Source: a virus. Taken from it: a DNA stretch of 64,000 nt. This document shows, piece by piece, positions 1 through 64,000 of this stretch (positions are counted from its first letter, which is position 1; each line of letters begins with the position of its first letter). The notes beneath the pieces are model-generated. The model had not been told where the DNA came from and ran no database searches. It worked only from the letters and a program-made list of their open reading frames with translations. The translations under genes were made by a program, and so were the position numbers. Where the stretch lies: IMG/VR virus record IMGVR_UViG_3300045988_111815, positions 80,893-144,892 of that record. The stretch is one strand, 5' to 3'.

Positions 1-162
1 CATTTACTGACGTTAGACGGGAAAAAGGATGGTGATGACATTGATTACAGCATGATGTATAGACAGCATCAAAAAGAAAGCGAAGAGGATAAGAAAATGG
101 CTTTGATTAATGCCGTGCTTCCCAATATACAACTTCGCATTAAAGGCGTCACTGATAATTAG
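1..162 (+). CDS. 3' end (last ~53 codons) of an upstream plus-strand gene; 5' end lies outside the window
   Basis: Frame 1 is open from position 1 to a TAG at 160-162 (…MALINAVLPNIQLRIKGVTDN*). A stem-loop plus T-tract terminator follows. Confidence 0.4.
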   Translation, partial: HLLTLDGKKDGDDIDYSMMYRQHQKESEEDKKMALINAVLPNIQLRIKGVTDN

Positions 163-198
163 AACAAGATTGTTTTATTTCTCATATTAATAAAGCGA

Positions 199-268
199 AG
201 CCGGATTTGAGACTCGTTATGCGGATACCGAAGGTTGAAGAACGATATCAAGATAATCCGGCTTTTTT
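199..268 (+). terminator. Rho-independent-like terminator after the upstream gene
   Basis: 9-bp inverted repeat AGCCGGATT (199-207) / AATCCGGCT (255-263), followed by TTTTTT (263-268). Confidence 0.45.
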
Positions 269-423
269 GTGCGATTTCGTGAAGGATGGAACTATCATCG
301 CCTTGGTTTAACAGAACAGACCTACGTACCTCCACTGTCCTGACGGGCATGGGAGCCCGTCTCGCCTACTACCTGCCTAATTCTCCACTGGCTACCTAAT
401 ATAACTATTAATGTCACTCCATC

Positions 424-448
424 ACCTATCTCCCTTCGGTAGATAGGT
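424..448. other. Hairpin 1 of a three-hairpin array: 8-bp stem with CCCTTCGGT loop
   Basis: ACCTATCT (424-431) / AGATAGGT (441-448), loop cccttcggt. The loop has a C(UUCG)G-like core. Confidence 0.6.
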
Positions 449-482
449 TCAGTCGTTTTTTAAATGTTATATGTTCTTTCGC

Positions 483-503
483 ATCGTTCCCTTCGGTCAC
501 GAT
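483..503. other. Hairpin 2 of the array: 5-bp stem, loop TCCCTTCGGTC
   Basis: ATCGT (483-487) / ACGAT (499-503). Same 11-nt loop as hairpin 3; the stem sequence differs, so the pairing covaries. Confidence 0.6.
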
Positions 504-574
504 ACTCAATCTTTTCACACAATTAGGCGAACAATACGATGACGGAAAAAATAATTTGTCAATCCGTTCACTCA

Positions 575-597
575 CTTAACTCCCTTCGGTCGTTAAG
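575..597. other. Hairpin 3 of the array: 6-bp stem, loop TCCCTTCGGTC
   Basis: CTTAAC (575-580) / GTTAAG (592-597). Loop identical to hairpin 2. Confidence 0.6.
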
Positions 598-811
598 TTC
601 ATTCACTGTAAACAATTATATGAATAAATGGTAAAGTATATAAAATAATATAAATAATATAATGAGTAAGATCATTGAAAATGGTCTTAATATTAAGGAA
701 AACGGAGACTATTCATAGGCGTAGTTTTAATTCAAGATTTGTTGTCCCACCACTGACGATCAGGCGGTTACGTTTCGAGCCGTTTTTCTGTCTCTTATCC
801 AAACCGTCATA

Positions 812-846
812 AAACAAAAAACCTTGTATCCTATTTCTCTCAAACC
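812..846. other. Perfect 10-bp inverted repeat just upstream of the promoter of the 924 gene
   Basis: CCTTGTATCC (812-821) / GGATACAAGG (837-846), 15-nt loop, then a T-rich stretch. Confidence 0.4.
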
Positions 847-894
847 GGATACAAGGCCGTGCATTTTCTTCTTTGAGCGTATGATGAAAAACCA

Positions 895-902
895 TATCTT
901 TG
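895..902 (+). promoter_or_regulatory. Bacteroides-type -7 promoter box (TAnnTTTG) for the 924 gene
   Basis: TATCTTTG lies 21 nt upstream of ATG 924. The same octamer sits upstream of the 2012 and 16369 genes. Confidence 0.5.
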
Positions 903-923
903 CACTAAAAAAACATTATCAAT

Positions 924-1943
924 ATGGACACAAAGTTAAAAGAAATAATAGATCCTCACAAGTTACACGACAAGCTCTTTAAGAAAGAGCAGGTCTCTCC
1001 GATAGAAGTTATATACAATAGTTTTAGCAACTTAGGGTGCAATGTAGTACGCCGTCCAGCCGGTCAGTGTTTAGGCAATTTGAGATATTTTAATCTATTT
1101 TATGACAAACATACTCATCATTTCTATCAGAAAGACAGGAAGTTGAGATATTGTAGCAACTTTCTCATATCTGATTACTGGAAAGATAGAGTGCGATGTT
1201 TCATAGTTTGGAACTTTGGATTTGGAAGATTCTTTCCGTACAATGACTTTATTGAGGCTATGGTTTATGATTATCTCCGATATGGTAGAAAGTCAGTTCC
1301 TTATCTTAAAAGCGTGCAAGAAGCTGAAGAAAAGTGTGTAAGGTTCTATATCCGGTCTCAGATAGATATGCTCCGTAAGGAAGGATATGCCGCATATCGG
1401 GCTAAGTTTAAGGAAGAACGTCCTCAGTATTTCATCGGAGACGATAGGACGGTGTTTAGATGCCTTGACAGCTCTTTGAAAAGAGAAGAGAAGATTGCTG
1501 CATGCGTAGCCCATAAAAGGGCTTTAAAAGAAGGGATAATGACTTCTTTCATCAACCATCTCAAGAAACATCCTACCACCTTGTATTCGTGGTTCTCGTC
1601 AGAGGTGGATAGTCAAGGAAAGAACAGGCTTTGTCTATCTGAAAAAGCCATTAATTATCTTAATAATAGGCTGGTTCGCAATGGGTTAAAGGATCTTTCC
1701 GCATCATATCTTTTTAGAACGTTTAGAAAAATGGTGAAGACCTTGTTCGGTTCCAATGTTAGGTCGTTCTTGAATAGCTGTCTGATGTCTGTTTCAACAG
1801 AAGAGGTTTTAACTAAATCTATGAAGAAAATAGTTTCCAAGACAGTGCTGTTTTTGTACAAGAGAGCGCTTAAGAACTATCGCCGGGCATGCGGTCTTAA
1901 GTACGACCCTGATTCGGGCGGTTTGTCTGTCATACGTCCCTGA
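924..1943 (+). CDS. Hypothetical protein (339 aa)
   Basis: Long ORF with an ATG start, preceded by a TAnnTTTG box. No recognisable motif. Confidence 0.6.
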   Translation: MDTKLKEIIDPHKLHDKLFKKEQVSPIEVIYNSFSNLGCNVVRRPAGQCLGNLRYFNLFYDKHTHHFYQKDRKLRYCSNFLISDYWKDRVRCFIVWNFGFGRFFPYNDFIEAMVYDYLRYGRKSVPYLKSVQEAEEKCVRFYIRSQIDMLRKEGYAAYRAKFKEERPQYFIGDDRTVFRCLDSSLKREEKIAACVAHKRALKEGIMTSFINHLKKHPTTLYSWFSSEVDSQGKNRLCLSEKAINYLNNRLVRNGLKDLSASYLFRTFRKMVKTLFGSNVRSFLNSCLMSVSTEEVLTKSMKKIVSKTVLFLYKRALKNYRRACGLKYDPDSGGLSVIRP

Positions 1944-1989
1944 TTTTTAAACGTATCCCATAACGTTGGATTTTCTCGTTCGTTTCTCT

Positions 1990-1997
1990 TATCTTTG
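1990..1997 (+). promoter_or_regulatory. Bacteroides-type -7 box (TATCTTTG) for the large-protein operon
   Basis: TATCTTTG lies 15 nt upstream of ATG 2012. Confidence 0.45.
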
Positions 1998-2011
1998 TGA
2001 AAAAAGATAGT

Positions 2012-4813
2012 ATGAGATTACGAATCATAAAAAATCGTCCGGTATTCGCTCCTGGTGGTAGTGTTCAGGATGTTACACAACAGGCTGATACGACATCTAA
2101 TCCATATATTGATATGGACATGTCTAATGTTCCTGGTATGAGTGAGATAAATTCGGAAATAGATACGATGGAGGCGGGATTTGACAATATTATAGGTCCT
2201 GACTATTCTACTATAAAAATGCAAGAACCTTCTATTCCGACTATGAATGTAAGTAATAACAATACGTTCGATCCTAAGTCTATGCCCAAAGGAACTATTG
2301 TTAGTGTTGATAAAGAAGAAAATCAATCAAATGAAAAGCGATCACAAGATGGGAATCCTCTGGATCCTATGACTGCTCCTTATTATTCTCCTGATCTTGG
2401 AGGTCGAGCTCAAATGTTCGGTACAAGTCTTGGTCGGATAAGAGCAGGTAATAAGGTCGGCGCTAATGTGGCACAGGCTGCTTTTTCTGGATTGAGCCTT
2501 GGCATGGGTCTTGCTCGTAATATCATGGGAGCTTCATCTGCTGCGTATGCAGCCAGCAGAGACGAGCAGGCGGCAAGGGAAAAGCTCGAAAAAGAGCGCC
2601 GGCAGCAGTTTATCCGATGGGAACGTGAAGGAGGTGGCGTTAATCTTGGAAATGGTCAGAGAATAGATACGTCTGATTTGACAGGAGAATACATTTACCC
2701 TCTTCCTAAATCTATGGAGGATAATGCTAATGTTGAGATAGAAAAAGGAGAATACGTTTCGACTCCGGATGATGTTGGTCCTATGGAGGCAAAAGGCAAC
2801 AGGCATGAAGACGGTGGCACTCCCGTTGATTTGCCAGAAGCTCATATTATTTCAGATTACCGTACTATCGATGATGATTTCGCTTCTTACGTAAGGGAAA
2901 ATTATGGCATTAGCGCTACGGAAAAAGATACGTATGCTACGCTTCTTGATAGATATAAGAAAAAAATAGGATTGTCCGAAAAGTATGATGATCAGGAACG
3001 TGTTTTCAAGAGGTTAGAAAAGAATAAGGATGTTAAGGATAAAAATACTTCTGAGTTGAATAAGTCCATTCTTTCCAAGTACGTAAATGATAATCAAAAG
3101 GAAATAGACGAACTTGAGGTGCAATCCAGGTCTTTTGCTGATATTGTCTATAACAAACAAGAGGAATCCAAGCGCCAAGAAAAGATAGATGCTTTTTTTA
3201 GGGATGGCGGGGTTGTTGATCTGAATCAGGTAAAGAAACAAGCTAAGGCTTTTAATATTGCAGAATCAGATGCTAAGAACTGGATATATGACGAGTATGT
3301 TAAGCAAACCAGAAAAATGGCTGAAGGTGGACCTACTCAGAAGGAGCTGGAGGAACTTAGAAAGAATGCTATCGGCTACAATAAGCTTATCAATCAGTTA
3401 TTTGGACGAACTCTTAATATGACTGTATCTGATGTTAGTGGTCGTGAGCAGATTCTTAATCCTGATTCCAGTGTCAATGCCAACCAGAATCTCCAACATA
3501 GAAGCAATTTAGGATACGGCAGGGTAAATGATAAGGCGGTATCTAATTTGCTCGACATAAACCGATGGGCTAACAAGTACAATACGGATGGTGATTTTGA
3601 TACAGAAGGTTTCCAGAAAGAATACAACAGGCAATTAAATGCATTGTGGGCGTTAGCTGATGTAGGCGCTATTACGAATGCTGATGCAGCCAAGAAATTC
3701 AGAGATGAATACGGATTCTGGGGCCAGGACGCCGGAAGCTACGGAGGGAATCAGGCTTATAATTCATTTGCCGTAGATGATAAGTTTGGTCAGACAACAG
3801 CTACTCGTTCTTATTATGGGTTGGACGTTGTTTCGGCAGAGCAAAAAAGATTGTTAAACGAAAAAGGGATAAAGAATTATGTTGACTTATTTGGTGATAA
3901 ATCTGATGCCGCTAAGAAGATTCTGGGCTCCGATTATAATAAGTTTGTTGCTTTAAGAGATAGTGGGTTAATGCCGGAAATAGACTTCGTTCTTGAGTCT
4001 GTTAAACCAGAAATGAAGCCTATTGAGGCCGGTCCCATAGCACCAGGCCTTACACCGCCTAAGATTGGATCTACTGGAAGGATAGAGGTAAAACCGAAAG
4101 CAAGTACGCCTACGACTGCAACCGACACCGATACAGAGGAGGTGGTTGAAGACAACGGACCTAAAGGACAGGGCAGACCGGCGGCGTTCGGTCCTATTTT
4201 CCCGGAGATGCTGAGAACGCTCGATACAGGCTTGGAGATAGAAGGTCTGGAAAGGCATCAGGCTCCGAGAATAGACCCGGTTCTTCAATCTGCTGATCAG
4301 TATATCAACGAGCTCAACCGCGCGACATCGGCTCAGTTGGACGCAGTAGGTGACGTGCCCGACTCCCAGCGCTCCGCTATTCTGGCTAATATGAACGCCA
4401 TAGCCGGAAGCAATATAGCCAAGTACATTAACGAAGTAAATTTCAATAACGCAAGGCAAATAAACGAAGCTGATAGATTCAATGAAATGGCTTATGTTCA
4501 GACAGACGATAAGAACATAGCGGAAAGGCAACGTTATGAATCTGGGTTATTGAAGGCTATGGCTATAAGGGATGAAAATCTTGCTCGTTATTATGACAGC
4601 ATAAACAGTGAGATACAGAATAAGTTCAATGTTCGTACATCGTTGAATACCATAGCTTCCATAGCTCCGAATATGAGAATGCTTCCAAGTGGTCAAATTA
4701 TTTACGTTCAAGGTAATCAGGATGTGATGAATATGGGTGATTATTCTACACCTTACTTGAGAAGTTTAAATGAAGAAGATGATGAAATTAAAAGAAGAAG
4801 GAGGACCAAATAG
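2012..4813 (+). CDS. Large hypothetical virion/tail-associated protein (~934 aa)
   Basis: ORF 1997..4813 in the track begins at a GTG; the likely start is ATG 2012 (MRLRIIKN…). It is the first of four coupled large ORFs, which in crAss-like phages is the virion/cargo gene position. No catalytic motif seen. Confidence 0.65.
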   Translation: MRLRIIKNRPVFAPGGSVQDVTQQADTTSNPYIDMDMSNVPGMSEINSEIDTMEAGFDNIIGPDYSTIKMQEPSIPTMNVSNNNTFDPKSMPKGTIVSVDKEENQSNEKRSQDGNPLDPMTAPYYSPDLGGRAQMFGTSLGRIRAGNKVGANVAQAAFSGLSLGMGLARNIMGASSAAYAASRDEQAAREKLEKERRQQFIRWEREGGGVNLGNGQRIDTSDLTGEYIYPLPKSMEDNANVEIEKGEYVSTPDDVGPMEAKGNRHEDGGTPVDLPEAHIISDYRTIDDDFASYVRENYGISATEKDTYATLLDRYKKKIGLSEKYDDQERVFKRLEKNKDVKDKNTSELNKSILSKYVNDNQKEIDELEVQSRSFADIVYNKQEESKRQEKIDAFFRDGGVVDLNQVKKQAKAFNIAESDAKNWIYDEYVKQTRKMAEGGPTQKELEELRKNAIGYNKLINQLFGRTLNMTVSDVSGREQILNPDSSVNANQNLQHRSNLGYGRVNDKAVSNLLDINRWANKYNTDGDFDTEGFQKEYNRQLNALWALADVGAITNADAAKKFRDEYGFWGQDAGSYGGNQAYNSFAVDDKFGQTTATRSYYGLDVVSAEQKRLLNEKGIKNYVDLFGDKSDAAKKILGSDYNKFVALRDSGLMPEIDFVLESVKPEMKPIEAGPIAPGLTPPKIGSTGRIEVKPKASTPTTATDTDTEEVVEDNGPKGQGRPAAFGPIFPEMLRTLDTGLEIEGLERHQAPRIDPVLQSADQYINELNRATSAQLDAVGDVPDSQRSAILANMNAIAGSNIAKYINEVNFNNARQINEADRFNEMAYVQTDDKNIAERQRYESGLLKAMAIRDENLARYYDSINSEIQNKFNVRTSLNTIASIAPNMRMLPSGQIIYVQGNQDVMNMGDYSTPYLRSLNEEDDEIKRRRRTK

Positions 4814-7800
4814 TGGCTTCACAGTATAGTATTTTAAGGCAATATGCCCCGTATGTTAGTCCTTACAACATAGATCTTGTTAAGGACGTCATGATGTACA
4901 AACAGCAGAAGGTTGATGCTGCTCGTGAAAAGATCTATACCCAGGTAGATTATCTTATGGGTCAAGAGATAGATAAGCCTGAAGCCCGCGCTTATATGGA
5001 AGATAAGATGTCAGGTGTGATTGCTAACATCAATCAAAAATTCAAAGGCGTGGATCTTTCTTCTGATGGTGTTACGAGAGCCATACAAGGAGAGATAAGT
5101 TCGGTGTTAGATGATACGGTCATTAACGCGATTGCCGGCACAAAAGAAGGCAAGAGGGTTATGAAGGAAATAGAATCTATAAAACAGAATCATCCTGAAC
5201 TTTATTCTCCTATTAATGAATGGCATGCTTTGGACCCTTATTACAAATGGAGGTCAGATGGTAAAGCAGGATCAAGGTTGGGAGGTCTTCATTATTCTCC
5301 TTATGTCGATTATACTAAGGAGATAAATAAGCTGGTCAGTGATTTTAGGAAAAACAACGAAGGCAAGAAGATTCAGACAACAGAATATGATGTTAAAGGT
5401 AATCCTACTGGTGGAATCATAGAAGTCAACGTAGATGAGCTTACTGATTCCCAGATAAGGAATTTTGTGTCTGCTAACTTATCTGAAAACATGAGGAATC
5501 AGATGAGAATAGAAGCATCATACATGGCAGCTACCAATCCGGTGTTCAGTAATCCGGATTTGGTTAGTCAATACATTGGGTCTTATGTCGAAAGATACGA
5601 TAGGCACATAGGAGCATTGGAAGCAAAAAAGAAATCAGTAGGGGATAATAAGGATATTATTGATCGTATTGACAGTCAGATACAGGAAGCTAAAAATCAG
5701 AAAGCAGAAGCCAAGAGGGAGGCAGATATGATAATAGCTTCATCAGATCCGGTAGCGGCTGCTAATTTTGTTGTTACCAATAATCTTTTCGATAAGATGA
5801 CTGATGCATGGAGATACGACAATACAAGTTTTGAAAGGAAGAAAGATGATCTTTATTTTGCAAGGTTGGCAGAGGATAGGGCTCAGCAAAAGTTTTTGAC
5901 TGATAATGCTAAGTCTATGGTTGAAATATCGTTGGCAAAAGAGCAACTTGCACAGGCTAAGATTGAAACCGAATACATGCGTACTTACGGTTCCAAGATG
6001 GGCACTGAAAGCTCATCCGGAGGCACAAGAGGAGCAGGCGGTGTAGGAGTGCCGATGGCTCCTATGGACGGGCCTACGGCTATCAATTCTGGAACGGGTA
6101 AGATAGGATCTGTTAATTTGGCTAATATCCCTTATGAACAACTCACATCTTCTTCCACAGAGCGTAGAGCAAATTTATTGAAATTATATAATTCATTATC
6201 TCCTACAGACAGAAGTAATATCGTTGCAGCATCATACGAAGAAGAAAAAACTGACCCAGGATTGTATGCTAATATGACTCCTGAAGAACGGATATATTCT
6301 TATTTAAAAAATAATGGAGGTCAGAAAAACGGATATTTTGGACAAGGAAATAACAGATTGTCTGAAGCTTATGATGCTTTACTTCTTTCTGATTCTAAGG
6401 CAAATGGAGCTACAAAGGCTATAAATAACATAACTGATTATCAAATAGATAATATAGTTACTAAAAAAAATAAGGATATTATCAGTAAAGTTCGTAATGC
6501 TAAGTTTATGAAAGGAAATTCTTTTATAAATCTTACCGATACAGATGATAAGGCTGGAGCCTTCCTGCTCGCCACAGCCATAACAACTGGTGTATCTGAT
6601 GCCGTAGGGTTCAGAGAATACATGATGGACCCTTCAAGAGGAATAGATATTCTTAGTGCTATATCTCCGTCATTAGGAGCTAAGGCGAGTGCCGGCAAGT
6701 TGGGGAAAAACATATCTGATGCTATTACAAGCGAGAATAATGGTTCTTCTACTGGTACATTGGCTCTTATTAATGGAATGAAGAAACTCAACGGCGATCC
6801 TGATTTTAATATATCAGATTATATGACCATAGATAAGGATGGTGATATAGATTTAAAAGATTATCAGGAAGGTGAACCATTAACTATTACCCAGCTAAGA
6901 TATGCTGAGAAAAACAGTAGAGTGTCTGATATGATAGCAGGTCAGATGCAGGATGAGATAAAAATGTCTGTATCTCCTGATCAGATTTCTGATAAGTTAT
7001 CTCAGTATCATTACCTTGATTCTTACAAAAGATACAATTGGAATGCCGATTCACCGGAAAAGTCTTTGCAGAAGGCTCAGTTTAGAAGATTGTCTGGTTA
7101 CATGGCAGGAAAGGTAAATAATCTGGATCCTACTGCTATTAATGCCATTAATATGGATGCCGAGATAGATAATGGCACTGTTAGAAGATTCTTGACTGCT
7201 CAAGTAGGTTCCGGTAAAAATTCTTATGTTACAGAAAGGGTTGAGATTACGAATGACGAGCTTCTTAAGGCGGGTATAGATCCTTCGGTCGAGGAGCGTA
7301 ATTATCCGGTGGATGGTTACAAATCAAGTTTTGGAACCTGTGATTTTGTAGATACCGGAAAGAAGGAAGGTTATTCTTATGATAAGTATCTTATACGTAA
7401 TGGTCTTCCCCGTTTGGCTTCTAAGGCTGATGTTAAGAATGATCTTTATGATATAGTAAAGGTTCATGGTTCTTACCTTAAGCCAGAAGAAATGAATGTT
7501 GTTAAAACCCTTGTTGATAATTTTATTGACATGTCTGATAACATATCAGTTCAGTTGGAGGGAATGGATGACAGGGGTTCAAGAGAGGTAGCGGTCAATT
7601 TCTATGACAAAAGGACTAAAAATTCTAAAAATCCTGCATTGTTGTTCTCGGATTTTGTTCCTTTGGATCCAGGTAATGATGAGTATGCGGATTACTGGAA
7701 TAGCATTCACCAGAAGTGTCCTCAGTACTTCTTTGTAAAATACGTGAAGGAGGCTGTTCAAGAACGTCTTGATCAGATGAGGGATCCGTATATGAGAGGA

Positions 7801-7872
7801 ATAAATATCACGCCCAATATGAATGACAAGTTTAGTAAGTTGAACGATTTTTTGCAGAAAATTTATGGCTGA
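4813..7872 (+). CDS. Large hypothetical virion-associated protein (1019 aa)
   Basis: GTG start shares one base with the upstream stop (TAGTG), indicating translational coupling. No recognisable domain. Confidence 0.65.
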   Translation: MASQYSILRQYAPYVSPYNIDLVKDVMMYKQQKVDAAREKIYTQVDYLMGQEIDKPEARAYMEDKMSGVIANINQKFKGVDLSSDGVTRAIQGEISSVLDDTVINAIAGTKEGKRVMKEIESIKQNHPELYSPINEWHALDPYYKWRSDGKAGSRLGGLHYSPYVDYTKEINKLVSDFRKNNEGKKIQTTEYDVKGNPTGGIIEVNVDELTDSQIRNFVSANLSENMRNQMRIEASYMAATNPVFSNPDLVSQYIGSYVERYDRHIGALEAKKKSVGDNKDIIDRIDSQIQEAKNQKAEAKREADMIIASSDPVAAANFVVTNNLFDKMTDAWRYDNTSFERKKDDLYFARLAEDRAQQKFLTDNAKSMVEISLAKEQLAQAKIETEYMRTYGSKMGTESSSGGTRGAGGVGVPMAPMDGPTAINSGTGKIGSVNLANIPYEQLTSSSTERRANLLKLYNSLSPTDRSNIVAASYEEEKTDPGLYANMTPEERIYSYLKNNGGQKNGYFGQGNNRLSEAYDALLLSDSKANGATKAINNITDYQIDNIVTKKNKDIISKVRNAKFMKGNSFINLTDTDDKAGAFLLATAITTGVSDAVGFREYMMDPSRGIDILSAISPSLGAKASAGKLGKNISDAITSENNGSSTGTLALINGMKKLNGDPDFNISDYMTIDKDGDIDLKDYQEGEPLTITQLRYAEKNSRVSDMIAGQMQDEIKMSVSPDQISDKLSQYHYLDSYKRYNWNADSPEKSLQKAQFRRLSGYMAGKVNNLDPTAINAINMDAEIDNGTVRRFLTAQVGSGKNSYVTERVEITNDELLKAGIDPSVEERNYPVDGYKSSFGTCDFVDTGKKEGYSYDKYLIRNGLPRLASKADVKNDLYDIVKVHGSYLKPEEMNVVKTLVDNFIDMSDNISVQLEGMDDRGSREVAVNFYDKRTKNSKNPALLFSDFVPLDPGNDEYADYWNSIHQKCPQYFFVKYVKEAVQERLDQMRDPYMRGINITPNMNDKFSKLNDFLQKIYG

Positions 7873-10800
7873 CAATAATATAGATAGATATAATCCTGCT
7901 GCTAAAACCACTTACGAAGATGTGGCAAGGCAAAGGAAATTAGCCGAAGAAGAGAATTACACTCCGGCTACATTACCAGAGACGACAACGCCTCTGGTTC
8001 CTAATTATATGCCTGGTGAAGGTGTGTATGCCCAACCTAAATTTCCGGATTACGCATCAAGGATAGCTGCTGCCGAATACGAAGAACCGTATATAGCCAA
8101 GGAGATAAGCAACAGCTACTCAGAGGCACTGGCTCGTAACAGCTACAGGGGGGCTACACCTGCCCCGCCGCCTCTTAATCCCTATGGACCGAAGGTAAGT
8201 ATCCGTGAAAGTCATCAGATGGGTAATGATGGGGTATGGCGTACAAAATATTCTAACTATATTCCGGGTATAAACAATGAAGATTATTATGCCAGGAGAC
8301 AGAGCGGATGGAGTAAGTTTTGGAATGGTGTAGGCAAATTCGCTTTAAAATCCGCATTGTACGGTGCACAAGGAGTTGTGTCATTGCCTGACAAACTTAT
8401 CAATATGGCATCTGAGGGAAGTTACAAAGCTGCGTTAAACACTAACATGGATAAGTTTGTAGGTGATCTTGACCAGCAAATAGACATGCTTCTTCCCCAT
8501 TATTACAAGAAAGAGGTAGAAGATTATAATTTTGGTCAGAAGCTTTTTAAGGATACCGGTAATTTCTTGTGGAATGACGTCCTTGGTAATGGTATGTCTT
8601 TTACCGTAGGAGCCATGATATCAGCGTACATGACCGGAGGACTTGGAGTTGGATCATTGGGTAATATAGGCGCTAAATTAGGTGGAAGAATCGGAGCTAA
8701 GTTAGCAGCAAGGCAAGCTGCCAATAGGGGCATAGGAAGCCTTAAAAGCGTGTTTAACGACTATGTAAGAAAAGGAGTTGCTACCGGAAGAAATGTAGGG
8801 GAGGCGGCTAAGACCATGACGTTGTTGGCTACCAGTGCCGGATTCGAGTCATCGGTTGAAGCAAATTCTTTTATGAAGCAATCTGAGTCTGATTTCAAGG
8901 ATTATTATCGTAAGATTTATGGTCGTGATCCCAATGCAGAGGAAATGGCTGTTTTTCGTAATTCTAATGCTGATGTAGGTAGTGCTATATTTGCCGCCAA
9001 TATGGGTATCGTAGGATTATCTAACTGGCTTCTTTTTGGTAAGTATATAGGGTTAGGAGGCAAGGCTATACCAGGGTTGGAAAAGAGGCTCAACAAGCAT
9101 TTATTTGGATTAGGGACGGAAGTTGCGAAGCCGGGAGAGATGGCTATTAAAATAACCAATCCCAATATAGGACAGAAGATAGCAGGCAATGTTTTCAATA
9201 TCATGAAAAGACCGGTATCTGAAGGCTTATGGGAAGAAGGATCTCAAGGTGCTGTTCAGAATACGGCTGAGGAATATGTTAAGTCAAGATATGATAATGT
9301 CGCCATGAACGGAGCCGTTGATGTTCTTGATGCTATTTCTGAAGGATTTAAAAAGCAATATACGTCTAAAGAAGGATGGACTGAAATAGGAATCGGTGCT
9401 ATTATCGGTTCTTTGTTTGGTATGAGAGAAGGCTTCTTTGGGGTGAAAGAGTATAGTAATAGTCAGATCTTGCTGGAAAGGCAAGTGAATGAATATAACA
9501 AAGCATCTTCTAATCTTAACACGGCGGCTTTGAATACGTTGAAAAAATCAATGAGTTTAGGGCCTCAAGTTCGTTCCGATGCCCAGTCTATGACTGGTAA
9601 GGAGCTTGATGATGCTATGTTTGAAAAGATGTCTATTGACAACCAAATGGGAACCTTAGAGGATTCGGCTGAAAATTTCCGGCAGATGATTGATATGATG
9701 CCTATTTCGGAAATAGCCGAAGCTAATGGAATGTCTTTGGAAGAGGCAAAGAAATACAAGGACTCTATTATTGATAATTATAATAATCGTCTTTCGGATT
9801 TCAGATCTGCCCAGAGTTTTGCCGAAGATCTTATAGGTGATGATTCTAAGATTGAGTTTAGGAAATACGTGGCTCGTAATGCTTTTCTTGGTCTTCAATC
9901 GGAATCAAGAATGAAAGACATAGCTTCTGTCATAGAAACGCTTTCGGGGCAGCCTCGCGTGGCGGATGCTCTAAGTACGTTCTCCCGGCTGTCGGACAGG
10001 GCAAGGGAGCGGGCGATGGCTATCCGTGGCATACGGTCAAGAATAGAAGAACTTGAATCCGAAATAGAAGATCTTGCTACCCGCCCTCGCAACGTAGAAG
10101 GGAAAGATCCACAAGCTGAATCCATACAACGAAAAACCAAAGAATTGGAAAGCCTTAGAACCAATTACAACAATTCGTTGTCTGAGTTATCAACGTTAAT
10201 AGGAAAAGAGTTTTCGATAGAAGAGCTGGTAAGTAAAACCGAATCTGTTTTATCATCTCCTCTTTCTCCCATAAGTTCACAAGATGTGATAGAAGCCTAT
10301 GATACGCTTGTGGCTTTTGATGATTATTTTAATGTAAAATCAAGACAGGAAAAGAAGTTTACAGCCAAAGACAAAGCCATGAGATCCTTGGTAAATGAAT
10401 ACCGAAGAAGTTTGATGGACTATAGGAATATGAATAACTTCTTGTCTAAGATGCTTGATAAAAGATTCTTAGCTGAGGAAAACAGGGGGTTTTCAAAAGC
10501 GCTGTCTTCTCTATGGTCTACTCCTTATAAAGGGGATGACAAGGTTCCTGATTTTGCAGAGTCTAATAAAGTTGGTGAATATGACACTGATGAGGTAGTA
10601 GATCAAGCTGTGTCAGAAGGTAAGATTTCGGAAGACGAAGCTTGGACTATCAAGGCTTTTATGCATGCTCTTGATAAAGTAAGGGAAGATAGGATGAAGG
10701 AAGCAGAAGATGATATAAAAGAGTCACCGCTTACGGAGTCTGTATCGGATGAAGATTATGAGGCTGCTATGGATAATCCTATTATGGTTCCGGCCGTAAG

Positions 10801-13800
10801 GCAGTCTATAATTGATAAACTATATACAGGTAATGCCGATCTTCTTACTGAGAGAGAAAAAGATGTGTATGATAAATACAAACAAGATTTTGATGATTAT
10901 GTATCGTCTTTGGGTGACAGTCCCGTTAATCTCATAAAATCATTATCTGAAAAGGCTGATAGGCTTACAAGTCCGAGATCTGTGTATGAGGATAATAAAG
11001 CTATTATTGATATGGCTAAATCCAATTTGGAACCAGATCAAAGGAAGGAACTTGATGATGCTATTTCTTCGTATGTTGATATAATGAACAGACGGGACAA
11101 AGGGGAGAAAGTTGACGAAGATAAGCTTGCCGATTCGGTATTTACCATAGAAGATCTTGGCCAGGTTGGAAACATCACGGATCTCCTTCCTTATATCGAA
11201 CAAAACAGGATTATTGATAAAGGTCGTATTTCCGAATCTACGTTAAGTAATTTTGGGGAGGATGATGCTAATATAGATTCTCTTGTAAATGAATTAGACG
11301 AATCTGATAATACGCCGGGAGCCAATATAGATAGCGCCCAGAATCCAGAGACGTTGATGGTAAGAAGAATCTCCAATGACGGCAATGAAAGGTATGAAAT
11401 TGCAGGTCTTAGAGCCGATAAATTTATATCTTCTATAAAATCATTGGTTCCTATTCAAATAAGCTCTGAAACGAACGCTAATGGTACTAAAAGGTATTCT
11501 CTTAACATAGGTGGAGAAACGGCTACTATAATTGAACTGCCTTATCATGCGAGATGGTCTATAGACAAAGAATCGGCTCGTGTTCTTAACCGTTACACAG
11601 ATGTGTCTATTCAGGACGTGGGTAATTCATATTCTTTGGTTTATAAGCGTCTTGATTCAGACGAATTGGTTCCGTACAGAACAGGTGTTGGATTCGGAGA
11701 GAATGAAGTAGATAAAATAGATCAGGAAGCATTATCTTCTTTGAAGAAAGGAGATAAGGTTAATCTTGAGATAGATGCAAATGATACCTATAATCAGTCT
11801 CTTTTTGCCGAATACAATGATGCTGTTCAGTCCGGTGATAAAAAAAGAATAGAATCTGCTGAAAATAAGCTGGTATCCAATATGGTTATCAAGGTCATGA
11901 GTGGAAACAGATTCGTTTCTGTTGTAAAAGCTGACACAGGAGGCATAGATGGTATAAGTAAGATAAGAAGAACGGCTTTTAACAAGTGGAAGAAGGACGC
12001 CGGCCGGTCGGCCACCATCAACGTCGGCACGCATGTTGTTGCCCAGACCCTTCCTGGAAGACCGGTGTTTAACATGAGAGTAAACGGTCAAGGATATGGT
12101 CAGGTAGAAAATCTCCCTATTACCGAAAAAGGAGCTGAAAAAGTATCTGATGTCGGATATGTATTAAATGGCAAAGTCGTGCTTAAGAACGGATCTAAAT
12201 ACACAGGCTTCCCATTTGCTTATTCTATATTAAATGACAAGGGGAATAATTACAAAAATGTAAGAGTTCCGGTAGTTGTCATCAAAGGCAAAAACGGTCT
12301 TAATTATCTTTTCCCGGTTAGTCTACGTTCTGTGGAATCAGAGGAAGGAAAGAAATGGATTTCTTTTATAGATATGCTGCTTGAATCAGGTGACTCTGAA
12401 TTGTTACAGATGGGTCAAGATGATATACAAGATCTTAATGCGTATCTAACCAAGTTAGGCCTTGATCCGGCTTCGTATCAAGTATCGTATTTGAATCCTA
12501 TTTCAGGGCTTAGAAAAGCTCGTGAGGCTATAGAAAAATTATCTACGGTTCCTGATGTTGTTAAATGGGTAGAAGATGAAAGCAGGAATGTGAAAGACAT
12601 TGTGATGTCTGAAGTAGAATCTGGAATAGATTTCGAAGGTGAGATGTTTGTCGCTCCTAAGATCAGGATTCAGTTTGGTAAATCATCTTCCAGACCTAAA
12701 TCACTTATAGAAGATGATCTCCCTTTCTCCGATGAGGGTAAGACCGTTACTTCCAAGGAAGATGTGGATATTTACGAAGATGAAATGCCAGAGGAAGACC
12801 CTGTCCGGGGGACTCGGCCGGCGCCACCAGCCCAGCCGGCTCCTGCGGCACAAGCTACGCAGTCCTTACATGGCAAGAAGCGCACCTCCAGAAAAAACTT
12901 CTCTCTTATGTTAAACGAAATAGAATCTCATATAGAAAAAGAAGGATTGCCGTCTTATGCTAATATTTTTGATTTTATAGCAAGGAAGATTGTAGGAGGT
13001 GATTTGAGGTTTCTTCGTGAGAGAGGTAATCCTAAAAGCCTTAAGGAAGAAATGGGATTAGAACCTAAAGGAACAGTAGGTGATAAAATATCCACTCCTT
13101 CTAAAAAGGGAGGTAAGACCTTAGAAGAATATGTTTCTTGGCTTCGTTCTCAAACAGATCAGGTGGTGGTTGATTATGTTGGTCCAAGATCTGACGAACA
13201 AATTATATCAGAGTTGAAAAACTTTTTGAAATATATTAATTTTGTTCCAAGCAAGGCTTTGAATTATTCTCTTAGAGTCAATGGCATGGATGCCCTAAAA
13301 GAATATGGCACAAAAGAGGAAGTAGAAAAAATGGAATCTGACATCAATAGTTTGGTTTCTGAAGTTTTGCCTACGGTAGATAATCAAACTGTAGAAGATG
13401 TTTCTACTGCAATAGAATTAAATAACCTGCCTGCCATATGGAGACCTATGGAAAGCCTTGATATGACAAACGAGGAAAAAATAGAGTTTTTGAATAACGT
13501 AGCAGATTTCCTTAGCGGCATTCCAGAGTATGATGCTGTTGTGGAGTCTATAGAGTCAGAATCAGATAATATTTTAAATGATGGAAAAGAAGGAAGTGCA
13601 GAAGGCGGTGCAGTACGCGCTGAGGAAGATGGCGATAAAAAGGGAGATGGAAAAAGAGAAGGACAACCCAGAGATGATGGCAAAGCTGAGGGAGATGTCT
13701 ATTTACCTGGATCTGAAGAAGGAAGAGTAGATAACTATAAGAAGAACGGAGATAAGTTCTCTGATATTGCCGAAGTTACTTTATGGTTACTTAGAAGGGC

Positions 13801-14506
13801 TGCCGGCATAACCTCTATCCCGGAAGGAGAAGAGGTTTATGTAGAGGGGGATGAAGTTAATAGCATTATGACCGATATGGAATCAAGGTACGGGATAGAC
13901 ACCATCAACCACTCGCATACGACTAAGGCTATAAGGGATCTTAACGGCGTATCAGGTTATAAAGTAGAATACGGCTTAACCTTTTTAACATACGATCCTT
14001 TTATTAGAATATCCAATCCAAGGAAAGAATCTAAGGCCGAGAAAGACGAACCTCGTATATCCGAAGAACCGCTTACTCACATATCAAGGGTAACAACCCC
14101 TTATTTCCTGTACGGCGGTGATGAAGCATATACATCTGTTCCGGCTAAGGTAGAACCTATACCGGAGAAGATAATGGGTCGTAATGGCATTAAATTTGGT
14201 ATGAGTGTAGTCGAGTTAACCAAATTAGGGTACAAAAAAGCTGGTGGAAACTGGATATATAAATTCTATATGAACTCAGGTGTGTATGATTTGTATAATA
14301 TCAGTACCGGTGAAGCGTTTAGGGTAAAACCGGATCTTGGAGTTAAGATAAGTTCCAGTGCATTCATCCGCTCTTTATCTCAATCTGGTAGAAAAATACA
14401 AAATATGATGAGTAATATGAGCCAGGAAGAGATAGATAGAAATAAGAATCTCGTAGAAGGTTCTGATAATTCGGATTCGATAAATGAGTTAAATAAGGAG
14501 TGTTGA
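7865..14506 (+). CDS. Giant protein (2213 aa), candidate virion cargo/ejection protein
   Basis: 6.6-kb uninterrupted ORF. ATG overlaps the upstream stop by 8 nt. Gly-rich, coiled-coil and acidic stretches. Giant internal virion proteins are a hallmark of crAss-like phages. Confidence 0.75.
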   Translation: MADNNIDRYNPAAKTTYEDVARQRKLAEEENYTPATLPETTTPLVPNYMPGEGVYAQPKFPDYASRIAAAEYEEPYIAKEISNSYSEALARNSYRGATPAPPPLNPYGPKVSIRESHQMGNDGVWRTKYSNYIPGINNEDYYARRQSGWSKFWNGVGKFALKSALYGAQGVVSLPDKLINMASEGSYKAALNTNMDKFVGDLDQQIDMLLPHYYKKEVEDYNFGQKLFKDTGNFLWNDVLGNGMSFTVGAMISAYMTGGLGVGSLGNIGAKLGGRIGAKLAARQAANRGIGSLKSVFNDYVRKGVATGRNVGEAAKTMTLLATSAGFESSVEANSFMKQSESDFKDYYRKIYGRDPNAEEMAVFRNSNADVGSAIFAANMGIVGLSNWLLFGKYIGLGGKAIPGLEKRLNKHLFGLGTEVAKPGEMAIKITNPNIGQKIAGNVFNIMKRPVSEGLWEEGSQGAVQNTAEEYVKSRYDNVAMNGAVDVLDAISEGFKKQYTSKEGWTEIGIGAIIGSLFGMREGFFGVKEYSNSQILLERQVNEYNKASSNLNTAALNTLKKSMSLGPQVRSDAQSMTGKELDDAMFEKMSIDNQMGTLEDSAENFRQMIDMMPISEIAEANGMSLEEAKKYKDSIIDNYNNRLSDFRSAQSFAEDLIGDDSKIEFRKYVARNAFLGLQSESRMKDIASVIETLSGQPRVADALSTFSRLSDRARERAMAIRGIRSRIEELESEIEDLATRPRNVEGKDPQAESIQRKTKELESLRTNYNNSLSELSTLIGKEFSIEELVSKTESVLSSPLSPISSQDVIEAYDTLVAFDDYFNVKSRQEKKFTAKDKAMRSLVNEYRRSLMDYRNMNNFLSKMLDKRFLAEENRGFSKALSSLWSTPYKGDDKVPDFAESNKVGEYDTDEVVDQAVSEGKISEDEAWTIKAFMHALDKVREDRMKEAEDDIKESPLTESVSDEDYEAAMDNPIMVPAVRQSIIDKLYTGNADLLTEREKDVYDKYKQDFDDYVSSLGDSPVNLIKSLSEKADRLTSPRSVYEDNKAIIDMAKSNLEPDQRKELDDAISSYVDIMNRRDKGEKVDEDKLADSVFTIEDLGQVGNITDLLPYIEQNRIIDKGRISESTLSNFGEDDANIDSLVNELDESDNTPGANIDSAQNPETLMVRRISNDGNERYEIAGLRADKFISSIKSLVPIQISSETNANGTKRYSLNIGGETATIIELPYHARWSIDKESARVLNRYTDVSIQDVGNSYSLVYKRLDSDELVPYRTGVGFGENEVDKIDQEALSSLKKGDKVNLEIDANDTYNQSLFAEYNDAVQSGDKKRIESAENKLVSNMVIKVMSGNRFVSVVKADTGGIDGISKIRRTAFNKWKKDAGRSATINVGTHVVAQTLPGRPVFNMRVNGQGYGQVENLPITEKGAEKVSDVGYVLNGKVVLKNGSKYTGFPFAYSILNDKGNNYKNVRVPVVVIKGKNGLNYLFPVSLRSVESEEGKKWISFIDMLLESGDSELLQMGQDDIQDLNAYLTKLGLDPASYQVSYLNPISGLRKAREAIEKLSTVPDVVKWVEDESRNVKDIVMSEVESGIDFEGEMFVAPKIRIQFGKSSSRPKSLIEDDLPFSDEGKTVTSKEDVDIYEDEMPEEDPVRGTRPAPPAQPAPAAQATQSLHGKKRTSRKNFSLMLNEIESHIEKEGLPSYANIFDFIARKIVGGDLRFLRERGNPKSLKEEMGLEPKGTVGDKISTPSKKGGKTLEEYVSWLRSQTDQVVVDYVGPRSDEQIISELKNFLKYINFVPSKALNYSLRVNGMDALKEYGTKEEVEKMESDINSLVSEVLPTVDNQTVEDVSTAIELNNLPAIWRPMESLDMTNEEKIEFLNNVADFLSGIPEYDAVVESIESESDNILNDGKEGSAEGGAVRAEEDGDKKGDGKREGQPRDDGKAEGDVYLPGSEEGRVDNYKKNGDKFSDIAEVTLWLLRRAAGITSIPEGEEVYVEGDEVNSIMTDMESRYGIDTINHSHTTKAIRDLNGVSGYKVEYGLTFLTYDPFIRISNPRKESKAEKDEPRISEEPLTHISRVTTPYFLYGGDEAYTSVPAKVEPIPEKIMGRNGIKFGMSVVELTKLGYKKAGGNWIYKFYMNSGVYDLYNISTGEAFRVKPDLGVKISSSAFIRSLSQSGRKIQNMMSNMSQEEIDRNKNLVEGSDNSDSINELNKEC

Positions 14507-14508
14507 GT

Positions 14509-15087
14509 ATGAGAAGGAGATACGAAGATGTTTCAAATCTTGTTCAGTATCAGTTGAAGACCAATCAGCAGGGGGATATAGAGGTTTATGTTGATGACAG
14601 GTTTGTTGGAAACGTAAGTGAAGGAGTCTGTAATTGGAAGGATATTGAATACAAGAGCAAAGTTACTATATCTTTGAAAGGAGTCGAGGATAAGGCTAAA
14701 ACTTTAAGTAAAAGAGTCGGTCCCTATTGTCACATTTATAGCATATTTGGAGGAAATGAATCTTATCATGAAGGTCCGGATAGTAATATAAAAAAGAGTC
14801 CGGTTACCACCTTTATAATGTATTGTTATAAAAATGGGGATATTACAACTACCACCACTTATACTAAAAATTTATCTGGAACTCTTCAGATAGGTAAAAC
14901 ACAATTGACTATCAATTACAAACAAAGTAAAAGTCAGTCTTTTTCTGGTGGTGATAAAGATTATGTAACATCCGTATCTGATTTCCCTTTTGTTACTGGT
15001 CCAGGAGATAATAGCGTTGAGTTTGAAGGAGAGGGAAGATTGATAGTTGAGACAGAGGCTTCGCATTATGAAATAGAAGTTTCTTGA
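14509..15087 (+). CDS. Hypothetical protein (~192 aa), last gene before the IS insertion
   Basis: ATG at 14509 is preceded by AAGGAG. Its stop lies 13 nt from the convergent tnpB stop. The C-terminal codons may overlap IS right-end sequence. Confidence 0.5.
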   Translation: MRRRYEDVSNLVQYQLKTNQQGDIEVYVDDRFVGNVSEGVCNWKDIEYKSKVTISLKGVEDKAKTLSKRVGPYCHIYSIFGGNESYHEGPDSNIKKSPVTTFIMYCYKNGDITTTTTYTKNLSGTLQIGKTQLTINYKQSKSQSFSGGDKDYVTSVSDFPFVTGPGDNSVEFEGEGRLIVETEASHYEIEVS

Positions 15088-16335
15088 CATACTCCCATCG
15101 CTAAAGCAAACGGGATTCTTGGATACAAACGCAAGAAACCCCGATATTACTATCGTTGGAATTACTCTTACTCTCCAATTCGGAAATGCCCTTCCGAAGT
15201 ATATTACGGGCTGCAAGAATATCACGGTCGTTTACCGCTCCGCACGCCGGGCATACCCACGTGCGGTCGCGTAACGACAGTCCTTTATTAATGCAGCCAC
15301 ATTCGCAAGTTTTGGAAGAAGGATACCATTTATTAATCTTGTGTATCGTTACTCCATACTTTGAAGCAACATACGTAAGTTTATCAATAAAAGAAGAATG
15401 ACTGAGATCAGAAACTTTCTTTCCCCACAAACGTTTCATTCCTTCAATGTTTAGATCTTCAATAAAAATATAATCATACTGTTTGCATAACTGGTGTGCT
15501 AATCCCCATTGAAAATCTGATCGAAGATCGTTTATTTTACGATACGTTTGTTGGAGTTCAAACAGTCTCCTTCTTCTATTGTTGGATCCTTTCTTTGCAT
15601 TAGAAATCCGTTTATTTAGTTTTCTAATCTTGTTTTGATATTGTTTAAAGAATAATGGAGAATCGATTTTGCTACCATCGCTTTTAGTTAGATAAGTTTT
15701 CAGCCCAAAATCCAATCCGATAGATGCACCATCATGTGTCTTTCTATAAGAGTTTGAATGATTATGATCTGTAACTATAATCAAACTAAAACGGGAACAG
15801 GTTTCTCTAACTATTCTAATTTGTTTAACATTACCTTCGTAGACTCTACTGTATGAAAATCTAAATCGTTTCTTTCCTTTGTTAATTGTTAGACAATTCC
15901 CATTCAGGGTAAACCCTCCTTGTTTGAAAACAAAAGAGTTAAAACAATCAGCTCTTTTGAACTTAGGAGGTCGTTTAGCCAACTTCTTAAAGAAACGATT
16001 ATAAGATTCATCAAGACGTTCAAGTATTTCTTGTGTTGTTTGAGAATGAAGAAGATTTCTTTTAATTCTTTTGGTAAAATGTTTCTTCATTTTACCAATT
16101 GATATATATTTCCTAAACAGTTTGTAGTATCTACGTTGTAGAGCTAACGCATGATTCCATACAAAACAACATTCACGAAGCATTTTGTCAAGATACTTCG
16201 TTTTCTTGGAATGGTATATGTTGTATTTGTATGAAATCATTTTTATCTGTAATTTTGATTCAAAATTAATCAAACCAATTCATCCACCTTCTAAAGTATG
16301 GTGGTTTTGTTGGTTAAATTATCATAATTTCTATT
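15040..16335 (-). mobile_element. IS200/IS605-family TnpB-only (IS1341-like) insertion element; boundaries approximate
   Basis: Solitary tnpB on the strand opposite the flanking operon. No Y1 (HUH) TnpA is adjacent. The 74-nt upstream spacer contains hairpin CCACC…GGTGG (16284-16304). The 3' coding end contains a perfect palindrome TTCGGAA…TTCCGAA. Exact left/right ends could not be determined by eye. Confidence 0.5.
15101..16273 (-). CDS. tnpB: TnpB (OrfB) RNA-guided endonuclease-type transposon protein, IS605 family (390 aa)
   Basis: RuvC-I: IGLDFGLKTYLT. RuvC-II: IFIEDLNIEGM. Zn finger: CECGC…CPACG. RuvC-III: DRDILAARNI. N-terminal region is OrfB-like (…CFVWNHALALQRRYY…). Confidence 0.85.
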   Translation of the reverse strand: MINFESKLQIKMISYKYNIYHSKKTKYLDKMLRECCFVWNHALALQRRYYKLFRKYISIGKMKKHFTKRIKRNLLHSQTTQEILERLDESYNRFFKKLAKRPPKFKRADCFNSFVFKQGGFTLNGNCLTINKGKKRFRFSYSRVYEGNVKQIRIVRETCSRFSLIIVTDHNHSNSYRKTHDGASIGLDFGLKTYLTKSDGSKIDSPLFFKQYQNKIRKLNKRISNAKKGSNNRRRRLFELQQTYRKINDLRSDFQWGLAHQLCKQYDYIFIEDLNIEGMKRLWGKKVSDLSHSSFIDKLTYVASKYGVTIHKINKWYPSSKTCECGCINKGLSLRDRTWVCPACGAVNDRDILAARNILRKGISELESKSNSNDSNIGVSCVCIQESRLL

Positions 16336-16342
16336 TTTATAC

Positions 16343-16350
16343 TATCTTTG
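16343..16350 (+). promoter_or_regulatory. Bacteroides-type -7 box (TATCTTTG) for the 16369 gene
   Basis: TATCTTTG lies 18 nt upstream of ATG 16369. Confidence 0.45.
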
Positions 16351-16368
16351 TCTAAAATATTTATCACT

Positions 16369-18627
16369 ATGGGTGTCAAATGTCAGATAGAAAAAAAGGA
16401 AAATGAAATAAAACGGGTTAAGGCTCCTAACGGGGAGCCTTCCGTTCTTTACGAAAGTGCTTTAAAAGTATTAGGAAACAGCGAGCGGGCTCTTCAGGTA
16501 TGGGCTAAGGCTTACACTCCTGGTTTTTTGTCGTATTACGGTCATTGGAATAACCCGGCTCCAGGGGAGATGTTTAACACCGATCCCAATGGCGAACCTC
16601 TTTTAGAAGATGTGCTGTCGTATATGAAGCGTCAGACTTATTTTGCTGATCCTTTAACGGCTCAGGATGTTAAGGATGTAAGGGATTTCCTTTTGTCTAC
16701 TCATTATTTTTTCAATGCGTCTTCATTGTCTAATGCTATTCTCTTCGATTTTTATGTAGATGGCAGTTTGATACTGAATGAGCAGAATTTAAGGAGATCC
16801 GGTTTGTATGATGAAACAGAAATAAGTCGTATTTTATCCGATCCTTCTGTTTTAAACGAGGTTTCGACTTCCATGAGAAAGTTAATAGATTCTTCTATTA
16901 ACGAACATGATAGGGAAAAAGATAATTATTTTATGTCTATTGACTATCAGTATGGTCCTATTGTTTACAAGGAGGGAGTGTTTAACCAATTTGGTAAAAA
17001 AGTACCATATAATCCTTCTGAGCTTTATTATGCTATGCGTAAAACAGTAGCCGGCATAAAAAACTTTTCTGAATTTTCATCTGCTTTTGAATCGTTGAGA
17101 AATTCATATCCTGAACTGGTTGAGAAATTCGTTTCTGATAAAGAATTTGCCGAATCTATGTTTGATGAGTTCTCATCTACGAATAAGATTCCGGTAATAA
17201 ACATAGAAGGGGATGATGTGGTGGAAGGCAAGAGAAGATCTTTGTCTAAGCTACAAGATCTTTCTTATTACAATTCCGGCAAAATAGAGTTCCTAAGAGC
17301 TCGTATATCAGCTTATTTACATAGGGCTAATGCCGACACCGAATCCGATTTAAGAAGCATGATATGGGATATAGAAGAGGCTTGTACGTGGTTTGGCATA
17401 GATATAATAGGGACATCGGAAACTTATGATGGCACAGAAGAATCTTTGAATAAGATAGATAATTTGATGCTGGATCTTGATATTTATGTGGCCAGGCATA
17501 ATGATGTAAATTATGCTCCAACGCTGGCATCTTCTATAGATGATGTTCTTGGTGATAGTACAGACTATTATTTTGGATTATTGCCGGAGTATATGGATAA
17601 TTTGAATATCGTTTATTCTGAATCCGATATAGACCCAGTAGAGGCATTTGAGAAACATTCATTGCTTAAGGTAGGAGATAATCTATATCAAAGGATCAGC
17701 AAAGATGATCTTAACGAGATGTATCAAATATCAACAGTATTAGCCAAGCACAACCTAACTCATTTTTCTACTAAAATATATCCTGAATCTTGTTTTAAGA
17801 ACGGCGTTTTGGATAAAGAGAAAGTACGGAACGTAGATAATAATACGCTCATGGCTTCCATTAAAAAATACGTCAGATCGTTCATGGATTCTCAGAACAC
17901 AGAGGACATGATAATGACCAGGATGGCGTTTGGGCACCCTGCGGTACTTGACGTTCCTTACGTGGATGTGGATCGGGAGTATAGTCGATACATGAACAAA
18001 AAACAAGATAGCGAAAACCCATTATCCTTATTCGATTTATACCAATCTTACCTTGACAACAAACTCCATAAAACAAAATTATATGATAATGCCTATAAGT
18101 ATCTTGACTTCAAACCTGGTCCATCTTTGGGTCTTATTTCTGATGATCCTGATATTTTGAAATCAATAGAATTATCTTTATCTGGAAAAGACAGGTTGAT
18201 GTTGTTTGATTATAGCATGACCAGTACCGACCCTTCTTTATCAGAATTGTTTTATTTGGAGAGGTATGACCCTTCGTATGCTGGGAATGATTTTGAACAC
18301 TATTTTTACACCAGGCACCCGTATTTGTTAAAAGAAAAATCGGGTTCTAATATCGTAGAGCAAGATGGTGTTATAACAGCAGAAGGTATTTATGATAATT
18401 TTATAAGAGTAGGTAATAAGATATGGTCTAAAGTAAGCGAGAGTAGTTCCGGCTCTATCTACCAAAATCTGACAGGAACCGAATCGGAGGTGAAATACGA
18501 TTCTACTCAGAAGGCTAAGACGGTAGAAACTGATTACGCTCCATACCAAAACAGATCTGGCTTGACGCAAGACATGACCGTAAGCAAGTCTGAATTGGAT
18601 GATCTTAACAAATTGGAATGCAGGTAA
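16369..18627 (+). CDS. Large hypothetical protein (~752 aa), probable structural protein
   Basis: The ORF track begins at TTG 16348; the likely start is ATG 16369 (MGVKCQ…). No identifiable motif. Confidence 0.65.
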   Translation: MGVKCQIEKKENEIKRVKAPNGEPSVLYESALKVLGNSERALQVWAKAYTPGFLSYYGHWNNPAPGEMFNTDPNGEPLLEDVLSYMKRQTYFADPLTAQDVKDVRDFLLSTHYFFNASSLSNAILFDFYVDGSLILNEQNLRRSGLYDETEISRILSDPSVLNEVSTSMRKLIDSSINEHDREKDNYFMSIDYQYGPIVYKEGVFNQFGKKVPYNPSELYYAMRKTVAGIKNFSEFSSAFESLRNSYPELVEKFVSDKEFAESMFDEFSSTNKIPVINIEGDDVVEGKRRSLSKLQDLSYYNSGKIEFLRARISAYLHRANADTESDLRSMIWDIEEACTWFGIDIIGTSETYDGTEESLNKIDNLMLDLDIYVARHNDVNYAPTLASSIDDVLGDSTDYYFGLLPEYMDNLNIVYSESDIDPVEAFEKHSLLKVGDNLYQRISKDDLNEMYQISTVLAKHNLTHFSTKIYPESCFKNGVLDKEKVRNVDNNTLMASIKKYVRSFMDSQNTEDMIMTRMAFGHPAVLDVPYVDVDREYSRYMNKKQDSENPLSLFDLYQSYLDNKLHKTKLYDNAYKYLDFKPGPSLGLISDDPDILKSIELSLSGKDRLMLFDYSMTSTDPSLSELFYLERYDPSYAGNDFEHYFYTRHPYLLKEKSGSNIVEQDGVITAEGIYDNFIRVGNKIWSKVSESSSGSIYQNLTGTESEVKYDSTQKAKTVETDYAPYQNRSGLTQDMTVSKSELDDLNKLECR

Positions 18628-18669
18628 TTTTTGTATATATATATAGTTTTTTCATAGTTATAATTTGGG

Positions 18670-18700
18670 AAGTGAGGCTTGTGAAAGTCTCACTTTTCTT
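18670..18700 (+). terminator. Stem-loop plus T-tract terminator after the 752-aa gene
   Basis: AAGTGAGG…TCTCACTT hairpin followed by TTTCTT. Confidence 0.45.
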
Positions 18701-18849
18701 ATATATGCACGTATATCAATAACATACAAGAAAAGTTAGATTTTCATTGTTTATGAATTATTTTTGTTAAGTTTGCAATATTAGTTTCAGGAAGGGATTA
18801 TGGAAATAAGGAAAAAGTAAGAACCGAACGTAACTAATAACAGTAGGAA

Positions 18850-19230
18850 ATGAGAATCAGTACCATCAAACGTAACAACAGCATTCATCTTATGTATAAA
18901 AACATTATGAATGATTTAGGTCAATTAAGAACTGTAGTTTCAAAATCCTATATTTATAATCTGTTTGTATGTTCAAAATGTGGCTGTATAGATAATACAG
19001 CCACGTCCTGTTACTGGGCTCTTGTGAGACCTTGTAAGAATCGTGTCTATGATGAGTCGCTAAAGGGATATGAAGGCAAGCCTCTTTGTTCTGAATGTGC
19101 CGCTATTGAATATAGTAAGGGGGACGAATTGGTGGTAGTTCCTGGAACGTGGCATGGTAATTTCAAGAAGGAATGGCCTACTGAAGAAGAAAAGAAGCAT
19201 ATTGGTAAAAACGGTATTTTAAATATGTAA
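18850..19230 (+). CDS. Hypothetical Cys-rich protein (126 aa)
   Basis: ORF with CxxC…C…C residues. A TAAGTTTG (TAnnTTTG) box lies at 18768-18775. Confidence 0.5.
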   Translation: MRISTIKRNNSIHLMYKNIMNDLGQLRTVVSKSYIYNLFVCSKCGCIDNTATSCYWALVRPCKNRVYDESLKGYEGKPLCSECAAIEYSKGDELVVVPGTWHGNFKKEWPTEEEKKHIGKNGILNM

Positions 19231-19233
19231 ATT

Positions 19234-19539
19234 ATGTGTGATAAGGAAATTGTTGTATGCGCAGCTATATGGGTTCAAGATCACAAGAACAAGCCTCACG
19301 GTCCAGTAAATATACCATCTGGAACCGTATTTTGTGGATTGAGACACTGTTCTATAATATCGCAACTTGCGGCATACGGTATAGCCCATAAAAACCGCAG
19401 TGTTCAAGGATTTTTGACAAGCAAGAATCGGTTTTTAACAAGAGAGGAAGCGTCTGAACTTGTTAGAAACAATAATCAGGAGATGGTGGTAGATAGGAAT
19501 GCCATTAGAGAACAGTTGTATTCAGAAGATTTGTATTAA
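19234..19539 (+). CDS. Hypothetical protein (101 aa)
   Basis: ORF 4 nt after the upstream stop. Confidence 0.45.
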   Translation: MCDKEIVVCAAIWVQDHKNKPHGPVNIPSGTVFCGLRHCSIISQLAAYGIAHKNRSVQGFLTSKNRFLTREEASELVRNNNQEMVVDRNAIREQLYSEDLY

Positions 19540-19556
19540 CTAAAAAATAAAACAAT

Positions 19557-19907
19557 ATGGGATTTATAATCAGAAAGTCAATATTTTATGATATGATGGA
19601 CGGCAATCAATTAGAGTATGAATTTGACAACAGGGATTTAGATCATATCACATTTAAAGGTGATGGTAAAGAATCTTTTTCATTTAACAGAGCACTTGTT
19701 GAAAATTTAATTGAGACATTTGAAATCATGCAGAATATATACTCCGATAATTATAGGCTTAAGGTTTATACTGGTAATTGCATAATTCAATTGAACGTAA
19801 ATCCAAAGGACCCCAGTGAATCCTTTTTTGACGTATATGATAGAGATGAGATGAAATTGATATACGGAATAAAGATCAGTATTCTGAAAGAAATGTTTAT
19901 CATATGA
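19557..19907 (+). CDS. Hypothetical protein (116 aa)
   Basis: ORF in the operon. Confidence 0.45.
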   Translation: MGFIIRKSIFYDMMDGNQLEYEFDNRDLDHITFKGDGKESFSFNRALVENLIETFEIMQNIYSDNYRLKVYTGNCIIQLNVNPKDPSESFFDVYDRDEMKLIYGIKISILKEMFII

Positions 19908-20221
19908 TTACTAAACAAGACATACAAGCAGCAGCATCGTATATTTTCCGAAGCAGTTTTGTCTCGGAGGACCAGGCAAGGAAAGCAATGGTAAAAGCCG
20001 GCAATAACGCTACCAAGATCCTCGTCAAGACCTTTAGAGGCAAGTTGTTCAAGAAAGCTTTTGAAAGAGCCCGTAGAGGAAAGGATATCAGTTCTTTTGA
20101 AAGACAGGAAAAAGAAAGTGGTTTCAATTTTCTACATAATCCTAATAATGGTCGTATGCAAAGCGGTCATATTATAACAGATGGAATTGGTCTGTTTAAA
20201 CAAATAATTCATGAAAGGTAA
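19904..20221 (+). CDS. Hypothetical basic protein (105 aa)
   Basis: ATGA overlap with the upstream gene. Confidence 0.4.
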   Translation: MITKQDIQAAASYIFRSSFVSEDQARKAMVKAGNNATKILVKTFRGKLFKKAFERARRGKDISSFERQEKESGFNFLHNPNNGRMQSGHIITDGIGLFKQIIHER

Positions 20222-20383
20222 AAAAGTTGATATTCGTTTAGGCAGAGGTCTGGCGAATCAGATTAAGATAAACAAAACCATCCCAGTGTCTCATAAACCA
20301 AAAGAAGAACGTCGAATGATGTTTATTTGTGGTGATGATATTGCTTCTCTTATAAAGCGGTTTGAAAACGAATCAAAGTAATA
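20210..20383 (+). CDS. Small hypothetical protein (57 aa), not in the ORF track
   Basis: ATG overlaps the upstream stop (cATGAAAGGTAA): MKGKKVDIRLGRGLANQIKINK…. Confidence 0.35.
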
Positions 20384-20394
20384 TAAAGTAGGAC

Positions 20395-20754
20395 ATGTAT
20401 CTTGTCCGATTTTTTTTATATATTTGTGGCATGGCAAGAGGTTATTATTGGATACCACAAACAGATGAAACGTTAAATGGCAGAAGCTATTACGTGGCTA
20501 AGATAGTAGGAGATATCACGTTTGATACTAAACGAAAAAGAATCGTATTTCAAGCTGATAGGTATTTCCCTGTAGGATCTGTTTTCCATTTTACGCACAA
20601 TTGCTTCAACTATATCATAACTTGCCGACTTCGTAAGCCGGGGCTTTGGTTTGAAGCCAGGAGAGAAGATTCAGGCTCTATTTGCCCTGAAGATATTGAG
20701 CGCTTTGAATCGGGAAGGTTTATACACCGAGATGGGTACATGCATTACATATAA
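20395..20754 (+). CDS. Hypothetical protein (119 aa)
   Basis: ORF only. Confidence 0.4.
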   Translation: MYLVRFFLYICGMARGYYWIPQTDETLNGRSYYVAKIVGDITFDTKRKRIVFQADRYFPVGSVFHFTHNCFNYIITCRLRKPGLWFEARREDSGSICPEDIERFESGRFIHRDGYMHYI

Positions 20755-20865
20755 GCTGAACTTGACGATTTTTCGTCAGATTATAATTTTTTTTCATATT
20801 ATTTTTAAGCCATCAGACTGAGAAGTTAGGTGGCTTTATTTTTTATGATATGCTTGATTTTTAAC

Positions 20866-20873
20866 TACCTTTG
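20866..20873 (+). promoter_or_regulatory. Bacteroides-type -7 box (TACCTTTG) for the 2140-aa gene
   Basis: TAnnTTTG lies 24 nt upstream of ATG 20897. A stem-loop plus T-run (AAGCCA…TGGCTT) lies upstream. Confidence 0.45.
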
Positions 20874-20896
20874 TCTCATAACAAAAATGTTTTACT

Positions 20897-23800
20897 ATGA
20901 CATCAACGTGTATTATTAAAAGAGATAATAAAAATAAAGTTGTTTCTGTCTCTACCAGATCAGGGGACAGGTCTATGTTGTTTGATAAAATAGCATCTAT
21001 TCCTCTTATGGAGAATAGGGAACGGGCTACTACTGTTTTTAAAACCGTATTTTCTAATAAGTTCTTAAAGGCTTTTGGTGACTGGAGAAGGAATGTGCCT
21101 ATCAACAAACAGGCTTACAATAAGGTAAAATCTAACATCGGCCTTATTCCAGAGACCTATAGAGAAAGGGTGCTGGATAAGGCTTCTAAGATGAGCAACC
21201 CTATTCTTGTGTCGAAATCAGATGCACCTTATGGGATTCAAGAATCAGGCTTTGGATTTTATAGCCAAGATCTGGGTGATAATATTATGTTGGTGGATGC
21301 TATGGTTCCGTCAAGTATCTCCGTGCCGGAAGAACCAGGAATAGACTCAGGGCAGTATCTACAAGATGCTATATCTTCGGACTTCACTCCCGTATCTATG
21401 GTACAGGATAATGATGTTAATTATATGGTTATAAAAGACGGTCTTAAGATATTTAGTCCAGAAGAGCTACCAGAAACAGATTCTAATCCTGTGGGTGTAA
21501 CGTATCAGACTGGAGAACCTCGTTTGTTTTTTATGAATGATCGTAATCAATTATTTGAAGATTACGGAGAAGCTCTTCGCTCTGGCGGGAATGATATCAG
21601 AATAGGATTCTTATCAGGCATCGTTCAAGAATCTACCGTGGATGGAGTGGCAGACATTACTTACAAGGCTGGAAAGTATGTTCTTAATAATCCCAAGTCT
21701 TTTATACCGGTCATGACCGCTTCTGCTTCTACTTCTTTATCAACAAAAGGCGGTATAATTAACTACCTTATAAAGAAAGGTCTTTTGTCCGGATCCAAGA
21801 TATTCGATCCGGAAACAAGAAGCTATTATATTACAGGAGAAGGACATACAGGACAAATTAGACTTTTCAATTCAGCCTTATCCTACACTGAGCTCCGTAA
21901 TCATTTTGGTTCCGATGTTTCCATGAACGACCAGGGTATGATAACCATAAATTCATTGGATAATAGTAAGGTAACTATGAGACTCGCCACCGGAGGAACA
22001 GAAAGAGTTAGCAAGGAGCAGATAAAGAGCGATCTTAAGTCTGGAAGATACAATGAATTGGATGCTAAATACGATCACTTTGATGCGCTTGTAGTTTCAT
22101 TTATATTAGAAGACAATGATCTTTATGCTGATACTAAAGCTAAGATAGTATCGGATTATAGCCAAGAGGAACGTAATCAACGAAATTCTATTGTTGAGAT
22201 ACTGAAAACGCTGGGCGTTAGTGTCGTTGGCATGACCGATTATATAGAGAAGTACCAAACTAAATACGGACACGAACCTTCTGCTAAGGCATTGGCGGAT
22301 ATTGCCAATAACGTAATAGCAGTCGGTGAAGATGCTACTTTGTCTGACTTAGTAGAAGAAACAGCACACTTTCTCGTAGAGGCGTACAGAGATCAGAATG
22401 CTGTTGAATCTGTTTTGCAAGATGTAGAAGGCACTGAAGAATGGAATCAGTATGCAGGTCAGTATTATAATACATACGGTAAGGTATATGAAGGCTCTGA
22501 ACTTGATAATGCTGTTAGGAGAGAAATTCTTGGAAAGATCCTCGCCAGGGAGATGCAGACCGGCACAGCACAGGCGCCGGTAGAGCCCACCTCCTTCCTG
22601 GGGCGCGTCCGGCAGCTTCTCTCTGGAATTGTAAACTGGCTTAAATCAGCTTTATCAACCCAAAGACAGGATTTGAATAACGTTATTAAAAATATTCGTG
22701 ATCTTGCTATTACCGACATAGATAAAGGATTTGATACTTCTCTGTTAAAGGATAATGATTTTACATTATACTCTCTTTCTTCTATGAACAAGAACAAGTT
22801 TCTTGAGTCTAAGATCAGATCACTAAGAAAAACCTTAAGAGACTTACGTCAGATAAGCTCTGATAGGGCTGTAACTACGTCTATGACTCTTGCTCAGCTT
22901 AAGACCATAGAAGATAAGATAAATAAAGTAGAGACCGAAATAGACAAGAATGAGATGGCGGCTGCCATGAACAGCATGATCTCCACAGCCGAAGCCCAGG
23001 TCAGATACTTAAGCAATGTGGTAAACACCATCCTTCATGGTGATACCAAAGACGGTAAGCTTCACTTCAATACCAATGATCGAAAGAACGTAGATATTAT
23101 CAACAATCAGGTTCTTCCGATCATGAACGATCTTCGAGGATATATCCGTAACAGAAGTACCGAATTTGATGAACGTGAAAAGCAGGATTATACAAATAGG
23201 ATCAATACCGTCATTGCCGACATTAATGGTATTCAATCTGATATTAAATCAGTACAAGACCTTGATGAAAGTACGTTGCTTGATAAGTTAATGAACGAAC
23301 TTCATGTGCCGGCAGATAAGGTAAAGAGAGTAAAAGAATTTTTTGACAAAGTTCAACATGATGTCTCTTGGATAAGTAGGTGGTTCGGTATATTAGAGCA
23401 TTCTTCCAGCCCGTTCAACAACGCTCTTGGAGCTATGATTGCCAAAGACAATTACAATGCGATGGTGAATGCCCAGCCCGCTATATCCGATTTTCTGGCA
23501 TATGTGAAAAAGCATGGTTTTAACAAATCTGAATTTGAAAAACTGCTTCAGAAAGTAGACGGCAAAACTTCCAATTACCTTCGTAGTGCTCTTGATATGG
23601 CTAAATACGATCGTAATAAGAAGCTGGCGCAGATGCGAGCGTTTGCGACTGCCATGAACATAGAGATATCAGAAGAAGAAATTGGTGATGTGGTTGACAA
23701 TAACCGTAATTACGTATTTAAAAGAGAAGTAGTTGACAAGGATGGAAATACGGTTACTGAAAACGCTAAATTTAAGCCATCGTCTGATAGGGTTAATACC

Positions 23801-26800
23801 GATATTTTTACCATCGAGCAGGAAAAGATCTATACGGAACAGATGGAAAAGTGGGATGCTGAAAATTCGGAACTGGAATTTAGCGAAAGTTATGCCACAA
23901 GAATGGAATCCATATACAAAAAGGCTGAAGAAGAATTAGGGCATCCGGTTTCTCAAACAACCAAAGAATACCTTAATGCTCTATCCAGGCAAAAACGGAT
24001 ATTGAGGCAGCCTTTTATTGATAGCGGTGGTAATTTTGATGAAGTTGCCTATTTTAAAAGCAGCAATTACGAAGAAGAAGGACTGCTTCGTAAACAACGT
24101 AAGGAAGCAGCTTCAGAATACATATATGTAGGAACCAGGAGAGTGGAAAAAACCGGCGACCAACTTAAGATGGCCAAAGAAATACAAGCTATAAATGAAG
24201 TTTGGAGAAAGGAATCAAATAATGTTACTAATGCCGTATCAGAATCGTTTTTGCAAAAATTGAGAACGATTCAGAACGAGTCGGGAGGAGAAGCTGCGCT
24301 GAAGACACTTATGTTGGGAGGTCACCTGTCATTTAATGATCGGTTTTGGAATGATGTAGAATCGGAACAGTCGGCACGTACCGAATCAAATAACAAGGCT
24401 TCGTATCTCAAAATGGCGCATGATATCATTAGTTCTACGACAAGTGATAGAGATGCGACTGACGTGGACTCGATTGTAAAAGATATAGAAAAAAATAAGG
24501 CCATTATCAAGGAAATAATCGGAAACAATCGCGATGTGGCTGATATCGGAGAAATTAACGAAGCGACATTTACCTCATCCGAAAGAGATGCTTTTAGGGC
24601 CGCATCTGAAGCTATTGAAGCCGATTACGCTATTTTGATAGATTATGCTAAGATGGTGGGTCTTGAAGATATTGATAAGTACCTTACTAAAAGCAGTAAG
24701 GCTGAAAACGAAGTAAATCAGTCTTATTTAAATGCTCTTGCTGACTCCAAGGAAGTGGAATGGAAGTTCGTACAACGTCATACTACGGCGAAGAAAGCAA
24801 AAAGGATTCAGGCTTTAAGGGATAAGCTGTTTAAGGCTGCTGATAACCGATATCTGTTTACCGTATCTGAAACCAATTACCTGTCAGAAAAGCTTGGTAT
24901 AAGCAAAGAATTAGACGGTAGAGATTTTAGGAATGCTGTTAATGCTAAGATGGCCAGCTTATTTTTAAATAATACAAGAGAGGAGGGCATAGAAGAGGCC
25001 AATGCTATTGTTAATGAATTTGCCAGGAGCCAGGTCTTTTCGTACTATAAACGCATGGCGCCTACCGGATATGCGGCTATGATCGACAAAATTGGTCGAG
25101 GTGAGATAGATGTGGCGCAGATGGTTAAGGACGTACAAAATGGTACATCCACCCAAGATTATGGCATGGACATATCGTACCTGTCTTTCGATCCTGCAAG
25201 GGCATGGGTGGCTGAATCTGAAGCCGAAAATAGCGGCCGTAATCCTGATTATGTAAAAGATCATGGGTATGGTCATCGAATGCCTAAGAAAAGCCTGTAT
25301 CGTGACGAATCGTATTTCAATGACTTTGGTATCAAGTATGATGCTGACGGTAATGAGGTTGCTACTAAAAACGTAGAGCAGTGGAATATGATTCAAAAGC
25401 TCAAAGAAATAAAAAGACAATCCCTTGATCTATATAAAGAGCAGAGTCCGAACCTGTATGCTATTCCACAGATATCCAAACAAGACATAGAACGTGTAGA
25501 AGGATTGGGTATTAACTTCAAAAATACAGTTCGTAATTTTGTATCAGATCTGTGCCTGGACAGAGTAGACGATTCTCTATACGGTAAAACCAGACAGGGG
25601 GAAGTATATGATCCTGAAGACAGGCTTAGGTCTATACCTAAATACTACATATATGAATTGGAGAACCAAGATGATGTATCTCACGATTTTGGCTACTCTT
25701 ATTCGATGCTTATGATGCAGTCATCGTTATACAACGAAAAGCAGAAATCTATAGAGCTTGCCCAAGGACTGGAGCAGATGTTGCTGAATAAGCAATTTGA
25801 GGGCGGTAAGAAAGCTGAAGCGACTCAAGCATATCAGATGTTTAGAGACTTCTTTAACGATCATTATTATGGCATTAGGATGAACACCAAAAAACTTACG
25901 GTGAACATCGGAGGATATACGGTAGACCTTACAAGAATTATGATGGCTGTTGAAAGATTTATGTCGGTCATGAACTTAGCGCTGTCCCCGTTTGTGGCAG
26001 CTACTGGCGCCTTAACAGGTCATATCAACCTCATCATGGAATCTGCCGTAGGACAGTATATAAGTAAAGATTCCCTTAAATACGCATCGGCTGAATTTTC
26101 ACGCCTTGCTCCATCTTGTATAGCAGAAACCGGAGACATAGATAGGAAAAGCAAATTATATGTCATAGGTGAGAGAATGGGGATATTCAATATCCGAAAT
26201 CGTATGTATGGTGCCGGATATAATAGAGTGGCCAGGACCTTAATGCGTTCACCTATGTATGCTTTTATGGAAATCCTGAACTACCCTCTTGATCCGCAGG
26301 TTATGATTGCTACTATGGACAATGTTCGTTATTACAAAGGTCGGTTCTACACGTTCCAAGATTTCAAGATGGAAAAAGAACGCAATAAAGAACAGAGTAC
26401 CATAAAAAGAGAATGGAATGCATTAAAAGATCGTACTTTATGGAGTATGGTAGACGTCGTGGATGGAAAGGTGGTTGTAAAGCCCGGATCAGGTGTTACT
26501 GTTGAGGAAGTTGAAACCCAGATGGCTATAACCAGGAATCAAGTCCGTAGCTTGTCGCAGATATGTAACGGATATTTGAATGAAGAAAACCGAACTGCCG
26601 CATCGCGCAACTGGATAGCCAGGTTCATGACCGCCCACCGAGGATGGTTGGTGCTGGCGGCTCAACGCCTGTGGAAAAGACGTGGCTTCAATTTCCAAAC
26701 AATGCAAGAAGAGGAAGGACTGTCAATTACGTTAAAGAATATGATAGCCAAAACATTTAGCTTAGCTTCCGAGTCTGGTATGAAAAACATCATAGATGCC

Positions 26801-27319
26801 TGGAACGAAAATAAAGACAATATGAATGAGGCAGAGAAAACCAATATAAAACGCCTCAGTGTCTATGCCGGCACGTTTCTTATCATGCAAGCCGTATCTA
26901 TGCTTCTTGCCGGATGGCGTGATGATGATGAAAACGAAGAAAGTTGGCTTACTCAATTTGGATCCTATGTCGGATTCAGAACCATAAACGAAATAGCTTC
27001 ACAGATGCCGTTTATTATGGAGCTTAACGTGGTAGATATCATTAACGATCCGTTTGTTATGGGGCGAAAACTGAAGGATCTTACCGATCTTAGGAATTAT
27101 TCACTTGATAAAGTAACATCCGGTACATACAAGGGAGAGTTTAAGTTATTTAGGCAACTCGCCAAACAGACGTTTATCAAACAATGGTATAATATCAAGA
27201 CGCCGGAAGACGTAGCGCGCGCCTATAATTGGTGGCAGCAGACGAACAACAAGTCAATGATGTTCTTCATTGGCGCCACTCCTGATTCGGAAGGAGACGA
27301 TGATGTTAGTTACAAATAG
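20897..27319 (+). CDS. Giant protein (2140 aa), candidate virion cargo protein or virion RNA polymerase
   Basis: 6.4-kb ORF. It is the last gene of the plus module, abutting the convergent replication module, which is the position of vRNAP/cargo genes in crAss-like phages. It contains KYDADGNE (approx 25334-25354), which only loosely resembles the DxDGD metal-binding motif of double-psi beta-barrel RNAPs. Confidence 0.75.
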   Translation: MTSTCIIKRDNKNKVVSVSTRSGDRSMLFDKIASIPLMENRERATTVFKTVFSNKFLKAFGDWRRNVPINKQAYNKVKSNIGLIPETYRERVLDKASKMSNPILVSKSDAPYGIQESGFGFYSQDLGDNIMLVDAMVPSSISVPEEPGIDSGQYLQDAISSDFTPVSMVQDNDVNYMVIKDGLKIFSPEELPETDSNPVGVTYQTGEPRLFFMNDRNQLFEDYGEALRSGGNDIRIGFLSGIVQESTVDGVADITYKAGKYVLNNPKSFIPVMTASASTSLSTKGGIINYLIKKGLLSGSKIFDPETRSYYITGEGHTGQIRLFNSALSYTELRNHFGSDVSMNDQGMITINSLDNSKVTMRLATGGTERVSKEQIKSDLKSGRYNELDAKYDHFDALVVSFILEDNDLYADTKAKIVSDYSQEERNQRNSIVEILKTLGVSVVGMTDYIEKYQTKYGHEPSAKALADIANNVIAVGEDATLSDLVEETAHFLVEAYRDQNAVESVLQDVEGTEEWNQYAGQYYNTYGKVYEGSELDNAVRREILGKILAREMQTGTAQAPVEPTSFLGRVRQLLSGIVNWLKSALSTQRQDLNNVIKNIRDLAITDIDKGFDTSLLKDNDFTLYSLSSMNKNKFLESKIRSLRKTLRDLRQISSDRAVTTSMTLAQLKTIEDKINKVETEIDKNEMAAAMNSMISTAEAQVRYLSNVVNTILHGDTKDGKLHFNTNDRKNVDIINNQVLPIMNDLRGYIRNRSTEFDEREKQDYTNRINTVIADINGIQSDIKSVQDLDESTLLDKLMNELHVPADKVKRVKEFFDKVQHDVSWISRWFGILEHSSSPFNNALGAMIAKDNYNAMVNAQPAISDFLAYVKKHGFNKSEFEKLLQKVDGKTSNYLRSALDMAKYDRNKKLAQMRAFATAMNIEISEEEIGDVVDNNRNYVFKREVVDKDGNTVTENAKFKPSSDRVNTDIFTIEQEKIYTEQMEKWDAENSELEFSESYATRMESIYKKAEEELGHPVSQTTKEYLNALSRQKRILRQPFIDSGGNFDEVAYFKSSNYEEEGLLRKQRKEAASEYIYVGTRRVEKTGDQLKMAKEIQAINEVWRKESNNVTNAVSESFLQKLRTIQNESGGEAALKTLMLGGHLSFNDRFWNDVESEQSARTESNNKASYLKMAHDIISSTTSDRDATDVDSIVKDIEKNKAIIKEIIGNNRDVADIGEINEATFTSSERDAFRAASEAIEADYAILIDYAKMVGLEDIDKYLTKSSKAENEVNQSYLNALADSKEVEWKFVQRHTTAKKAKRIQALRDKLFKAADNRYLFTVSETNYLSEKLGISKELDGRDFRNAVNAKMASLFLNNTREEGIEEANAIVNEFARSQVFSYYKRMAPTGYAAMIDKIGRGEIDVAQMVKDVQNGTSTQDYGMDISYLSFDPARAWVAESEAENSGRNPDYVKDHGYGHRMPKKSLYRDESYFNDFGIKYDADGNEVATKNVEQWNMIQKLKEIKRQSLDLYKEQSPNLYAIPQISKQDIERVEGLGINFKNTVRNFVSDLCLDRVDDSLYGKTRQGEVYDPEDRLRSIPKYYIYELENQDDVSHDFGYSYSMLMMQSSLYNEKQKSIELAQGLEQMLLNKQFEGGKKAEATQAYQMFRDFFNDHYYGIRMNTKKLTVNIGGYTVDLTRIMMAVERFMSVMNLALSPFVAATGALTGHINLIMESAVGQYISKDSLKYASAEFSRLAPSCIAETGDIDRKSKLYVIGERMGIFNIRNRMYGAGYNRVARTLMRSPMYAFMEILNYPLDPQVMIATMDNVRYYKGRFYTFQDFKMEKERNKEQSTIKREWNALKDRTLWSMVDVVDGKVVVKPGSGVTVEEVETQMAITRNQVRSLSQICNGYLNEENRTAASRNWIARFMTAHRGWLVLAAQRLWKRRGFNFQTMQEEEGLSITLKNMIAKTFSLASESGMKNIIDAWNENKDNMNEAEKTNIKRLSVYAGTFLIMQAVSMLLAGWRDDDENEESWLTQFGSYVGFRTINEIASQMPFIMELNVVDIINDPFVMGRKLKDLTDLRNYSLDKVTSGTYKGEFKLFRQLAKQTFIKQWYNIKTPEDVARAYNWWQQTNNKSMMFFIGATPDSEGDDDVSYK

Positions 27320-27455
27320 ACGAAGAATATCGGACTTGCATTGTTTTTGTATGATTCCAATATGCTATATTAGCATCGTCAAAGAGTAGATTGTACGTTT
27401 TTTGTTCTTACTTGAAAGATTATGTAGGTTTAATTTTTTCTGAAATTGTTTTCTT

Positions 27456-27498
27456 ACCGGTCCTCAGTCAGAGATGATAGAGAACCGGTTTCTTTTGT
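27456..27498 (+). terminator. Terminator for the plus-strand module
   Basis: ACCGGTCCTC…GAGAACCGGT (10-bp stem, one mismatch) followed by TTCTTTTGTT. Confidence 0.45.
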
Positions 27499-27502
27499 TA
27501 TG

Positions 27503-27523
27503 AAAAAAGGTATATAATTACCT
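27503..27523 (-). terminator. Terminator for the minus-strand module
   Basis: AGGTATATAATTACCT palindrome (27508-27523), followed on the minus strand by TTTTTT. Confidence 0.4.
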
Positions 27524-27529
27524 AAGTTT

Positions 27530-28018
27530 CTAAGCATTAACTTCATGACCTTCCCTATCTGTGAAAACTAAACCAATACCTTCTATAATATATCCTACTA
27601 CAGGAGCTTTGTCAAATTCCTCCTTCGTGGCCCAAGTGGCATTATCAGGCATCAGATCCTTAAATGCATCCGAAACATCACCTTGGCACCAGCAGTTATT
27701 TGATACAACAATGCCTTTCCCTTCGATATTGATATACATTTTTCTTCCACCGCATCCAAGGCAGTTCCATCCGTTTGGTACGTTTTTCACCATAGGCTTA
27801 AGCACCCAGCTTACACCGTCTATCCTAACCCATCCAGGATCGTCTTTGTGCTTGTCGTACAAGTTTTGCCAAAAAGAGCATTCGTAGCACCATCCCATGT
27901 CTTCCATGACAGTTCTTATCTCACACCTTTCAAATCCATCTGCATCCATCGTGTGCGGAGAATGAGGCTGGTGAGGGGTGCCACATTTTGGACATACGAG
28001 TTTTAAATTCTTTTCCAT
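27530..28018 (-). CDS. Hypothetical Cys/His-rich protein (162 aa)
   Basis: Several CxxC pairs (CPKCG…, CLGCGG…), suggesting zinc binding. Confidence 0.5.
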   Translation of the reverse strand: MEKNLKLVCPKCGTPHQPHSPHTMDADGFERCEIRTVMEDMGWCYECSFWQNLYDKHKDDPGWVRIDGVSWVLKPMVKNVPNGWNCLGCGGRKMYINIEGKGIVVSNNCWCQGDVSDAFKDLMPDNATWATKEEFDKAPVVGYIIEGIGLVFTDREGHEVNA

Positions 28019-28019
28019 A

Positions 28020-28235
28020 TTATTTAATTTTTACGATCTTAATAGAATCTCCGATATTGTATTCCCCTTGGTGTCCAACGAATTTTATGATTCTATTATG
28101 TTTAAATATTGAAATTCTTTCGTCTTCAGCATAATACATCACACGTCCACCCTGTAAAGGACGTAGATCATATATAACCCATCCGTCATTAACCTGATGA
28201 TTATTTGAACATGATGATAATACTAATGTCATCAA
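28020..28235 (-). CDS. Small putative lipoprotein (71 aa)
   Basis: N-terminus MMTLVLSSC has a lipobox-like LSSC. Confidence 0.35.
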   Translation of the reverse strand: MMTLVLSSCSNNHQVNDGWVIYDLRPLQGGRVMYYAEDERISIFKHNRIIKFVGHQGEYNIGDSIKIVKIK

Positions 28236-28448
28236 TAAAATAAAATACTTTATATTATTTTCAGCATAAAAATTTGTAACCTGGTTTTACAGCTTCCGCT
28301 TCTTCTCTCGTATCAAACATTAAGGTAGTGACAGCTCCTATTCCTTCACAAACGTAAGACACTTTCACCCACCACCTAAAAATCCCAGAGCCGTAATCAT
28401 CATAGTACGGCTCAGAAAGAATCTCCTCTACATACCCATCCAAATAAT

Positions 28449-29171
28449 TCATGATCGCTCCTCCTTGTTTTTAGATTCTGCTTCTTCGAGTATGCTGATC
28501 ACCTTGTCAACAATATCCGAATCAGACATTTTCTCAATAAAAACATCCATTGCCTTAGTTATGTCATTGGCTTCTTTTTCTTCAAGAGCTATTTCTCCAC
28601 CGGTAATAGCATCAGATAATGATGTAGATAAGTGTCTTATCTTATCAATGCTCATAAACGTAAATGGATTACCACCTTGACCCCCACCCATTTCTTTCAT
28701 GATCTGATATCCACCTGAGATAAGTCTGCCTGATGTCGTGGCCAAAGAGGATACGATTAGGGACAGTACCGCCGCTTCCGTCCGCTCCTCGGACACACCC
28801 CTCGACCACACGGCTGCCCTTATAGCGCCGGCCAGGTCGTCTATGTATGGCATGAGACAGTCTTCCATCGCTTGTGTTATGTCAGCAATAACCTCACTAC
28901 GTTCTTTATTTATGTAGTAGATAGAAGCATTGTACCTTTTTATCTCTTTGTCCATCTCATTTAAAAGACGCTTGATATTGTGCTTATACATAGGACTGGT
29001 TTTAATTACTTCCTTTAGCTTAAGAATGTAATTATAAGCCTGGTCGTTTACGAATAATGTCATGGTCTCAACCGTCGAATGAAGCGTGTTAAGACTGTTA
29101 AGAATCTTATCGAAATTATTTATCAAATAAGCTTTTCTGGCTTTTGCTGCGTAATTAATCATCGCATTCAA
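28449..29171 (-). CDS. Hypothetical protein (240 aa)
   Basis: ORF coupled to its neighbours. Confidence 0.5.
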   Translation of the reverse strand: MNAMINYAAKARKAYLINNFDKILNSLNTLHSTVETMTLFVNDQAYNYILKLKEVIKTSPMYKHNIKRLLNEMDKEIKRYNASIYYINKERSEVIADITQAMEDCLMPYIDDLAGAIRAAVWSRGVSEERTEAAVLSLIVSSLATTSGRLISGGYQIMKEMGGGQGGNPFTFMSIDKIRHLSTSLSDAITGGEIALEEKEANDITKAMDVFIEKMSDSDIVDKVISILEEAESKNKEERS

Positions 29172-29685
29172 ATTTTAGATTTTCAAGTTCATTCAATTGT
29201 TTCTTAATAGATTCGATCAGGTGCGCTCTCCGTTCCTCTGCATGTTTTAAAGCTTCTTCTTTGCTCTCAAAAGCATCCCTTCCTATTTCATAAGGAGTGA
29301 ACCTATCAGGAATGTCAGCTAACAAAAGACCACCATACTCTTCTATTTTAGCTTTTACTTTTCTTATTATACCGTCTCTCAGGCACGCATCCGTAACCCA
29401 TATAAATCTATCACATTCTTCTAATTCCCTTTCGTACAATTCATACCATTTCGGCTTAGGGAATCTTAATGTGAATCTAATTTCGGTATCTTTCTCTAAG
29501 ACATTAATATCATACGCCTCCGGCCACAGTTCTTTTATACTGTCTTCGTCTTCAGCATACGCCACCAATACAAATGAATTACTGGATTCTGCGCTACACC
29601 AATACGGGTATTTTATAGGCCATTTGACTGGACGGTAATCATTGTCACAGTCATCCTTTCTAATGTGAAATCTTGCTCTGATCAT
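29155..29685 (-). CDS. Hypothetical protein (176 aa)
   Basis: ORF only. Confidence 0.5.
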   Translation of the reverse strand: MIRARFHIRKDDCDNDYRPVKWPIKYPYWCSAESSNSFVLVAYAEDEDSIKELWPEAYDINVLEKDTEIRFTLRFPKPKWYELYERELEECDRFIWVTDACLRDGIIRKVKAKIEEYGGLLLADIPDRFTPYEIGRDAFESKEEALKHAEERRAHLIESIKKQLNELENLKFECDD

Positions 29686-29686
29686 A

Positions 29687-29995
29687 TTATTCTACTTTTT
29701 TGATTTCGCTCAAATCGTCTTCATACACCAAATAAGATCCTCTTCCAGGTCTTCCTTCTTTATTGGGTGCCTGGATCGTAAATATAACTGTTCCAGTACT
29801 CATGATTTGAACGCTCTTGAAGAAACCAACAAGAGATTCTTTCGAACGTTTGTAAAGAACGCTCACTTTATCTCCCTTCTTGAATCCATAAACAGAATCG
29901 AAATAATCCTTTTTAATTCTTTCAATATTACTTCTGTGTTTGTCCATTGCTTCAAACTCGTCGTCTAACAGACGAATCATTTGTTCTTTTGTCAT
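29687..29995 (-). CDS. Hypothetical protein (102 aa)
   Basis: ORF only. Confidence 0.45.
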   Translation of the reverse strand: MTKEQMIRLLDDEFEAMDKHRSNIERIKKDYFDSVYGFKKGDKVSVLYKRSKESLVGFFKSVQIMSTGTVIFTIQAPNKEGRPGRGSYLVYEDDLSEIKKVE

Positions 29996-30549
29996 TCCTT
30001 TTCCTCCTTATTCAATGGTATTAATCCTTTTCCGTGCTTATCATACCACAGCATAGCTATACAATTCCACGCACATTGTGCAAGATGAAAACACCCTGTA
30101 TCTGAGTCTATTCTTTCTCCTTTCATGTATTCCATTAGGTGTCGAAATATTGCAGCACGATACCGTTCAATGCCATTGTCAAGATTCTGCCAAGTATTAG
30201 GACCGTACTTTTTGGCTCCGGCATGATAGACTTTTACAATGTCCTCAATCTCTTCCATTGGAAGCAAATCCCATCGTAGTTTATCATCAATGATGTCATT
30301 TTTCACCGATTTGTTTTCTATGGGGTCTTTGGTAAGAATAATATCCATAATATCCGTTTCTATGACGAACGTCTCCCCATTGCAACAAACCTCAGCATAT
30401 TTATCATTTACTTCTATGTCTGATACTGCCTCCGCTATAGCTCCTTTGACGATTTTAAATTCGGCACTGATTATATCATCTTTTAATATGCGAAAAATAG
30501 ATCCTTTTGGATAAAGGATATTTTTAGTATTATCATCCATCTTTTCCAT
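29992..30549 (-). CDS. Protein with a dATP/dGTP diphosphohydrolase-like N-terminal-type domain (185 aa)
   Basis: KKYGPNTWQN…ERYRAAIFRHL…GERIDSDTGCFHLAQCAWNCIAMLWY resembles, from memory, the conserved KYG..NW…RY…RH…GE.D.E.G.HL.H pattern of that phage family. Confidence 0.4.
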   Translation of the reverse strand: MEKMDDNTKNILYPKGSIFRILKDDIISAEFKIVKGAIAEAVSDIEVNDKYAEVCCNGETFVIETDIMDIILTKDPIENKSVKNDIIDDKLRWDLLPMEEIEDIVKVYHAGAKKYGPNTWQNLDNGIERYRAAIFRHLMEYMKGERIDSDTGCFHLAQCAWNCIAMLWYDKHGKGLIPLNKEEKE

Positions 30550-30601
30550 TGCTTTATCGTTGTTTTACCTCATTTCGATAGTAATATAATCCATCTTCGT
30601 C

Positions 30602-30889
30602 TTATACCCTATCATTTCTGTTTTTCTCAAAATACTGTCTTACGGCTTCAATCGCCTTATCGTCATCAAAAGCCTCTACAAACCCCTCATAGAATCTATT
30701 TCGCTCCATAGAGAACGTATTGCTTCCATCCGGAATGGTTCTGAACACAACTACCTTCTCTCCATCTACGTTCGTTCCTATGATGTTGTTATGGAGAATA
30801 ATAGAATACCGCCCAGAGTTTTTGTTCTGGACGACACTATGTTCGAGATTGTAGAGTCTAAGTAGTTCTCTTATTTCTTTTACTCCCAT
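30602..30889 (-). CDS. Hypothetical protein (95 aa)
   Basis: ORF only. Confidence 0.4.
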   Translation of the reverse strand: MGVKEIRELLRLYNLEHSVVQNKNSGRYSIILHNNIIGTNVDGEKVVVFRTIPDGSNTFSMERNRFYEGFVEAFDDDKAIEAVRQYFEKNRNDRV

Positions 30890-30890
30890 A

Positions 30891-31658
30891 TTATTTTACG
30901 TTTTTAGAAGTTACAGCCTCTTCTCCCCATTTCTTTACATATATAGATCTCATCATGTTCATTAAATTAGAGAAAGAAGAGATGGTTCCCATCTCTATGC
31001 AGAATGCAAGATTAGACTGTAGGGTTTCAAGTTCTTTCAACTGCTCCTGTGTAGCACTATTTCTTATCATGCTTTCATGCTCATTAAATACAATCCAATT
31101 TAAGCCTTTAGCCATCTTGGAGTAATCGGCATCCGGAAATCTTGATATAGCTCTTGACAAGACATTGTATTTATCACCTGCCTCTATTCGGTTTAAGATA
31201 AGCTTATCTGTTAACCACGTAACAACCTCAGCATACAACATAGGGTTTAGTTCCATAGCTACAAGTACCCATATATATGGATTGCACATAGTTCTTCTAT
31301 TTTCTCCCCTACCCATAGTTTTGTAGGCCCCCATCTTTTTCATCACTTTTATAAGTGATTCTTTTTCAACAGATTGTATAAAACCAGGAAATCCTGATTC
31401 TATCTTATATCCCTGTTTTTCAAGAATATAGTAAACCCGTTCCGCACTCTCCTTGTTAGATAGAATATTCTCTATCCTCTTTTCATTCCATCCCATTTCG
31501 ACCCTCTTCTTCGTATAGGCTTCCTGAAGGTCTGTTAAGGACATAAACGAAGTTTTAGTGTCCTGCTTAATTATTACGCCAAATAATTCTCGGTCTTTTG
31601 ATACCATTGTAACATTTGTTTTCATAAAATATAACACATAAAAAATAATACGATACAA
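30891..31658 (-). CDS. KilA-N-like DNA-binding domain protein (255 aa)
   Basis: N-terminal FGVIIKQDTKTSFMSLTDLQEAY… is KilA-N/APSES-like. Preceded by an operator-like palindrome overlapping a TAnnTTTG box. Confidence 0.45.
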   Translation of the reverse strand: MYRIIFYVLYFMKTNVTMVSKDRELFGVIIKQDTKTSFMSLTDLQEAYTKKRVEMGWNEKRIENILSNKESAERVYYILEKQGYKIESGFPGFIQSVEKESLIKVMKKMGAYKTMGRGENRRTMCNPYIWVLVAMELNPMLYAEVVTWLTDKLILNRIEAGDKYNVLSRAISRFPDADYSKMAKGLNWIVFNEHESMIRNSATQEQLKELETLQSNLAFCIEMGTISSFSNLMNMMRSIYVKKWGEEAVTSKNVK

Positions 31659-31666
31659 AAATATGT

Positions 31667-31692
31667 ATCGTATTATATCTATACAAATATAT
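31667..31692 (-). promoter_or_regulatory. Perfect 9-bp inverted repeat overlapping a -7 promoter box upstream of the KilA-N gene
   Basis: ATACGATAC-aaaaatat-GTATCGTAT. On the minus strand this contains TATTTTTG, 16 nt before the ATG. Confidence 0.45.
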
Positions 31693-31722
31693 TGTGTTAA
31701 ATTTTATGATTATATTTTTACA

Positions 31723-32085
31723 TTATGCGCCTATGGCTGCCTCTAAATTTCCTATAATATCAGTTTCTATCTCATCGATTTTATCATCAATGGTTGAAAC
31801 CGCATTCTCTAAATCCCCTACAATACTTTCCATATCATCAACAACTGCCTCCATATTAGCTACAGCCTCATCTGATTGATAATATCTTTCTGTATCTTGT
31901 AACGACTCCGGCATATTGTCTCTTGCTTCTGTCTCCTCGTCTAAAATCATATCAACATCATCCTTGGCTGAATCCAGATTATGCCTGACCTCTGACAGCT
32001 TTGATTTGATAAACTCAAGATCTGTTTTATACTTTTCCAAATTGGAAATAATATCCTCTATTTTCTTACGTCTTTTGCTGTTCAT
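31723..32085 (-). CDS. Acidic coiled-coil hypothetical protein (120 aa)
   Basis: ORF with ATGA overlap to the helicase gene. Confidence 0.45.
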   Translation of the reverse strand: MNSKRRKKIEDIISNLEKYKTDLEFIKSKLSEVRHNLDSAKDDVDMILDEETEARDNMPESLQDTERYYQSDEAVANMEAVVDDMESIVGDLENAVSTIDDKIDEIETDIIGNLEAAIGA

Positions 32086-33503
32086 GCCTTTATCCTATTA
32101 TAATATTCGATAATCTTTTCTTTCCTATCTCCCGGTTTTACTGTCATATTCTCAGCCAGGAACCTAAAATACGACACCGGTATGTCTTTGAATCTAATTC
32201 CTTCATATTTTCCAAACCACATTATTATGCTGTCAAGATCGTCCTCTCTCCTACCATCTCCATTTACGGATTTAAGCGAGGCTGCCCGGCGAAGGATCTC
32301 GTCTTTGGTAATAATATCACCCATCCTTATATTGGACAGAAGTTGATCGCCGGCAAACATACACCAGCCTTTAGAAGGGAATTGTTCGATTGTCAAGTCT
32401 TCTATCCGACCGAAACGCCTCATGTTGTCGCAGCAATCAACTATCAGTGCCTCTTTCTTGTCAGGATGGATGCGAACGGCACGGCCTACAATCTGGTAAA
32501 ATACTGAATATGAGAATGTTGGACGCCCAAACATCACACAGTCAAGTTCAGGAAAGTCAAATCCGGTAGCAAGCGTTGAATAATTAAAAACCACCTTCAA
32601 CTTACCTTCTTTGAAATCGGATATGATTTGTTCTCTTTTCTTTTTGGTTGTTAGCGATGTTACGACACCGGTTATGGCTCCCATCTTGGCATTCATGAAC
32701 TCTGATATTCTATTACATGATTCAATAGAATCCATGCAAACCAAAATGGCTTTACGTTCGTTCATAAGTTGAAGAAGGCGCTTGTAGATAGAGTTGTTTA
32801 AGCCATTTCGTACAATACTTTCTTTAATAGATTCGTTGGTGTATTCAGCTCCGGTGCTGTTCAACATCAGAGCCGATTCATCAAAAGACCATCGTTCGTA
32901 CTTAAGTGGACACCAAAACCCTTGAGAAGTTAATTCTTGTATTTGAGTCACATGAACTATTTTCTTGAAGAAATTATGCTCGTCTTTCGTCAGCATATTG
33001 AGCTTGCTGTAGTTTCCTTCCAGCATGGAACTGTAGGTTCGGAGGCGGCAGGGAGTGGCGGTGAAGCCCAGCACCTTCGCCTCTGGGAACCTGTTCATAA
33101 ACTCCATAAATTCAGAACCTTCTTCAGGAGAATACCCGCTATGCACCTCATCTATCAATAATGTGTCTATCCCTATATCTTTCAACCTTGCTACGTCTTT
33201 CTTTATGCTTTTAAGTGTAGCATAAGTCATAGCCGATAACTCTTTTTTTTTACATGAAGCAGAATATATGGTAGGTTTAGAACCGAATGATACAGCCTTC
33301 GCATAATTCTGCTCCAGAATCTCTTTAGATGGCTGTAATACAAGGATAGGTCTTTTTAATTCATGAGCTATCTTGCTAATTATCAAAGACTTCCCCGCTG
33401 CACACGGCAAGACTTCTATGCCAGGCTTCTTAGATCTTCCTGTAAGGAACTTAAGCCCGGCATCTACTGCCTCTTTTTGGTAAGGTCTAAGTTCAAAGCC
33501 CAT
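32082..33503 (-). CDS. Superfamily-2 DEAD/DEAH-box helicase (473 aa)
   Basis: Motif I: LPCAAGKS. Motif II: IDEVH. Motif III: FTATP. Motif VI: QIVGRAVR. Confidence 0.8.
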   Translation of the reverse strand: MGFELRPYQKEAVDAGLKFLTGRSKKPGIEVLPCAAGKSLIISKIAHELKRPILVLQPSKEILEQNYAKAVSFGSKPTIYSASCKKKELSAMTYATLKSIKKDVARLKDIGIDTLLIDEVHSGYSPEEGSEFMEFMNRFPEAKVLGFTATPCRLRTYSSMLEGNYSKLNMLTKDEHNFFKKIVHVTQIQELTSQGFWCPLKYERWSFDESALMLNSTGAEYTNESIKESIVRNGLNNSIYKRLLQLMNERKAILVCMDSIESCNRISEFMNAKMGAITGVVTSLTTKKKREQIISDFKEGKLKVVFNYSTLATGFDFPELDCVMFGRPTFSYSVFYQIVGRAVRIHPDKKEALIVDCCDNMRRFGRIEDLTIEQFPSKGWCMFAGDQLLSNIRMGDIITKDEILRRAASLKSVNGDGRREDDLDSIIMWFGKYEGIRFKDIPVSYFRFLAENMTVKPGDRKEKIIEYYNRIKA

Positions 33504-33870
33504 CGCAATCTATTTTACTGTTTTTTGAAAGTTCTATTATCGCCTCTTTCAACATCTCCCTTGCTTTATCTTCGTTATCTTCAAGCAAGCATACACTGCA
33601 CGATATGCCCATACGATCCCCATAAGCCTCGGCATTACCTAATGTGAATGCGCAGCAGTAATCATAATCCATGTTTTTTGCTACGGCAATAAACTGATTA
33701 TCTTCTATCAGTACAGCATATTCAGCATCAGTTTCACACATGATAATGGCTTTATCTTTTTTTATAGACAACACCTTGTTTCTGAAAAGTCCGTTATAAA
33801 TCCATAGTTCTTTTCCTGTATTTTTATAAAACACAGCCATATCTTCCTTGATTGTGACTTCTTTTTTCAT
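33493..33870 (-). CDS. Hypothetical protein (125 aa)
   Basis: ORF only. Confidence 0.45.
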   Translation of the reverse strand: MKKEVTIKEDMAVFYKNTGKELWIYNGLFRNKVLSIKKDKAIIMCETDAEYAVLIEDNQFIAVAKNMDYDYCCAFTLGNAEAYGDRMGISCSVCLLEDNEDKAREMLKEAIIELSKNSKIDCDGL

Positions 33871-33873
33871 GAC

Positions 33874-34203
33874 TTACTTGTGTTTAACATCAGTAATTAA
33901 AATGTATTTTTTAACAATATCTTCAAGACTCACAGAAGAACGTATATATGGTTTTTCTTCGTACTCATATAGAACGTACCCTTCTTTTATGTCTAATATC
34001 TTAATCACATGCTTGCCTCTTTCAAATGGATCCTCAAAGTAGTTCTTATGTTCGTATCTTTGACCTACTTTGATTTTGTCAGTTTTCTTCTTCATCTTAT
34101 AACGATCTACTGCTCTACCTGTTTTTATGAAAGCTGTCGTGAGCAAGTATAATAAAACTAAATACAAAAGGATCGCTACTCCACATATTAGATCTTCTTT
34201 CAT
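33874..34203 (-). CDS. Small membrane protein (109 aa)
   Basis: N-terminal hydrophobic helix ICGVAILLYLVLLYLLTTAF. Confidence 0.45.
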   Translation of the reverse strand: MKEDLICGVAILLYLVLLYLLTTAFIKTGRAVDRYKMKKKTDKIKVGQRYEHKNYFEDPFERGKHVIKILDIKEGYVLYEYEEKPYIRSSVSLEDIVKKYILITDVKHK

Positions 34204-34367
34204 TGGACTCCCTTTAAGTAGTTAAACCATATATCCTCCAGCTTCTCCTGAAGTTCAAATGCTTTCTTGAAATTCCCACATCTTACAGCAACGTCTCTCA
34301 TGTATTCTACGTTTATAACTTCCGGATCTTGCCGGTATTTTGTTCTTAACTTTTGAACGTCCTCGTA
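34200..34367 (-). CDS. Small hypothetical protein (~55 aa), not in the ORF track
   Basis: MKYEDVQKLRTKYRQDPEVINVEYMRDV… Fills the 34204-34369 gap. Approximate coordinates. Confidence 0.3.
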   Translation of the reverse strand, partial: YEDVQKLRTKYRQDPEVINVEYMRDVAVRCGNFKKAFELQEKLEDIWFNYLKGVQ

Positions 34368-34369
34368 TT

Positions 34370-35389
34370 TCATCGTTTTATCTTTTTAGACGGATCCCAA
34401 TCCGAAGAGAAAGGGCATTCGTTTTTGTTATGTAATCCAAAGTCACAATAATAACACAGTGCTGACGGGCAGGGTAGCTTGTTTTGCGAAACAGGCTGGC
34501 TTAGGGTGGCACGCCGCTTGCTATACCTGGCTCCTTCTGCTCCCTGGATGTACGCTTGAAATGATTTTACACTATTATCTTCAAAATCATACATTTTAGA
34601 CAAAGTGTCATTTAGCATCTCTATAGATTTTGTTTTACGTTCCTCATCTACCTTAACCTTTTGGTACTGCCTGGTCCTGGTAAAGAAATAGATGTTCATA
34701 TCTGGTAGAACCCCACCATATCTTCTATAGATGTAAAATGAATATATAGGATGCTGTAAATTTGTTTCCAACTTCTTAGAATCAAAAACCTTATTACCTG
34801 ATTTCCAATCTATGACATAATGGTGAACTACGTTCTTGCTTTTTATAGCCAGATGAAGGTCTACCGATCCTACTATGTACACATGAGTATGAATTACTCC
34901 ATTTATGTTAACAGGCTTAGGAAGACGGTACGGCAGCACAAAATCTTCTTCGACTCCAACTATAGCGCTGTGTCTGATAAGTTTCTCGCAGGGATTAAGA
35001 TCACTATCAGCTATCATAAACCTATTGCCGTCTTTTTTGAACAGATCCACAATCCAAGCAAGAAGCTCCCCGGATTGCTTCATGGCTATCATCATATTTT
35101 CCGGTGATTGCCAAGGTATGTCTTCTTGGTAAGCATAGTAACTTATAGCTTCCCCCAGGTCTTTTCCAGAAGGCTGTCTTCCGTTCTTAAAGAAGTATTC
35201 CAGTGTCTTATGGATAACCGTACCATAAGACGTAGCTTCTTGTTTTTCCGTAGACCTTTTGCCCTCTACGTAAGTCTTATACCATTTCATTGGACAAGTA
35301 AGAAACGTGTCTATCTGGGAATAAGATATGGCAAGACGTTTCACGCCATTAAACTCCTTATATAGCAAATGCGTTTCCGGGACCATCAT
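34370..35389 (-). CDS. Cas4/RecB-like PD-(D/E)XK nuclease with Cys cluster (339 aa)
   Basis: SYSQIDTFLTCPMKWY N-terminal motif. VDLH…VIDWKSG (D…DxK). C-terminal CxxC…C cysteines consistent with a Cas4-type Fe-S site. Confidence 0.7.
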   Translation of the reverse strand: MMVPETHLLYKEFNGVKRLAISYSQIDTFLTCPMKWYKTYVEGKRSTEKQEATSYGTVIHKTLEYFFKNGRQPSGKDLGEAISYYAYQEDIPWQSPENMMIAMKQSGELLAWIVDLFKKDGNRFMIADSDLNPCEKLIRHSAIVGVEEDFVLPYRLPKPVNINGVIHTHVYIVGSVDLHLAIKSKNVVHHYVIDWKSGNKVFDSKKLETNLQHPIYSFYIYRRYGGVLPDMNIYFFTRTRQYQKVKVDEERKTKSIEMLNDTLSKMYDFEDNSVKSFQAYIQGAEGARYSKRRATLSQPVSQNKLPCPSALCYYCDFGLHNKNECPFSSDWDPSKKIKR

Positions 35390-35745
35390 AAGTCATTGTC
35401 TTTAAATCCTTCCGGGTAATATACGACATACTTCTTACCGTCCTCCGGCGTCATGGCGAACTGCATGTAGTTATTACGATTACGATGCTTGCCATCCAAT
35501 CCTCGTTTCCAATACAGGATACCGTCTATATCCACATAAGACCGTCCGCGTTCGGCTCTAACCACGTCCGTGTGTAGCAGATACCCGTCGGAAGACACGA
35601 TCCACACTTTATCCCCTTTGTTTAAATAAGATATTCTTTTTCTTACAACAACCTTTTTCTTATTATCCAATACAAATTCCTCATCCGTCATATTCTTCAT
35701 CCTCCTCTTCTTCTGTTTCAAAATCAATTCCATAACACTGATCAT
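35386..35745 (-). CDS. Hypothetical protein (119 aa)
   Basis: ORF only. Confidence 0.45.
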   Translation of the reverse strand: MISVMELILKQKKRRMKNMTDEEFVLDNKKKVVVRKRISYLNKGDKVWIVSSDGYLLHTDVVRAERGRSYVDIDGILYWKRGLDGKHRNRNNYMQFAMTPEDGKKYVVYYPEGFKDNDL

Positions 35746-35786
35746 AATGTCCGGTCAGTTCTTCTGGTTCTAAATCTTGTCCAAAA

Positions 35787-35828
35787 TCCATATTAAAAAT
35801 ATATTAATACATATTAAAAATATATTAA
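35787..35828. repeat. Tandem direct repeat, 2 x 21 nt, AT-rich
   Basis: CATATTAAAAATATATTAATA followed by CATATTAAAAATATATTAATC. Lies in the intergenic region upstream of the 35745 start. Confidence 0.6.
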
Positions 35829-35899
35829 TCAATAAAGCACTAAAAATCACTATTCCTGCTGGCATGAAATCTATAAATGCTGCTTTTGCTTCTTCAATT

Positions 35900-35921
35900 A
35901 GGCCCAAGTGTAACCTTGGGC
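35900..35921. other. GC-rich perfect hairpin just downstream of the flotillin stop
   Basis: GGCCCAAG-tgtaac-CTTGGGCC. A T-run follows on the plus side only. Confidence 0.45.
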
Positions 35922-35929
35922 CATTGTAT

Positions 35930-37630
35930 TTATTTTTTGTCATCTCCTTTTAACTTCTTTAAAGTATCTGCAATCGGAAGCTGATCAATGACTCCCAATG
36001 CCGGAGCGACGGTCTTAACAACATTGTTAAGGAAATTACCGGTACTGTTCTGACCGCCGTCAAATACCGTGATATTTCCGAGGTTAATGTGCTCGAACGC
36101 CTTAACCTGTTCTCCAGCAATTTCTTTCCACTGATTAACCATCTTGTACTGGATGGCTATCTGAGGATTGGATTCTGCTGCTTCCACCATAGCCTTAAAT
36201 CCGTCGGCTTCTGCCATCAACGACTTTTTCTTACCTTCGGCTTCTGCCTCCAGCTTCATCTGAATAGCTTTTGCTTCCGCTTCTGCTTTTGCCAAATGTG
36301 CTGCTGCTTCGGCATCAGCCCGACGTTTGATTTTCTCAGCTTCAGCATCAGCTTGCAACATAGCCTCCTGCTTCTGAATTTCAGCCGGCACAATCTTTTC
36401 AGCTTTAAGCGCAGCTTGAACCTTCTTAGCTTTAGCTTCTTCCACTTCTTTATCAGCAAGCTCTTTTGCCGTTTTCACAGCCGCTTCCGATTTAACTCTC
36501 TCTTCTCCGGCTTTCTTTTCTGATTGAGCTTTGATAACCTGTAGCTCTGATTCTGATACAGCAACCTCTTTCTGGGCATTGTTATAACCCACAGATGCGT
36601 TTTTCTCAGCTTCAGCTTTCTTGATCTGAGCTTCGGAATCTTGGATTGCTATAGCTGCCTGTTTATCAGCTTCAGCTTTATTCTTCCCGACTTCTTCCAT
36701 TCTTTCGGCTTCAGCTTTGTTTACTTCAAGTTCTGCCTTAGATTTTGCGATCGCTGATTCCTTATCAGCCAAAGTCTTTGCAATAACCGCAGCCCTATCT
36801 CTATCGGCTTGAGCTACACCGATCTGTTTTTCTTTATCGGTTAAAGCCAAAGCTACTTCTTTTTCTTTCTTTGTTTCAGCTACTACCGTTTCCTTTTCTT
36901 TTTCAGTATAGGCAATTTGAATCTCTTGCTCTTTTTGGGTATTAGCTACAGCCGTTTCTTTTTCCTTTTGCTGTACAGCAATCTTAATAGCACCCAGCTT
37001 TTCCTGTTCTTCGATATTAGCCTGTGCTTCGTTCAGGGCCTTACTTTCAGCTTCTTTGCCAAGATTCATGATATAGCCGGCTTCGTCTCTGATGTCACTG
37101 ATGTTGATATTTAGGAGGTAAAGACCTAACTTATTAAGTTCGTTATCAATGTTTTTTCTTGCCTTATCCAAAAACTCATCCCTGTCAGAATTAAGTTTTT
37201 CAATCGTCATTTCAGCAATGATCAAACGCATTTGGCCATAAACAATATCCGTAATAAGATTTTCAGTAGATTCAGTATCCATCCCCAAAAGCCTTTCTGC
37301 TGCATTCTGCATAATTTCAGGATTTGTGCTGATTGCTACTGTAATAGTAGTAGGTACATCCACTCTGATATTTTGAGACGACAAAGCACCGGTGAGCCTA
37401 CAATCTATTTGCATAGGCTCCATAGACAAAATATCATAGCTTTGAATAATAGGCAAGACGAATGCCGCTCCACCATGATATAATTTCGCCGATTTCTTTT
37501 CCCCACCTGTCTTACCATAAACGACCAAGACTTGATTAGGCTTACATCTACGATACCTTGATAAGACTCCGATGATTGTCAAAATAATCACTACAGCTAA
37601 AATAGCTGACACGTACATGATTGTTGTCAT
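35930..37630 (-). CDS. Flotillin-like SPFH/band-7 protein (FloT/YuaG-like, 566 aa)
   Basis: N-terminal TM helix. VLVVYGKTGG…GGAAFVLPIIQ and DIRDEAGYIMNLG match flotillin signatures. Long Ala/Glu/Lys-rich coiled-coil with EA-type repeats. C-terminal ITVFDGG. Confidence 0.85.
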   Translation of the reverse strand: MTTIMYVSAILAVVIILTIIGVLSRYRRCKPNQVLVVYGKTGGEKKSAKLYHGGAAFVLPIIQSYDILSMEPMQIDCRLTGALSSQNIRVDVPTTITVAISTNPEIMQNAAERLLGMDTESTENLITDIVYGQMRLIIAEMTIEKLNSDRDEFLDKARKNIDNELNKLGLYLLNINISDIRDEAGYIMNLGKEAESKALNEAQANIEEQEKLGAIKIAVQQKEKETAVANTQKEQEIQIAYTEKEKETVVAETKKEKEVALALTDKEKQIGVAQADRDRAAVIAKTLADKESAIAKSKAELEVNKAEAERMEEVGKNKAEADKQAAIAIQDSEAQIKKAEAEKNASVGYNNAQKEVAVSESELQVIKAQSEKKAGEERVKSEAAVKTAKELADKEVEEAKAKKVQAALKAEKIVPAEIQKQEAMLQADAEAEKIKRRADAEAAAHLAKAEAEAKAIQMKLEAEAEGKKKSLMAEADGFKAMVEAAESNPQIAIQYKMVNQWKEIAGEQVKAFEHINLGNITVFDGGQNSTGNFLNNVVKTVAPALGVIDQLPIADTLKKLKGDDKK

Positions 37631-37661
37631 AACTTTTAAAATTTAATTGTTGATAAAAAAA

Positions 37662-38360
37662 TTAGATACTTAATTCTCCTTCTTCGTATTTTATATTCAC
37701 CTTGTCACCGTTTTTGTAATTTTTTCCAGACAAGCACCTCACTCTCATCTGTTCCTGTCTTCCATTTTTCGAAATATTTACCATATAATGATTCTTCCCT
37801 GATCTAAATACTATCTCCACTTCTCTGCCATTTAAATCTTCCGGACATTCGTACACCATTTCTTGCTTTAACTTAAGAAGTAACTTATATACGTAAAACA
37901 AAACGATAAAGAAAAACGACCCTATTACGACCCCTATTAAATGGGAACCCGAAAAGTATGTGGTCCAGCTATATCCAAGAATAAAATGTGTTATGCCTTT
38001 GAATGATATGATGTCCGACAAAGACATGCTTAAATCAGAAGCGTTATCAATGTCAATATCCGTATCCAGATCAGATCCTAATATCGACAATAAAAACTGT
38101 ATAACAAAAGCAAATGACGCTATTAAAGCCATGCATAAAATTATATCATTTCCCATATCCTTGATGGATTCTGTATCATAATCAATAATAACGATATTGA
38201 ATTTTTGTTCCACCATCGCATCAAGCTCAATTCGATCAATAGAATCTAATCCAAGTTCTTTAAACGACACATCTTCTTCATGAACTATATCCATTTCCGA
38301 ATTAAGAAACTGAGTAATAATTATATCCTCTATTATCTTTCTAATTCTTACTTTTTCCAT
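37662..38360 (-). CDS. NfeD-like membrane protein with N-terminal acyl-carrier-protein-like domain (232 aa)
   Basis: Residues ~1-70 align by eye to ACP (SFKELGLDSIDRIELDAMVEQKFNIVI matches [24 protein letters not shown], including the DSL/DSI serine). These are followed by 2-3 TM helices and a C-terminal beta-rich OB-like segment (…GREVEIVFRSGKNHYMVNI…) typical of short NfeD/YuaF partners of flotillin. Confidence 0.55.
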   Translation of the reverse strand: MEKVRIRKIIEDIIITQFLNSEMDIVHEEDVSFKELGLDSIDRIELDAMVEQKFNIVIIDYDTESIKDMGNDIILCMALIASFAFVIQFLLSILGSDLDTDIDIDNASDLSMSLSDIISFKGITHFILGYSWTTYFSGSHLIGVVIGSFFFIVLFYVYKLLLKLKQEMVYECPEDLNGREVEIVFRSGKNHYMVNISKNGRQEQMRVRCLSGKNYKNGDKVNIKYEEGELSI

Positions 38361-39061
38361 TGCTTTCTAATTTTGTTAAATAAATATGTTTTTATGTTTT
38401 TCAATCGTTCTTTGTCTGTTTCCGCACTTCCGGTAAACAAATAATCCGGATTGCCTTTAGCCGGCGGCGTAGGCAATTTAGATACGGCAAACAACCAATC
38501 CATTTCCTTATTCTTCTTAGGCTCCAAATAAGGCTCGGTAGCGATCTTAAATTTTTCAGCTATTAAGTCAAAGAGCTTTGAGTTTTTAAGGTTCATATGG
38601 ACTGAAAAAGCCTGAGAAGGCGGTTTCCATATGAAGTTACATAAGCTCATTGTGTAATCTCCTGACTCTGCTATATAAGATTCCGTTACTTGAAGTATGA
38701 CCTCTTTCTTAAATGAAGTATTACCCATAAACCAACACAATCTGGATTCCGCTTCTTTTCTGCTGACACCTATGTCTTTTGAATATGATTCGTACATTCC
38801 TATCATAATCTTCAACGTTTCCAGAACCTCGTCTGTCATTTCCGGTGTCTCTATATAATTCACAAAAGACGTTCCTTTGTTGGTCAATCTCATCACGCCT
38901 GATTTTAATTTCTCAACCAGGCCAAGCTCTATATATCTACCAGCATCTTCTTCCTGCATGGCTTCGATCATAACCGAATCCTTCTGTCTTATGGCAAGAA
39001 GATTAGCGAGATCATTAGGAGTCATGTCTGATGCTGTAAGTTGTCTGAAATTGATGTACAT
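38348..39061 (-). CDS. Hypothetical protein (237 aa)
   Basis: ORF only. Confidence 0.5.
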   Translation of the reverse strand: MYINFRQLTASDMTPNDLANLLAIRQKDSVMIEAMQEEDAGRYIELGLVEKLKSGVMRLTNKGTSFVNYIETPEMTDEVLETLKIMIGMYESYSKDIGVSRKEAESRLCWFMGNTSFKKEVILQVTESYIAESGDYTMSLCNFIWKPPSQAFSVHMNLKNSKLFDLIAEKFKIATEPYLEPKKNKEMDWLFAVSKLPTPPAKGNPDYLFTGSAETDKERLKNIKTYLFNKIRKQWKK

Positions 39062-39063
39062 TC

Positions 39064-39270
39064 CTAATCAGCTTTAATGAAAATAACATCTCTATTATCC
39101 TCCCTCTCCGCGTGACTACACGGACCTGCAATCACATGCACTGCCCCGCATGTAAAGTAATTGAATATACATCCTTCACATCCTGCATTTGGCGCCGTAG
39201 GTTCCACACATTTTAATCTCACAAGTCCGGCATCAAACACTTCTCCTACTTTAAATTCCTTCTTTTCCAT
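39064..39270 (-). CDS. Small Cys-rich protein, CEGCIF-motif family member 1 (68 aa)
   Basis: …CVEPTAPNAGCEGCIFNYFTCG… Paralogous to 62142..62390 and 63584..63844. Confidence 0.4.
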   Translation of the reverse strand: MEKKEFKVGEVFDAGLVRLKCVEPTAPNAGCEGCIFNYFTCGAVHVIAGPCSHAEREDNRDVIFIKAD

Positions 39271-39285
39271 ATTTCCTCCTTGTTT

Positions 39286-39888
39286 TTAACTGTTGTACCC
39301 TTCTTTGATAATCGAATTTCTACCGGTAGACACCGACTGACGGAGATCATCATGTACAGAATCTACCGTAGAATACTTGTTTCTGGTTGTAAAAATAACT
39401 TCCAGCATCTCCTTGTAATCACCTAAAGCCACTTCGTATCTTGGATCCACTTTGGCTTTTCTTTCAGCCTCGGCATTACTTTTAGCCAGCTCTCGGTCGA
39501 GAAGGTCTTCTTTGATCCGGTCAGCAATCATATCAAGTTCTTTTTTAATAACTTCTCCTGCTGCCCGAAGTTGACCTTCTACGTCACCAAGCTGGTCTTG
39601 GACGGTACCTATTTCTTTCTTTAGACGATCGTATTCGTTAATCATACCCATATCACCTGCATAGCCGGAAAAGTCCTTGATTATTCTGGTTCCTTCTTTA
39701 AGGAGCTCAATGACTCGTCTTTTGCGTTCTCTGCTTATTAAAGACGGAAGACGATAATTCATATCCGCTACTGCTTTATCATGTATGGAGTTGATTAAAA
39801 ACATCTCTCTTTCATCCCCTGCGAACTCAGTAAGAACCAAAAGGAACTTACTTATCAGGTATTCGTTTTCTTCTACGGTAAGTCTCAT
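39286..39888 (-). CDS. Hypothetical protein (200 aa)
   Basis: ORF immediately downstream of the DnaB-like helicase. Function unknown. Confidence 0.5.
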   Translation of the reverse strand: MRLTVEENEYLISKFLLVLTEFAGDEREMFLINSIHDKAVADMNYRLPSLISRERKRRVIELLKEGTRIIKDFSGYAGDMGMINEYDRLKKEIGTVQDQLGDVEGQLRAAGEVIKKELDMIADRIKEDLLDRELAKSNAEAERKAKVDPRYEVALGDYKEMLEVIFTTRNKYSTVDSVHDDLRQSVSTGRNSIIKEGYNS

Positions 39889-39901
39889 ACGTTTCTTTTT
39901 T

Positions 39902-41035
39902 TTAATATACTGACTGTTCTTCCTTTACCTCTTGTTCTTGATCTTGATTGTTCGTAACGTCTTCCACAGTATAGAGCTTGGGCGGCGTCGGCGGCTGGTT
40001 GGGGTTCACGAACTTCGTCCCTCCCTCCCCGTACATCCATCCATGCCCCGGCAGGATCTCTGGGTGGATTGTATTAGTAAGCTCTTCCATACTAACTTGC
40101 CTTACCTTCAGTATATGATGAAACACCAGTCCGGCTGTCCTGAATGATGTTTTGTTTTCAGTTTTAAACCGGTCAAGAGTCTGATACCAGTCTTTCCCAA
40201 ATATCATATACTTGTCCAGCCCGTATCTGCGAGGATTATGCAAACCTATCATTAACGTACATAGTTGCCCCAGCGTATCAGACTGATAAAAGTCAGAAAG
40301 ACGGGGAGGCTGCTCTTGAGGGCTTTTTATCCTTCCTTCTATCTCTCTGTTGAATTGGGATATGATGAGGAAAAATATGTTTTTATATACTAATTTAGCC
40401 TCGTTCATAACCGCCACCAAATCATCTATAGCCGACTTAGGATCCAATCCCATTCTTTTTATCAAAGCAATATGATCGACTTTAAATATTATAAGACGTT
40501 TGTCTTTATGCTTAGTAGCTATATGATATACAGCCGCCTCAAACTCTTTTACCGTACACGGAGCGTCGATGTATATTATATTATTTCTGATTTCACCTTG
40601 AAGGATTTCAAACATCCTCATCTCTTCTACTGTATTAGAATCTTGCCTTCTTAATATTTCAGGAGCCCGTTTTTTCATATCCTGACTCATTCTGCGAAGA
40701 AGAAGATCTTGAGGATTCATTTCGAACTCGCAATTGACAAGAAAATAATCTTCTGCTTGTGGGTTGATCATCGGATTCATCACATTTTCCAATATCTTTT
40801 GGGCCACATACGATTTACCCACAGATGGCCGAGCCCCTATGGCAATAGCATGCTGAGGGAAAATACCTCCAAGCAAAGCCTCATCAATATAATCGTATCC
40901 GGTTTTAGCGGGGATAAGCTCTCCCCGCCTGTATTTTAAGATATTCTCATACGCCTCTTCCATAACCTGTTTGGAGGTTTTGAATATCCTTCTTATATCT
41001 ATCCTATTTGCTATCTCCTCGTGCATTTTTGTCAC
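39902..41035 (-). CDS. DnaB-like replicative helicase, RecA-fold C-terminal domain (377 aa)
   Basis: IDEALLGGIFPQHAIAIGARPSVGKS (Walker A in DnaB context). Walker B-like IIFKVDHIAL. Confidence 0.75.
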   Translation of the reverse strand: MTKMHEEIANRIDIRRIFKTSKQVMEEAYENILKYRRGELIPAKTGYDYIDEALLGGIFPQHAIAIGARPSVGKSYVAQKILENVMNPMINPQAEDYFLVNCEFEMNPQDLLLRRMSQDMKKRAPEILRRQDSNTVEEMRMFEILQGEIRNNIIYIDAPCTVKEFEAAVYHIATKHKDKRLIIFKVDHIALIKRMGLDPKSAIDDLVAVMNEAKLVYKNIFFLIISQFNREIEGRIKSPQEQPPRLSDFYQSDTLGQLCTLMIGLHNPRRYGLDKYMIFGKDWYQTLDRFKTENKTSFRTAGLVFHHILKVRQVSMEELTNTIHPEILPGHGWMYGEGGTKFVNPNQPPTPPKLYTVEDVTNNQDQEQEVKEEQSVY

Positions 41036-41282
41036 CTTTTGTATCCGATTTGGATCCCCTATTAGCTTTTACTGATTTATACCTAAGACCGTTTTTGGTA
41101 TGAGAACAATCTTTGCCTTTCCTCCAGCTTTTGCCTTTCTTCTTGTCCGTTTCGTAGTTTTTACGACCAAGCTCCCGGCGTTTGGCTTTCTGTTCCGGTC
41201 TGGCATTTATCTCCTTGTCCTTTTTAGCCTTTTTCTTCCTGGCTTCGGGATGAGTCCTGTAGTACTCTGTCGATCTACCCAT
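41004..41282 (-). CDS. Lys/Arg-rich basic small protein (92 aa)
   Basis: Highly basic low-complexity ORF overlapping the DnaB start; possibly a DNA-binding protein. Confidence 0.35.
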   Translation of the reverse strand: MGRSTEYYRTHPEARKKKAKKDKEINARPEQKAKRRELGRKNYETDKKKGKSWRKGKDCSHTKNGLRYKSVKANRGSKSDTKGDKNARGDSK

Positions 41283-41334
41283 GTGCTTATATTTTTTTTG
41301 ATGAATAATAGCACAAAGATAGGTAATTCGCGTC

Positions 41335-41901
41335 CTATTTCAACCTGCCGTAGCTCATATCGGGATCACACCAGACATACCCGTCTTTCTCATCATGGAG
41401 ATACTCAGGGCATCCTCTGCATGCGCTACTGCCTGACACTATTTGATTGTTCTTATTAGGGCACTTATCTCCAGGTTTATGCCATTCTATTCTCGAACCT
41501 GATCGTTCTTTGTTTACATGACAGAACTGAAAGACTTTTCCCATCGTCTTCTCGCCAAACATACCTATATGTGTGTACTCTTCCGGTATAGCGAGAAATT
41601 CAGATAAATCTTTATACATCCTTTCCCGTTCCTCTGGCGTAGACCATAGTCTATCAAGTTCGGCATGGACTCTTATCTTAAGAGACCTCAGTGATGGCCC
41701 CGCAAGCCGGCCTTTAGCTTTTCCCTTATTCGGCCCTGATTCATGAACACCGACATAAGCGTTGCATGGTTTACACATCATAACCATCCCTAAGCCTTTT
41801 CTGCTATATATTTTATCGGCATTGACCAACTCGGTTTCTCTTCCGCAATAAGGGCAAATTTCGCCTCTTAAAATCCGTTGTTGCCGCACATTGAGTTCCA
41901 T
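41335..41901 (-). CDS. Zinc-finger protein (188 aa)
   Basis: CPYCG…CKPCNAYVGVH plus C-terminal CRGCPEY. Resembles a phage zinc-finger family; the family assignment is from memory only. Confidence 0.45.
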   Translation of the reverse strand: MELNVRQQRILRGEICPYCGRETELVNADKIYSRKGLGMVMMCKPCNAYVGVHESGPNKGKAKGRLAGPSLRSLKIRVHAELDRLWSTPEERERMYKDLSEFLAIPEEYTHIGMFGEKTMGKVFQFCHVNKERSGSRIEWHKPGDKCPNKNNQIVSGSSACRGCPEYLHDEKDGYVWCDPDMSYGRLK

Positions 41902-42143
41902 ACTCTATCCTTTTGTTTCTCTTTAAACTTTTCATACAAACTGCTTTCAGTTTCCATTTCCGAGATCTCCACCTCTACGTCCTCTCTTTTGAAAATTACT
42001 TTCTTGGCTGTAGGATACGCACATTTAGAGATACGAATAGCATTACGAATAGCGTAAACAAAATACGTTTCTGGTGATGATTCGATCACCACTACCTCGT
42101 TTAAAGTGTTTTTGTAATTTTCCATATTATCTGCTTGCTTCAA
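41868..42143 (-). CDS. Hypothetical protein (91 aa)
   Basis: ORF only. Confidence 0.4.
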   Translation of the reverse strand: MKQADNMENYKNTLNEVVVIESSPETYFVYAIRNAIRISKCAYPTAKKVIFKREDVEVEISEMETESSLYEKFKEKQKDRVWNSMCGNNGF

Positions 42144-42480
42144 TTATATAACCAGGATGATCTTCACACGCCTCTTTGTATTCGATAAGAAACTTAAGAA
42201 ATGAATCATAAGACCCCCATCCGTTTTCCGGCTCGTATCTCAAAAGACTTTTTCTCTTAGAGATCATAATACATATACCTTTTGTAAGTACATTCTTCAT
42301 CTCATTGGTATATATTTCTTTATACAATTCTTCTGGTCTCCAAACATAATCGTACAGCGTTTCTTTATTTTCCGATACGAATATCCTTTGTGCCATCTTG
42401 TTCATGTTGTGGGTGATGTTTGCAACCCATTCACGATCCTCTTCTTTCTTCTTGTTCTTAATATAAACATCCAGGCTCAT
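42127..42480 (-). CDS. Hypothetical protein (117 aa)
   Basis: ORF only. Confidence 0.45.
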   Translation of the reverse strand: MSLDVYIKNKKKEEDREWVANITHNMNKMAQRIFVSENKETLYDYVWRPEELYKEIYTNEMKNVLTKGICIMISKRKSLLRYEPENGWGSYDSFLKFLIEYKEACEDHPGYIIEASR

Positions 42481-43471
42481 GATATTTCTCTTTTACCTTG
42501 ATATTAATTATCAAATCTGCCACATCATCTCCGTCTCCTACATTTTCAACATTTTGAAGATAGTCTGATACTTTTATCCTTGACTTCATCATCATCCCAT
42601 CTATCTTTTTACTCCATGTCTCAAATGCTTGTCCTTTGTCCGGAAAAGCTACAGTCTTTCTATCTTTTAAAACATCTATCACTTCCGGCCTTAGATTCTG
42701 CAACCCACCGGTAGCTACAAACAACTCATCTGGTTTATTCACGGCGCATATAATAGCCGTCTTTTCTGATTCCACCAGATTAACCACCTTATCCGGATAC
42801 TGGCTTAGAAGATGCTCCCCGAACAGGCATTGTCTAAACAAGAAGTCCCTTGCATGCAACGAGTGATAAAACATAACATGAGGCCGCTCATTGTCACCGT
42901 CTTTTTCTTTCACTCTTTTTACATCAATCTCATTCCCCTGGCTGTCGGTCTTTATATAAAAGTCCATGATCTTGCCAGTTCTACATACAAAGTCCTTATC
43001 TATCTGCCAGAATATACAACACCCTTTCCATCCCCATAAGTCCATTGTTCCGACATGATATCTTCTAAATACGTCAGATACCCTTTCTTTTCCCCATAGA
43101 GACGATAAAAATCTAAATACAGTATTTCTATCATCTGGAACCACAGTCCTCTCAAACTCGCTAAAAGGTATGTAATTTACAACGTCAGGATTTACAGGAG
43201 GACGATAAGCTCTTATACACTTGTTTCCTGAAATCCAAAGATCTTTGTCACCTACATCCTTACCGGTAGGTCGTTTATCGTAACCGCAAGTCCGTTCATG
43301 ATCGCATCTTCCGAACTCGTTGCCAACAACCTGACCTGTTGCCACATCAATATAAGGAGTGAGGCACCGGCTTTTCCCGCAAGCTGGGCAGGTTAGCTTC
43401 AGTCGGCTCCTGCCCGGCCTGCGGTCAAGTTGAAACCGAGGTACGTTTTCGTATTTTCTAAAATCAAGCAT
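42458..43471 (-). CDS. DNA primase (zinc-binding domain plus TOPRIM, 337 aa)
   Basis: N-terminal CPACGK…C…C zinc ribbon. C-terminal LVESEKTAII…VGDGDDVADL (TOPRIM E and DxD). Confidence 0.6.
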   Translation of the reverse strand: MLDFRKYENVPRFQLDRRPGRSRLKLTCPACGKSRCLTPYIDVATGQVVGNEFGRCDHERTCGYDKRPTGKDVGDKDLWISGNKCIRAYRPPVNPDVVNYIPFSEFERTVVPDDRNTVFRFLSSLWGKERVSDVFRRYHVGTMDLWGWKGCCIFWQIDKDFVCRTGKIMDFYIKTDSQGNEIDVKRVKEKDGDNERPHVMFYHSLHARDFLFRQCLFGEHLLSQYPDKVVNLVESEKTAIICAVNKPDELFVATGGLQNLRPEVIDVLKDRKTVAFPDKGQAFETWSKKIDGMMMKSRIKVSDYLQNVENVGDGDDVADLIINIKVKEKYHEPGCLY

Positions 43472-43814
43472 TTTTAACTCCTCTCATCGCCTCTATGATT
43501 CTATCTGCTATAGTTATAGACCATGACACCACATCTGGTACATATACTCCGCAATCTATTTCACCTTTTCTATTTTGTGCTTTAACAAACTCAATAGAAT
43601 AAGCCTTGATAAGATCGAATCTACGTTGCTCCCAGTCTACATCTTTGTTTTCGTCATTTACAGGAAGGGTATCGAGATAAAAATTTAAACTCTCACTTAT
43701 CACATTCCCATTATCACCATAGAACTGTATTCTGTCATGGTCGCTTCTTGTAGTTGAGCTACTGAAAGTGATTACGTCTATTATCTCTCCTGTTCTTCTA
43801 ATTTTTCTTTTCAT
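43464..43814 (-). CDS. Hypothetical protein (116 aa)
   Basis: ORF only. Confidence 0.4.
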   Translation of the reverse strand: MKRKIRRTGEIIDVITFSSSTTRSDHDRIQFYGDNGNVISESLNFYLDTLPVNDENKDVDWEQRRFDLIKAYSIEFVKAQNRKGEIDCGVYVPDVVSWSITIADRIIEAMRGVKNA

Positions 43815-44044
43815 ACTCTTCTTGTATTTCTGACCAATATAGGCATTATTATTTCGATGGTCTTGCCATATTTCTTATGAGATGCAAGTACACATATTGC
43901 ATATTTATCTCCTATTTTCAAATCTTTCGATAATCTTAATCTCGAACCCCTTTTGATGTTAATAAAATAACAACCAAAAGGATTGATGCATATCGGTTTT
44001 ACGATTTCTATATAATCTCCTTCAGGAATAACAATATCGTTCAT
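43811..44044 (-). CDS. Hypothetical protein (77 aa)
   Basis: ORF only. Confidence 0.35.
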   Translation of the reverse strand: MNDIVIPEGDYIEIVKPICINPFGCYFINIKRGSRLRLSKDLKIGDKYAICVLASHKKYGKTIEIIMPILVRNTRRV

Positions 44045-45357
44045 ATTATGAATCTTTTAGACATTTCCTCTGCAATATCATACACGACCGTATGATCCTC
44101 TTCATTGTACGGCTTATTGATATTCAGCACTCCTTTTCTCACTTTGAACTTCTTATCTTTTCTAAGGTGATTCAACATACCTTGTTGGAACACGCAGTCC
44201 GCTTTCTCCATAGCAGCATTTTTATCAGACCATTCTTTTAGCGTATAACCTTTACTGTTCGTGCTTTTTGGAGAAAAATTCATAATACGTGCATCAATTC
44301 CGTACCAGTTTTTAACCATTCTTCTTTCAGCCTCCAATTGAAAAGCGTGTTCATTTCGTATGTCACCTGATTTAAAATCTAAGATAACAATCTCTTCTTT
44401 CTCCACTTCTCTCACTTCCTTCTTCGGATCACCTTTTTTGAACTGCCCTGTGGCCCTTTGATACACGGCTCCAAAATAACCTTCTTCTTTGTATTTGAAT
44501 GTCATTTCAACCATCGCATCTATCGGCGTAGCTACCAAATAGTCCTCTAATGACAATATTCTTTCAATCATCATCGGCTTAACCTTATACTCCGAACAAA
44601 ACTTAGCAAACTTCATAACTCTGACAATCATATCGTCAAGATCATCTATGCTACCAAAGAATTTGTCAAGATTCTTTTTTGATATTTTAAGCTTGCCTTC
44701 TTGCACTGTCTTAACTATAAAACTTCGATTTAAGACCATATCTCTACCTGTCAAGTACAATCCGTATAGGTAGTGCATGATCGTTCCTTTATCTGCATCA
44801 TATTCTGATACTTCTTCCGGATTGCGACCAATCATCCTCATCTCCTGTCTCCATTCTTGAAGAGCCGTCTTGTCATCTACGAATCCGTCTCTGATCATGG
44901 TTGTTACCGAGGCGTATATCTTGGCTGTCCCATCGTCCATCTTTCTTACATAAAAACGATTACCGTCTAATGTCAATCTTACGAATTTGGGAGTCTCGAT
45001 CTTCTTTAACTCATCACAGATATAAAACGGCTCTAACGTTTCCTGATTTTCTGTAAACGGATTCGAATCTTCTTCTCCAGGGTTAGGAGCGGCTTCCTCC
45101 GCCTGAGCTTCCGGTTCCTCCTTCTGGGCCTGCTCTGGCTCAGGCGCCGGCTCTTCAACTACTGGAACCTGTCCACCTTTTTCTGCTATGTCTCTGTTCT
45201 TTATTAAAGACATAACCTCCTTCTTCAACTGCTCTGGTGTTTGGTTAGGATCTGACACCGACATCACAACATCGTTCATTCTAAACAACGTATTTCCTTC
45301 TCCTTCTACCATAGGCGCAAACCCTAAATCTGTCAATATTTTTATCTTCTCTTTCAT
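44041..45357 (-). CDS. Protein with C-terminal PD-(D/E)XK nuclease-like domain (438 aa)
   Basis: …ATPIDAMVEM…IVILDFKSGD… (D…DxK). Acidic Pro/Glu-rich linker. Confidence 0.5.
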   Translation of the reverse strand: MKEKIKILTDLGFAPMVEGEGNTLFRMNDVVMSVSDPNQTPEQLKKEVMSLIKNRDIAEKGGQVPVVEEPAPEPEQAQKEEPEAQAEEAAPNPGEEDSNPFTENQETLEPFYICDELKKIETPKFVRLTLDGNRFYVRKMDDGTAKIYASVTTMIRDGFVDDKTALQEWRQEMRMIGRNPEEVSEYDADKGTIMHYLYGLYLTGRDMVLNRSFIVKTVQEGKLKISKKNLDKFFGSIDDLDDMIVRVMKFAKFCSEYKVKPMMIERILSLEDYLVATPIDAMVEMTFKYKEEGYFGAVYQRATGQFKKGDPKKEVREVEKEEIVILDFKSGDIRNEHAFQLEAERRMVKNWYGIDARIMNFSPKSTNSKGYTLKEWSDKNAAMEKADCVFQQGMLNHLRKDKKFKVRKGVLNINKPYNEEDHTVVYDIAEEMSKRFII

Positions 45358-45515
45358 GATCTTCCTCTAATCAATTCTTCTTTAATACAATGTAACACTG
45401 TTTCCACTTCATCTTTATCTCTATCTTTCACTGCGATAGCTATATCCTTGCCATAACTCTCTCTCTTTGTATGTGAGCATAAAAGATAGTTTCATTGTCA
45501 GCTTCTATTCTTATT

Positions 45516-46040
45516 TTATAAAGCTTTCTCATATCTGTCAATTATTTCAATAATTAATCTACCTCTTTCTTTAATCATCCCCCTGCTTTCCATATCCAGC
45601 ACCTTCTTTACCGCATACTTCCATACAAAAGGAAATTCTGTTTCAAGTTTATCAAATTCCATCCGGTCAAGATACATGTCGAATACCGTATGCTCCGATT
45701 CATGTAGAAAAACTATATTATCTCTGCAAGTGGCAACCGACTTATATATCCTTTTTGGAAGTATGTGACATACGTTACATACTGTAGGAAAATGAATAGC
45801 CTTACCGGTCATAGACATTCGAATACTATTCAACTCCTCCAGCATAAGACGAAAAAACCCGGATAAATCCGGGTTCTCTAACTTTTTCTTCTTGCTGCTG
45901 TTTTTAATGGATGTAATTCTGTTTTTTTTCTTCGGAGTCAACTCTTTGCTCCTGCAAGCCTGGCATAAGCCATGACTTCTTATCATCACTTTTCGTCCGC
46001 ATCGTTCGCAGACGTATAGCTTCTTTTCCTTGCTTTCCAT
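45516..46040 (-). CDS. Zn-ribbon plus HNH-like endonuclease protein (174 aa)
   Basis: CERCGRK…CQAC, then CNVCHILPKR…DNIVFLHESEH (H-N-H arrangement). Confidence 0.4.
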   Translation of the reverse strand: MESKEKKLYVCERCGRKVMIRSHGLCQACRSKELTPKKKNRITSIKNSSKKKKLENPDLSGFFRLMLEELNSIRMSMTGKAIHFPTVCNVCHILPKRIYKSVATCRDNIVFLHESEHTVFDMYLDRMEFDKLETEFPFVWKYAVKKVLDMESRGMIKERGRLIIEIIDRYEKAL

Positions 46041-46225
46041 TCGAATAATAATGATATTATTGAAAAGAACAATCCCGCTGAAGCCAGTAGATAAGGTACG
46101 TTCATTAATAATTTAGATACCTCGTCTGTCTTAATCACTATCAGAAGGAAAGCGCCTGCTGAAAGCAATGATATTATCGCCACAACAAGCGCTATGTTGG
46201 AAACTACATCATCCTTACTCTTCAC
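45986..46225 (-). CDS. Small membrane protein (79 aa)
   Basis: Two hydrophobic helices. Confidence 0.35.
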   Translation of the reverse strand: MKSKDDVVSNIALVVAIISLLSAGAFLLIVIKTDEVSKLLMNVPYLLASAGLFFSIISLLFEWKARKRSYTSANDADEK

Positions 46226-46685
46226 TCTTCTTCTCGCCTAATTTTTCAGCTCCCTTCTGAAGATCGTATTTGAATACGTCTATGATCTTCGTTTCAGCAA
46301 TAGCTTCGCAATTCCAGTCGCCCAACGTACCCTGCATGCCTTTAGTCAACACAGCTTCGGCATCCTTGGGATTGCCGGCCTGGACATACATATAGCATGG
46401 AGTTTTCTTTTCTTTACCTTTCTTTTCATTCAGTGTAATGTAATTTACCTTACACTTATACCAGTACTCAGCTTCTCCGTTGAAGAAGAGTTCCGACACT
46501 TTAATAGGATTTATTTTAACAATGTCGAACACTTGAAATAAATCCTTGAAAATCTCTAAAGATCTTGATTCTGCCTCTGTATAAGATAAGGCATCTACCA
46601 AATACTTTTCAGTTACTTTCTTTTTTTTGCCGTTCTCGATATTATCAATCTCGGCTTTTACCGTAATTTCAAACCAGCGATTCAT
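46215..46685 (-). CDS. Hypothetical protein (156 aa)
   Basis: ORF only. Confidence 0.45.
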   Translation of the reverse strand: MNRWFEITVKAEIDNIENGKKKKVTEKYLVDALSYTEAESRSLEIFKDLFQVFDIVKINPIKVSELFFNGEAEYWYKCKVNYITLNEKKGKEKKTPCYMYVQAGNPKDAEAVLTKGMQGTLGDWNCEAIAETKIIDVFKYDLQKGAEKLGEKKSEE

Positions 46686-46696
46686 TGTATTAATAT

Positions 46697-46972
46697 TTAA
46701 TTAGTTGATTTCTTTCCTTTCTCTATACTATTTTTAAATCTTTCAGAACACCACTGCAAAACGTCCATCATCATCATTTCATTATTAGATAAGATGCCTT
46801 TTATAACTAACGCCAATTGATACTGTGACATTCTTTGGCTCATATCAAATCTTCTTTCCTCTTCATTTACTATCGTAGCCACGAAATACTTACACCCCTC
46901 TAAGTGCGTCAGGGCTTCAATCATAGCTTCTTTTATCTCTTTTTCTTCCATTCTGTTTGTTTTTTTGGACAA
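46697..46972 (-). CDS. Hypothetical protein (91 aa)
   Basis: Preceded by a Bacteroides-type box (plus caaagata at 46991-46998). Confidence 0.4.
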   Translation of the reverse strand: MSKKTNRMEEKEIKEAMIEALTHLEGCKYFVATIVNEEERRFDMSQRMSQYQLALVIKGILSNNEMMMMDVLQWCSERFKNSIEKGKKSTN

Positions 46973-47024
46973 AGATATGTCTTTTGATAATAAAAAAGAT
47001 TCAAAATGATTTAATTTAGCTTAA

Positions 47025-47693
47025 TTACTGCTCTTTTGATTCGTCCGGTATAGGCATGTCAAACTTTTTTCTGATAAACGACTCTGTTTCTTCATTGAAT
47101 GGATAGGCCTCCTTGATAAAATTCATAGCTACCTCCATGTCACCGTCTGCTATATCTTTATACCTTTCAAAGATACCAACCAGGTCATTGTTGTATGAAC
47201 GTTCTTGTTTTATGTTGTACACGTATTTCAATACCCTGTCTTTGATTTCATTGGCTTTTTTCACAGTATCATTGAAAGAATTTATACTTTCCAATTCTGG
47301 ATCTTTGTTTTCCTTGTTTACCTTATCAAACTCTTCCTTGCTATATCCCGCTTCTCCTGTAATGGCTGGGCAAACACTTCCATTTATGATCCAAAACTGC
47401 TCATACGATCCTATCAGAAACTTTGATTCCATTTTAAATGCATTATATTTAATAAGCAAATTAGCCACCTCTGTTGCACCTTCTATGGTTCTAAAACCGA
47501 TGCCGATATCTTTTAACATAAATACTGGAACTTCAGTTCTTGGATACACGACTTCTTTTTTGTTCTTTATATTCCAGTTTTTAGCTTCAATTGGAATACC
47601 TTTACCAGCAAGCTCTTTGTCTATATACAGATATATCTCTTTGCATGTCAATGACACAATCTCATCTCTGCTTAAATCAAAAACTGTTTTCAT
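47025..47693 (-). CDS. Hypothetical protein (222 aa)
   Basis: ORF only. Confidence 0.5.
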   Translation of the reverse strand: MKTVFDLSRDEIVSLTCKEIYLYIDKELAGKGIPIEAKNWNIKNKKEVVYPRTEVPVFMLKDIGIGFRTIEGATEVANLLIKYNAFKMESKFLIGSYEQFWIINGSVCPAITGEAGYSKEEFDKVNKENKDPELESINSFNDTVKKANEIKDRVLKYVYNIKQERSYNNDLVGIFERYKDIADGDMEVAMNFIKEAYPFNEETESFIRKKFDMPIPDESKEQ

Positions 47694-47893
47694 TTCTTTT
47701 TATTTATTAAATTAAACAATCTACCTCTTTGTTCGGGCTCCGTATATTCAACCCATATATCGGCTGCCACATTTCTAAGAAATTCCATAAAGTCTTGATG
47801 ATCCCTGTATTCAGCAGAATCAACTTTTCTCACAAAACTTAGAATTTCCTTTAACATCTTATTGTTTTCTTCAAGAAGTTCTCTGTCGGTCAT
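47690..47893 (-). CDS. Hypothetical protein (67 aa)
   Basis: ATGA overlap with the downstream gene. Confidence 0.35.
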   Translation of the reverse strand: MTDRELLEENNKMLKEILSFVRKVDSAEYRDHQDFMEFLRNVAADIWVEYTEPEQRGRLFNLINKKK

Positions 47894-48013
47894 AACCTTT
47901 CATATTTTCTTCTTAAGTCTTTACCTGCCCAGATATCATGATCTTTTTCTTGTTCTTGATAAATCTTTGCTGCTTTTTCAATATCTTCTCTTTTCATAAT
48001 TTTATACTTTAAT

Positions 48014-48262
48014 CTAACCTCCAATAAAATCATCGGGAGTTATATATCCTACTGATTCCATACGGTCTATAATCTCATTCGCATTCATTTCTGAACCGTT
48101 CCATTCAAGTATGATTTCATTTCCTGAAGCCATGCTCAAATTAGGCTCATTATCTCTAAATCCTGAGAAAGCAAGATGTTCCCAAATGGATTGCAGTGCA
48201 AGGTCCGCTTCGTTTTGTTTGTTTTCTGCTTTCTTTATGGCATTTCTTAATTTTTTATTCAT
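48014..48262 (-). CDS. Hypothetical protein (~82 aa; start trimmed to MNKKL)
   Basis: The track ORF 48014..48349 has an Arg-rich junk-like N-terminus that overlaps the upstream gene. The internal ATG at 48262 removes the overlap. Confidence 0.4.
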   Translation of the reverse strand: MNKKLRNAIKKAENKQNEADLALQSIWEHLAFSGFRDNEPNLSMASGNEIILEWNGSEMNANEIIDRMESVGYITPDDFIGG

Positions 48263-48264
48263 TA

Positions 48265-48516
48265 TCACCCCCTTTCTTCTTCGCATGGGAGCAAGTCCTC
48301 GATGTATGCCCAGCGCATATAATGATCCTTTTCTGAAAGTTCTTCCCATGGCTTGCTCTTGGTTAAATAGACCAAATCATAAGCACCTTCAATATCCTCC
48401 ACAATGAGCAGCTTCCCTTTGTCTGGCTTTTCTCTTGCATCGTGCCACACGCTGTTAATGCGCCATTCTGCACCAGCTTTAAAAAGAGGAACAGCATATT
48501 CTATATCTTGTTTCAT
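48265..48516 (-). CDS. Hypothetical protein (83 aa)
   Basis: ORF only. Confidence 0.4.
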   Translation of the reverse strand: MKQDIEYAVPLFKAGAEWRINSVWHDAREKPDKGKLLIVEDIEGAYDLVYLTKSKPWEELSEKDHYMRWAYIEDLLPCEEERG

Positions 48517-48560
48517 GTCTTATTATTGTTTAATTAATTTAAATATTTTTAGTTTTGAAA

Positions 48561-48806
48561 TTATTTAATATGCTTATCGGCTGGATTGATTATCAATCCA
48601 TCGTCACATGAAGGGAATGATATGTTAGATTCTCCATTATCAAGATTAGTCAGTTTAACCGTTCCAGCATATTCATCATCCACAAAAAACAATTGACCCG
48701 AAGAAACCACAAACCTGCATTGATATGCATTCATCATTGCTCCAAGTTGTCTAATCTTAGTTTTAATCTCTAAAAGTTGAGCGTTGTTGATTATATTCTT
48801 ATTCAT
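48561..48806 (-). CDS. Hypothetical protein (81 aa)
   Basis: ORF only. Confidence 0.4.
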   Translation of the reverse strand: MNKNIINNAQLLEIKTKIRQLGAMMNAYQCRFVVSSGQLFFVDDEYAGTVKLTNLDNGESNISFPSCDDGLIINPADKHIK

Positions 48807-48959
48807 ATTTTATTAAAGTTTATCTATTATTTTGTCACCCATTTCCTGCCATTCATCACTCACGCTTATAACCAATCCTATGACAGTGAATGATAATAAC
48901 AACGTAAAAATAAGCCATAACAGAAAGCAGATAAAAACACATACATACCTCATGATTTT

Positions 48960-49706
48960 TCAGTTGTTAGATAAAAGCAAAATCGGTTCATTTGACTCCG
49001 CAATTGCTTTTATTTGTTCTGGATTGATAAAACTCTTGACTTGTTCGCTTATATTACAAATGGACTTGATCATATCAACGAATAATTTTGAGGTGCATTC
49101 GTTGCATTCCACTTCCATTACCGGCTTATATCGATTGTATGACATACCTGCTACACAATTCAGCCAGTGCGCATAGGTTCCTTTTTCTGTATTTAACCTG
49201 CTGTATTCTACTTTTGTCTCTCCATTTCCATATTCAATTACTCTTTTTAGAAATGGTTTTGCATAAACACTAAAACCGAAAGGTTGGGTGTTTAAGGCAT
49301 CTAAACGGGAAGTTCCATCCCTCCATTTTCCATTTTCATCGCCTCCTGTCCATTCCTTAGAGGGGTTAGGGACAATATTTCCGTTTTTGTCATAGGAAAA
49401 CATGCAATTCGTTTCCAGTTGATACTTAATAATAGGCACTTCTTCTACTATTTTATAACTCAAACATCTCTTTAAAACTTCCCTGATTTGACTTTCCAAA
49501 TCAGAAAGTGCTATACTATTAAAATATCCTTCATTGCCTAATCTGTTTGTAGGTAATTTGATCCCATAAGAATGAATCTTATCCACATCTTCTTTTGATA
49601 AAGTAGTGGTAAACACCCCTTCTTTGGTGACATTCACTTTAGCAGTTACAGATAAACTGTTGTTAGCATTCTTTTCCGTTATATTTAGTGTTGTTAATGC
49701 TGCCAT
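48960..49706 (-). CDS. Hypothetical protein (248 aa)
   Basis: ORF only. Confidence 0.5.
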   Translation of the reverse strand: MAALTTLNITEKNANNSLSVTAKVNVTKEGVFTTTLSKEDVDKIHSYGIKLPTNRLGNEGYFNSIALSDLESQIREVLKRCLSYKIVEEVPIIKYQLETNCMFSYDKNGNIVPNPSKEWTGGDENGKWRDGTSRLDALNTQPFGFSVYAKPFLKRVIEYGNGETKVEYSRLNTEKGTYAHWLNCVAGMSYNRYKPVMEVECNECTSKLFVDMIKSICNISEQVKSFINPEQIKAIAESNEPILLLSNN

Positions 49707-49724
49707 AATCAGATCTTTTTAAAA

Positions 49725-49976
49725 TCAATTTGAATAAATATAATGCATTCCTGCTTCATATACCTTATGTACATCAGGGTCATTCTTGTCTTCCGGTTCC
49801 AATTCACTCTCTTCACGAGTATAATCCCATTCAGAGTTGTAGTACATATTCTCATTTGTTTTCTCCAAGGAGCAATCTTTCATCAAATTCAGATATTCTC
49901 CCCAAACTGCAACTTCTTGCTGTTGCTCTTCTTCTGTCATAAGAGATATTTTGTCTTTCAATTCTTTCCAGGTCAT
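49725..49976 (-). CDS. Acidic hypothetical protein (83 aa)
   Basis: ORF only. Confidence 0.4.
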   Translation of the reverse strand: MTWKELKDKISLMTEEEQQQEVAVWGEYLNLMKDCSLEKTNENMYYNSEWDYTREESELEPEDKNDPDVHKVYEAGMHYIYSN

Positions 49977-50005
49977 AGCTTGATTTATAAAAGGTGATTA
50001 CTAAT

Positions 50006-50389
50006 TCATTCCACATCAAAAAGTTGATCCAATACCAATAATTCCGCATTCATATCTTCATCTTTTGGAAAACGAACTTTTATGTTCCCAAACTTAGATG
50101 TTTTGAATAAAATGTAGGGATTCATATCCTCGGCAGTTACCGGTTTATATTCCTTGATTTCCGACATCTTGAGATACCAGTCGCCTATTTTCACAAATCC
50201 GGAGAAGACAGAACACAGATGCGCTTTTACAGACTGTATCTCCTTTTTATCTTTGAAAGGTATAATTTCCTCCTTCCCTCTTATCCTGATTGACAGGAAA
50301 GGACAAATATTATCTGTTTCATTTTGGAACTTAAAGCCTGTTATAGCCTGCTTTGGGATTCTTCTCCCCATTAATACAAAATAGCTCAT
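50006..50389 (-). CDS. Hypothetical protein (127 aa)
   Basis: ORF only. Confidence 0.45.
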   Translation of the reverse strand: MSYFVLMGRRIPKQAITGFKFQNETDNICPFLSIRIRGKEEIIPFKDKKEIQSVKAHLCSVFSGFVKIGDWYLKMSEIKEYKPVTAEDMNPYILFKTSKFGNIKVRFPKDEDMNAELLVLDQLFDVE

Positions 50390-50401
50390 TGTTGAAAATA
50401 T

Positions 50402-51199
50402 TTAATTGGACATAAATATACAAGTTTTACTAAGATATCCTTCTGTCATCTCTATGAAATTCACACAATCTAATTTGCTTAATTTGTAAATCAATGCCGG
50501 ATTGTGTATTATGGCTATAATTTGTGTTTGTGGTTTATGGAATGATAATACATTATAAATTTGCATTATATTGTCAATGTCAAGATTCCTGTCTGGCTCA
50601 TCCATGAGAACCGTGTATTCAAAACTGCTTTCTGCTAATGTTATGCGGTTTCTTTTATAATACTTCAACAGGCTATCAATCCTTTTAATCCAAAACGCAT
50701 TTGATTTTTTCTTGTATTCTACAAGATCTTGTATTGGAAACGTATAATCCTTTTGACCGAACATTAAATTGAAAAGTGATTCCAATGATAACACCACTTT
50801 CTCTCCATAAGATCTTCGAATATTATTCACATACAAATCTAAATTGCTGATGTTTTTCAATACACTATCTCGATTCATCTCCGCAGATGGTAATAAACGG
50901 AATACTTTCCCTGCATAATCGGATGATATGTCAATCCCATCAAGAACCTTGTCATCATCATCAAATATAGGTGGAAAATCCAGTGCCTCGATCGGTATTT
51001 CAGAGCACATGGATTTCTCACATAACGCATACATTGATATGATGTTAAGCAAAGTTGATTTTCCACTACCGTTTTTACCTACAATCACATTCACTCCTGG
51101 CTTGAAAATAAATTCTCTGCCATTTTCAAACGCTTCTATGTCAGAAACATATTCAAATGGAGTTTTCGTATTGTCTTTTATTTTTACTGATGTTATCAT
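50402..51199 (-). CDS. Minimal ABC-type ATPase (AAA_21/AAA_15-like, 265 aa)
   Basis: Walker A: VIVGKNGSGKSTLLN. Signature-like: RRSYGEKVVLSL. Walker B: TVLMDEPDRNLD. H-loop: IIAIIHN. Confidence 0.7.
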   Translation of the reverse strand: MITSVKIKDNTKTPFEYVSDIEAFENGREFIFKPGVNVIVGKNGSGKSTLLNIISMYALCEKSMCSEIPIEALDFPPIFDDDDKVLDGIDISSDYAGKVFRLLPSAEMNRDSVLKNISNLDLYVNNIRRSYGEKVVLSLESLFNLMFGQKDYTFPIQDLVEYKKKSNAFWIKRIDSLLKYYKRNRITLAESSFEYTVLMDEPDRNLDIDNIMQIYNVLSFHKPQTQIIAIIHNPALIYKLSKLDCVNFIEMTEGYLSKTCIFMSN

Positions 51200-51210
51200 T
51201 GTAATCCTTT

Positions 51211-52065
51211 TTAAAAATCAATTACCGTCCGAACCATGTCTCCGATGTGCTTGTTGCCGGTGCCCGTGAGGCCACTGGAGAAGACCACGTACCACGCGAC
51301 GGCCTGGCTGCTCTCAGTACTGGACCAATACCACGTCGAGGAGAGGGGAGATGCCGAAACATAAGTGAATGCTTTGTTTAGTTCGTCCATATAATGGGCC
51401 ATTAAATTTAATTGACCAAGAGATGGTATATACTCGCCATCTTCCAGCAGATTTCTCAATTTTGGATTTCTGGTTACAAGGCGTTCCGTATTGCCGCGTC
51501 CGTCAATGTCAAACAGCGCATCACATTCACGTTCGTAATATGTCCCACTTCCGGATTCTTCACGGCTATCATCGTCAAGCAATTGTATGATATCATGCTC
51601 CGTCAGTGAGATTGCAAATGACATGTATCTGTGCTTCAACCCAATGTATCGTACACAATCTTTGGAGTTATCGCCGGTAAACGGCTCTGCATGTCCGTCT
51701 TTGTAGATTATATACAGTCCGTCAGTTGACTCTTTCTTATCCTCTTCGGATGGTACTCTGTTTTCACATGTACATTTCTCACTTTTGGATCTTACGATTA
51801 TATTCAACTCATTTAATACATGATCCCTGATGACGCTCTCGCACGCTTTTCTTACAAAATCATGATCTCTTCGTTTGAGTTCATCATTCACCATGCATCT
51901 GATCCAGTTTTCTATCTGGTTGTCACCTCCATATGTATTAACCATGTACCGTTTTACGTGTTTCTCCAATAACGGCTCTATGTTTTTGATTATATCTTCT
52001 TTGGTAAGGTGAAGTTCATTTAATATACAGTTCCTTACTGCCTTGCATTCTTTACTTGTGCTCAT
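51211..52065 (-). CDS. Protein with DUF1566 (Lcl C-terminal)-like domain (284 aa)
   Basis: C-terminal …YIPSLGQLNLM…YWSSTESSQAVAWYVVFSSGLTGTGNKHIGDMVRTV matches, from memory, the WRLPT…YWSST…AW.V.F..G…K…VR.V pattern. Confidence 0.45.
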   Translation of the reverse strand: MSTSKECKAVRNCILNELHLTKEDIIKNIEPLLEKHVKRYMVNTYGGDNQIENWIRCMVNDELKRRDHDFVRKACESVIRDHVLNELNIIVRSKSEKCTCENRVPSEEDKKESTDGLYIIYKDGHAEPFTGDNSKDCVRYIGLKHRYMSFAISLTEHDIIQLLDDDSREESGSGTYYERECDALFDIDGRGNTERLVTRNPKLRNLLEDGEYIPSLGQLNLMAHYMDELNKAFTYVSASPLSSTWYWSSTESSQAVAWYVVFSSGLTGTGNKHIGDMVRTVIDF

Positions 52066-52076
52066 GATATGCCCAT

Positions 52077-52424
52077 TTAATACTGTGAATCATATTTTCT
52101 TTCTCTCCCGCTGTCTTCCCCTATAGGATTATCCCATCCGTATTTTACAGCCGTAGCTTTAAATAGAGGTAGCCCGTAAAATCCATAATCATCCTCATCC
52201 CAGTCTTCAAGACCTTCTTCCAGGATGTAGTTCCACATCATTACACATTCAAACATTAAACTGGCTGATATTCCTCTCTGATTTAATGCCTTTTCAAAAC
52301 CGAATCTTACATCTTCTTCAAGCTGTTTCAAAACATTCTCCCTGGTAAATTCAACTACAGTACTGTTCCACCTTTCTTCGTTATTGTATTCTTCGTTCGG
52401 CTCCATACCGAAATCCTTTATCAT
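52077..52424 (-). CDS. Acidic hypothetical protein (115 aa)
   Basis: ORF only. Confidence 0.45.
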   Translation of the reverse strand: MIKDFGMEPNEEYNNEERWNSTVVEFTRENVLKQLEEDVRFGFEKALNQRGISASLMFECVMMWNYILEEGLEDWDEDDYGFYGLPLFKATAVKYGWDNPIGEDSGRERKYDSQY

Positions 52425-52535
52425 GGTTATATGGGATAAATTTAGCCAGTCTGTTAAAATCTCTACCGTCTAAACATTTTGATTCTAATTCTTTAAGTTG
52501 TTCTAATGTTTTCATAAGCAATTTTGTTTTATAGG

Positions 52536-53215
52536 TTAATCCCATCCTCCAGTAGTGTACAAAGATATATCTTCCTCCTCTACGTTTACACCTTTAATAG
52601 CCTGTAGAAGTTTTTTCTTTGTCTCCCGGCACATATTGTAACCATATCCTTTATACCGATATGAGCGCTCCCATGTACTTACTGGAAAAGGGATATTTTC
52701 GTCAATAACCAGCCTCTTCATATGAAGATGTTCGAAGAATTTCTCATGATAGAGTAGTTTGTACTCGTATGCTACTATACTTGCAGATGAGAATGGAAAA
52801 TAATCATCTTCTTTTTCTTCGTATTTGGGCTCCTTATAGTAAGCCATTTTTGTCACAGTAAAATCGAAGCTCCTAAGAATCTCTTTCGGCTTTCCAAACT
52901 CTGACTCTATGAACTCTATCCATACTCTTTCTCCCTCTTTCTGGAACGCACATACCTTCTCATTTCTATATTTAAATTTCCATCCTTATTTCTGATGTTT
53001 TTCATCATTGAACAAATCAACAGTTTCCTGAAAATCGCTTTCACTTTCAAAGAAAATATCAATGTCTTTTACTTTTTCTCCGGAAGAATATTCTTAAAAC
53101 ATCCACCAGCTATAAACCCTTTGTGACCTTCCATATACTTGTCAAGCCATCTTATTTGCCAGAAATTATCTGGAGTATCTATTATAAAATTGTTCATATC
53201 GTTTATGTTTTGCTG
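52536..53215 (-). pseudogene. Disrupted class-II nucleotidyltransferase (CCA-adding/poly(A)-polymerase head-domain family) gene
   Basis: Three collinear minus-strand pieces. Frame 1: MNNFIIDTPDNFWQIRWLDKYMEGHKGFIAGGCFKNILPEKK*. Shifted frame: (K)VKDIDIFFESESDFQETVDLFNDEKHQK, then TAA (plus ~52986-52988). The same frame then continues: …KYRNEKVCAFQKEGERVWIEFIESEFGKPKEILRSFDFTVTKMAYYK… into track ORF 52536..52856. Motif A GGCFKNILPEKKVKDIDIF matches GGAVRD…KDIDI. Motif B RSFDFTVTKMA matches RRDFTINAMA. The frameshift maps to a homopolymer (plus ttttt at 53063-53067). Restoring one A gives PEKKVKDIDI. Confidence 0.5.
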
Positions 53216-53470
53216 TTACCAAGCGAGATAAAAATTCCGCTTCACAATAATACAGTGAGTGTAATTGCTCAGGTCGACTCCGTTGTCCGTAAATGTATCC
53301 AGGACTCGTTTTTCCACGTATTTGAGTTTTACCATTATCCCCTTCTTAAACACTTCTATTAACTTCTCATTGCACTCAATAGGTCCAATAAGACAGTATC
53401 TATTCGAAGGACTGTCTGATATACAATATGTCTGACATCCTAACATGTTGCTTAAAATATTCTCATACAT
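53216..53470 (-). CDS. Hypothetical protein (84 aa)
   Basis: ORF only. Confidence 0.4.
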   Translation of the reverse strand: MYENILSNMLGCQTYCISDSPSNRYCLIGPIECNEKLIEVFKKGIMVKLKYVEKRVLDTFTDNGVDLSNYTHCIIVKRNFYLAW

Positions 53471-53595
53471 ATTTTCTATATTTTACAATTCTTAGCTATG
53501 TTACTTAATTCAGCGGTCATTATCAAATCTGATAGTGACCGCCCCGCATGCACATTTTTGAATAAATTTTACTTTTAATAATTTTCTCATTAGAG

Positions 53596-53871
53596 TTATC
53601 CTCTATTTACTTTTTTCTTTATTTCTTCCGCGATCTCTTCTAATGTTGTTGGAGATAAATAATCATCTACCCTCAACTCTCTTACATAATCTAAGCAATC
53701 CAGACCCTTAGCATCTATTTCCTGCCTCTCTTCGTCGACCCATCTTAAAGTGCCATTTTCTCCACATTCCGGGCATTTATCTGCCCCACATGGAAGAAGC
53801 ATTTGCGCCCCACATAAGACACATCTCACCCAGTCTCCATGCTGCACCCCTTCGTATGTTATTGTTTTCAT
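53596..53871 (-). CDS. Zn-ribbon protein (91 aa)
   Basis: CVLCGAQ…CGADKCPECGENG. Confidence 0.45.
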   Translation of the reverse strand: MKTITYEGVQHGDWVRCVLCGAQMLLPCGADKCPECGENGTLRWVDEERQEIDAKGLDCLDYVRELRVDDYLSPTTLEEIAEEIKKKVNRG

Positions 53872-53876
53872 ATTTG

Positions 53877-54608
53877 TTATCCATTTTTATTAGTTCCTAA
53901 AAGATGCTCGTTACCCTCAAAAGGAATGCAACAATCCCATAATGTTCCATTGGAACATTCATGCTTATAAGACAATCCATCAGAATCGTCCACAATTTCC
54001 CTTGCAAACAAGCTGATATGCCATTCTTTATCATCCTCGTCTCTTACCAGCACTTTGTCAAACGGCTTAAACTCATATTTCGGTTTTTCTTCAATTCCGA
54101 AGAAGCGTTTTAGATATTCTTTTGCTTTAGGATTTTTGCTTTTCTTTAACGCTTTAATCATCCTCTGTTTTTCCGAATCTGTTGCAAGTCTATAGCATTC
54201 TATTTTGTTATTACATGCAGCAAGATTATCCGATATATTAAGACCTGTTATCGCTGCAAGACTCGCATAAAAAGATGTTAAATATTTCCCATGTGTATTT
54301 AAAATAAAAATAAAACTTCCATCTTCGTTGCTTAACACCTCTCCATCTTTAAATGTAATATATTCTGGAACTTCAAGAAGGAGGCGATTTTCGCTGCTAA
54401 GTGCTTTTCCTGTAGCAGAAAACCAATCTGCCGATACAGAAATCGAATGAATTACAACCAATAACGGACAACTTGACGAATTGTCTTCATATACGATTTC
54501 TGCTCTATTTCGTCCTTTCTCTGTCACAATCCGACCTTCTATTGCCCCTATGTTTATTTTTTTCGCCATTTCTAAATCAAACGGAATTGTTACTGTTTTC
54601 TGTTCCAT
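53877..54608 (-). CDS. Hypothetical protein, tandem paralogue A (243 aa)
   Basis: Shares VPFDL…A.KI..G.IEG, YRLAT..EK, DFKPFD.VLVR, LFAR and the C-terminal CIP..GNEHLLGTNKN with 54613..55356. Confidence 0.5.
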   Translation of the reverse strand: MEQKTVTIPFDLEMAKKINIGAIEGRIVTEKGRNRAEIVYEDNSSSCPLLVVIHSISVSADWFSATGKALSSENRLLLEVPEYITFKDGEVLSNEDGSFIFILNTHGKYLTSFYASLAAITGLNISDNLAACNNKIECYRLATDSEKQRMIKALKKSKNPKAKEYLKRFFGIEEKPKYEFKPFDKVLVRDEDDKEWHISLFAREIVDDSDGLSYKHECSNGTLWDCCIPFEGNEHLLGTNKNG

Positions 54609-54612
54609 AATC

Positions 54613-55356
54613 TTATTTGTTTTTATTAGTTCCTAAAAGATGCTCATTTCCTTGGTATGGAATACACTCTTTGTATCTCAAACCTCCCAAGCATTCATAT
54701 TTGTATTCTTCTTCTCTTACTCTGGCAAATAAGTGTAGATTCCAATTTCCCAAATTACTTGCTCTCACCAATACTTGATCGAATGGCTTAAAATCGCATT
54801 TCTTTTGTTCGTCAAGTAAATATTCGTACTTACTTAGATATTTTTTTATGATTTCTGTTTTTTCAAAGCTTTCTGTATTAGCAATTCTTTCAGCAAAAGA
54901 TTTTTTCTCTTCCTCTGTGGCTAATCTAACATACTTGGATTTATCCTCACCACACACACTTGTCCATATTGGAATTTCTTCAGATGTAATCTCGCCATAT
55001 GCCGATATACCATATATGCATCCCATATCTCCTTCTCTATTAATAATACCATTATATATAAATGGGTTCCCAAGCGTGCTTATTAATACATCTCCTTTCT
55101 TAAAATACGCTCCAGCCTCTACTTCCAATTCCAGAGTGGTGTCACCAAGAGTACAACCTTCTGTGTTAGCATATATAGCACTTATCCCATATCCATCTTT
55201 TTTTACAAAAAGTAAATTATAAGGACTTGTACAGTCTTTCGACTCATATACAAATTCTATTTCAATATCATTAATTAATACCGAACCTTCTATTTCTCCG
55301 CTTTTAATTTTTCTCGCCGTATTTAAATCAAACGGAACAATAATTGGATTTTCCAT
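54613..55356 (-). CDS. Hypothetical protein, tandem paralogue B (247 aa)
   Basis: Paralogue of 53877..54608; see above. Confidence 0.5.
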   Translation of the reverse strand: MENPIIVPFDLNTARKIKSGEIEGSVLINDIEIEFVYESKDCTSPYNLLFVKKDGYGISAIYANTEGCTLGDTTLELEVEAGAYFKKGDVLISTLGNPFIYNGIINREGDMGCIYGISAYGEITSEEIPIWTSVCGEDKSKYVRLATEEEKKSFAERIANTESFEKTEIIKKYLSKYEYLLDEQKKCDFKPFDQVLVRASNLGNWNLHLFARVREEEYKYECLGGLRYKECIPYQGNEHLLGTNKNK

Positions 55357-55396
55357 ATCTTTTCGTTTTTAATTGTTATAAAACAGGATGGGTTAC

Positions 55397-56458
55397 TTAC
55401 GCCCATCCCAGTTGTTTCGCAATACTTTCCATCTCGCTATATGCAATCCGGTGGCATCCAGCGGTTAACAAATCGTTTTCGTACCGATTTAGACTCCACT
55501 GGTGGCCGGTGACGTCCTCCACCAGACCGTGCCGAAACTCGGCGCCCCGGTGCATTGCCGACACAGCCCGCCACAGTTTTCTGGCTTCTGCTATTCCAAT
55601 CTTTATCTGTTTACTTGTCTCAATAATATTTCCTTTTATACGAATCCAGGCGTTAGGTTTTTCACCAGGAATATAGAAAGGTGTATTCAAGAAATTGATT
55701 TCTCCTGACTTCCACTCTTCCAGTTTTTCATCAAAATCCTTGTAACGGGCTTCTTCTTCCTTTCTTAATCTCTCTAATTTTATTCTTTCTCTTTCTTCCT
55801 CACCCTTTCTCCATCTTTCAGATCTTTCTGAATACTTAATCCATGTACCTTCCCCGCAAACTTCATCAACAATCACATTTACGGTCCCTAACACTTTTAA
55901 TCCTTGATGATCTAATAAAATTTGAAAGATGCGTTTTAATTCATGTACGTGCTTACGCTTGATACTATCTCCGCTCTTGGATAATTCATGATTGGTTCCA
56001 AGCCAATCATTAGCACTCTTTTTAAGGATACTCTTAGCAGTTCCCATGTTAAAGAACTGAATGTAATCCATCATATTCCCAAAAGCGCCCCAAATATCTG
56101 TATAAGATAATTCTGTTTTAGCTCTTTTGTATTTTTCAATAGACTTCTTAATTGATTCCAGTTTGCTGGCAACGAACCTCATATTACCAGTATCCGATAT
56201 ATTATCCCCTACACTGAAAACCATTGCCCAAGTTGGTATCGCATTACGAACATAGCATTGATGTTTGCTCGTGGTAACAGAATAATAATCTTCATTTATC
56301 AGGTATGCTTTCTTCCCTTGTTTGTTTTTTACTATTCTCCCGACTTCAAAGTGATGCCCATAAGAATAAATACTTGCACCTTCAAAGAAGAAATTGCTCC
56401 CTGATGCTGATTCTTCTTGTTCATGAGCCCACAAGTGAGCGACCATTGAATTGTTCAT
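55397..56458 (-). CDS. Hypothetical protein with central charged coiled-coil (353 aa)
   Basis: ORF only; ERERIKLERLRKEEEARYKDFDEKLEEW segment. Confidence 0.5.
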   Translation of the reverse strand: MNNSMVAHLWAHEQEESASGSNFFFEGASIYSYGHHFEVGRIVKNKQGKKAYLINEDYYSVTTSKHQCYVRNAIPTWAMVFSVGDNISDTGNMRFVASKLESIKKSIEKYKRAKTELSYTDIWGAFGNMMDYIQFFNMGTAKSILKKSANDWLGTNHELSKSGDSIKRKHVHELKRIFQILLDHQGLKVLGTVNVIVDEVCGEGTWIKYSERSERWRKGEEERERIKLERLRKEEEARYKDFDEKLEEWKSGEINFLNTPFYIPGEKPNAWIRIKGNIIETSKQIKIGIAEARKLWRAVSAMHRGAEFRHGLVEDVTGHQWSLNRYENDLLTAGCHRIAYSEMESIAKQLGWA

Positions 56459-56470
56459 ATAAATATCTTT

Positions 56471-56737
56471 TTAATTGTTTAACTTACCTTTATCATATGA
56501 CATTCTCTTTTCGTATTTTTCAATACGTTCGGTTATCATATCGCAGAAGACTTGCCCCTCTTTTTCGGAACCTCTGAAGTAACCAACCATCTTCAGAATA
56601 TTTCCGTCAAATTCATGGACAAACTTGTTATAATAATGCTCACCCATTACCCGTCCGTATTTTTCTACGAACAAATCCTTGTCCAGTGATTCATCCTTAA
56701 AGCAACGATTGTAATCCCATCTTGCTTTTATGCTCAT
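56471..56737 (-). CDS. Hypothetical protein (88 aa)
   Basis: ORF only. Confidence 0.4.
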   Translation of the reverse strand: MSIKARWDYNRCFKDESLDKDLFVEKYGRVMGEHYYNKFVHEFDGNILKMVGYFRGSEKEGQVFCDMITERIEKYEKRMSYDKGKLNN

Positions 56738-57156
56738 AGTTTTATTAATCTACAGTTACTATCTTCAAATACCGGAACCTTCCCTTGTTCTCTAAAATAA
56801 GCAGTGGCCACCTTGAAAGCATAAAGCGGATTTACTTTCTGGATTTCTCGTTGTGATTTATAGAAAGATAACGGCCGACATACATAGAAATTTTCATTGC
56901 CAAGACTCCCAAAAAGCCAATCCATACTACCTTCATCACAATTAGTGCCACCCAGTATTATTAAATCACATCCGGCCTTTCGGGTTCCAAGAATAAACAT
57001 CTTATTCTTGTTTTCCGGTTGCATAAATATTTTCTTGTCGATTTTAAACCAGTCACTCTGGCAACTCTCCACATCCCGACGAACGATTTCGTCAATTTCA
57101 CGGGCATATTCTTCTTGTGTTTTCATCTGTGTAATTTTTAAAAGAAATTCCAACAA
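56734..57156 (-). CDS. Hypothetical protein (140 aa)
   Basis: ORF only. Confidence 0.45.
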   Translation of the reverse strand: MLEFLLKITQMKTQEEYAREIDEIVRRDVESCQSDWFKIDKKIFMQPENKNKMFILGTRKAGCDLIILGGTNCDEGSMDWLFGSLGNENFYVCRPLSFYKSQREIQKVNPLYAFKVATAYFREQGKVPVFEDSNCRLIKL

Positions 57157-57554
57157 TCAGTCATGATAAATGTATGATCAGGTGTGTATTCGGTAAGTGA
57201 TTTAAGTGATTCTATCCCATTACAGTAATAGAAAACATCCTCTTCGTCATCATCTACGATAGTAGTTGATAATTTAATGATTGTTCTTTTATTCTCTCCT
57301 GTGTCCTTCCATACAACCTGACACCATGCATATTCTGGTTCTTTCCCATTTTTCTCCACAAACCTACTATGCTTTAACTCAATATCCCTCTTTATTTGAT
57401 CGGGGTTAGTTATTGTTACCATTTCTTCACAATCACTACAAGTAGCGTGCATGAAAATATCACTAAGATAATCTATTATCTCAAGTGTATTCGGATTTAC
57501 TATGGCTTCACAAGCAACATTTGTTCCACCACATCTTGTACATATATATCCCAT
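57138..57554 (-). CDS. Cys-rich hypothetical protein (138 aa)
   Basis: CTRCGG…CEA…CSDCEE. Confidence 0.45.
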   Translation of the reverse strand: MGYICTRCGGTNVACEAIVNPNTLEIIDYLSDIFMHATCSDCEEMVTITNPDQIKRDIELKHSRFVEKNGKEPEYAWCQVVWKDTGENKRTIIKLSTTIVDDDEEDVFYYCNGIESLKSLTEYTPDHTFIMTDCWNFF

Positions 57555-57698
57555 AATTATCTATTTTTTAAATGTTCAATAATTTCATCTACTGTAGCCT
57601 TACGCCACACAAGACAGGTCCCATCTCCCCTGAACCGGAGCTCTTTGCACTTTACCCACCTGTCTCCTGTGGCATCCGTCACTATCAGCCATTATAAC

Positions 57699-58507
57699 CT
57701 ATTCTTCTAAGCCATTCTCTATCATGACTTCCTTTATCAATTCATCTGTCTCCTCGTAATATCCCCAGCAAGAATCAACCTCTTCCCATTCTTCGCAATC
57801 TTCATCCTCTCTTGATTCGTCTTTGTATCTCTTGGTAAATGCTACCTTCTTTTCAAGAACGTACCCTTTTATATCTCCCCACATCCACATACCTATGGAC
57901 TTTACTTCATTATTTATAATTTTGGCACAATCTTCTTTCCAATCTCCTTCTTTGTTGCAGACTTCATTATCATATTTTTCTTTTGTAACGTATGCTATCC
58001 CTTTTATATAATCACCTTGACTATAACCCCTTGTTGACCACTCTATAGCTACCACATCTTTTCCATATTTGGATATGATATCTAACAGGTCTTCATCATC
58101 CAGATCCTCTATTAATTCTCCTCTGTAATCAAAGTCCTTCAAATCACCTGGTAAAAACTCTTGACCTATATATGGACTTGTCTTATGCTTCAACTCCCAT
58201 ACATTGCTACCTCTGTTGTATGTGAATGAGATCCCATTCGCTTCCCCTTTCTTTAAATATTTTACAATATCTTTCTGTTTTATATGCTTCATTACAATAG
58301 CATCAATAACATCTCTAAGATTATGCTTGTTATCGTAGAAGAAAGTTTTCCAATTGCATTCATCATGCAATCGATGCATATCAGAGTATTCAAAAAGAAT
58401 GACCCAAACAAACCCCAATTAGTTATAGGGCATTCTGAATCATGGCAATAATACACTTTAATGCGATAATTGCCTACTTCTTTTGTTGTAATAAGATCGT
58501 CTTCCAT
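57699..58507 (-). CDS. Hypothetical protein interrupted by a homopolymer frameshift (two track ORFs, 57699..58418 and 58292..58507, probably one gene)
   Basis: Upstream frame reads MEDDLITTKEVGNYRIKVYYCHDSECPITNWG… Downstream frame reads (M/L)GFVWVILFEYSDMHRLHDECNW… Adding one G to the minus-strand GGGG run (plus cccc ~58411-58415) joins them as …PITNWGFVWVILFEY… The downstream track ORF begins at a TTG directly after a TAA. Confidence 0.45.
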
Positions 58508-58518
58508 GTCTTTATATT

Positions 58519-58971
58519 TTAAATAGTTCTTAATTTTTCTTCGATAAATTCATCTATTACATCATAGTATGAGCCATCAAAATCCCCATATTTCTCTGTA
58601 AACTCTTTAGCCCACTCTTGAATGATGGCAAATGCCTCTTCCCTGCTACATTCTTTTAATCCCATTAGATCATCCACGGCTATCACCGACATCTCTTGCA
58701 GATTTCGTAAATAATTCAAATCTATGCTATATGGTAGCTTGCCTACTCCTATACATACATAATGACCTTGTTTAAAGGCATCCTGTAAATCTTCCAAACT
58801 TTCTATCAATGACTCGGACTCATCATCTACTCTCACCTTGTATAACTCAAAATCTTCATTTTCTGCCGACACCCATATCTTGTAGGCTTTTTCGTTGGAC
58901 AATCTTTTCCAAACAAATCCGTCACTGAATACAATTAGGCTACCTGTTACTATCGTATTTTTCATAACCAC
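58519..58971 (-). CDS. Hypothetical protein (150 aa)
   Basis: ORF only. Confidence 0.45.
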   Translation of the reverse strand: MVMKNTIVTGSLIVFSDGFVWKRLSNEKAYKIWVSAENEDFELYKVRVDDESESLIESLEDLQDAFKQGHYVCIGVGKLPYSIDLNYLRNLQEMSVIAVDDLMGLKECSREEAFAIIQEWAKEFTEKYGDFDGSYYDVIDEFIEEKLRTI

Positions 58972-58973
58972 TT

Positions 58974-59168
58974 TTAATCTGTTACTCTGTAATAATAATC
59001 AAGCTCTTCTCCCTTAAAGTTATTCATGGCATACTCGTCAGCTTCTCGCCACAACCGGTCATACAGTGCAGCCAGTTTACGATTACTTTCATCACATGTA
59101 CAAGGTTGCTCCCATCTGTTATGATCTATGCCTACCAACTTCTTTATCCGTTCTACTTCTTCTTTCAT
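58974..59168 (-). CDS. Hypothetical protein (64 aa)
   Basis: ORF only. Confidence 0.35.
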   Translation of the reverse strand: MKEEVERIKKLVGIDHNRWEQPCTCDESNRKLAALYDRLWREADEYAMNNFKGEELDYYYRVTD

Positions 59169-59169
59169 A

Positions 59170-59454
59170 TTATACTATCTCTGTTAGTTTTTCATAATAC
59201 AACTTCATTTCCGGTGAAGCATATTCCATGAATGCTTCGAATAAGCAGGGTACCTCTATTATCATATTCACATTACAACCTTCTGCCTGTGAAAGCAATT
59301 CAGGATCATTACTGTACAGACACGCAACATGAGCACCTATATTAAATACATGCAAATCTATCCTTACGTATTCTATACATGAAGACAATGCATTAAACAA
59401 ATTCTTTACTTCATTCTTGTCAAAAAGTTCTACAAATTCTCTCAACCCCATCAT
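59170..59454 (-). CDS. Hypothetical protein (94 aa)
   Basis: ORF only. Confidence 0.4.
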   Translation of the reverse strand: MMGLREFVELFDKNEVKNLFNALSSCIEYVRIDLHVFNIGAHVACLYSNDPELLSQAEGCNVNMIIEVPCLFEAFMEYASPEMKLYYEKLTEIV

Positions 59455-59834
59455 TTTACTACCCTTTCTATGTGTTTAATTAATACTACCGCCATTCCAT
59501 TGCCGGTTTTTATCGCACATTCCGATCCTTTTATCCATTCTACACACCCTACATACTTTTCCGTAGCATGAAATCCGGGATTGTATTTTCCAGATGTACT
59601 GAACTCTACCGTATCCCCTACCTTCAAATCATCAAAAGCAATAGACCATGTGGTCCAAATTCTATCATGTCTCCCAGGCTGAATGGCTCCAATTACGCCT
59701 TTTTTACGACCGTTTTTTATCGCCCTTAGTATTATCTTTCTATCACCTTCGATAAGGCTGCAAAAGCGCCCGTAAAAGGTTAAATCAACCTGTTTTCCTC
59801 CTATTTCTTCTCTTATTTTTGTTATTCTGTTCAT
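59451..59834 (-). CDS. Hypothetical protein (127 aa)
   Basis: ORF only. Confidence 0.45.
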   Translation of the reverse strand: MNRITKIREEIGGKQVDLTFYGRFCSLIEGDRKIILRAIKNGRKKGVIGAIQPGRHDRIWTTWSIAFDDLKVGDTVEFSTSGKYNPGFHATEKYVGCVEWIKGSECAIKTGNGMAVVLIKHIERVVK

Positions 59835-60058
59835 TTTCTGATTTTGTTTTATTTTTTTCTTTGTTTTTTCTATCTTCTATAGAAGATGATAATAACATTA
59901 TCTTTTCTATGTTACTTTTTGACTGTAAAAAAGAATCGCATTTCATTACTACTACCACCTTCTTAAGTTCCCCATTATCGTATAGCGATACACGCATCAT
60001 GTTTTGCGCCTCGTCCACTATCAGACCTGGAGTAGTCTTAGCCATTTTGCGTAGCTTA

Positions 60059-60343
60059 TTATACTCCGGTCTTTCCATTTCCTCTGTTTATTACTCTATA
60101 GTATTTATCCTTATCCCCTTCTTCCAACTTCTCCAGATAGAAAATTCCATCATGTAAATGAGACAAACAAAACCTGTATCCGTATTTCTGCGTTCTTCTT
60201 ACATGATCCCGCAGTCTTATCTCTTCACTTTTGTCTTGTACTTTGATCTTAATACTGTCTCCTTCTTTGATTGTGTATAAAATAGTTTGAATCTCTTCTT
60301 TTTTCATCTTATAAAATATTTTAACGGCAGCACCTATACTCAC
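60059..60343 (-). CDS. Hypothetical protein (94 aa)
   Basis: ORF only. Confidence 0.4.
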   Translation of the reverse strand: MSIGAAVKIFYKMKKEEIQTILYTIKEGDSIKIKVQDKSEEIRLRDHVRRTQKYGYRFCLSHLHDGIFYLEKLEEGDKDKYYRVINRGNGKTGV

Positions 60344-60370
60344 GCACCACTACTGCCTTATGTTTAACAA

Positions 60371-61180
60371 TTAAATACTTAACTCTTCAATGGTCAAGCC
60401 TTTTTCTTTTGCCCACTTTAGCATCGCGCATAATTCTGTTTCTGACTTATATTTCGGATCACGCCACGCCCATCCGAATTTATCCAGGACATGATGATAT
60501 AATTCGTCGGCCTTTGCCGTGTAAATGTCTTTGAATAAATGCTCCGAACCTTCCGGTATAAGCATCTCTGTTGTTGCAAAATCAGAATACGACAAACATC
60601 CGTAAGCATATTCTGTTATTTCACTCCATGCTTCTCCGGCTTTAAATCCAAATTCTTTTACAAAAGCCAAAGTTAGATACATATTTAACAATATTGTTAC
60701 ATCATATCCCGAATCTGACTTTCTTTCTATTATTTCCTTTTCAAATTCCTCTAAATCTTCAGGTCCTAAAAAGATGTATCCTGATACCGACCGATAATTA
60801 GCCTCCGCATACTTCTTGCATTTATCATCATTAATAATCTTACCAATGTTAGATAACATCTTTTGCCTCCATTCATCACAAAACTCTATCCTTACATCCA
60901 TCCAATCAGTACCATAATTGCGATCTTTTGGATGTCCGACCGATATTACCTTTATGTTATTCACACCATATTCATAAAGGCGTTCGCCCACCTTATCCGC
61001 CCATTCCTGTACAAAAGGAATAAACTTATTGCAATAAGAATCAAAATCAAAATCTAATTCCTCCTCATATTCCGGCATCTCTTCATAATCTTGTTCAAAG
61101 AAATATCGAGGATCTGCTATTGTTTCATAGAAACTTACGTTAATAAAACAAAACTCGTTGGTTGTCGTTTTTAATATCAT
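60371..61180 (-). CDS. Hypothetical protein (269 aa)
   Basis: ORF only. Confidence 0.5.
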   Translation of the reverse strand: MILKTTTNEFCFINVSFYETIADPRYFFEQDYEEMPEYEEELDFDFDSYCNKFIPFVQEWADKVGERLYEYGVNNIKVISVGHPKDRNYGTDWMDVRIEFCDEWRQKMLSNIGKIINDDKCKKYAEANYRSVSGYIFLGPEDLEEFEKEIIERKSDSGYDVTILLNMYLTLAFVKEFGFKAGEAWSEITEYAYGCLSYSDFATTEMLIPEGSEHLFKDIYTAKADELYHHVLDKFGWAWRDPKYKSETELCAMLKWAKEKGLTIEELSI

Positions 61181-61431
61181 AACTTTTTGTATTTACGTAC
61201 ATTTTTCTTGCCATAGAATCTACACATGGCACGAATCTGACTATAAAATACTTTTGTCCTCCTGGCCTCAAAGTATTTAAACATTTCTTCATTCTTTGTT
61301 TCCCAAACGTAATCCGTTTGGGAACTCATGTGATTTTTGTCCTTGCGTGAATAATGGTAATATGATACCACAACACGTTTCGCACCATTCTTTACAGGTA
61401 CGATATTCACATCTATGTTATTATCTGTCAT
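61177..61431 (-). CDS. Hypothetical protein (84 aa)
   Basis: ATGA overlap with its neighbour. Confidence 0.4.
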   Translation of the reverse strand: MTDNNIDVNIVPVKNGAKRVVVSYYHYSRKDKNHMSSQTDYVWETKNEEMFKYFEARRTKVFYSQIRAMCRFYGKKNVRKYKKL

Positions 61432-61454
61432 ATTATTATTGTTTTATGTATTAT

Positions 61455-61493
61455 ACAAATACAAAGAGCGCATACCTTCACAGGCCGGCGCTC
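61455..61493 (-). terminator. Stem-loop plus T-tract terminator (minus strand) after the 61541..61768 gene
   Basis: GAGCGC (61466-61471) / GCGCTC (61488-61493). On the minus strand a TTTGTATTTGTAT stretch follows. Confidence 0.4.
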
Positions 61494-61540
61494 CTTTCAA
61501 TAAAAATGAAAAAACTAACATTAACATAAAAATACGTTTT

Positions 61541-61768
61541 CTACTTCTTATGTTTTAATCTTTTAATAGCATCCTTTCTTGAGTATGCCATTACTTTAGT
61601 ACCATTAATATCAAATTCTTTTTCTGTTCTGACAATCTTTTCTCTTCTATATGTAGATTGCATTCCTTTTCCCCTTTTAGTATTTAGCACAAAGGCATCA
61701 TCTCCGCACATTGCAGCTAATATCATAGGGAGCAACAAACCTCTGTATTTCATATTTTCCCTCCACAA
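61541..61768 (-). CDS. Small putative secreted protein (75 aa)
   Basis: N-terminal hydrophobic segment LLLPMILAAMCG. Confidence 0.35.
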   Translation of the reverse strand: MWRENMKYRGLLLPMILAAMCGDDAFVLNTKRGKGMQSTYRREKIVRTEKEFDINGTKVMAYSRKDAIKRLKHKK

Positions 61769-62141
61769 TTATTATATCTGCCATATTCGTTTCTTCCATC
61801 ATTCCGTATTTCAAAAATCATCTTCTTATGATCTTTGCCTGGTAACTTATCTTTAACAGCCTATATTACGCCCGCTATAGACGTGAATCCTGAATCTGTT
61901 ATTGAACACAGCAACACACCTCTGTTGGCGCCGGTGCTTATTGCTGACGCCTTTATAATATCATTTTTATATATTCTCATAATCTTTTGTTTTATTATCT
62001 ACAAACTTATCTATATCGTCTCTTATTCTTTTTAGCACTCCGGCTATAATTTCCGGCATCTCTCCTTCGGTACGGTTCAGAGTTTCTATCACCCCATCAA
62101 TCCTACCAATTTGACGCCATAAGAAATTGGCGTCTTTCGCA

Positions 62142-62390
62142 TTAAATTCCCTCATCATGTCTTATTTTACAGTAAACAACTTGCTTTTTTAAGCACCAGT
62201 CTTGCGATTCTGAGAGTGAACACCGTTCGGAGTTGTTAAAAAATATACAATCTTTGCAGAACATAAGAGGATCTTCGTCGTCACCAACTACTTTGACATC
62301 ATACTCTATACCATACAATTTTAATCTAAATACATCTCCTGTTTTTTTAGAAGACAAATCCATGTTCGGACCGAATGTTATTACTTCCAT
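62142..62390 (-). CDS. Small Cys-rich protein, CEGCIF-motif family member 2 (82 aa)
   Basis: MEVITFGPNMDLSSKKTGDVF…FCKDCIFF. Clear N-terminal and Cys-motif similarity to 63584..63844. Confidence 0.45.
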   Translation of the reverse strand: MEVITFGPNMDLSSKKTGDVFRLKLYGIEYDVKVVGDDEDPLMFCKDCIFFNNSERCSLSESQDWCLKKQVVYCKIRHDEGI

Positions 62391-62410
62391 ATAATTATGT
62401 TTTATTGTTT

Positions 62411-62504
62411 GTGAGATGCCCAGAATCGAACCAGGACCGGCACATACATACCGGCACGCCGCGCCATCCCTCTATGATACACAAATAGACATGCCTATTC
62501 TCAC
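62411..62504 (-). ncRNA. tRNA-like structured element A (not foldable by eye as a canonical tRNA)
   Basis: On the minus strand this 94-nt span reads GTGAGAA…GGTTCGATTCTGGGCATCTCAC. The 5' GUGAGAA pairs with the 3' AUCUCAC (6/7). A T-arm-like GGUUCGAUUC sits next to the 3' strand. Internal GC-rich hairpins are present. It lies directly upstream of the 62390 start. Confidence 0.3.
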
Positions 62505-62563
62505 GAACCGACATGCCAAAACCCAAAACTTAATTTGATGAATAAAATAGATTAACAAAAATA

Positions 62564-62887
62564 CTATTCTAATTCTTTTATAATGTCTTTTATGATATTT
62601 AGCCTCACCTCCTTCGTTTCTGGACTAATACAGCCAAACCATCCATATATCCTCCATTCTTCTTCTGGTTCTGTAGCCATACTTTTCTTTTCCTCCAATT
62701 CCGGGAAATATGTTTTCACCATTTTATCTAAATATAGCCCATAAAAGGATTCTATTTTTTTAGGAGTACTGAAAAACTTAAATACTATATTTCTCAACAT
62801 GACGCATATATAATTCCCATCCTCTAACCTTTCGATATTCTCATATACCTTTTTCCAAATGAATAATCGCTCTTCTTTTGTAAACAT
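62564..62887 (-). CDS. Hypothetical protein (107 aa)
   Basis: ORF only. Confidence 0.4.
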   Translation of the reverse strand: MFTKEERLFIWKKVYENIERLEDGNYICVMLRNIVFKFFSTPKKIESFYGLYLDKMVKTYFPELEEKKSMATEPEEEWRIYGWFGCISPETKEVRLNIIKDIIKELE

Positions 62888-62895
62888 ATCTTTCT

Positions 62896-63243
62896 TTATT
62901 TTTGTGGTATTATTTGACTGTACGCAGACTTTTCCATGTACACAACACTATGTTCCTGTCCAAGTATTTTCTTTGCTGCTTCTTTCTTTATCGCGCAATA
63001 TCTCCCTGTACGATACGGATTCTTTTGATCTGATCCATCCTCGACTTCGATAATAAAACAACCTCCGTCATCTATTATCTTTTTGCAATTGTCACATATT
63101 TCTCCCGTGCATATATGATGCGGCGCCTGCCCTTTGATGTTATTTCCTAATAAAGCAATCCCCATCTCTTCGCCACATATCATGCAGACTTCTATAGACG
63201 GATTCAATCCGTGTTCTGGATATAATGTAATACCATCTTTCAT
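62896..63243 (-). CDS. Zn-ribbon/Cys-rich protein (115 aa)
   Basis: CMICGEE…CTGEICDNCKK…GGCFIIEV. Preceded by the AGGAGG-like AAAGGAGGAAAGAAAATG. Confidence 0.45.
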   Translation of the reverse strand: MKDGITLYPEHGLNPSIEVCMICGEEMGIALLGNNIKGQAPHHICTGEICDNCKKIIDDGGCFIIEVEDGSDQKNPYRTGRYCAIKKEAAKKILGQEHSVVYMEKSAYSQIIPQK

Positions 63244-63282
63244 TTTCTTTCCTCCTTTGTTTTTAATGTTGTGTGAGATCGC

Positions 63283-63406
63283 CGGAATCGAACCGACCTA
63301 CCGCACCATGAATCCCATAAAGCAAGTGCTCCGATCTTCGCAGACGGGAGCACTTTGTCTAAAGCATAAGAAAATTAATGAAGAAATTTTTCTCACTTAC
63401 GCCATA
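63283..63406 (-). ncRNA. tRNA-like structured element B, second copy of the family
   Basis: On the minus strand the span reads GTGAGAAAAAT…GTCGGTTCGATTCCGGCGATCTCAC. T-arm-like GTCGG-TTCGATT-CCGGC. Internal perfect 7-bp hairpin GTGCTCC…GGAGCAC (plus 63329-63356). It shares a ~45-nt block with element A (GTGC.GGT..GGTTCGATTC.GG..ATCTCACA.AACA.TAAAA). Confidence 0.3.
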
Positions 63407-63583
63407 GCATCTAAAATAGCTATCAGCACTATTTCTATGACAAACATAATAGAAAATATCTTAAATGCCTTTTTCATATCGCTATCTCCTCCTTTTTATT
63501 TTTTTAGTTCCACAATAAACTGTTCCGGCTCTGCTCCGACCTACGTTCCACCTACAACCGCAGGCCTTAGCCCAAGGCGCCGC

Positions 63584-63844
63584 CTACTTCCCCTCTATGG
63601 CAGCCTGTTCGTACCTACAAAGCCAGTCTCCATCTACACAACTATCACTACTCGATAATAAACATTTATTCTTATAACAATCATGAAAAATACACCCCTC
63701 ACAACTGTAATCCTTAACTTCTGCACAGCTAACTACCTTAGCATATACTATACCATCACTACCTTCTATTCCTCTTACCCCAAAAATAGAACCTTCTCCC
63801 TCCTTACTCAAATCTAAGTCAGGTGCAAAATCATATACGTTCAT
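63584..63844 (-). CDS. Small Cys-rich protein, CEGCIF-motif family member 3 (86 aa)
   Basis: MNVYDFAPDLDLSKEGEGSIF…SCEGCIFHDC…. Confidence 0.45.
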   Translation of the reverse strand: MNVYDFAPDLDLSKEGEGSIFGVRGIEGSDGIVYAKVVSCAEVKDYSCEGCIFHDCYKNKCLLSSSDSCVDGDWLCRYEQAAIEGK

Positions 63845-64000
63845 GTTGTTTATATTTTAATTGTTAAACATTCCGATTACTACTAATCTATTGAATTTTG
63901 CGGAATAAACTCACATTATGCTGTTTTAAAACGCTGATCTGTTGAATTTTGTTGGAAAAAACCTACAGAATGATGTTTTAAAACCCTGTAAGTCTTGATT

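Follow-up and report, generated by a model that had tools for sequence, protein, structure and literature searches.

A single-genome fusion of an acyl carrier protein to an NfeD-like membrane protein in a human-gut phage is probably a deletion allele of two overlapping genes

Proteins of the YuaF/YqiJ type, the operon partners of SPFH2 proteins, have three hydrophobic stretches and an all-beta domain, and their similarity to NfeD is very low (PMC2636767). In the yuaF-yuaG(floT) operon of Bacillus subtilis and the yqiJ-yqiK operon of Escherichia coli such a protein, with three hydrophobic helices and an OB domain, is encoded directly upstream of a flotillin (PMC2636767), and the phage locus described here is built likewise. 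The bacterial NfeD2/flotillin operons have no gene for an acyl carrier protein (ACP), whereas the phage pair is preceded by one. All three genes are annotated in csAssE-Sib (OR575929.1), a 151-kb phage from the human gut, as 'acyl carrier protein' (WOZ57347.1, 83 aa), 'transmembrane protein' (WOZ57346.1, 164 aa) and 'flotillin family protein' (WOZ57345.1); we found no paper on this phage or on a phage ACP-flotillin module. Our subject is a stretch of 64,000 nucleotides from IMG/VR record IMGVR_UViG_3300045988_111815 (positions 80,893 to 144,892), referred to below as the window, and csAssE-Sib is 93.7% identical to the region of interest in DNA over 7 kb. The original prediction for this DNA was that one ORF joins an ACP-like N-terminus to a membrane protein, as a novel fusion architecture or a recruited module. 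The ORF is present as claimed: it lies at 37662..38360 on the minus strand, starts with ATG and encodes 232 aa without interruption. How did it arise, and is it an evolved protein?

The csAssE-Sib locus is orthologous to that of the window, with the same gene order and the same neighbours, namely the 237-aa gene, a DnaB-like helicase and a PD-(D/E)XK nuclease. It differs in having two overlapping genes of 83 and 164 aa, which an ORF listing confirmed as separate, whereas the window has a single 232-aa ORF and lacks 37 bp and, with them, helix IV of the ACP. The two csAssE-Sib genes overlap by 11 nt (ATGGGAAGTGA), the ATG of the membrane protein gene lying 8 nt before the ACP stop in the +1 frame, and this ATG-stop overlap suggests that the ACP and NfeD-like genes are translationally coupled in the relatives. 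In a pairwise DNA alignment the 37 nt absent from the window are the sole indel across the junction of the two genes. They are flanked by the short direct repeats AAAGATATG and AAGGATATG and code for the C-terminus of the ACP (…TDLVYKTITEGYGK, helix IV); the flanks of the deletion are otherwise colinear and ordinary. Because 37 is 36 + 1, the loss moved the ACP frame into the frame of the membrane protein, exactly at its Met1, and the product is ACP residues 1-68 followed in frame and without a linker by membrane protein residues 1-164. The NfeD-like gene has kept its own ATG, which is now Met69 of the fused ORF (38154-38156). The features of the locus are collected in Table 1.

Table 1. Features of the fused ORF and of the genes on either side of it (window coordinates).
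Feature	Position	Strand	Evidence
Flotillin (SPFH2/FloT-YqiK type), 566 aa, 31 nt downstream of the fused ORF	35930..37630	-	Pfam, NCBIfam
NfeD-like (YuaF/YqiJ-type) membrane protein gene, 164 aa + stop; TM1, acidic D-rich loop, SFKG, TM2, TM3, C-terminal OB beta-barrel	37662..38156	-	
Deletion junction, minus-strand CCATCAA followed by GGATATGGGAA	38150..38167	-	Pairwise alignment and comparison with IMG/VR relatives
ACP-derived part, residues 1-68, helices I-III and LGLDSID	38157..38360	-	Pfam PP-binding, PHROG ACP, csAssE-Sib ACP alignment
TCT codon of Ser40 (DSI), candidate 4'-phosphopantetheine attachment serine	38241..38243	-	Aligned with the DSL serine of solved ACPs
237-aa upstream gene of unknown function; stop overlaps the ACP start by 13 nt	38348..39061	-	ORF listing

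The proposal of a novel architecture was not borne out, since the fusion is absent from every homologue that we examined. Every alignment of the best-matching IMG/VR relatives to the window breaks at the junction, and both repeats with the DNA between them are kept in 86 of the 88 relatives scanned. The junction 18-mer has four exact matches in IMG/VR, each in unrelated sequence, and a 31-mer junction pattern has zero matches in the JGI metagenomes. Among 80 IMG/VR genomes fetched around the ACP gene, 73 have an intact ACP of 82 or 83 aa and 78 an intact membrane protein gene of 162 or 164 aa, and the fusion occurs at none of the 80 loci. When the fused protein was searched against 5.8 billion proteins, the 42 matches included none that was fused and none that covered more than 71% of the query. 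The 83-aa ACP as query gave 957 proteins (119 of the 120 among the matches listed are 83 aa long), and one 83-aa ACP protein occurs on at least 1000 contigs. With the membrane protein as query, an exhaustive HMMER search gave 202 family representatives; among the matches listed they are about 150-195 aa long, match from near residue 1 and have no N-terminal extension, and the fusion is found in 0 of the 150 representatives listed. A more distant phage clade (L082), whose membrane protein is 61% identical, also has separate, overlapping genes, here for an 88-aa PP-binding protein and a 169-aa membrane protein, and then the flotillin. A search of viral contigs for related loci with two database proteins (P0018 and P0167) as queries found none. 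Among the sequences compared, the 37-bp deletion is private to this genome.

The assignment of the N-terminus to the ACP/PP-binding family, by contrast with the proposed architecture, was upheld. The fused ORF matches PP-binding of Pfam with an E-value of 6.7e-5 and 23.5 bits, above the gathering score (GA) of 20.8; it is also matched by PHROG 5934 'acyl carrier protein' (3.3e-6) and, over residues 10-71, by TIGR00517 acyl_carrier (E 1.9e-6), and the phage ACP scores below all NCBIfam ACP equivalog cut-offs. The predicted DSI serine is present as Ser40 in the motif LGLDSID, whose counterpart in solved ACPs is LGADSLD; this alignment was made with the intact allele. The intact allele of csAssE-Sib reaches 27.7 bits against PP-binding, over profile positions 10-65 of 67 (56 of 67), and matches 88 solved ACP sequences end to end (best E 6e-7), with LGLDSLD opposite LGADSLD. 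The orthologue in the L082 clade is closer still to canonical ACP (Vibrio ACP, E 1.5e-14; E. coli AcpP, 5e-13). Because both this orthologue and the intact allele match solved or AcpP sequences, the phage gene can be taken, on the strength of these alignments, to descend from a bona fide ACP. The fused ORF, however, lacks the helix IV segment (TDLVYKTITEGYGK in relatives) and the stop of the ancestral 83-aa gene, so that its ACP-like stretch consists of helices I-III only. The AF2 model of this part, which is of moderate confidence and was computed from a shallow alignment of near-identical sequences, is not a compact four-helix ACP bundle, and on this point too the original prediction of a carrier module found no support.

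For the membrane protein, the label NfeD-like holds in part. It is supported by fold, architecture and synteny with a flotillin in an operon-like context, and not by the Pfam model: neither NfeD (PF01957) nor YqiJ matched the window protein even at an E-value of 5, and just one of 72 family members matched the NfeD model, at 6e-5. The AF2 model of the 164-aa protein (pLDDT 89.7) has helices at 2-25, 52-69 and 72-96 and a beta-barrel at 112-163. This is the layout of the NfeD2 type, in which three hydrophobic helices at the N-terminus precede an all-beta OB domain in about 140-175 aa altogether. Foldseek against the PDB returned generic OB-fold matches only, none significant; structurally, the C-terminal domain is closest to the solved C-domains of NfeD, with 3wwv among the top matches. 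Distant homologues with 35-42% identity are found on contigs with ordinary cellular neighbours, for example FAD synthetase and sigma-54. Four of them (L084, L086-L088) lie directly upstream of a Band_7/Flot gene and have no ACP gene, and one further homologue stands at a contig end, with its downstream gene outside the contig. The pairing with a flotillin is also seen in L082 and L083. Between TM1 and a nearly invariant SFKG, the family has a conserved DxDxDxD loop (38052-38078, residues 27-35 of the membrane protein), for which AF2 gives a pLDDT below 50 and hence predicts disorder. No Pfam family describes this loop, which could bind cations or a partner.

The downstream flotillin has the domains Band_7 (PF01145, 2.5e-25) and Flot (PF15975, 1.5e-9) and matches the NCBIfam FloT model at 9.6e-43, under its equivalog cut-off. 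A scan of genome contigs with the flotillin found only a Planctomycetia MAG with 33% identity, which is uninformative on the host. The ACP, NfeD-like and flotillin genes stand within a replication block that also encodes a DnaB-like helicase, a PD-(D/E)XK nuclease, an SF2 helicase and a primase-like DUF6371 protein. Gene junctions in the block are overlapping or tight, and from the overlap of the 237-aa gene with the ACP start the two belong to one transcription unit. That upstream gene is intact in 82 of 82 loci, with a piN/piS of 0.05; weighed as an Sfp-type phosphopantetheinyl transferase (PPTase), it gave no Pfam or PHROG match. Nor did we find a setting for the lipid- or acyl-handling function that the original prediction had offered as one possibility: the annotation of csAssE-Sib includes no phosphopantetheinyl transferase, acyltransferase or Fab-type gene, and a Pfam scan of 45 further window ORFs showed no PPTase or lipid-handling family in the best 25 of 29 matched families, the other four having E-values above 0.0055. 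With no PPTase found in the phage, the ACP could be modified only by the AcpS of the host. Elsewhere in the window, a TnpB/IS605 OrfB-type gene (OrfB_IS605 and Cas12f1-like TNB; 15104-16240, minus strand) stands on the opposite strand within the block of large structural genes, and two TnpB genes are annotated in csAssE-Sib. The gene downstream of the DnaB-like helicase (39286-40040, minus strand) encodes 251 aa in csAssE-Sib (WOZ57350.1) and in 26 of 82 loci compared, and 200 aa in the window and most other relatives; the window has a separate 51-aa ORF at 39885-40040 that overlaps the 3' end of the helicase gene. The difference looks like a start-site or frameshift polymorphism.

The three genes differ markedly in how they are maintained in natural populations. 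Across the IMG/VR haplotypes the piN/piS of the ACP gene is 0.49, as against 0.05-0.10 for eight neighbours, including the membrane protein (0.07) and the flotillin (0.05), so the ACP is the least constrained gene of the block. Between the two phage clades the ACP is 37% identical, the membrane protein 61%, the 237-aa protein 76%, the DnaB-like helicase 81% and the flotillin 82%. Disrupted ACP alleles were found in seven of the 80 genomes (L024, L033, L031, L076, L040, L034 and L045; the ACP at ~4001-4252 in each). The lesions comprise TAA nonsense codons at E22 and Q52 (two different backgrounds for each), an insertion of 4 bp in L040 at the same AAAGATATG site as the window deletion, one stop-loss extension and one allele in which the first 15 ACP residues do not match. 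Of 35 IMG/VR haplotypes, 34 retain Ser40, as does the divergent L082 ACP; among 119 distinct database variants, 21 have P, F or Y at this position, and these are spread over many haplotype backgrounds. Eight different sequencing runs supplied the contigs, 28-77 kb long, on which such substitutions lie (L098-L105).

The phosphopantetheine site and helix II are normally the most conserved stretch of an ACP. Among the 119 near-identical 83-aa variants (from P0043-P0162), 105 of 196 rare substitutions fall in residues 39-51, where 30.7 would be expected; the variants are not independent, and binomial p-values for this hot spot are only indicative. The most variable positions are D39N/E/Y, S40P/F/Y, L41F/P, E45K/V/A, L46P and E47K (window 38205-38246, codons 39-52). 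A diversity-generating retroelement (DGR) was considered as the cause of the hot spot and rejected, because the substitutions in codons 39-47 span all base types and not just adenines. An annotated DGR (VR/TR/IMH and reverse transcriptase) is present in csAssE-Sib at 45751-47816 (L093), outside the matched region, and its target is a putative tail-fibre gene. Recoding of stop codons in the apparently broken ACP alleles was likewise rejected: the stops are TAA codons derived from GAA or CAA, and the window has no tRNA or suppressor genes. There is also no recognisable slippery site at TATGGGAAGTGA that would point to programmed frameshifting in the wild-type phages.

Where it is present, the phage flotillin is under strong purifying selection (piN/piS 0.05), yet 15 of the 80 genomes have no flotillin gene and 13 have one that is truncated or split; among the lesions are at least seven different large deletions and some smaller truncating ones. 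Five database proteins (P0008, P0019, P0024, P0030 and P0036) are chimeras in which the ACP or the membrane protein is joined to the C-terminus of the flotillin. The NfeD-like gene is intact in all 15 genomes that have no phage flotillin. That it is kept there suggests that the NfeD-like protein may act with a flotillin of the host or on its own.

What, then, is the fused ORF? The two-gene state of the ancestor, the family to which each half belongs and a deletion found in this genome alone are all shown by the comparisons, and we consider it probable (roughly 0.8) that the ORF is a chimeric allele, produced by a private deletion of the slippage type that fused two normally separate, translationally coupled genes. 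In phages of this lineage, which resemble csAssE-Sib, measure about 150 kb and come from the human gut, three accessory genes stand in a row in the replication block: a free 83-aa ACP, the 164-aa NfeD-like protein and the flotillin. In the genome of the window the deletion between AAAGATATG and AAGGATATG took the last 15 codons of the ACP, that is helix IV, together with the region before the stop. Without helix IV the ACP moiety is probably unable to form a four-helix bundle, and because of this the fused allele would effectively be a loss-of-function allele of the ACP. Most likely the fusion is one more ACP-inactivating lesion, a reading in keeping with the weak constraint on this gene and its frequent inactivation in natural populations. 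Production of the NfeD-like protein has probably continued, within the fused chain or from the ATG at Met69, and the protein would still partner the flotillin. Given three TM helices and an OB domain in the cytoplasm, the N-terminus of the chain would lie on the periplasmic side, a poor site for a carrier domain that depends on AcpS and acyl donors of the cytoplasm.

Three other explanations have to be weighed against the deletion allele. The resemblance to ACP might be a matter of chance or composition, the N-terminus being a mere extension of a membrane protein. The truncated copy does reach just 23.5 bits, and the NCBIfam equivalog cut-offs are not attained; yet the intact allele scores higher and aligns its DSL serine with that of the 88 solved ACPs, the L082 orthologue has E-values of about 1e-13 to 1e-14 against AcpP of Vibrio and E. 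coli, and the N-terminus is a gene of its own in all relatives, so we regard this explanation as refuted. It might instead be that the fusion is functional and neomorphic, a stable chain that tethers a (holo-)carrier to the NfeD/flotillin platform and handles lipids or recruits proteins. One could cite for it the in-frame junction without a linker, the intact Ser40 and helix II, the PP-binding score above threshold, and the fact that the wild-type ACP and NfeD-like genes are adjacent and overlapping in two phage clades, which suggests a functional link. Against it stand the absence of the fusion from all homologues examined, the loss of helix IV, a model that does not show an ACP bundle, and the predicted N-out topology, by which the ACP would end up in the periplasm. 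Moreover, the ACP gene is the least constrained of the block and often knocked out, the bacterial NfeD-like/flotillin pairs do without an ACP, and neither a PPTase nor an acyl-handling gene is found nearby. We consider a functional fusion very improbable.

An artefact deserves somewhat more weight, although we think it unlikely. The two-gene arrangement would in that case be real, and the 37 bp would have been lost in assembly, sequencing or amplification, for instance as a microhomology chimera of MDA or PCR. The allele is indeed unique, being absent from the 80 IMG/VR genomes, from protein databases based on ENA, Logan, JGI and NCBI, and from JGI metagenome contigs; its end points in short direct repeats would also favour template switching in vitro, and the deletion is known here from assembled sequence. 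The sequence AGATATGACTGATCTTGTTTACAAAACAATAACAGAA, if found in the source reads, would mark an artefact or a minority variant. On the other hand, a clean deletion of 37 bp between repeats is what replication slippage in vivo typically leaves, and the sequence around it is colinear and ordinary. Many comparable natural lesions are known at this locus, including the 4-bp insertion of L040 at that very site and a number of different flotillin deletions.

The recurrent inactivation of the ACP calls for a further, more tentative suggestion. It is possible, though in our view doubtful, that the phage ACP is a conditionally costly accessory, that loss of its attachment site or recognition helix is recurrently selected, and that the fusion in the window is one such escape allele. 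If this is true, the ACP could be a carrier-protein decoy that engages AcpS or fatty-acid enzymes of the host through helix II, or a protein that is sensed by host defence. It would be disabled again and again, by S40P/F/Y, by changes at D39 and E45, by L41P, L46P and E47K, by nonsense codons and by small indels, while its NfeD-like partner stays under strong purifying selection even where the flotillin is deleted.

Taken at face value, the ORF would be a lipid-carrier domain tethered to a bacterial 'raft' scaffold, and what we find is a private deletion allele. The fusion is a mutant allele and not an evolved protein architecture, and the case warns against over-reading gene fusions that are seen in single genomes. 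Its components are of kinds already known, a type II ACP, a YuaF/YqiJ-type NfeD partner and a flotillin, and the ACP and flotillin are annotated in a GenBank phage that is 94% identical. What remains of interest is that phages of a widespread human-gut group have a host-type NfeD-like/flotillin pair and, in front of it, an ACP of their own. The ACP evolves fast and is often inactivated, the flotillin is strongly conserved where present but missing or broken in roughly one genome in three, and the NfeD-like protein is almost always kept. This three-gene pattern leads to testable hypotheses on how phages manipulate the membranes and acyl metabolism of their hosts.

Each component can finally be set beside its described counterpart. 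Like the type II AcpP proteins (PF00550) and the ACPs of PHROG 5934, the phage ACP has about 80 aa, is acidic and has a DSL motif at the start of helix II; it differs in that it evolves fast, with helix II and the attachment serine as its most variable part, and in the window it is truncated and fused. Unlike bacterial NfeD2, the phage membrane protein is encoded in a replication module, has no Pfam NfeD or YqiJ match and carries the strongly acidic DxDxDxD loop between TM1 and TM2. There is a precedent for an N-terminal soluble domain on an NfeD membrane/OB module in the NfeD1b/STOPP proteins, such as PH1510 of P. horikoshii (PMC4208085, PMC2636767), the group to which the C-domain 3wwv among the top structural matches belongs. 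In these, however, the added domain is a ClpP-like protease that is conserved across many genomes, whereas the ACP fusion carries a truncated domain and is the product of a deletion in a single genome.

Follow-up and report, generated by a model that had tools for sequence, protein, structure and literature searches.

In the window, the whole 64-kb stretch of viral DNA that was analysed, a broken locus on the minus strand (Table 1) is taken, with a probability of about 0.88, to be a genuine pseudogene, derived from an accessory phage gene for a nucleotidyltransferase related to Gad2. In intact relatives the gene encodes a minimal nucleotidyltransferase of 220 aa, made up of a head of class-II (CCA-adding-like) type and the beginning of the neck. 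In this phage lineage the T3 run at codons 38/39 has lost one T, shifting the frame before the catalytic DxD, and Glu71 has, probably later, mutated to TAA. A reading made earlier from the letters alone (hereafter the sequence-only reading) had left three options: a decaying pseudogene, a homopolymer sequencing or assembly error, or a recoded gene. The first of these is borne out, as intact orthologues are abundant, other assemblies contain the same two lesions, and a diverged relative has the T deletion alone; the locus is therefore read as a real pseudogene and not as an error or a recoded gene.

Structure of the locus and the repaired protein

Table 1. Coordinates of the locus, its lesions and the adjoining genes in the window
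Feature	Position	Strand	Description
Whole pseudogene	52536..53197	(-)	Orthologue of the intact 220-aa CDS WOZ57379.1 (phage csAssE-Sib), short form of the Gad2 family (PF26128)
N-terminal fragment ORF	53069..53197	(-)	42 aa (MNNF..GGCFKNILPEKK, then stop); GG motif present, catalytic DxD absent
Frameshift site	53084..53085	(-)	T2 where all 87 intact alleles carry T3, codons 38/39
A5 run followed by TAA	53069..53077	(-)	AAAAAGTAA; run at 53073-53077, unchanged with respect to many intact alleles
Premature TAA	52986..52988	(-)	GAA (Glu71) to TAA; private to the window allele
C-terminal remnant ORF	52536..52856	(-)	106 aa from GTG, or 103 aa from ATG 52847
Upstream ORF	53216..53470	(-)	84 aa; in the reading frame of the transferase, with TAA and six codons between
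Downstream neighbour gene	52077..52545	(-)	145 aa in csAssE-Sib and other relatives; frameshifted in the window

The start codon of the gene is the ATG at 53197-53195, and the 42-aa ORF that begins there terminates at the TAA at 53071-53069. The middle segment, in the -1 frame, reads ..SGEKVKDIDIFF..HQK (also read ..SGEKVKDIDIFFESESDFQETVDLFNDEKHQK) and terminates at the TAA at 52988-52986. Past this internal stop the same frame reads GWKFKYRNEK..RSFDFTVTKMAYYK..GGWD and ends at the TAA at 52538-52536. When both lesions are repaired, a protein of 220 aa is obtained, of which residues 4-218 match phrog_4400 end to end (E 1.5e-63), and a match of this strength places the three-piece reconstruction far beyond chance. 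The joining of three collinear minus-strand segments into one protein, as proposed from the sequence alone, thus stands, rebuilt here from the ORFs, while its size is 220 aa rather than about 215 aa. The two proposed signatures, motif A and motif B, are also present in the repaired protein as GG..x12..DIDIFF and FDFTV, and both are invariant across the family. Against the intact orthologue, blastn gave 94.7% identity with one gap.

The C-terminal remnant holds the FDFTV motif and a helical 'neck' but not the catalytic DxD, without which it could not by itself form an active transferase. Its 103-aa product from the ATG is on public record, and an exact-protein look-up returned no record of the 106-aa product from the GTG. 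The 42-aa N-terminal product has been called in identical form on 10-12 public contigs. The region of the C-terminal remnant (52536-52856) matches phrog_24565, an uncharacterised family of 108 positions; on the repaired protein this match is confined to residues 109-211 (E 9e-23). The family was probably seeded by C-terminal pseudogene remnants of the same kind. Such remnants do get called as proteins.

Position and nature of the two lesions

DNA alignment to the csAssE-Sib orthologue revealed two disabling differences, the T deletion and a TAA in place of GAA. At the first, the window reads AATATTCTTCCGG and the orthologue AATATCCTTTCCGG, one T having gone from the T3 run (CTTTCC to CTTCC), as is also seen against the 87 intact alleles of the related loci that were fetched. 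In 87 of 87 of these alleles the run is T3 and codon 71 is GAA, and the only private changes of the window allele with respect to them are the T deletion, the nonsense change at E71 and K91R.

The sequence-only reading was right that the gene is broken by a frameshift and an in-frame TAA, and the TAA that it placed at about 52986-52988 is the changed Glu71 codon; the site and the cause that it gave for the frameshift have to be replaced. It had set the break at an A5 run at 53063-53067. That run lies ten nucleotides away and is unaltered, the real indel being the loss of T at 53084-53085, and the junction is not ILPEKK joined to VKDIDIFF but reads, in its ancestral form, GGCFKNILSGEKVKDIDIFF. 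The sequence AAAAAG is an ordinary Lys/Arg polymorphism: of 81 related loci sampled, 24 have it, all without the T deletion. The A5 run is simply the place where the shifted frame happens upon a stop.

Predicted fold and the question of tRNA maturation

An AlphaFold2 model was available for an orthologue with 95% identity (pLDDT 83, pTM 0.78). In a Foldseek search of the PDB with this model, the top 41 matches were all class-II tRNA nucleotidyltransferases or E. coli poly(A) polymerase, with E-values of 1.6e-7 to 2e-3, a probability of 1.00, about 200 aligned columns and a query TM of about 0.5. After these matches there was a sharp drop, with MenT, Cid1 and pol beta near E 0.1. The predicted fold is of the class-II CCA-adding/poly(A) polymerase type, comprising the head and the start of the neck only, and the model therefore agrees with the head-domain fold proposed from the sequence alone. 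The body and tail domains are absent: the PDB enzymes matched are 340-520 aa long and this protein 220 aa, and target TM scores are 0.23-0.35. Conserved residues of the intact enzyme are G31-G32, D45-x-D47, E95 and F-D112-F-T. In the family alignment G31, G32, D45 and D47 are invariant, as are F111-D112-F113-T114 of motif B, in which the two arginines of RRD vary (RS, DR, DN, NN, EA).

Membership of the Pfam family PolyA_pol, also assumed in the sequence-only reading, was not upheld: the repaired protein scored 13.8 bits (E 0.075) against PF01743, under the gathering cut-off of 23. Moreover, phmmer and the family profile, searched against PDB sequences, gave no match to a CCA-adding enzyme or poly(A) polymerase.

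The proposal that the locus is a working tRNA-maturation gene (CCA-adding or poly(A)), split or recently damaged and lying near tRNA-like elements, is very unlikely. In its favour are the resemblance of the fold to those of CCA-adding, A-adding and poly(A) polymerase enzymes and the label 'polyA polymerase' that GenBank annotators gave the orthologue, but ARAGORN detected zero tRNA or tmRNA genes, and Rfam gave zero matches at gathering score, in the whole 64-kb window, so that the suggested link to nearby CCA-less tRNA-like elements loses its basis. The missing body and tail, which the length and the target TM make evident, are the parts that bind tRNA; the low PolyA_pol score and the variable arginines of motif B weigh on the same side, as does a DxD piece that has no start codon and so would not permit a split enzyme.

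The genomic contexts of the homologues also speak against this proposal. A distant short homologue in Bacteroides phage BF503P1 lies among dUTPase and dCMP hydroxymethylase genes, and another, in a S. thermophilus Moineauvirus, lies between RecT and SSB. Location in modules of DNA replication and nucleotide metabolism points to DNA biology rather than tRNA biology, although an anti-defence role is not proven by it. The label 'polyA polymerase' or 'CCA-adding enzyme' on such short phage proteins is misleading, since the fold is shared and the tRNA-binding part is absent.

Assignment to the Gad2 family

The better family label is Pfam PF26128, Gad2. This family is precomputed on the intact 220-aa orthologues (E <= 1e-5) and on 118 of the 120 homologues listed. 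Gad2, which gives the family its name, is a Bacillus-phage protein that cancels Gabija defence, and its mechanism is not yet established (PMC12904381). Verified Gad2 sequences were taken from the supplement of Yirmiya et al. (bioRxiv 10.1101/2023.05.01.538930). BLASTP against them gave E 5e-8 for the protein of SPbetaL7 and 6e-12 for that of B. laterosporus; identity was 22-24% across the ~175 N-terminal residues aligned. With hhalign, a 39-sequence family alignment matched Gad2 at 95.9% over Gad2 residues 22-163. At the furthest, the BLASTP and hhalign alignments reach Gad2 residue ~177; the full architecture of ~400 aa with its C-terminal domain is absent, the orthologues being 220 aa long. 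NCBIfam has no match for the window protein or for Gad2.

By analogy, the intact protein may be an anti-defence enzyme that a phage could dispense with on some hosts. An anti-Gabija role would be extrapolated from Gad2 proteins of ~400 aa that are 22-24% identical over the N-terminal 175 residues. The short, 220-aa form is itself found in Bacteroides, Streptococcus thermophilus, Listeria, Lactococcus and Aeromonas phages, and a paper on S. thermophilus defence makes no mention of Gad2-like genes.

Reality of the lesions

Window positions 49077-55424 are 100% identical to NODE_10 of ENA ERZ1755549, a 137.8 kb contig, and the gene region is 100% identical to a contig of ENA ERZ914301 (ERR1293552); these are separate assemblies, which may stem from the same individual. 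Alleles were located by exact-protein look-up in ENA and Logan, and the split gene calls of 42 aa and 103 aa are common to about ten contigs of these collections. Exact-pattern scans for each lesion gave no match in IMG/VR and none in JGI metagenome contigs. A further Logan contig, SRR20677885, is ~7% diverged; it has the T deletion and K91R in common with the window but lacks the TAA. The presence there of the deletion without the nonsense codon suggests that the frameshift arose before the TAA.

It is highly improbable that the real phage gene is intact and that the frameshift is a miscounted homopolymer. The indel does fall within a short T run, and other variants of +/-1 at A5 and A6 runs exist in public contigs, but the run changes merely from T3 to T2, and the second lesion is a G-to-T substitution, which is no miscount of a homopolymer. 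An error would also have to account for the two lesions at 100% identity in the separate ENA assemblies, the same split calls on about ten contigs, and the T deletion in a contig diverged by 7%. The remainder of the window is densely coding: ORFs of at least 70 aa cover 90% of it, with only four gaps of more than 250 nt, one of which is this locus, and the window assembly is therefore not error-ridden. The homopolymer error that the sequence-only reading had allowed for thus fails, the A5 run being unchanged and both lesions recurring.

Recurrent mutation at the T3 run was considered and set aside, as K91R, otherwise private, is common to two T-deletion alleles; a single origin with later recombination is at least as likely. 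The T-deletion allele is seen on several sequence backgrounds, in protein tails and in the DNA of one related locus (L098), and this could hint at something more than a simple dead allele. In three other IMG/VR contigs (L125, L128 and L169), the A6 run at codon ~195 (GACAAAGAAAAAACTT) has one A more or less in copies that are otherwise intact; these may be real variants or homopolymer errors.

Decoding of the broken gene

Recoding would require a programmed -1 frameshift on G_AAA_AAG before the TAA to restore the frame, together with readthrough of the internal TAA, and is extremely improbable. AAA_AAG ahead of a stop codon is known to be weakly prone to shifting, slippage by -1 at this point does restore the frame, and low-level expression could in principle help, as Gad2 of SPbetaL7 is toxic when expressed; even so, the heptamer is non-canonical (not X_XXY_YYZ), the 24 loci that carry AAAAAG do so without the T deletion, the T deletion also occurs with AAAGAG (a protein tail ending PEKE before the stop, P0125; 5 contigs), where nothing is slippery, and a shifted ribosome would still halt at the TAA of codon 71. 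TAA is moreover the commonest stop of the window, ending 42 of the 72 long ORFs picked there, including the transferase gene and both of its neighbours, and ARAGORN found no suppressor tRNA. The internal TAA is a private mutation of a codon that is GAA in every one of the 87 intact alleles, and the option of a recoded gene is therefore abandoned.

From the frame-2 stop to the internal TAA, a TTG at codon 62 is the sole in-frame start, and it lies past the DxD. Lack of a start codon for the DxD-bearing segment would make a split enzyme impossible, and it implies that no active enzyme could be made from the window allele.

Intact relatives and variation among related phages

In GenBank the closest relative is csAssE-Sib, a human-gut phage of 151 kb (OR575929.1), in which an intact 220-aa CDS, WOZ57379.1, is found at the same place and annotated as 'polyA polymerase'. 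No paper in the literature mentions csAssE-Sib. The intact relatives are human-gut Caudoviricetes of ~150 kb. Comparison with orthologues, suggested by the sequence-only reading as a way forward, found intact and collinear copies in csAssE-Sib and in the 87 alleles aligned. Among the best 80 IMG/VR loci, the query is covered in a single frame from near end to end, and two of the 80 contain a nonsense codon.

A separate set of 80 IMG/VR loci was anchored on the neighbouring 284-aa gene, which avoids bias by the state of the transferase gene. The transferase gene was intact in 57 of these, point-broken in 4, a 5'-deleted remnant in 5 and absent in 8, with 6 loci uninformative. The gene is thus accessory in the related phages, about 77% of copies being intact and the others broken, truncated or absent. 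More than 15 disabling alleles were seen among the relatives and in the protein collection. Other nonsense alleles affect codon 13, Q14, K35, G40, E41 and Q69; indel alleles include +T in T4, +T in T3, +/-A in A5, a G deletion and +/-A in the A6 run near codon 195, and internal deletions also occur.

Chimeras were found as well, in which several foreign N-termini are joined to transferase residues ~80-100 onward. Independent deletions or replacements of this kind are carried by relatives L093, L095 and L096 and by proteins P0020, P0088, P0090 and P0113, and one of the N-termini corresponds to the first half of a 243-aa gene of the window, at 53877-54608. The transferase gene therefore borders a hypervariable stretch.

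An excess of loss of function over neighbouring genes was looked for, and the controls show no clear excess: the neighbouring 284-aa gene has a comparable rate of broken copies. The allele diversity is therefore read as ordinary turnover in a variable accessory region and not as special selection. It has been reported that gad3 blocks Gabija but triggers AbiK (bioRxiv 10.64898/2026.03.26.714447). That the knock-outs reflect selection by a host defence which senses the Gad2-like enzyme, in a similar trade-off, would be an unlikely reading.

Neighbouring genes

In some relatives the upstream ORF is fused to the transferase, giving proteins of 311 aa (P0001, P0002, P0004-P0010). A sense codon there replaces the separating stop; P0004 has Gln, most simply explained by a change of TAA to CAA. 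The downstream neighbour has an extra C at 52425-52426 in the window (ATAACCATGA against ATAG-CATGA), which leaves ORFs of 54 aa and 115 aa; an internal ATG could still allow the second of these to be translated. A different lesion is seen in the same downstream gene of relative L082, where CAA has become TAA at codon 6. A conserved module of the transferase and the downstream 145-aa gene was considered and is unsupported in distant phages.

Two genes downstream, at 50402-51199 on the minus strand, lies a conserved gene of 265 aa for an AAA_23/SMC_N-type ATPase, which is present in nearly all relatives. A few kb downstream, relative L090 has an OrfB_IS605-like (TnpB-type) gene, and the sequence at that place (L090:5445-6137 and L090:5356-6348) matches window positions 15337-16327, a distant part of the window. 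This match points to a mobile element, or else to a rearrangement between the relatives.

Comparison with known systems

The family was already in Pfam and the intact orthologue annotated in GenBank, and the decayed copy matters little in itself. The short Gad2-family form of 220 aa is widespread and may offer a compact subject for the function of the Gad2 transferase domain.

Among the closest known systems, WOZ57379.1 of csAssE-Sib is the direct orthologue, with 93.6% protein identity and the same neighbours; it is intact, unlike the window copy with its frameshift and its nonsense codon. With the class-II tRNA nucleotidyltransferases and poly(A) polymerase I (PDB 4wc2, 1vfg, 3aql, 3h37, 1miv, 1ou5), the predicted protein shares the head fold and the first neck helices, the GG..DxD of motif A and the DFT core of motif B. 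It differs from them in the varying arginines of motif B, and it has no body or tail, a Pfam score under the cut-off, no sequence-profile match to the PDB and no tRNA context.

Comparison with the verified Gad2 proteins of Bacillus phage SPbetaL7 and a Brevibacillus laterosporus prophage shows differences in size, origin and state. The entire C-terminal half of these ~400-aa proteins is absent from the 220-aa window family; they belong to Firmicutes phages, whereas the window gene is from a human-gut, probably Bacteroidota, phage; and the window copy is dead. Like Gad2, the gene is phage-borne and accessory, and the N-terminal nucleotidyltransferase domains of the two are homologous, sharing the motifs IAGG..x12..DxDhxF, FDFTV, HEDF..H and PFP..S..R..KY.

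Follow-up and report, generated by a model that had tools for sequence, protein, structure and literature searches.

Anticodon-less tRNA-like elements upstream of early genes in an epsilon crAss-like gut phage: candidate signals for mRNA processing

Plant mitochondria define mRNA ends by means of t-elements, tRNA-like acceptor/T-arm structures that are recognised by RNase P and RNase Z. The same two enzymes excise a tRNA-like fold from the MALAT1 (mascRNA) and MEN-beta transcripts, which is then CCA-tailed. Examples of tRNA mimicry in the cutting of mRNA come from organelles and from a small number of eukaryotic long non-coding RNAs. Both RNase Z and the CCA-adding enzyme accept minihelix substrates made of an acceptor stem and a T arm. 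Repeated intergenic modules of another kind, the PeSL cassettes of T4-type phages, are found between small early genes, contain an early promoter and mediate modular shuffling. We found no description in the literature of tRNA mimicry for mRNA cutting in phages, nor any published description of elements like those reported here. The crAss-like phages, whose control of early gene expression is poorly understood, rank with the most abundant viruses in the human gut. The main recognition unit of RNase P is the acceptor/T-arm stack, and the enzyme also cleaves tRNA-like structures, the precursors of tmRNA, of 4.5S RNA and of the C4 RNA of phages P1/P7, and polycistronic operon mRNAs (reviewed in PMC11143913).

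The window analysed here, a stretch of 64,000 nucleotides, belongs to an epsilon crAss-like gut phage that is ~90% identical to crAssE-Sib. Two elements, A and B, are read on its minus strand, the orientation of all flanking ORFs. They are present in more than 100 related genomes, which also carry a third paralog, D; a fourth, E, was found in one larger relative and a similar element in an unrelated phage (L122). Each copy sits between genes on the coding strand, 20–33 nt 5′ of the next AUG, from which an A-rich leader separates it, and the elements are grouped in the earliest-expressed region, which adjoins the genome terminus. The comparisons below establish the fold, strand, conservation and paralogy of the elements and their fixed position relative to start codons. 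We tentatively propose that A and B belong to a small family of miniaturised tRNA-like elements without anticodon, which probably descend from tRNA genes and would mark the sites at which host enzymes cut the early leftward polycistronic mRNA.

Element A is an island of conservation between divergent genes. It begins, after the stop codon of a 107-aa ORF, with a near-invariant AT-rich stretch (62518-62563, minus strand) whose identity is 99–100% across ~98 related loci while that of the upstream gene drops to 57–89%; it may serve as promoter, operator or leader. The hairpin that follows, GGCAUGUC-G-GUUC-GUGA-GAAU-A-GGCAUGUC (62488-62517, minus strand), was given by the RNAalifold consensus and consists of an outer stem of 8 bp, a 1x1 internal loop, a further 4 bp and a GNRA tetraloop. 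All 12 of its pairs form in every one of 48 variants (100%), whose five one-sided changes all keep the pairing, and the same architecture is found in B and E. The tRNA-like helix proper starts with the acceptor-like 5′ strand A/G-GGGAUG (tRNA positions 1-7; 62465-62471), which has a G-run of 3-6 nt at its 5′ edge. A 29-nt linker (62436-62464) stands in place of the D arm, the anticodon arm and the variable region. It is followed by the T arm CCUGG-UUCGAUU-CUGGG (62419-62435; its segment 62432-62423 reads GGUUCGAUUC on the minus strand), with a 5-bp stem and a canonical 7-nt T loop, and, directly abutting the T stem, by the 3′ strand CAUCUCA (66-72) with discriminator C73 (62411-62418). Six of the seven acceptor positions are paired (62465-62471 with 62412-62418), 1-72 being mismatched; this stem is recovered in the MFE fold of the isolated element, and in an AUUUCA variant of the 3′ strand G4 is still paired with U69. 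The T stem is 99.6% paired over the 48 variants, which include CCCGG/CCGGG and UCUGG/CCAGG. The linker contains a small hairpin, GGUAU-GUAU-GUGCC, that is 98% paired with one-sided changes only; since 14 linker nucleotides are absent from L039 and L071, it is dispensable. The element ends with a conserved A-rich leader lacking a Shine-Dalgarno (SD) sequence (AAACAAUAAAAC..., 62391-62410, minus strand), immediately followed by the AUG (62390-62388) of the downstream gene. Similarity between A and B continues into this leader (repeat D1), and the gene-swap junctions at A fall right after ...CAAUAAAAC.

This fold keeps the acceptor-plus-T-arm topology on a structured minus-strand RNA that the first-pass annotation had recognised, together with its remarks that canonical D and anticodon arms could not be folded and that CCA is not encoded (AAACAA follows C62411), and replaces the 5′ partner. 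In that annotation the T-arm motif was immediately followed by AUCUCAC, which paired with an upstream GUGAGAA. The T-loop motif and AUCUCAC (62417-62411) are both there, but between them lie 5 nt, UGGGC, made up of the T-stem 3′ strand and one further nucleotide. The complementarity is real as well, with six pairs in both A and B, G62504-C62411 spanning 94 nt, and in A it is kept through A-to-G and C-to-U changes, but it is not the best-supported fold. Counted on the alignments, the GUGAGAA helix was rejected in favour of the proximal pairing of A/G-GGGAUG (62471-62465) with CAUCUCA (62418-62412), whose stem is contiguous with the T stem. GUGAGAA (62504-62498) is part of the conserved hairpin 62517-62488, where GUGA is the tetraloop and GA(A/G)U the inner stem, and the GACAUGCC variant of A is compatible with that hairpin only. 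Its counterpart in B, GUGAGA (63391-63396, minus strand), lies directly 3′ of the stop codon of a 26-aa hydrophobic micro-ORF and is probably outside the fold: over 53 variants the pairing has 6 broken cells, being lost in L033 and L087 and uncompensated in L060, whose 3′ strand has changed. D, E and the L122 element have no counterpart of it.

Element B has the same organization. Its hairpin, AAGUGCUCC-C-GUCU-GCGA-AGAU-C-GGAGCACUU (63324-63355, minus strand), has 9 bp below and 4 bp above a 1x1 internal loop, with a GNRA tetraloop on top, and three of its pairs are changed on both sides (27 cells), which none of 500 shuffles reaches. The 45-nt tRNA-like helix (63273-63317, minus strand) is made of UGGGAUU (1-7), a 13-nt linker (CAUGGUGCGGUAG), the T arm GUCGG-UUCGAUU-CCGGC, GAUCUCA (66-72) and C73, and all seven acceptor positions are paired. 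The 53 variants share an unchanged T loop and unchanged acceptor strands but differ in the linker, and the T stem alternates between GUCGG and GCUGG opposite CCGGC. The variant L060 (CGGGAUU/AAUUCCA) keeps the acceptor pairing; its swap C69U/U70C leaves the pairing intact, since G stands opposite both positions. A 125-nt stretch of B folds with a z-score of -3.0 relative to shuffled sequence. An alternative partner suggested by the MFE fold, GUG-C-GGU, was rejected, as it is broken in GCAGCAA variants. The leader ACAACAUUAAAAACAAAGGAGGAAAGAAA (63244-63272, minus strand) ends at the AUG at 63243, and right after its terminal ...AUUAAAA at least four different downstream contexts are found in related genomes; the gene 3′ of B has a strong SD. 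A GC-rich island at 63515-63590 (minus strand) with GUAGGUCGG-AGCAGAG-CCGG may be a degenerate third copy, 'C'. It is 99.5% conserved and resembles the T arm of B, has no T loop and folds no better than shuffled sequence, so that its membership in the A/B family is uncertain.

The fold is common to five lineages (A, B, D, E and L122). A 7-position acceptor stem abuts a 5-bp T stem as in tRNA, with no nucleotide between the stems, and a linker, of 13-29 nt in A and B, replaces the D and anticodon arms. MAFFT failed to align the acceptor 5′ strands across paralogs, and pairs were counted by position from the two ends; in this way 490 of 528 acceptor and T-stem cells are paired in 44 unique sequences, as compared to 392.6 ± 10.4 when the 3′ strands were re-dealt (maximum 435 in 2000 trials). 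Multiple compensatory pair types are found at 4-69, 5-68, 6-67, 49-65, 50-64 and 51-63, a strong signal that comes from the comparison between paralogs aligned by position; within each paralog the covariation consists mostly of one-sided wobble changes among close relatives of ~90% identity. The T stem of A differs by compensatory changes from those of B, D, E and the L122 element, bearing out the comparison of A with B that had been suggested as a check. G53-C61 is present in 44 of the 44 unique sequences, with the loop UUCGAUU, while position 1-72 is mismatched in 30 of the 44, and four of the five lineages have C as discriminator. The T loop has no evident D-loop partner, and the tRNA elbow that aids RNase P binding may thus be absent from the elements. 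The exact T-arm 10-mer occurs twice per window against 0.089 expected, and the full acceptor and T-arm helix with the exact 10-mer twice against 0.0007; when one mismatch is allowed, the two occurrences found (3.7 expected) are not unusual. The T-arm-like sequence is a genuine and conserved feature that chance is far from explaining. Folding energy was left out of the evidence because A (z = -0.07) and the isolated cores other than E fold no better than shuffled sequence.

Many of the G-U pairs of A and B would become C-A mismatches on the opposite strand, which identifies the minus-strand RNA as the structured strand. This bears on a reading in which the module acts as DNA, either as a promoter/terminator cassette or as a recombination site, with a secondary RNA fold, much like the T4-type cassettes. 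Conserved intergenic islands do flank swappable genes, the modules delimit recombinants as well as indel cassettes, and promoter-like repeats are found near the elements at the genome terminus. The stems, though, rely on strand-specific G-U pairs that exist only in RNA or single-stranded form, a scan for sigma-70-type promoters and intrinsic terminators gave no signal above chance, and we know of no role of the T-loop consensus in DNA. A DNA-level function appears to us very unlikely.

The remaining copies vary the theme. D variants change C-G to U-A at 51-63, and the 5′ strand of D is ambiguous, being either UGGUUGU or the adjacent GGGCUGU; a tRNA-Ile-like fold proposed for D by ARAGORN was rejected, as four linker haplotypes covary for a different hairpin, AUUC/GGAU. 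In its relaxed or mitochondrial mode ARAGORN gives E a D-armless fold resembling tRNA-Met, which fits the descent of the elements from tRNA genes; E is also the only copy with a 7-nt loop, CACAUAA, which has A33. The L122 element has a single Rfam match, to tRNA-Sec (17 bits, E=1.7). Pattern scans of viral contigs, species genomes and metagenomes returned the same phage group and L122/L131; the remaining matches were a genuine tRNA-Asn of a phage, a tRNA-like gene from a Xanthobacteraceae MAG and others due to chance. In 185,579 species genomes, a search pattern with an obligatory GGGAT in the 5′ strand gave no bacterial tRNA that combines this acceptor and T loop. A relaxed structural scanner produced too much noise to be of use (21-54 matches per shuffled window). 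A scan found no such elements in the related, cultured Cellulophaga phage phi17:2, in which tRNA genes are located inside an operon, directly before an ORF and with the same leader layout. In phi17:2 an inner tRNA-Ile is also found between the outer halves of a tRNA(CAU).

A and B are not real tRNAs. ARAGORN with default settings found no gene in the whole window, and only genuine tRNAs in the related loci and in the crAssE-Sib genome; at a 90% threshold it found none and at 80% poor, mutually inconsistent folds, while its relaxed, intron, mitochondrial and tmRNA modes yielded no consistent tRNA among the elements. Rfam returned nothing at gathering thresholds or at E ≤ 10, and in the crAssE-Sib record, for which tRNAscan-SE was used, no tRNA is annotated at A′, B′ or D. 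The elements share with canonical tRNA (RF00005) the acceptor stacked on a 5-bp T stem, the UUCRANY T loop and G53-C61, and they lack its cloverleaf with D and anticodon arms. A 7-nt anticodon loop with U33 exists in no copy, B having a 13-nt linker and A a 29-nt linker whose hairpin has a 4-nt loop. Both an intron-containing or otherwise non-canonical decoding tRNA closed by GUGAGAA/AUCUCAC and a tRNA 3′ fragment retained at an integration site had been envisaged for A. In support of the former stands the 6-bp complement described above, and against it stand the negative tRNA searches, the use of GUGA as the tetraloop in A and the erosion of the pairing in the other copies. The latter is at odds with the presence of a complementary 5′ strand in each copy and of at least four divergent, covarying paralogs per phage lineage. 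Integration-site searches moreover failed in the crAssE-Sib study (PMC11054128). We consider either origin extremely improbable. Membership in the tmRNA class is not supported by the ARAGORN tmRNA search or by Rfam, nor is CCA encoded. G2-C71, G3-U70 and G4-C69 are present in most A and B copies and in the L122 element, as in tRNA-Ala and tmRNA; G3-U70, the alanine identity pair, was nevertheless rejected as a defining feature because it is G3-C70 in D and E, and G3-C70 with G4-U69 in L060. The 3′ tRNA-like structures of tymoviruses, bromoviruses and tobamoviruses are also distinct: the elements lie within a transcript of a dsDNA phage, their acceptor is a plain helix, they lack CCA, and they match no TLS family of Rfam.

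The crAssE-Sib record annotates A′ as a protein-coding gene, WOZ57404.1 (52-aa CDS), and A contains a 43-aa ORF. A coding function was rejected, as the length polymorphism of the G-run and a 14-nt deletion break the frame, and the annotation of A′ needs correction. The small Cys-rich gene to which A had been linked proved an incidental neighbour: a different gene follows A in ~70% of related genomes, and neither Pfam nor PHROGs has a family for the Cys-rich proteins. The same applies to the other copies, B, D, E and the L122 element each preceding unrelated genes. Modules are found with differing downstream genes across related genomes, where indel cassettes and recombinants are bounded by them, and in L126 and L046 recombination took place at the shared GGTTCGATTC or at the tails. 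Such junctions are also what one would see if the elements were decaying, functionless tRNA pseudogenes that persist because they are short and recent and whose repeats merely promote recombination between gene modules. The degenerate tRNA-like folds that ARAGORN sees in E, D and A in relaxed and mitochondrial modes and the unremarkable folding energies agree with this view, as does a disrupted tRNA(CAU) gene in a related phage. Decay, however, does not account for the retention of only the acceptor and T arm in every paralog around a wholly different middle, for the compensatory and wobble-preserving changes that maintain stem pairing, for a T loop and acceptor that stay invariant while the linker and neighbouring genes vary, for the AUG spacing kept by all copies, or for a similar element in an unrelated phage. 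We regard functionless remnants as improbable.

Among the three readings originally offered for A, a processing signal for RNase P and RNase Z appears the best explanation. Host RNase P would recognise the acceptor/T-arm stack and cut 5′ of position 1, so that the upstream mRNA would end just past a protective hairpin. RNase Z, or an equivalent 3′ activity, would cut after discriminator C73 and release the downstream cistron with a short unstructured leader, and the excised RNA of 45-64 nt might receive CCA. The genuine tRNAs of the phage (Cys, Arg, Gln and Met) do not encode CCA either and thus need the same 3′ processing as is proposed for the elements. We infer transcription as a single unit, the cleavages, and a benefit that would lie in uncoupling the stability and translation of early genes and in portable intergenic modules. 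Several observations speak against such punctuation: the 1-72 mismatch and C discriminator are untypical of efficient pre-tRNA substrates, the tRNA elbow may be missing, A and the isolated elements other than E fold no better than shuffled sequence, covariation within each paralog is mostly one-sided, the 5′ strand of D is ambiguous, and the near-invariant AT-rich stretch 5′ of A has no explanation in a processing role.

That AT-rich region could instead hold a promoter, in which case the element would be a true 5′ leader. It would then be an uncleaved cis-acting 5′-UTR module: a stabiliser, a ribosome standby site, a translation enhancer for SD-less genes or a site bound by a protein of the phage or the host. 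The constant AUG distance of 20-33 nt, the conserved A-rich leader as part of the module, the SD-less gene after A and the travelling of modules with different downstream genes are in keeping with this role. It leaves unexplained the canonical T loop and the tRNA-register acceptor/T junction in five lineages, the gene after B has a strong SD, and the sigma-70-type promoter scan did no better than chance; we judge a purely leader function unlikely. Lower still is our confidence that the product itself matters, as an excised, CCA-tailed, anticodon-less tRNA mimic of 45-64 nt acting in trans as a decoy or sponge for host defence toxins or for enzymes directed at tRNA acceptor ends, as a synthetase substrate or as a primer. 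Acceptor-end enzymes recognise the top half of tRNA, the elements cluster in the earliest-expressed region by the terminus, and the phage lineage encodes tRNA-repair-type genes, namely a polynucleotide kinase/phosphatase and an enzyme of the CCA-adding/poly(A) polymerase family. The resemblance to tRNA-Ala and tmRNA at positions 2-71 to 4-69 points in the same direction, but G3-U70 is not conserved, the nucleotidyltransferase gene is a pseudogene in the window (the disruption noticed by the first-pass annotation), and trans action does not need a tight coupling to start codons. A bolder formulation, for which we see little chance, is that very early in infection epsilon crAss-like phages, together with at least one phage unrelated to them, produce CCA-tailed 'half-tRNAs' that act in trans and whose release also punctuates the early mRNA. 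These might sequester host defence toxins or enzymes by which tRNA acceptor ends are attacked or modified, or they might be charged and serve a purpose other than decoding.

If the elements are processing signals, as we tentatively favour, a bacteriophage uses tRNA mimicry to cut its mRNA into units. The combination of acceptor stem, short linker, T arm, A-rich leader and AUG is missed by tRNA finders and by Rfam, and can be searched for in viral genomes. An acceptor/T-arm mimic with a covariation-supported fold, at a cistron boundary within a predicted longer transcript, corresponds to the class of the t-elements and mascRNA. Like the elements, t-elements consist of an acceptor stem and a T arm only, are found next to or between coding sequences on the coding strand, are thought to be tRNA-derived and have the cutting role proposed here. 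They are organellar and experimentally mapped, whereas the present elements belong to a phage, their cleavage is predicted, A, B and E have a GNRA hairpin on the 5′ side, and the AUG follows at a fixed distance. The mascRNA-menRNA family of Rfam is similar in having a tRNA-like fold inside a longer transcript, with the same excision and CCA addition as proposed here; it is eukaryotic, nuclear and of full cloverleaf-like shape, and no sequence or covariance-model similarity was detected (Rfam E ≤ 10). With regard to the PeSL cassettes, shuffling junctions and recombinants are seen at our modules, and no promoter was identified by the sigma-70-type scan, which may not match the RNA polymerases of this phage. 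The tRNA-like domain of tmRNA, and the reduced tmRNA of jakobid mitochondria, also join an acceptor to a T arm without an anticodon arm, with the G3-U70 seen in most A and B copies, while the elements are devoid of mRNA-like domain, pseudoknots and encoded CCA and have their two strands contiguous, 13-32 nt apart. Armless mitochondrial tRNAs (D- or T-armless) are reduced to a comparable size of 45-64 nt, and E is called as one of them by ARAGORN in mitochondrial mode; A, B and D, in contrast, have no credible anticodon stem-loop, and covariation in the linker of D supports a different hairpin. The operon-embedded tRNA genes of phages (the T4 tRNA cluster; phi17:2) differ from the elements in having D and anticodon arms, in being detected by tRNA finders and in decoding, yet they have the same T-loop consensus, do not encode CCA and are placed directly before ORFs. 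They are the probable evolutionary source of the elements, and phi17:2, with its operon-embedded tRNAs, is a possible experimental system.

Two tRNA-like elements, A and B, lie on the minus strand of this epsilon crAss-like phage window. The T-loop motif GGUUCGAUUC of A is found at 62432-62423, within a T arm whose stem is CCUGG/CUGGG and whose 7-nt loop is UUCGAUU. The acceptor 3′ strand AUCUCAC occupies 62417-62411. The first-pass annotation located both parts correctly; its wording that the second immediately follows the first is slightly off, because 5 nt (UGGGC) separate them. Element B (63317-63273, minus strand) is a second copy with the T stem GUCGG/CCGGC. The 10-mer GGUUCGAUUC with one mismatch allowed is not unusual in the window (2 observed, 3.7 expected). 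The exact 10-mer is expected 0.089 times and the full acceptor plus T-arm helix built on it 0.0007 times per window; each is present twice. The acceptor 3′ strands of A and B pair with a nearby 5′ strand in the exact tRNA register. The match is complete in B (7/7 positions, U1GGGAUU7 with G66AUCUCA72) and misses one position in A (6/7, (A/G)1GGGAUG7 with C66AUCUCA72). Both elements have no gap between acceptor and T stem and carry C73 as discriminator. A linker (29 nt in A, 13 nt in B) takes the place of the D arm, anticodon arm and variable region; a small hairpin within the A linker is deleted in two variants.

The models of the first-pass annotation, in which A is closed by pairing AUCUCAC with GUGAGAA (62504-62498, minus strand), are one rival to the explanation favored below. 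This 5′ partner was misassigned: RNAalifold on 48 A variants predicts that GUGAGAA provides the GNRA tetraloop and the inner-stem 3′ strand of a separate 5′ hairpin, GGCAUGUC-G-GUUC-GUGA-GRAU-A-GGCAUGYC. All 12 of its 12 pairs are kept at 100% across the A variants, with five one-sided changes that preserve pairing, and the A variant GACAUGCC is compatible with the 5′ hairpin only. In B a hairpin is built the same way (AAGUGCUCC-C-GUCU-GCGA-AGAU-C-GGAGCACUU) and shows two-sided changes at three pairs (27 cells), a result reached by 0/500 shuffles. The corresponding GUGAGA helix has six broken cells in B among 53 variants. In locus L060 the 3′ strand has become AAUUCCA with GUGAGA unchanged, which adds a mismatch to that helix and keeps all pairs of the proximal one.

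ARAGORN called zero tRNAs and zero tmRNAs in the whole 64-kb window. The element is neither a tRNA nor a member of a curated RNA family. When ARAGORN was applied to the elements themselves, with lower thresholds, with introns, in mitochondrial mode and in tmRNA mode, it called nothing for B, and its folds for A and for the third paralog D were poor and mutually inconsistent. Rfam returned no matches at gathering thresholds and, at E ≤ 10 on 61800-64000, three chance-level matches only, none to a tRNA, tmRNA or tRNA-like family. Scans of 185,579 species genomes and of a metagenome collection identified neither a bacterial tRNA with this acceptor and T loop nor new lineages of the element, and literature searches found no description of such elements. 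Two other sequences were noted. A Xanthobacteraceae MAG (JAIESR010000080.1; L145 7402-7466, minus strand) carries a tRNA-like AGGGAUG...CAUCUCA-ACCA sequence with a D arm, a 5-nt “anticodon” loop, G3-U70 and an encoded CCA, directly 5′ of what by eye appears to be a tRNA gene; ARAGORN called nothing at this locus. An unrelated viral contig (L138 2022-2095, plus strand) encodes a genuine phage tRNA-Asn(GUU) whose acceptor, UGGGAUG/CAUCUCA, contains the G3-U70 wobble pair. G3-U70 is normally an alanine identity mark.

A pattern scan of viral contigs identified at least 119 loci in the same phage group, most of which carry A and B together, 850-1250 nt apart, and which yield 49 unique A and 52 unique B sequences. 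A custom scanner (5-bp T stem, UUCRANH loop, acceptor with at least 6/7 positions paired) detected A and B only in the window and, in 100 kb of the related phage crAssE-Sib, genuine tRNAs, the counterparts A′ and B′, and D. With a loose T-loop pattern it gives on average about one match per shuffled window; membership is therefore argued from the exact T loop, from conservation and from layout rather than from the scanner by itself. Element D (crAssE-Sib 569-506, minus strand; also L002 7819-7882, plus strand, and ~40 other loci) reads U1GGUUGU7, a 32-nt linker, UCCGG-UUCGAUU-CCGGA, G66CAACCU72 and C73, followed by the leader UAAAUUAUAAACAAUACAAUAAC and then AUG. In 42 loci D precedes B by ~1.8 kb; the genome terminus lies between the two, and D falls outside the window. 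Among D variants, a T-stem pair changes from C-G to U-A, and the linker occurs in four haplotypes that covary for a small hairpin. The D 5′ strand overlaps the end of the CDS annotated at crAssE-Sib 556-843, which may be over-extended. A fourth type, E, is found in a 173-kb relative (L037 10975-11036, plus strand): G1GGACGA, a 30-nt linker, AGCGG-UUCGAUU-CCGCU, CCGUCCC and A73, with a GUGA-capped hairpin 5′ and a DUF4494 gene 3′. An unrelated environmental phage (L122/L131) has C1GGGAUG7, an acceptor 5′ strand that the search pattern did not specify, then a 31-nt linker, GGUGG-UUCGAUU-CCACC, U66AUCUCA72 and C73, 24 nt upstream of a zinc-ribbon gene. All copies are intergenic and on the coding strand, and in all of them an A-rich leader of 20-33 nt connects the discriminator to the start codon. 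A rival reading of this layout is a 5′-UTR module that stays uncleaved.

Because MAFFT could not align the 5′ strands of different paralogs, pairs were counted by position from both ends in 44 unique sequences. Acceptor and T stem are paired in 490/528 cells; re-dealing the 3′ strands to other sequences gave a mean of 392.6 ± 10.4 and never more than 435 across 2000 trials. Pair types are G-C/U-A/A-U at 4-69, A-U/U-A/C-G at 5-68 and U-A/G-C at 6-67 in the acceptor, and C-G/G-C/U-A/A-U at 49-65, C-G/U-G/G-C/U-A at 50-64 and U-G/C-G/U-A at 51-63 in the T stem. Position 1-72 is mismatched in 30/44 sequences. G3-U70 occurs in most A and B copies and in L122; its absence from D, E and L060 led us to reject it as a defining feature. 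The numerous G-U pairs in the stems make the fold specific to the transcribed strand. A rival reading takes the elements to be functionless pseudogenes.

The intergenic region of A is a conservation island, with 98-100% identity at 62575-62501 versus 57-89% in the neighboring gene. The Cys-rich gene downstream, to which the first-pass annotation linked A, is absent in ~70% of related loci, where a different gene comes directly after ...AUCUCACAAACAAUAAAAC, and B has at least four different downstream contexts. Since the genes after A and B vary, that association is incidental. Together with the 63-aa ORF that follows it, the Cys-rich gene makes up an insertion/deletion cassette (62000-62390, minus strand), which is present in ~28 of ~98 related loci and has AATAAAAC direct repeats on both sides. 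The 82-aa and 86-aa Cys-rich proteins (62142-62390 and 63584-63844, minus strand) look like paralogs by eye, and neither was assigned to a Pfam or PHROG family; for the 115-aa CxxC protein after B the sole match is phrog_11852, a family of unknown function. Gene-swap junctions fall at the end of the A-rich tail of the elements, and A-B similarity continues into this leader tail. B/A recombinants have their junction either in the T-loop sequence common to both elements or in the tails. In L126 (IMGVR_UViG_3300045988_125320, minus strand, ~817) the B 5′ part is fused to the A 3′ part at the shared GGTTCGATTC, with the intervening genes deleted and the T stem broken; in the natural recombinant L046 (5769-5975, minus strand) A's downstream gene directly follows B. 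An element acting as a cassette at the DNA level is the rival that concerns these exchanges. A GC-rich island (63515-63590, minus strand) that is 99.5% conserved separates the first Cys-rich gene from a hydrophobic micro-ORF of 26 aa. It contains GUAGGUCGG-AGCAGAG-CCGG, which is like B's T arm without the T loop. An old tandem duplication is suggested by CAUAGAGGGGAUGACGCGGCG, the middle part of A, which is similar to the 3′ end of the first Cys-rich gene together with the beginning of the island.

The element region is ~90% identical to crAssE-Sib (OR575929; spelled csAssE-Sib in the record), a 151-kb epsilon crAss-like phage from human gut for which six tRNAs were reported using tRNAscan-SE (PMC11054128). 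That annotation has no tRNA where A′, B′ and D lie. A′ is annotated as the hypothetical protein WOZ57404.1, an assignment we reject because in related genomes its frame is interrupted by a 14-nt deletion and by a G-run whose length varies between 3 and 6. A and B are located no more than ~3 kb from the right genome terminus, where a long leftward block of genes begins, small ORFs first and replication genes after them. Just upstream of the block's first early ORF, adjoining the terminus, are tandem repeats of ~52 nt (CAAAATTCAAyAGAT...TTTTAAAACAGCATwmTGTAG; window 63880-64000, minus strand; L001 650-800, plus strand), promoter-like sequences that are candidate early promoters for a phage RNA polymerase. 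The poly(A) polymerase/CCA-adding family nucleotidyltransferase gene (52536-53197, minus strand) is, as the first-pass annotation remarked, disrupted: relative to crAssE-Sib WOZ57379.1 it is a pseudogene with a 1-nt deletion at ~53086/53085 and a nonsense codon. One contig of this phage (L149, NZ_DXLG01000138.1; 3.9 kb), which includes B and D, was binned in a Veillonella sp. MAG, which is weak evidence on the host, and several early genes have strong GGAGG ribosome-binding sites. Cultured relatives of crAss-like phages infect Bacteroidota; both observations are odd for such a phage.

The genuine phage tRNAs (Cys, Arg, Gln, Met) likewise lack an encoded CCA, and E in ARAGORN mitochondrial mode gives a 64-nt D-armless tRNA-Met(CAU)-like fold with A33. 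The cultured phages most closely related by capsid protein are Cellulophaga phages phi17:2 and phi4:1 (34% identity). The scanner was run on phi17:2 and detected none of these elements. It did find operon-embedded tRNAs, including a tRNA(CAU)-like gene (L144 42678-42826; NC_021798.1, record 142678-142826) split by an entire tRNA-Ile gene; after the 3′ half of the split gene come an A-rich leader and then the next ORF. These features fit descent of the elements from tRNA genes with loss of the lower half. The phi17:2 insert, a complete tRNA-Ile(GAU) gene, interrupts the anticodon loop, and in the native sequence only this inner tRNA is called or annotated; once it is deleted in silico, ARAGORN reads the flanks, now joined, as a 76-nt tRNA-Met(CAT) with a weak anticodon stem. 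If RNase P and RNase Z cut out the inner tRNA, the outer halves would be left with 3′-OH and 5′-P ends, and an RNA ligase could join them.

The element is a real, conserved, strand-specific RNA with the architecture of an upper-half tRNA, and the parts kept in all members are those on which RNase P relies most. Acceptor/T-arm substrates are also accepted by RNase Z and the CCA-adding enzyme. The best explanation, which we put forward tentatively, is that the elements are tRNA-like punctuation of the early transcript, and we infer each cleavage step. RNase P would cut at position 1 and leave the upstream mRNA ending after the GNRA hairpin; RNase Z would cut after C73 and free the next cistron with a short unstructured leader. 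In a further rival, the excised half-tRNA acts in trans. Known RNase P targets include tRNA-like structures, phage RNAs and polycistronic mRNAs (PMC11143913). The elements are best classed with tRNA-like processing elements, as a new variant with a putative processing role.
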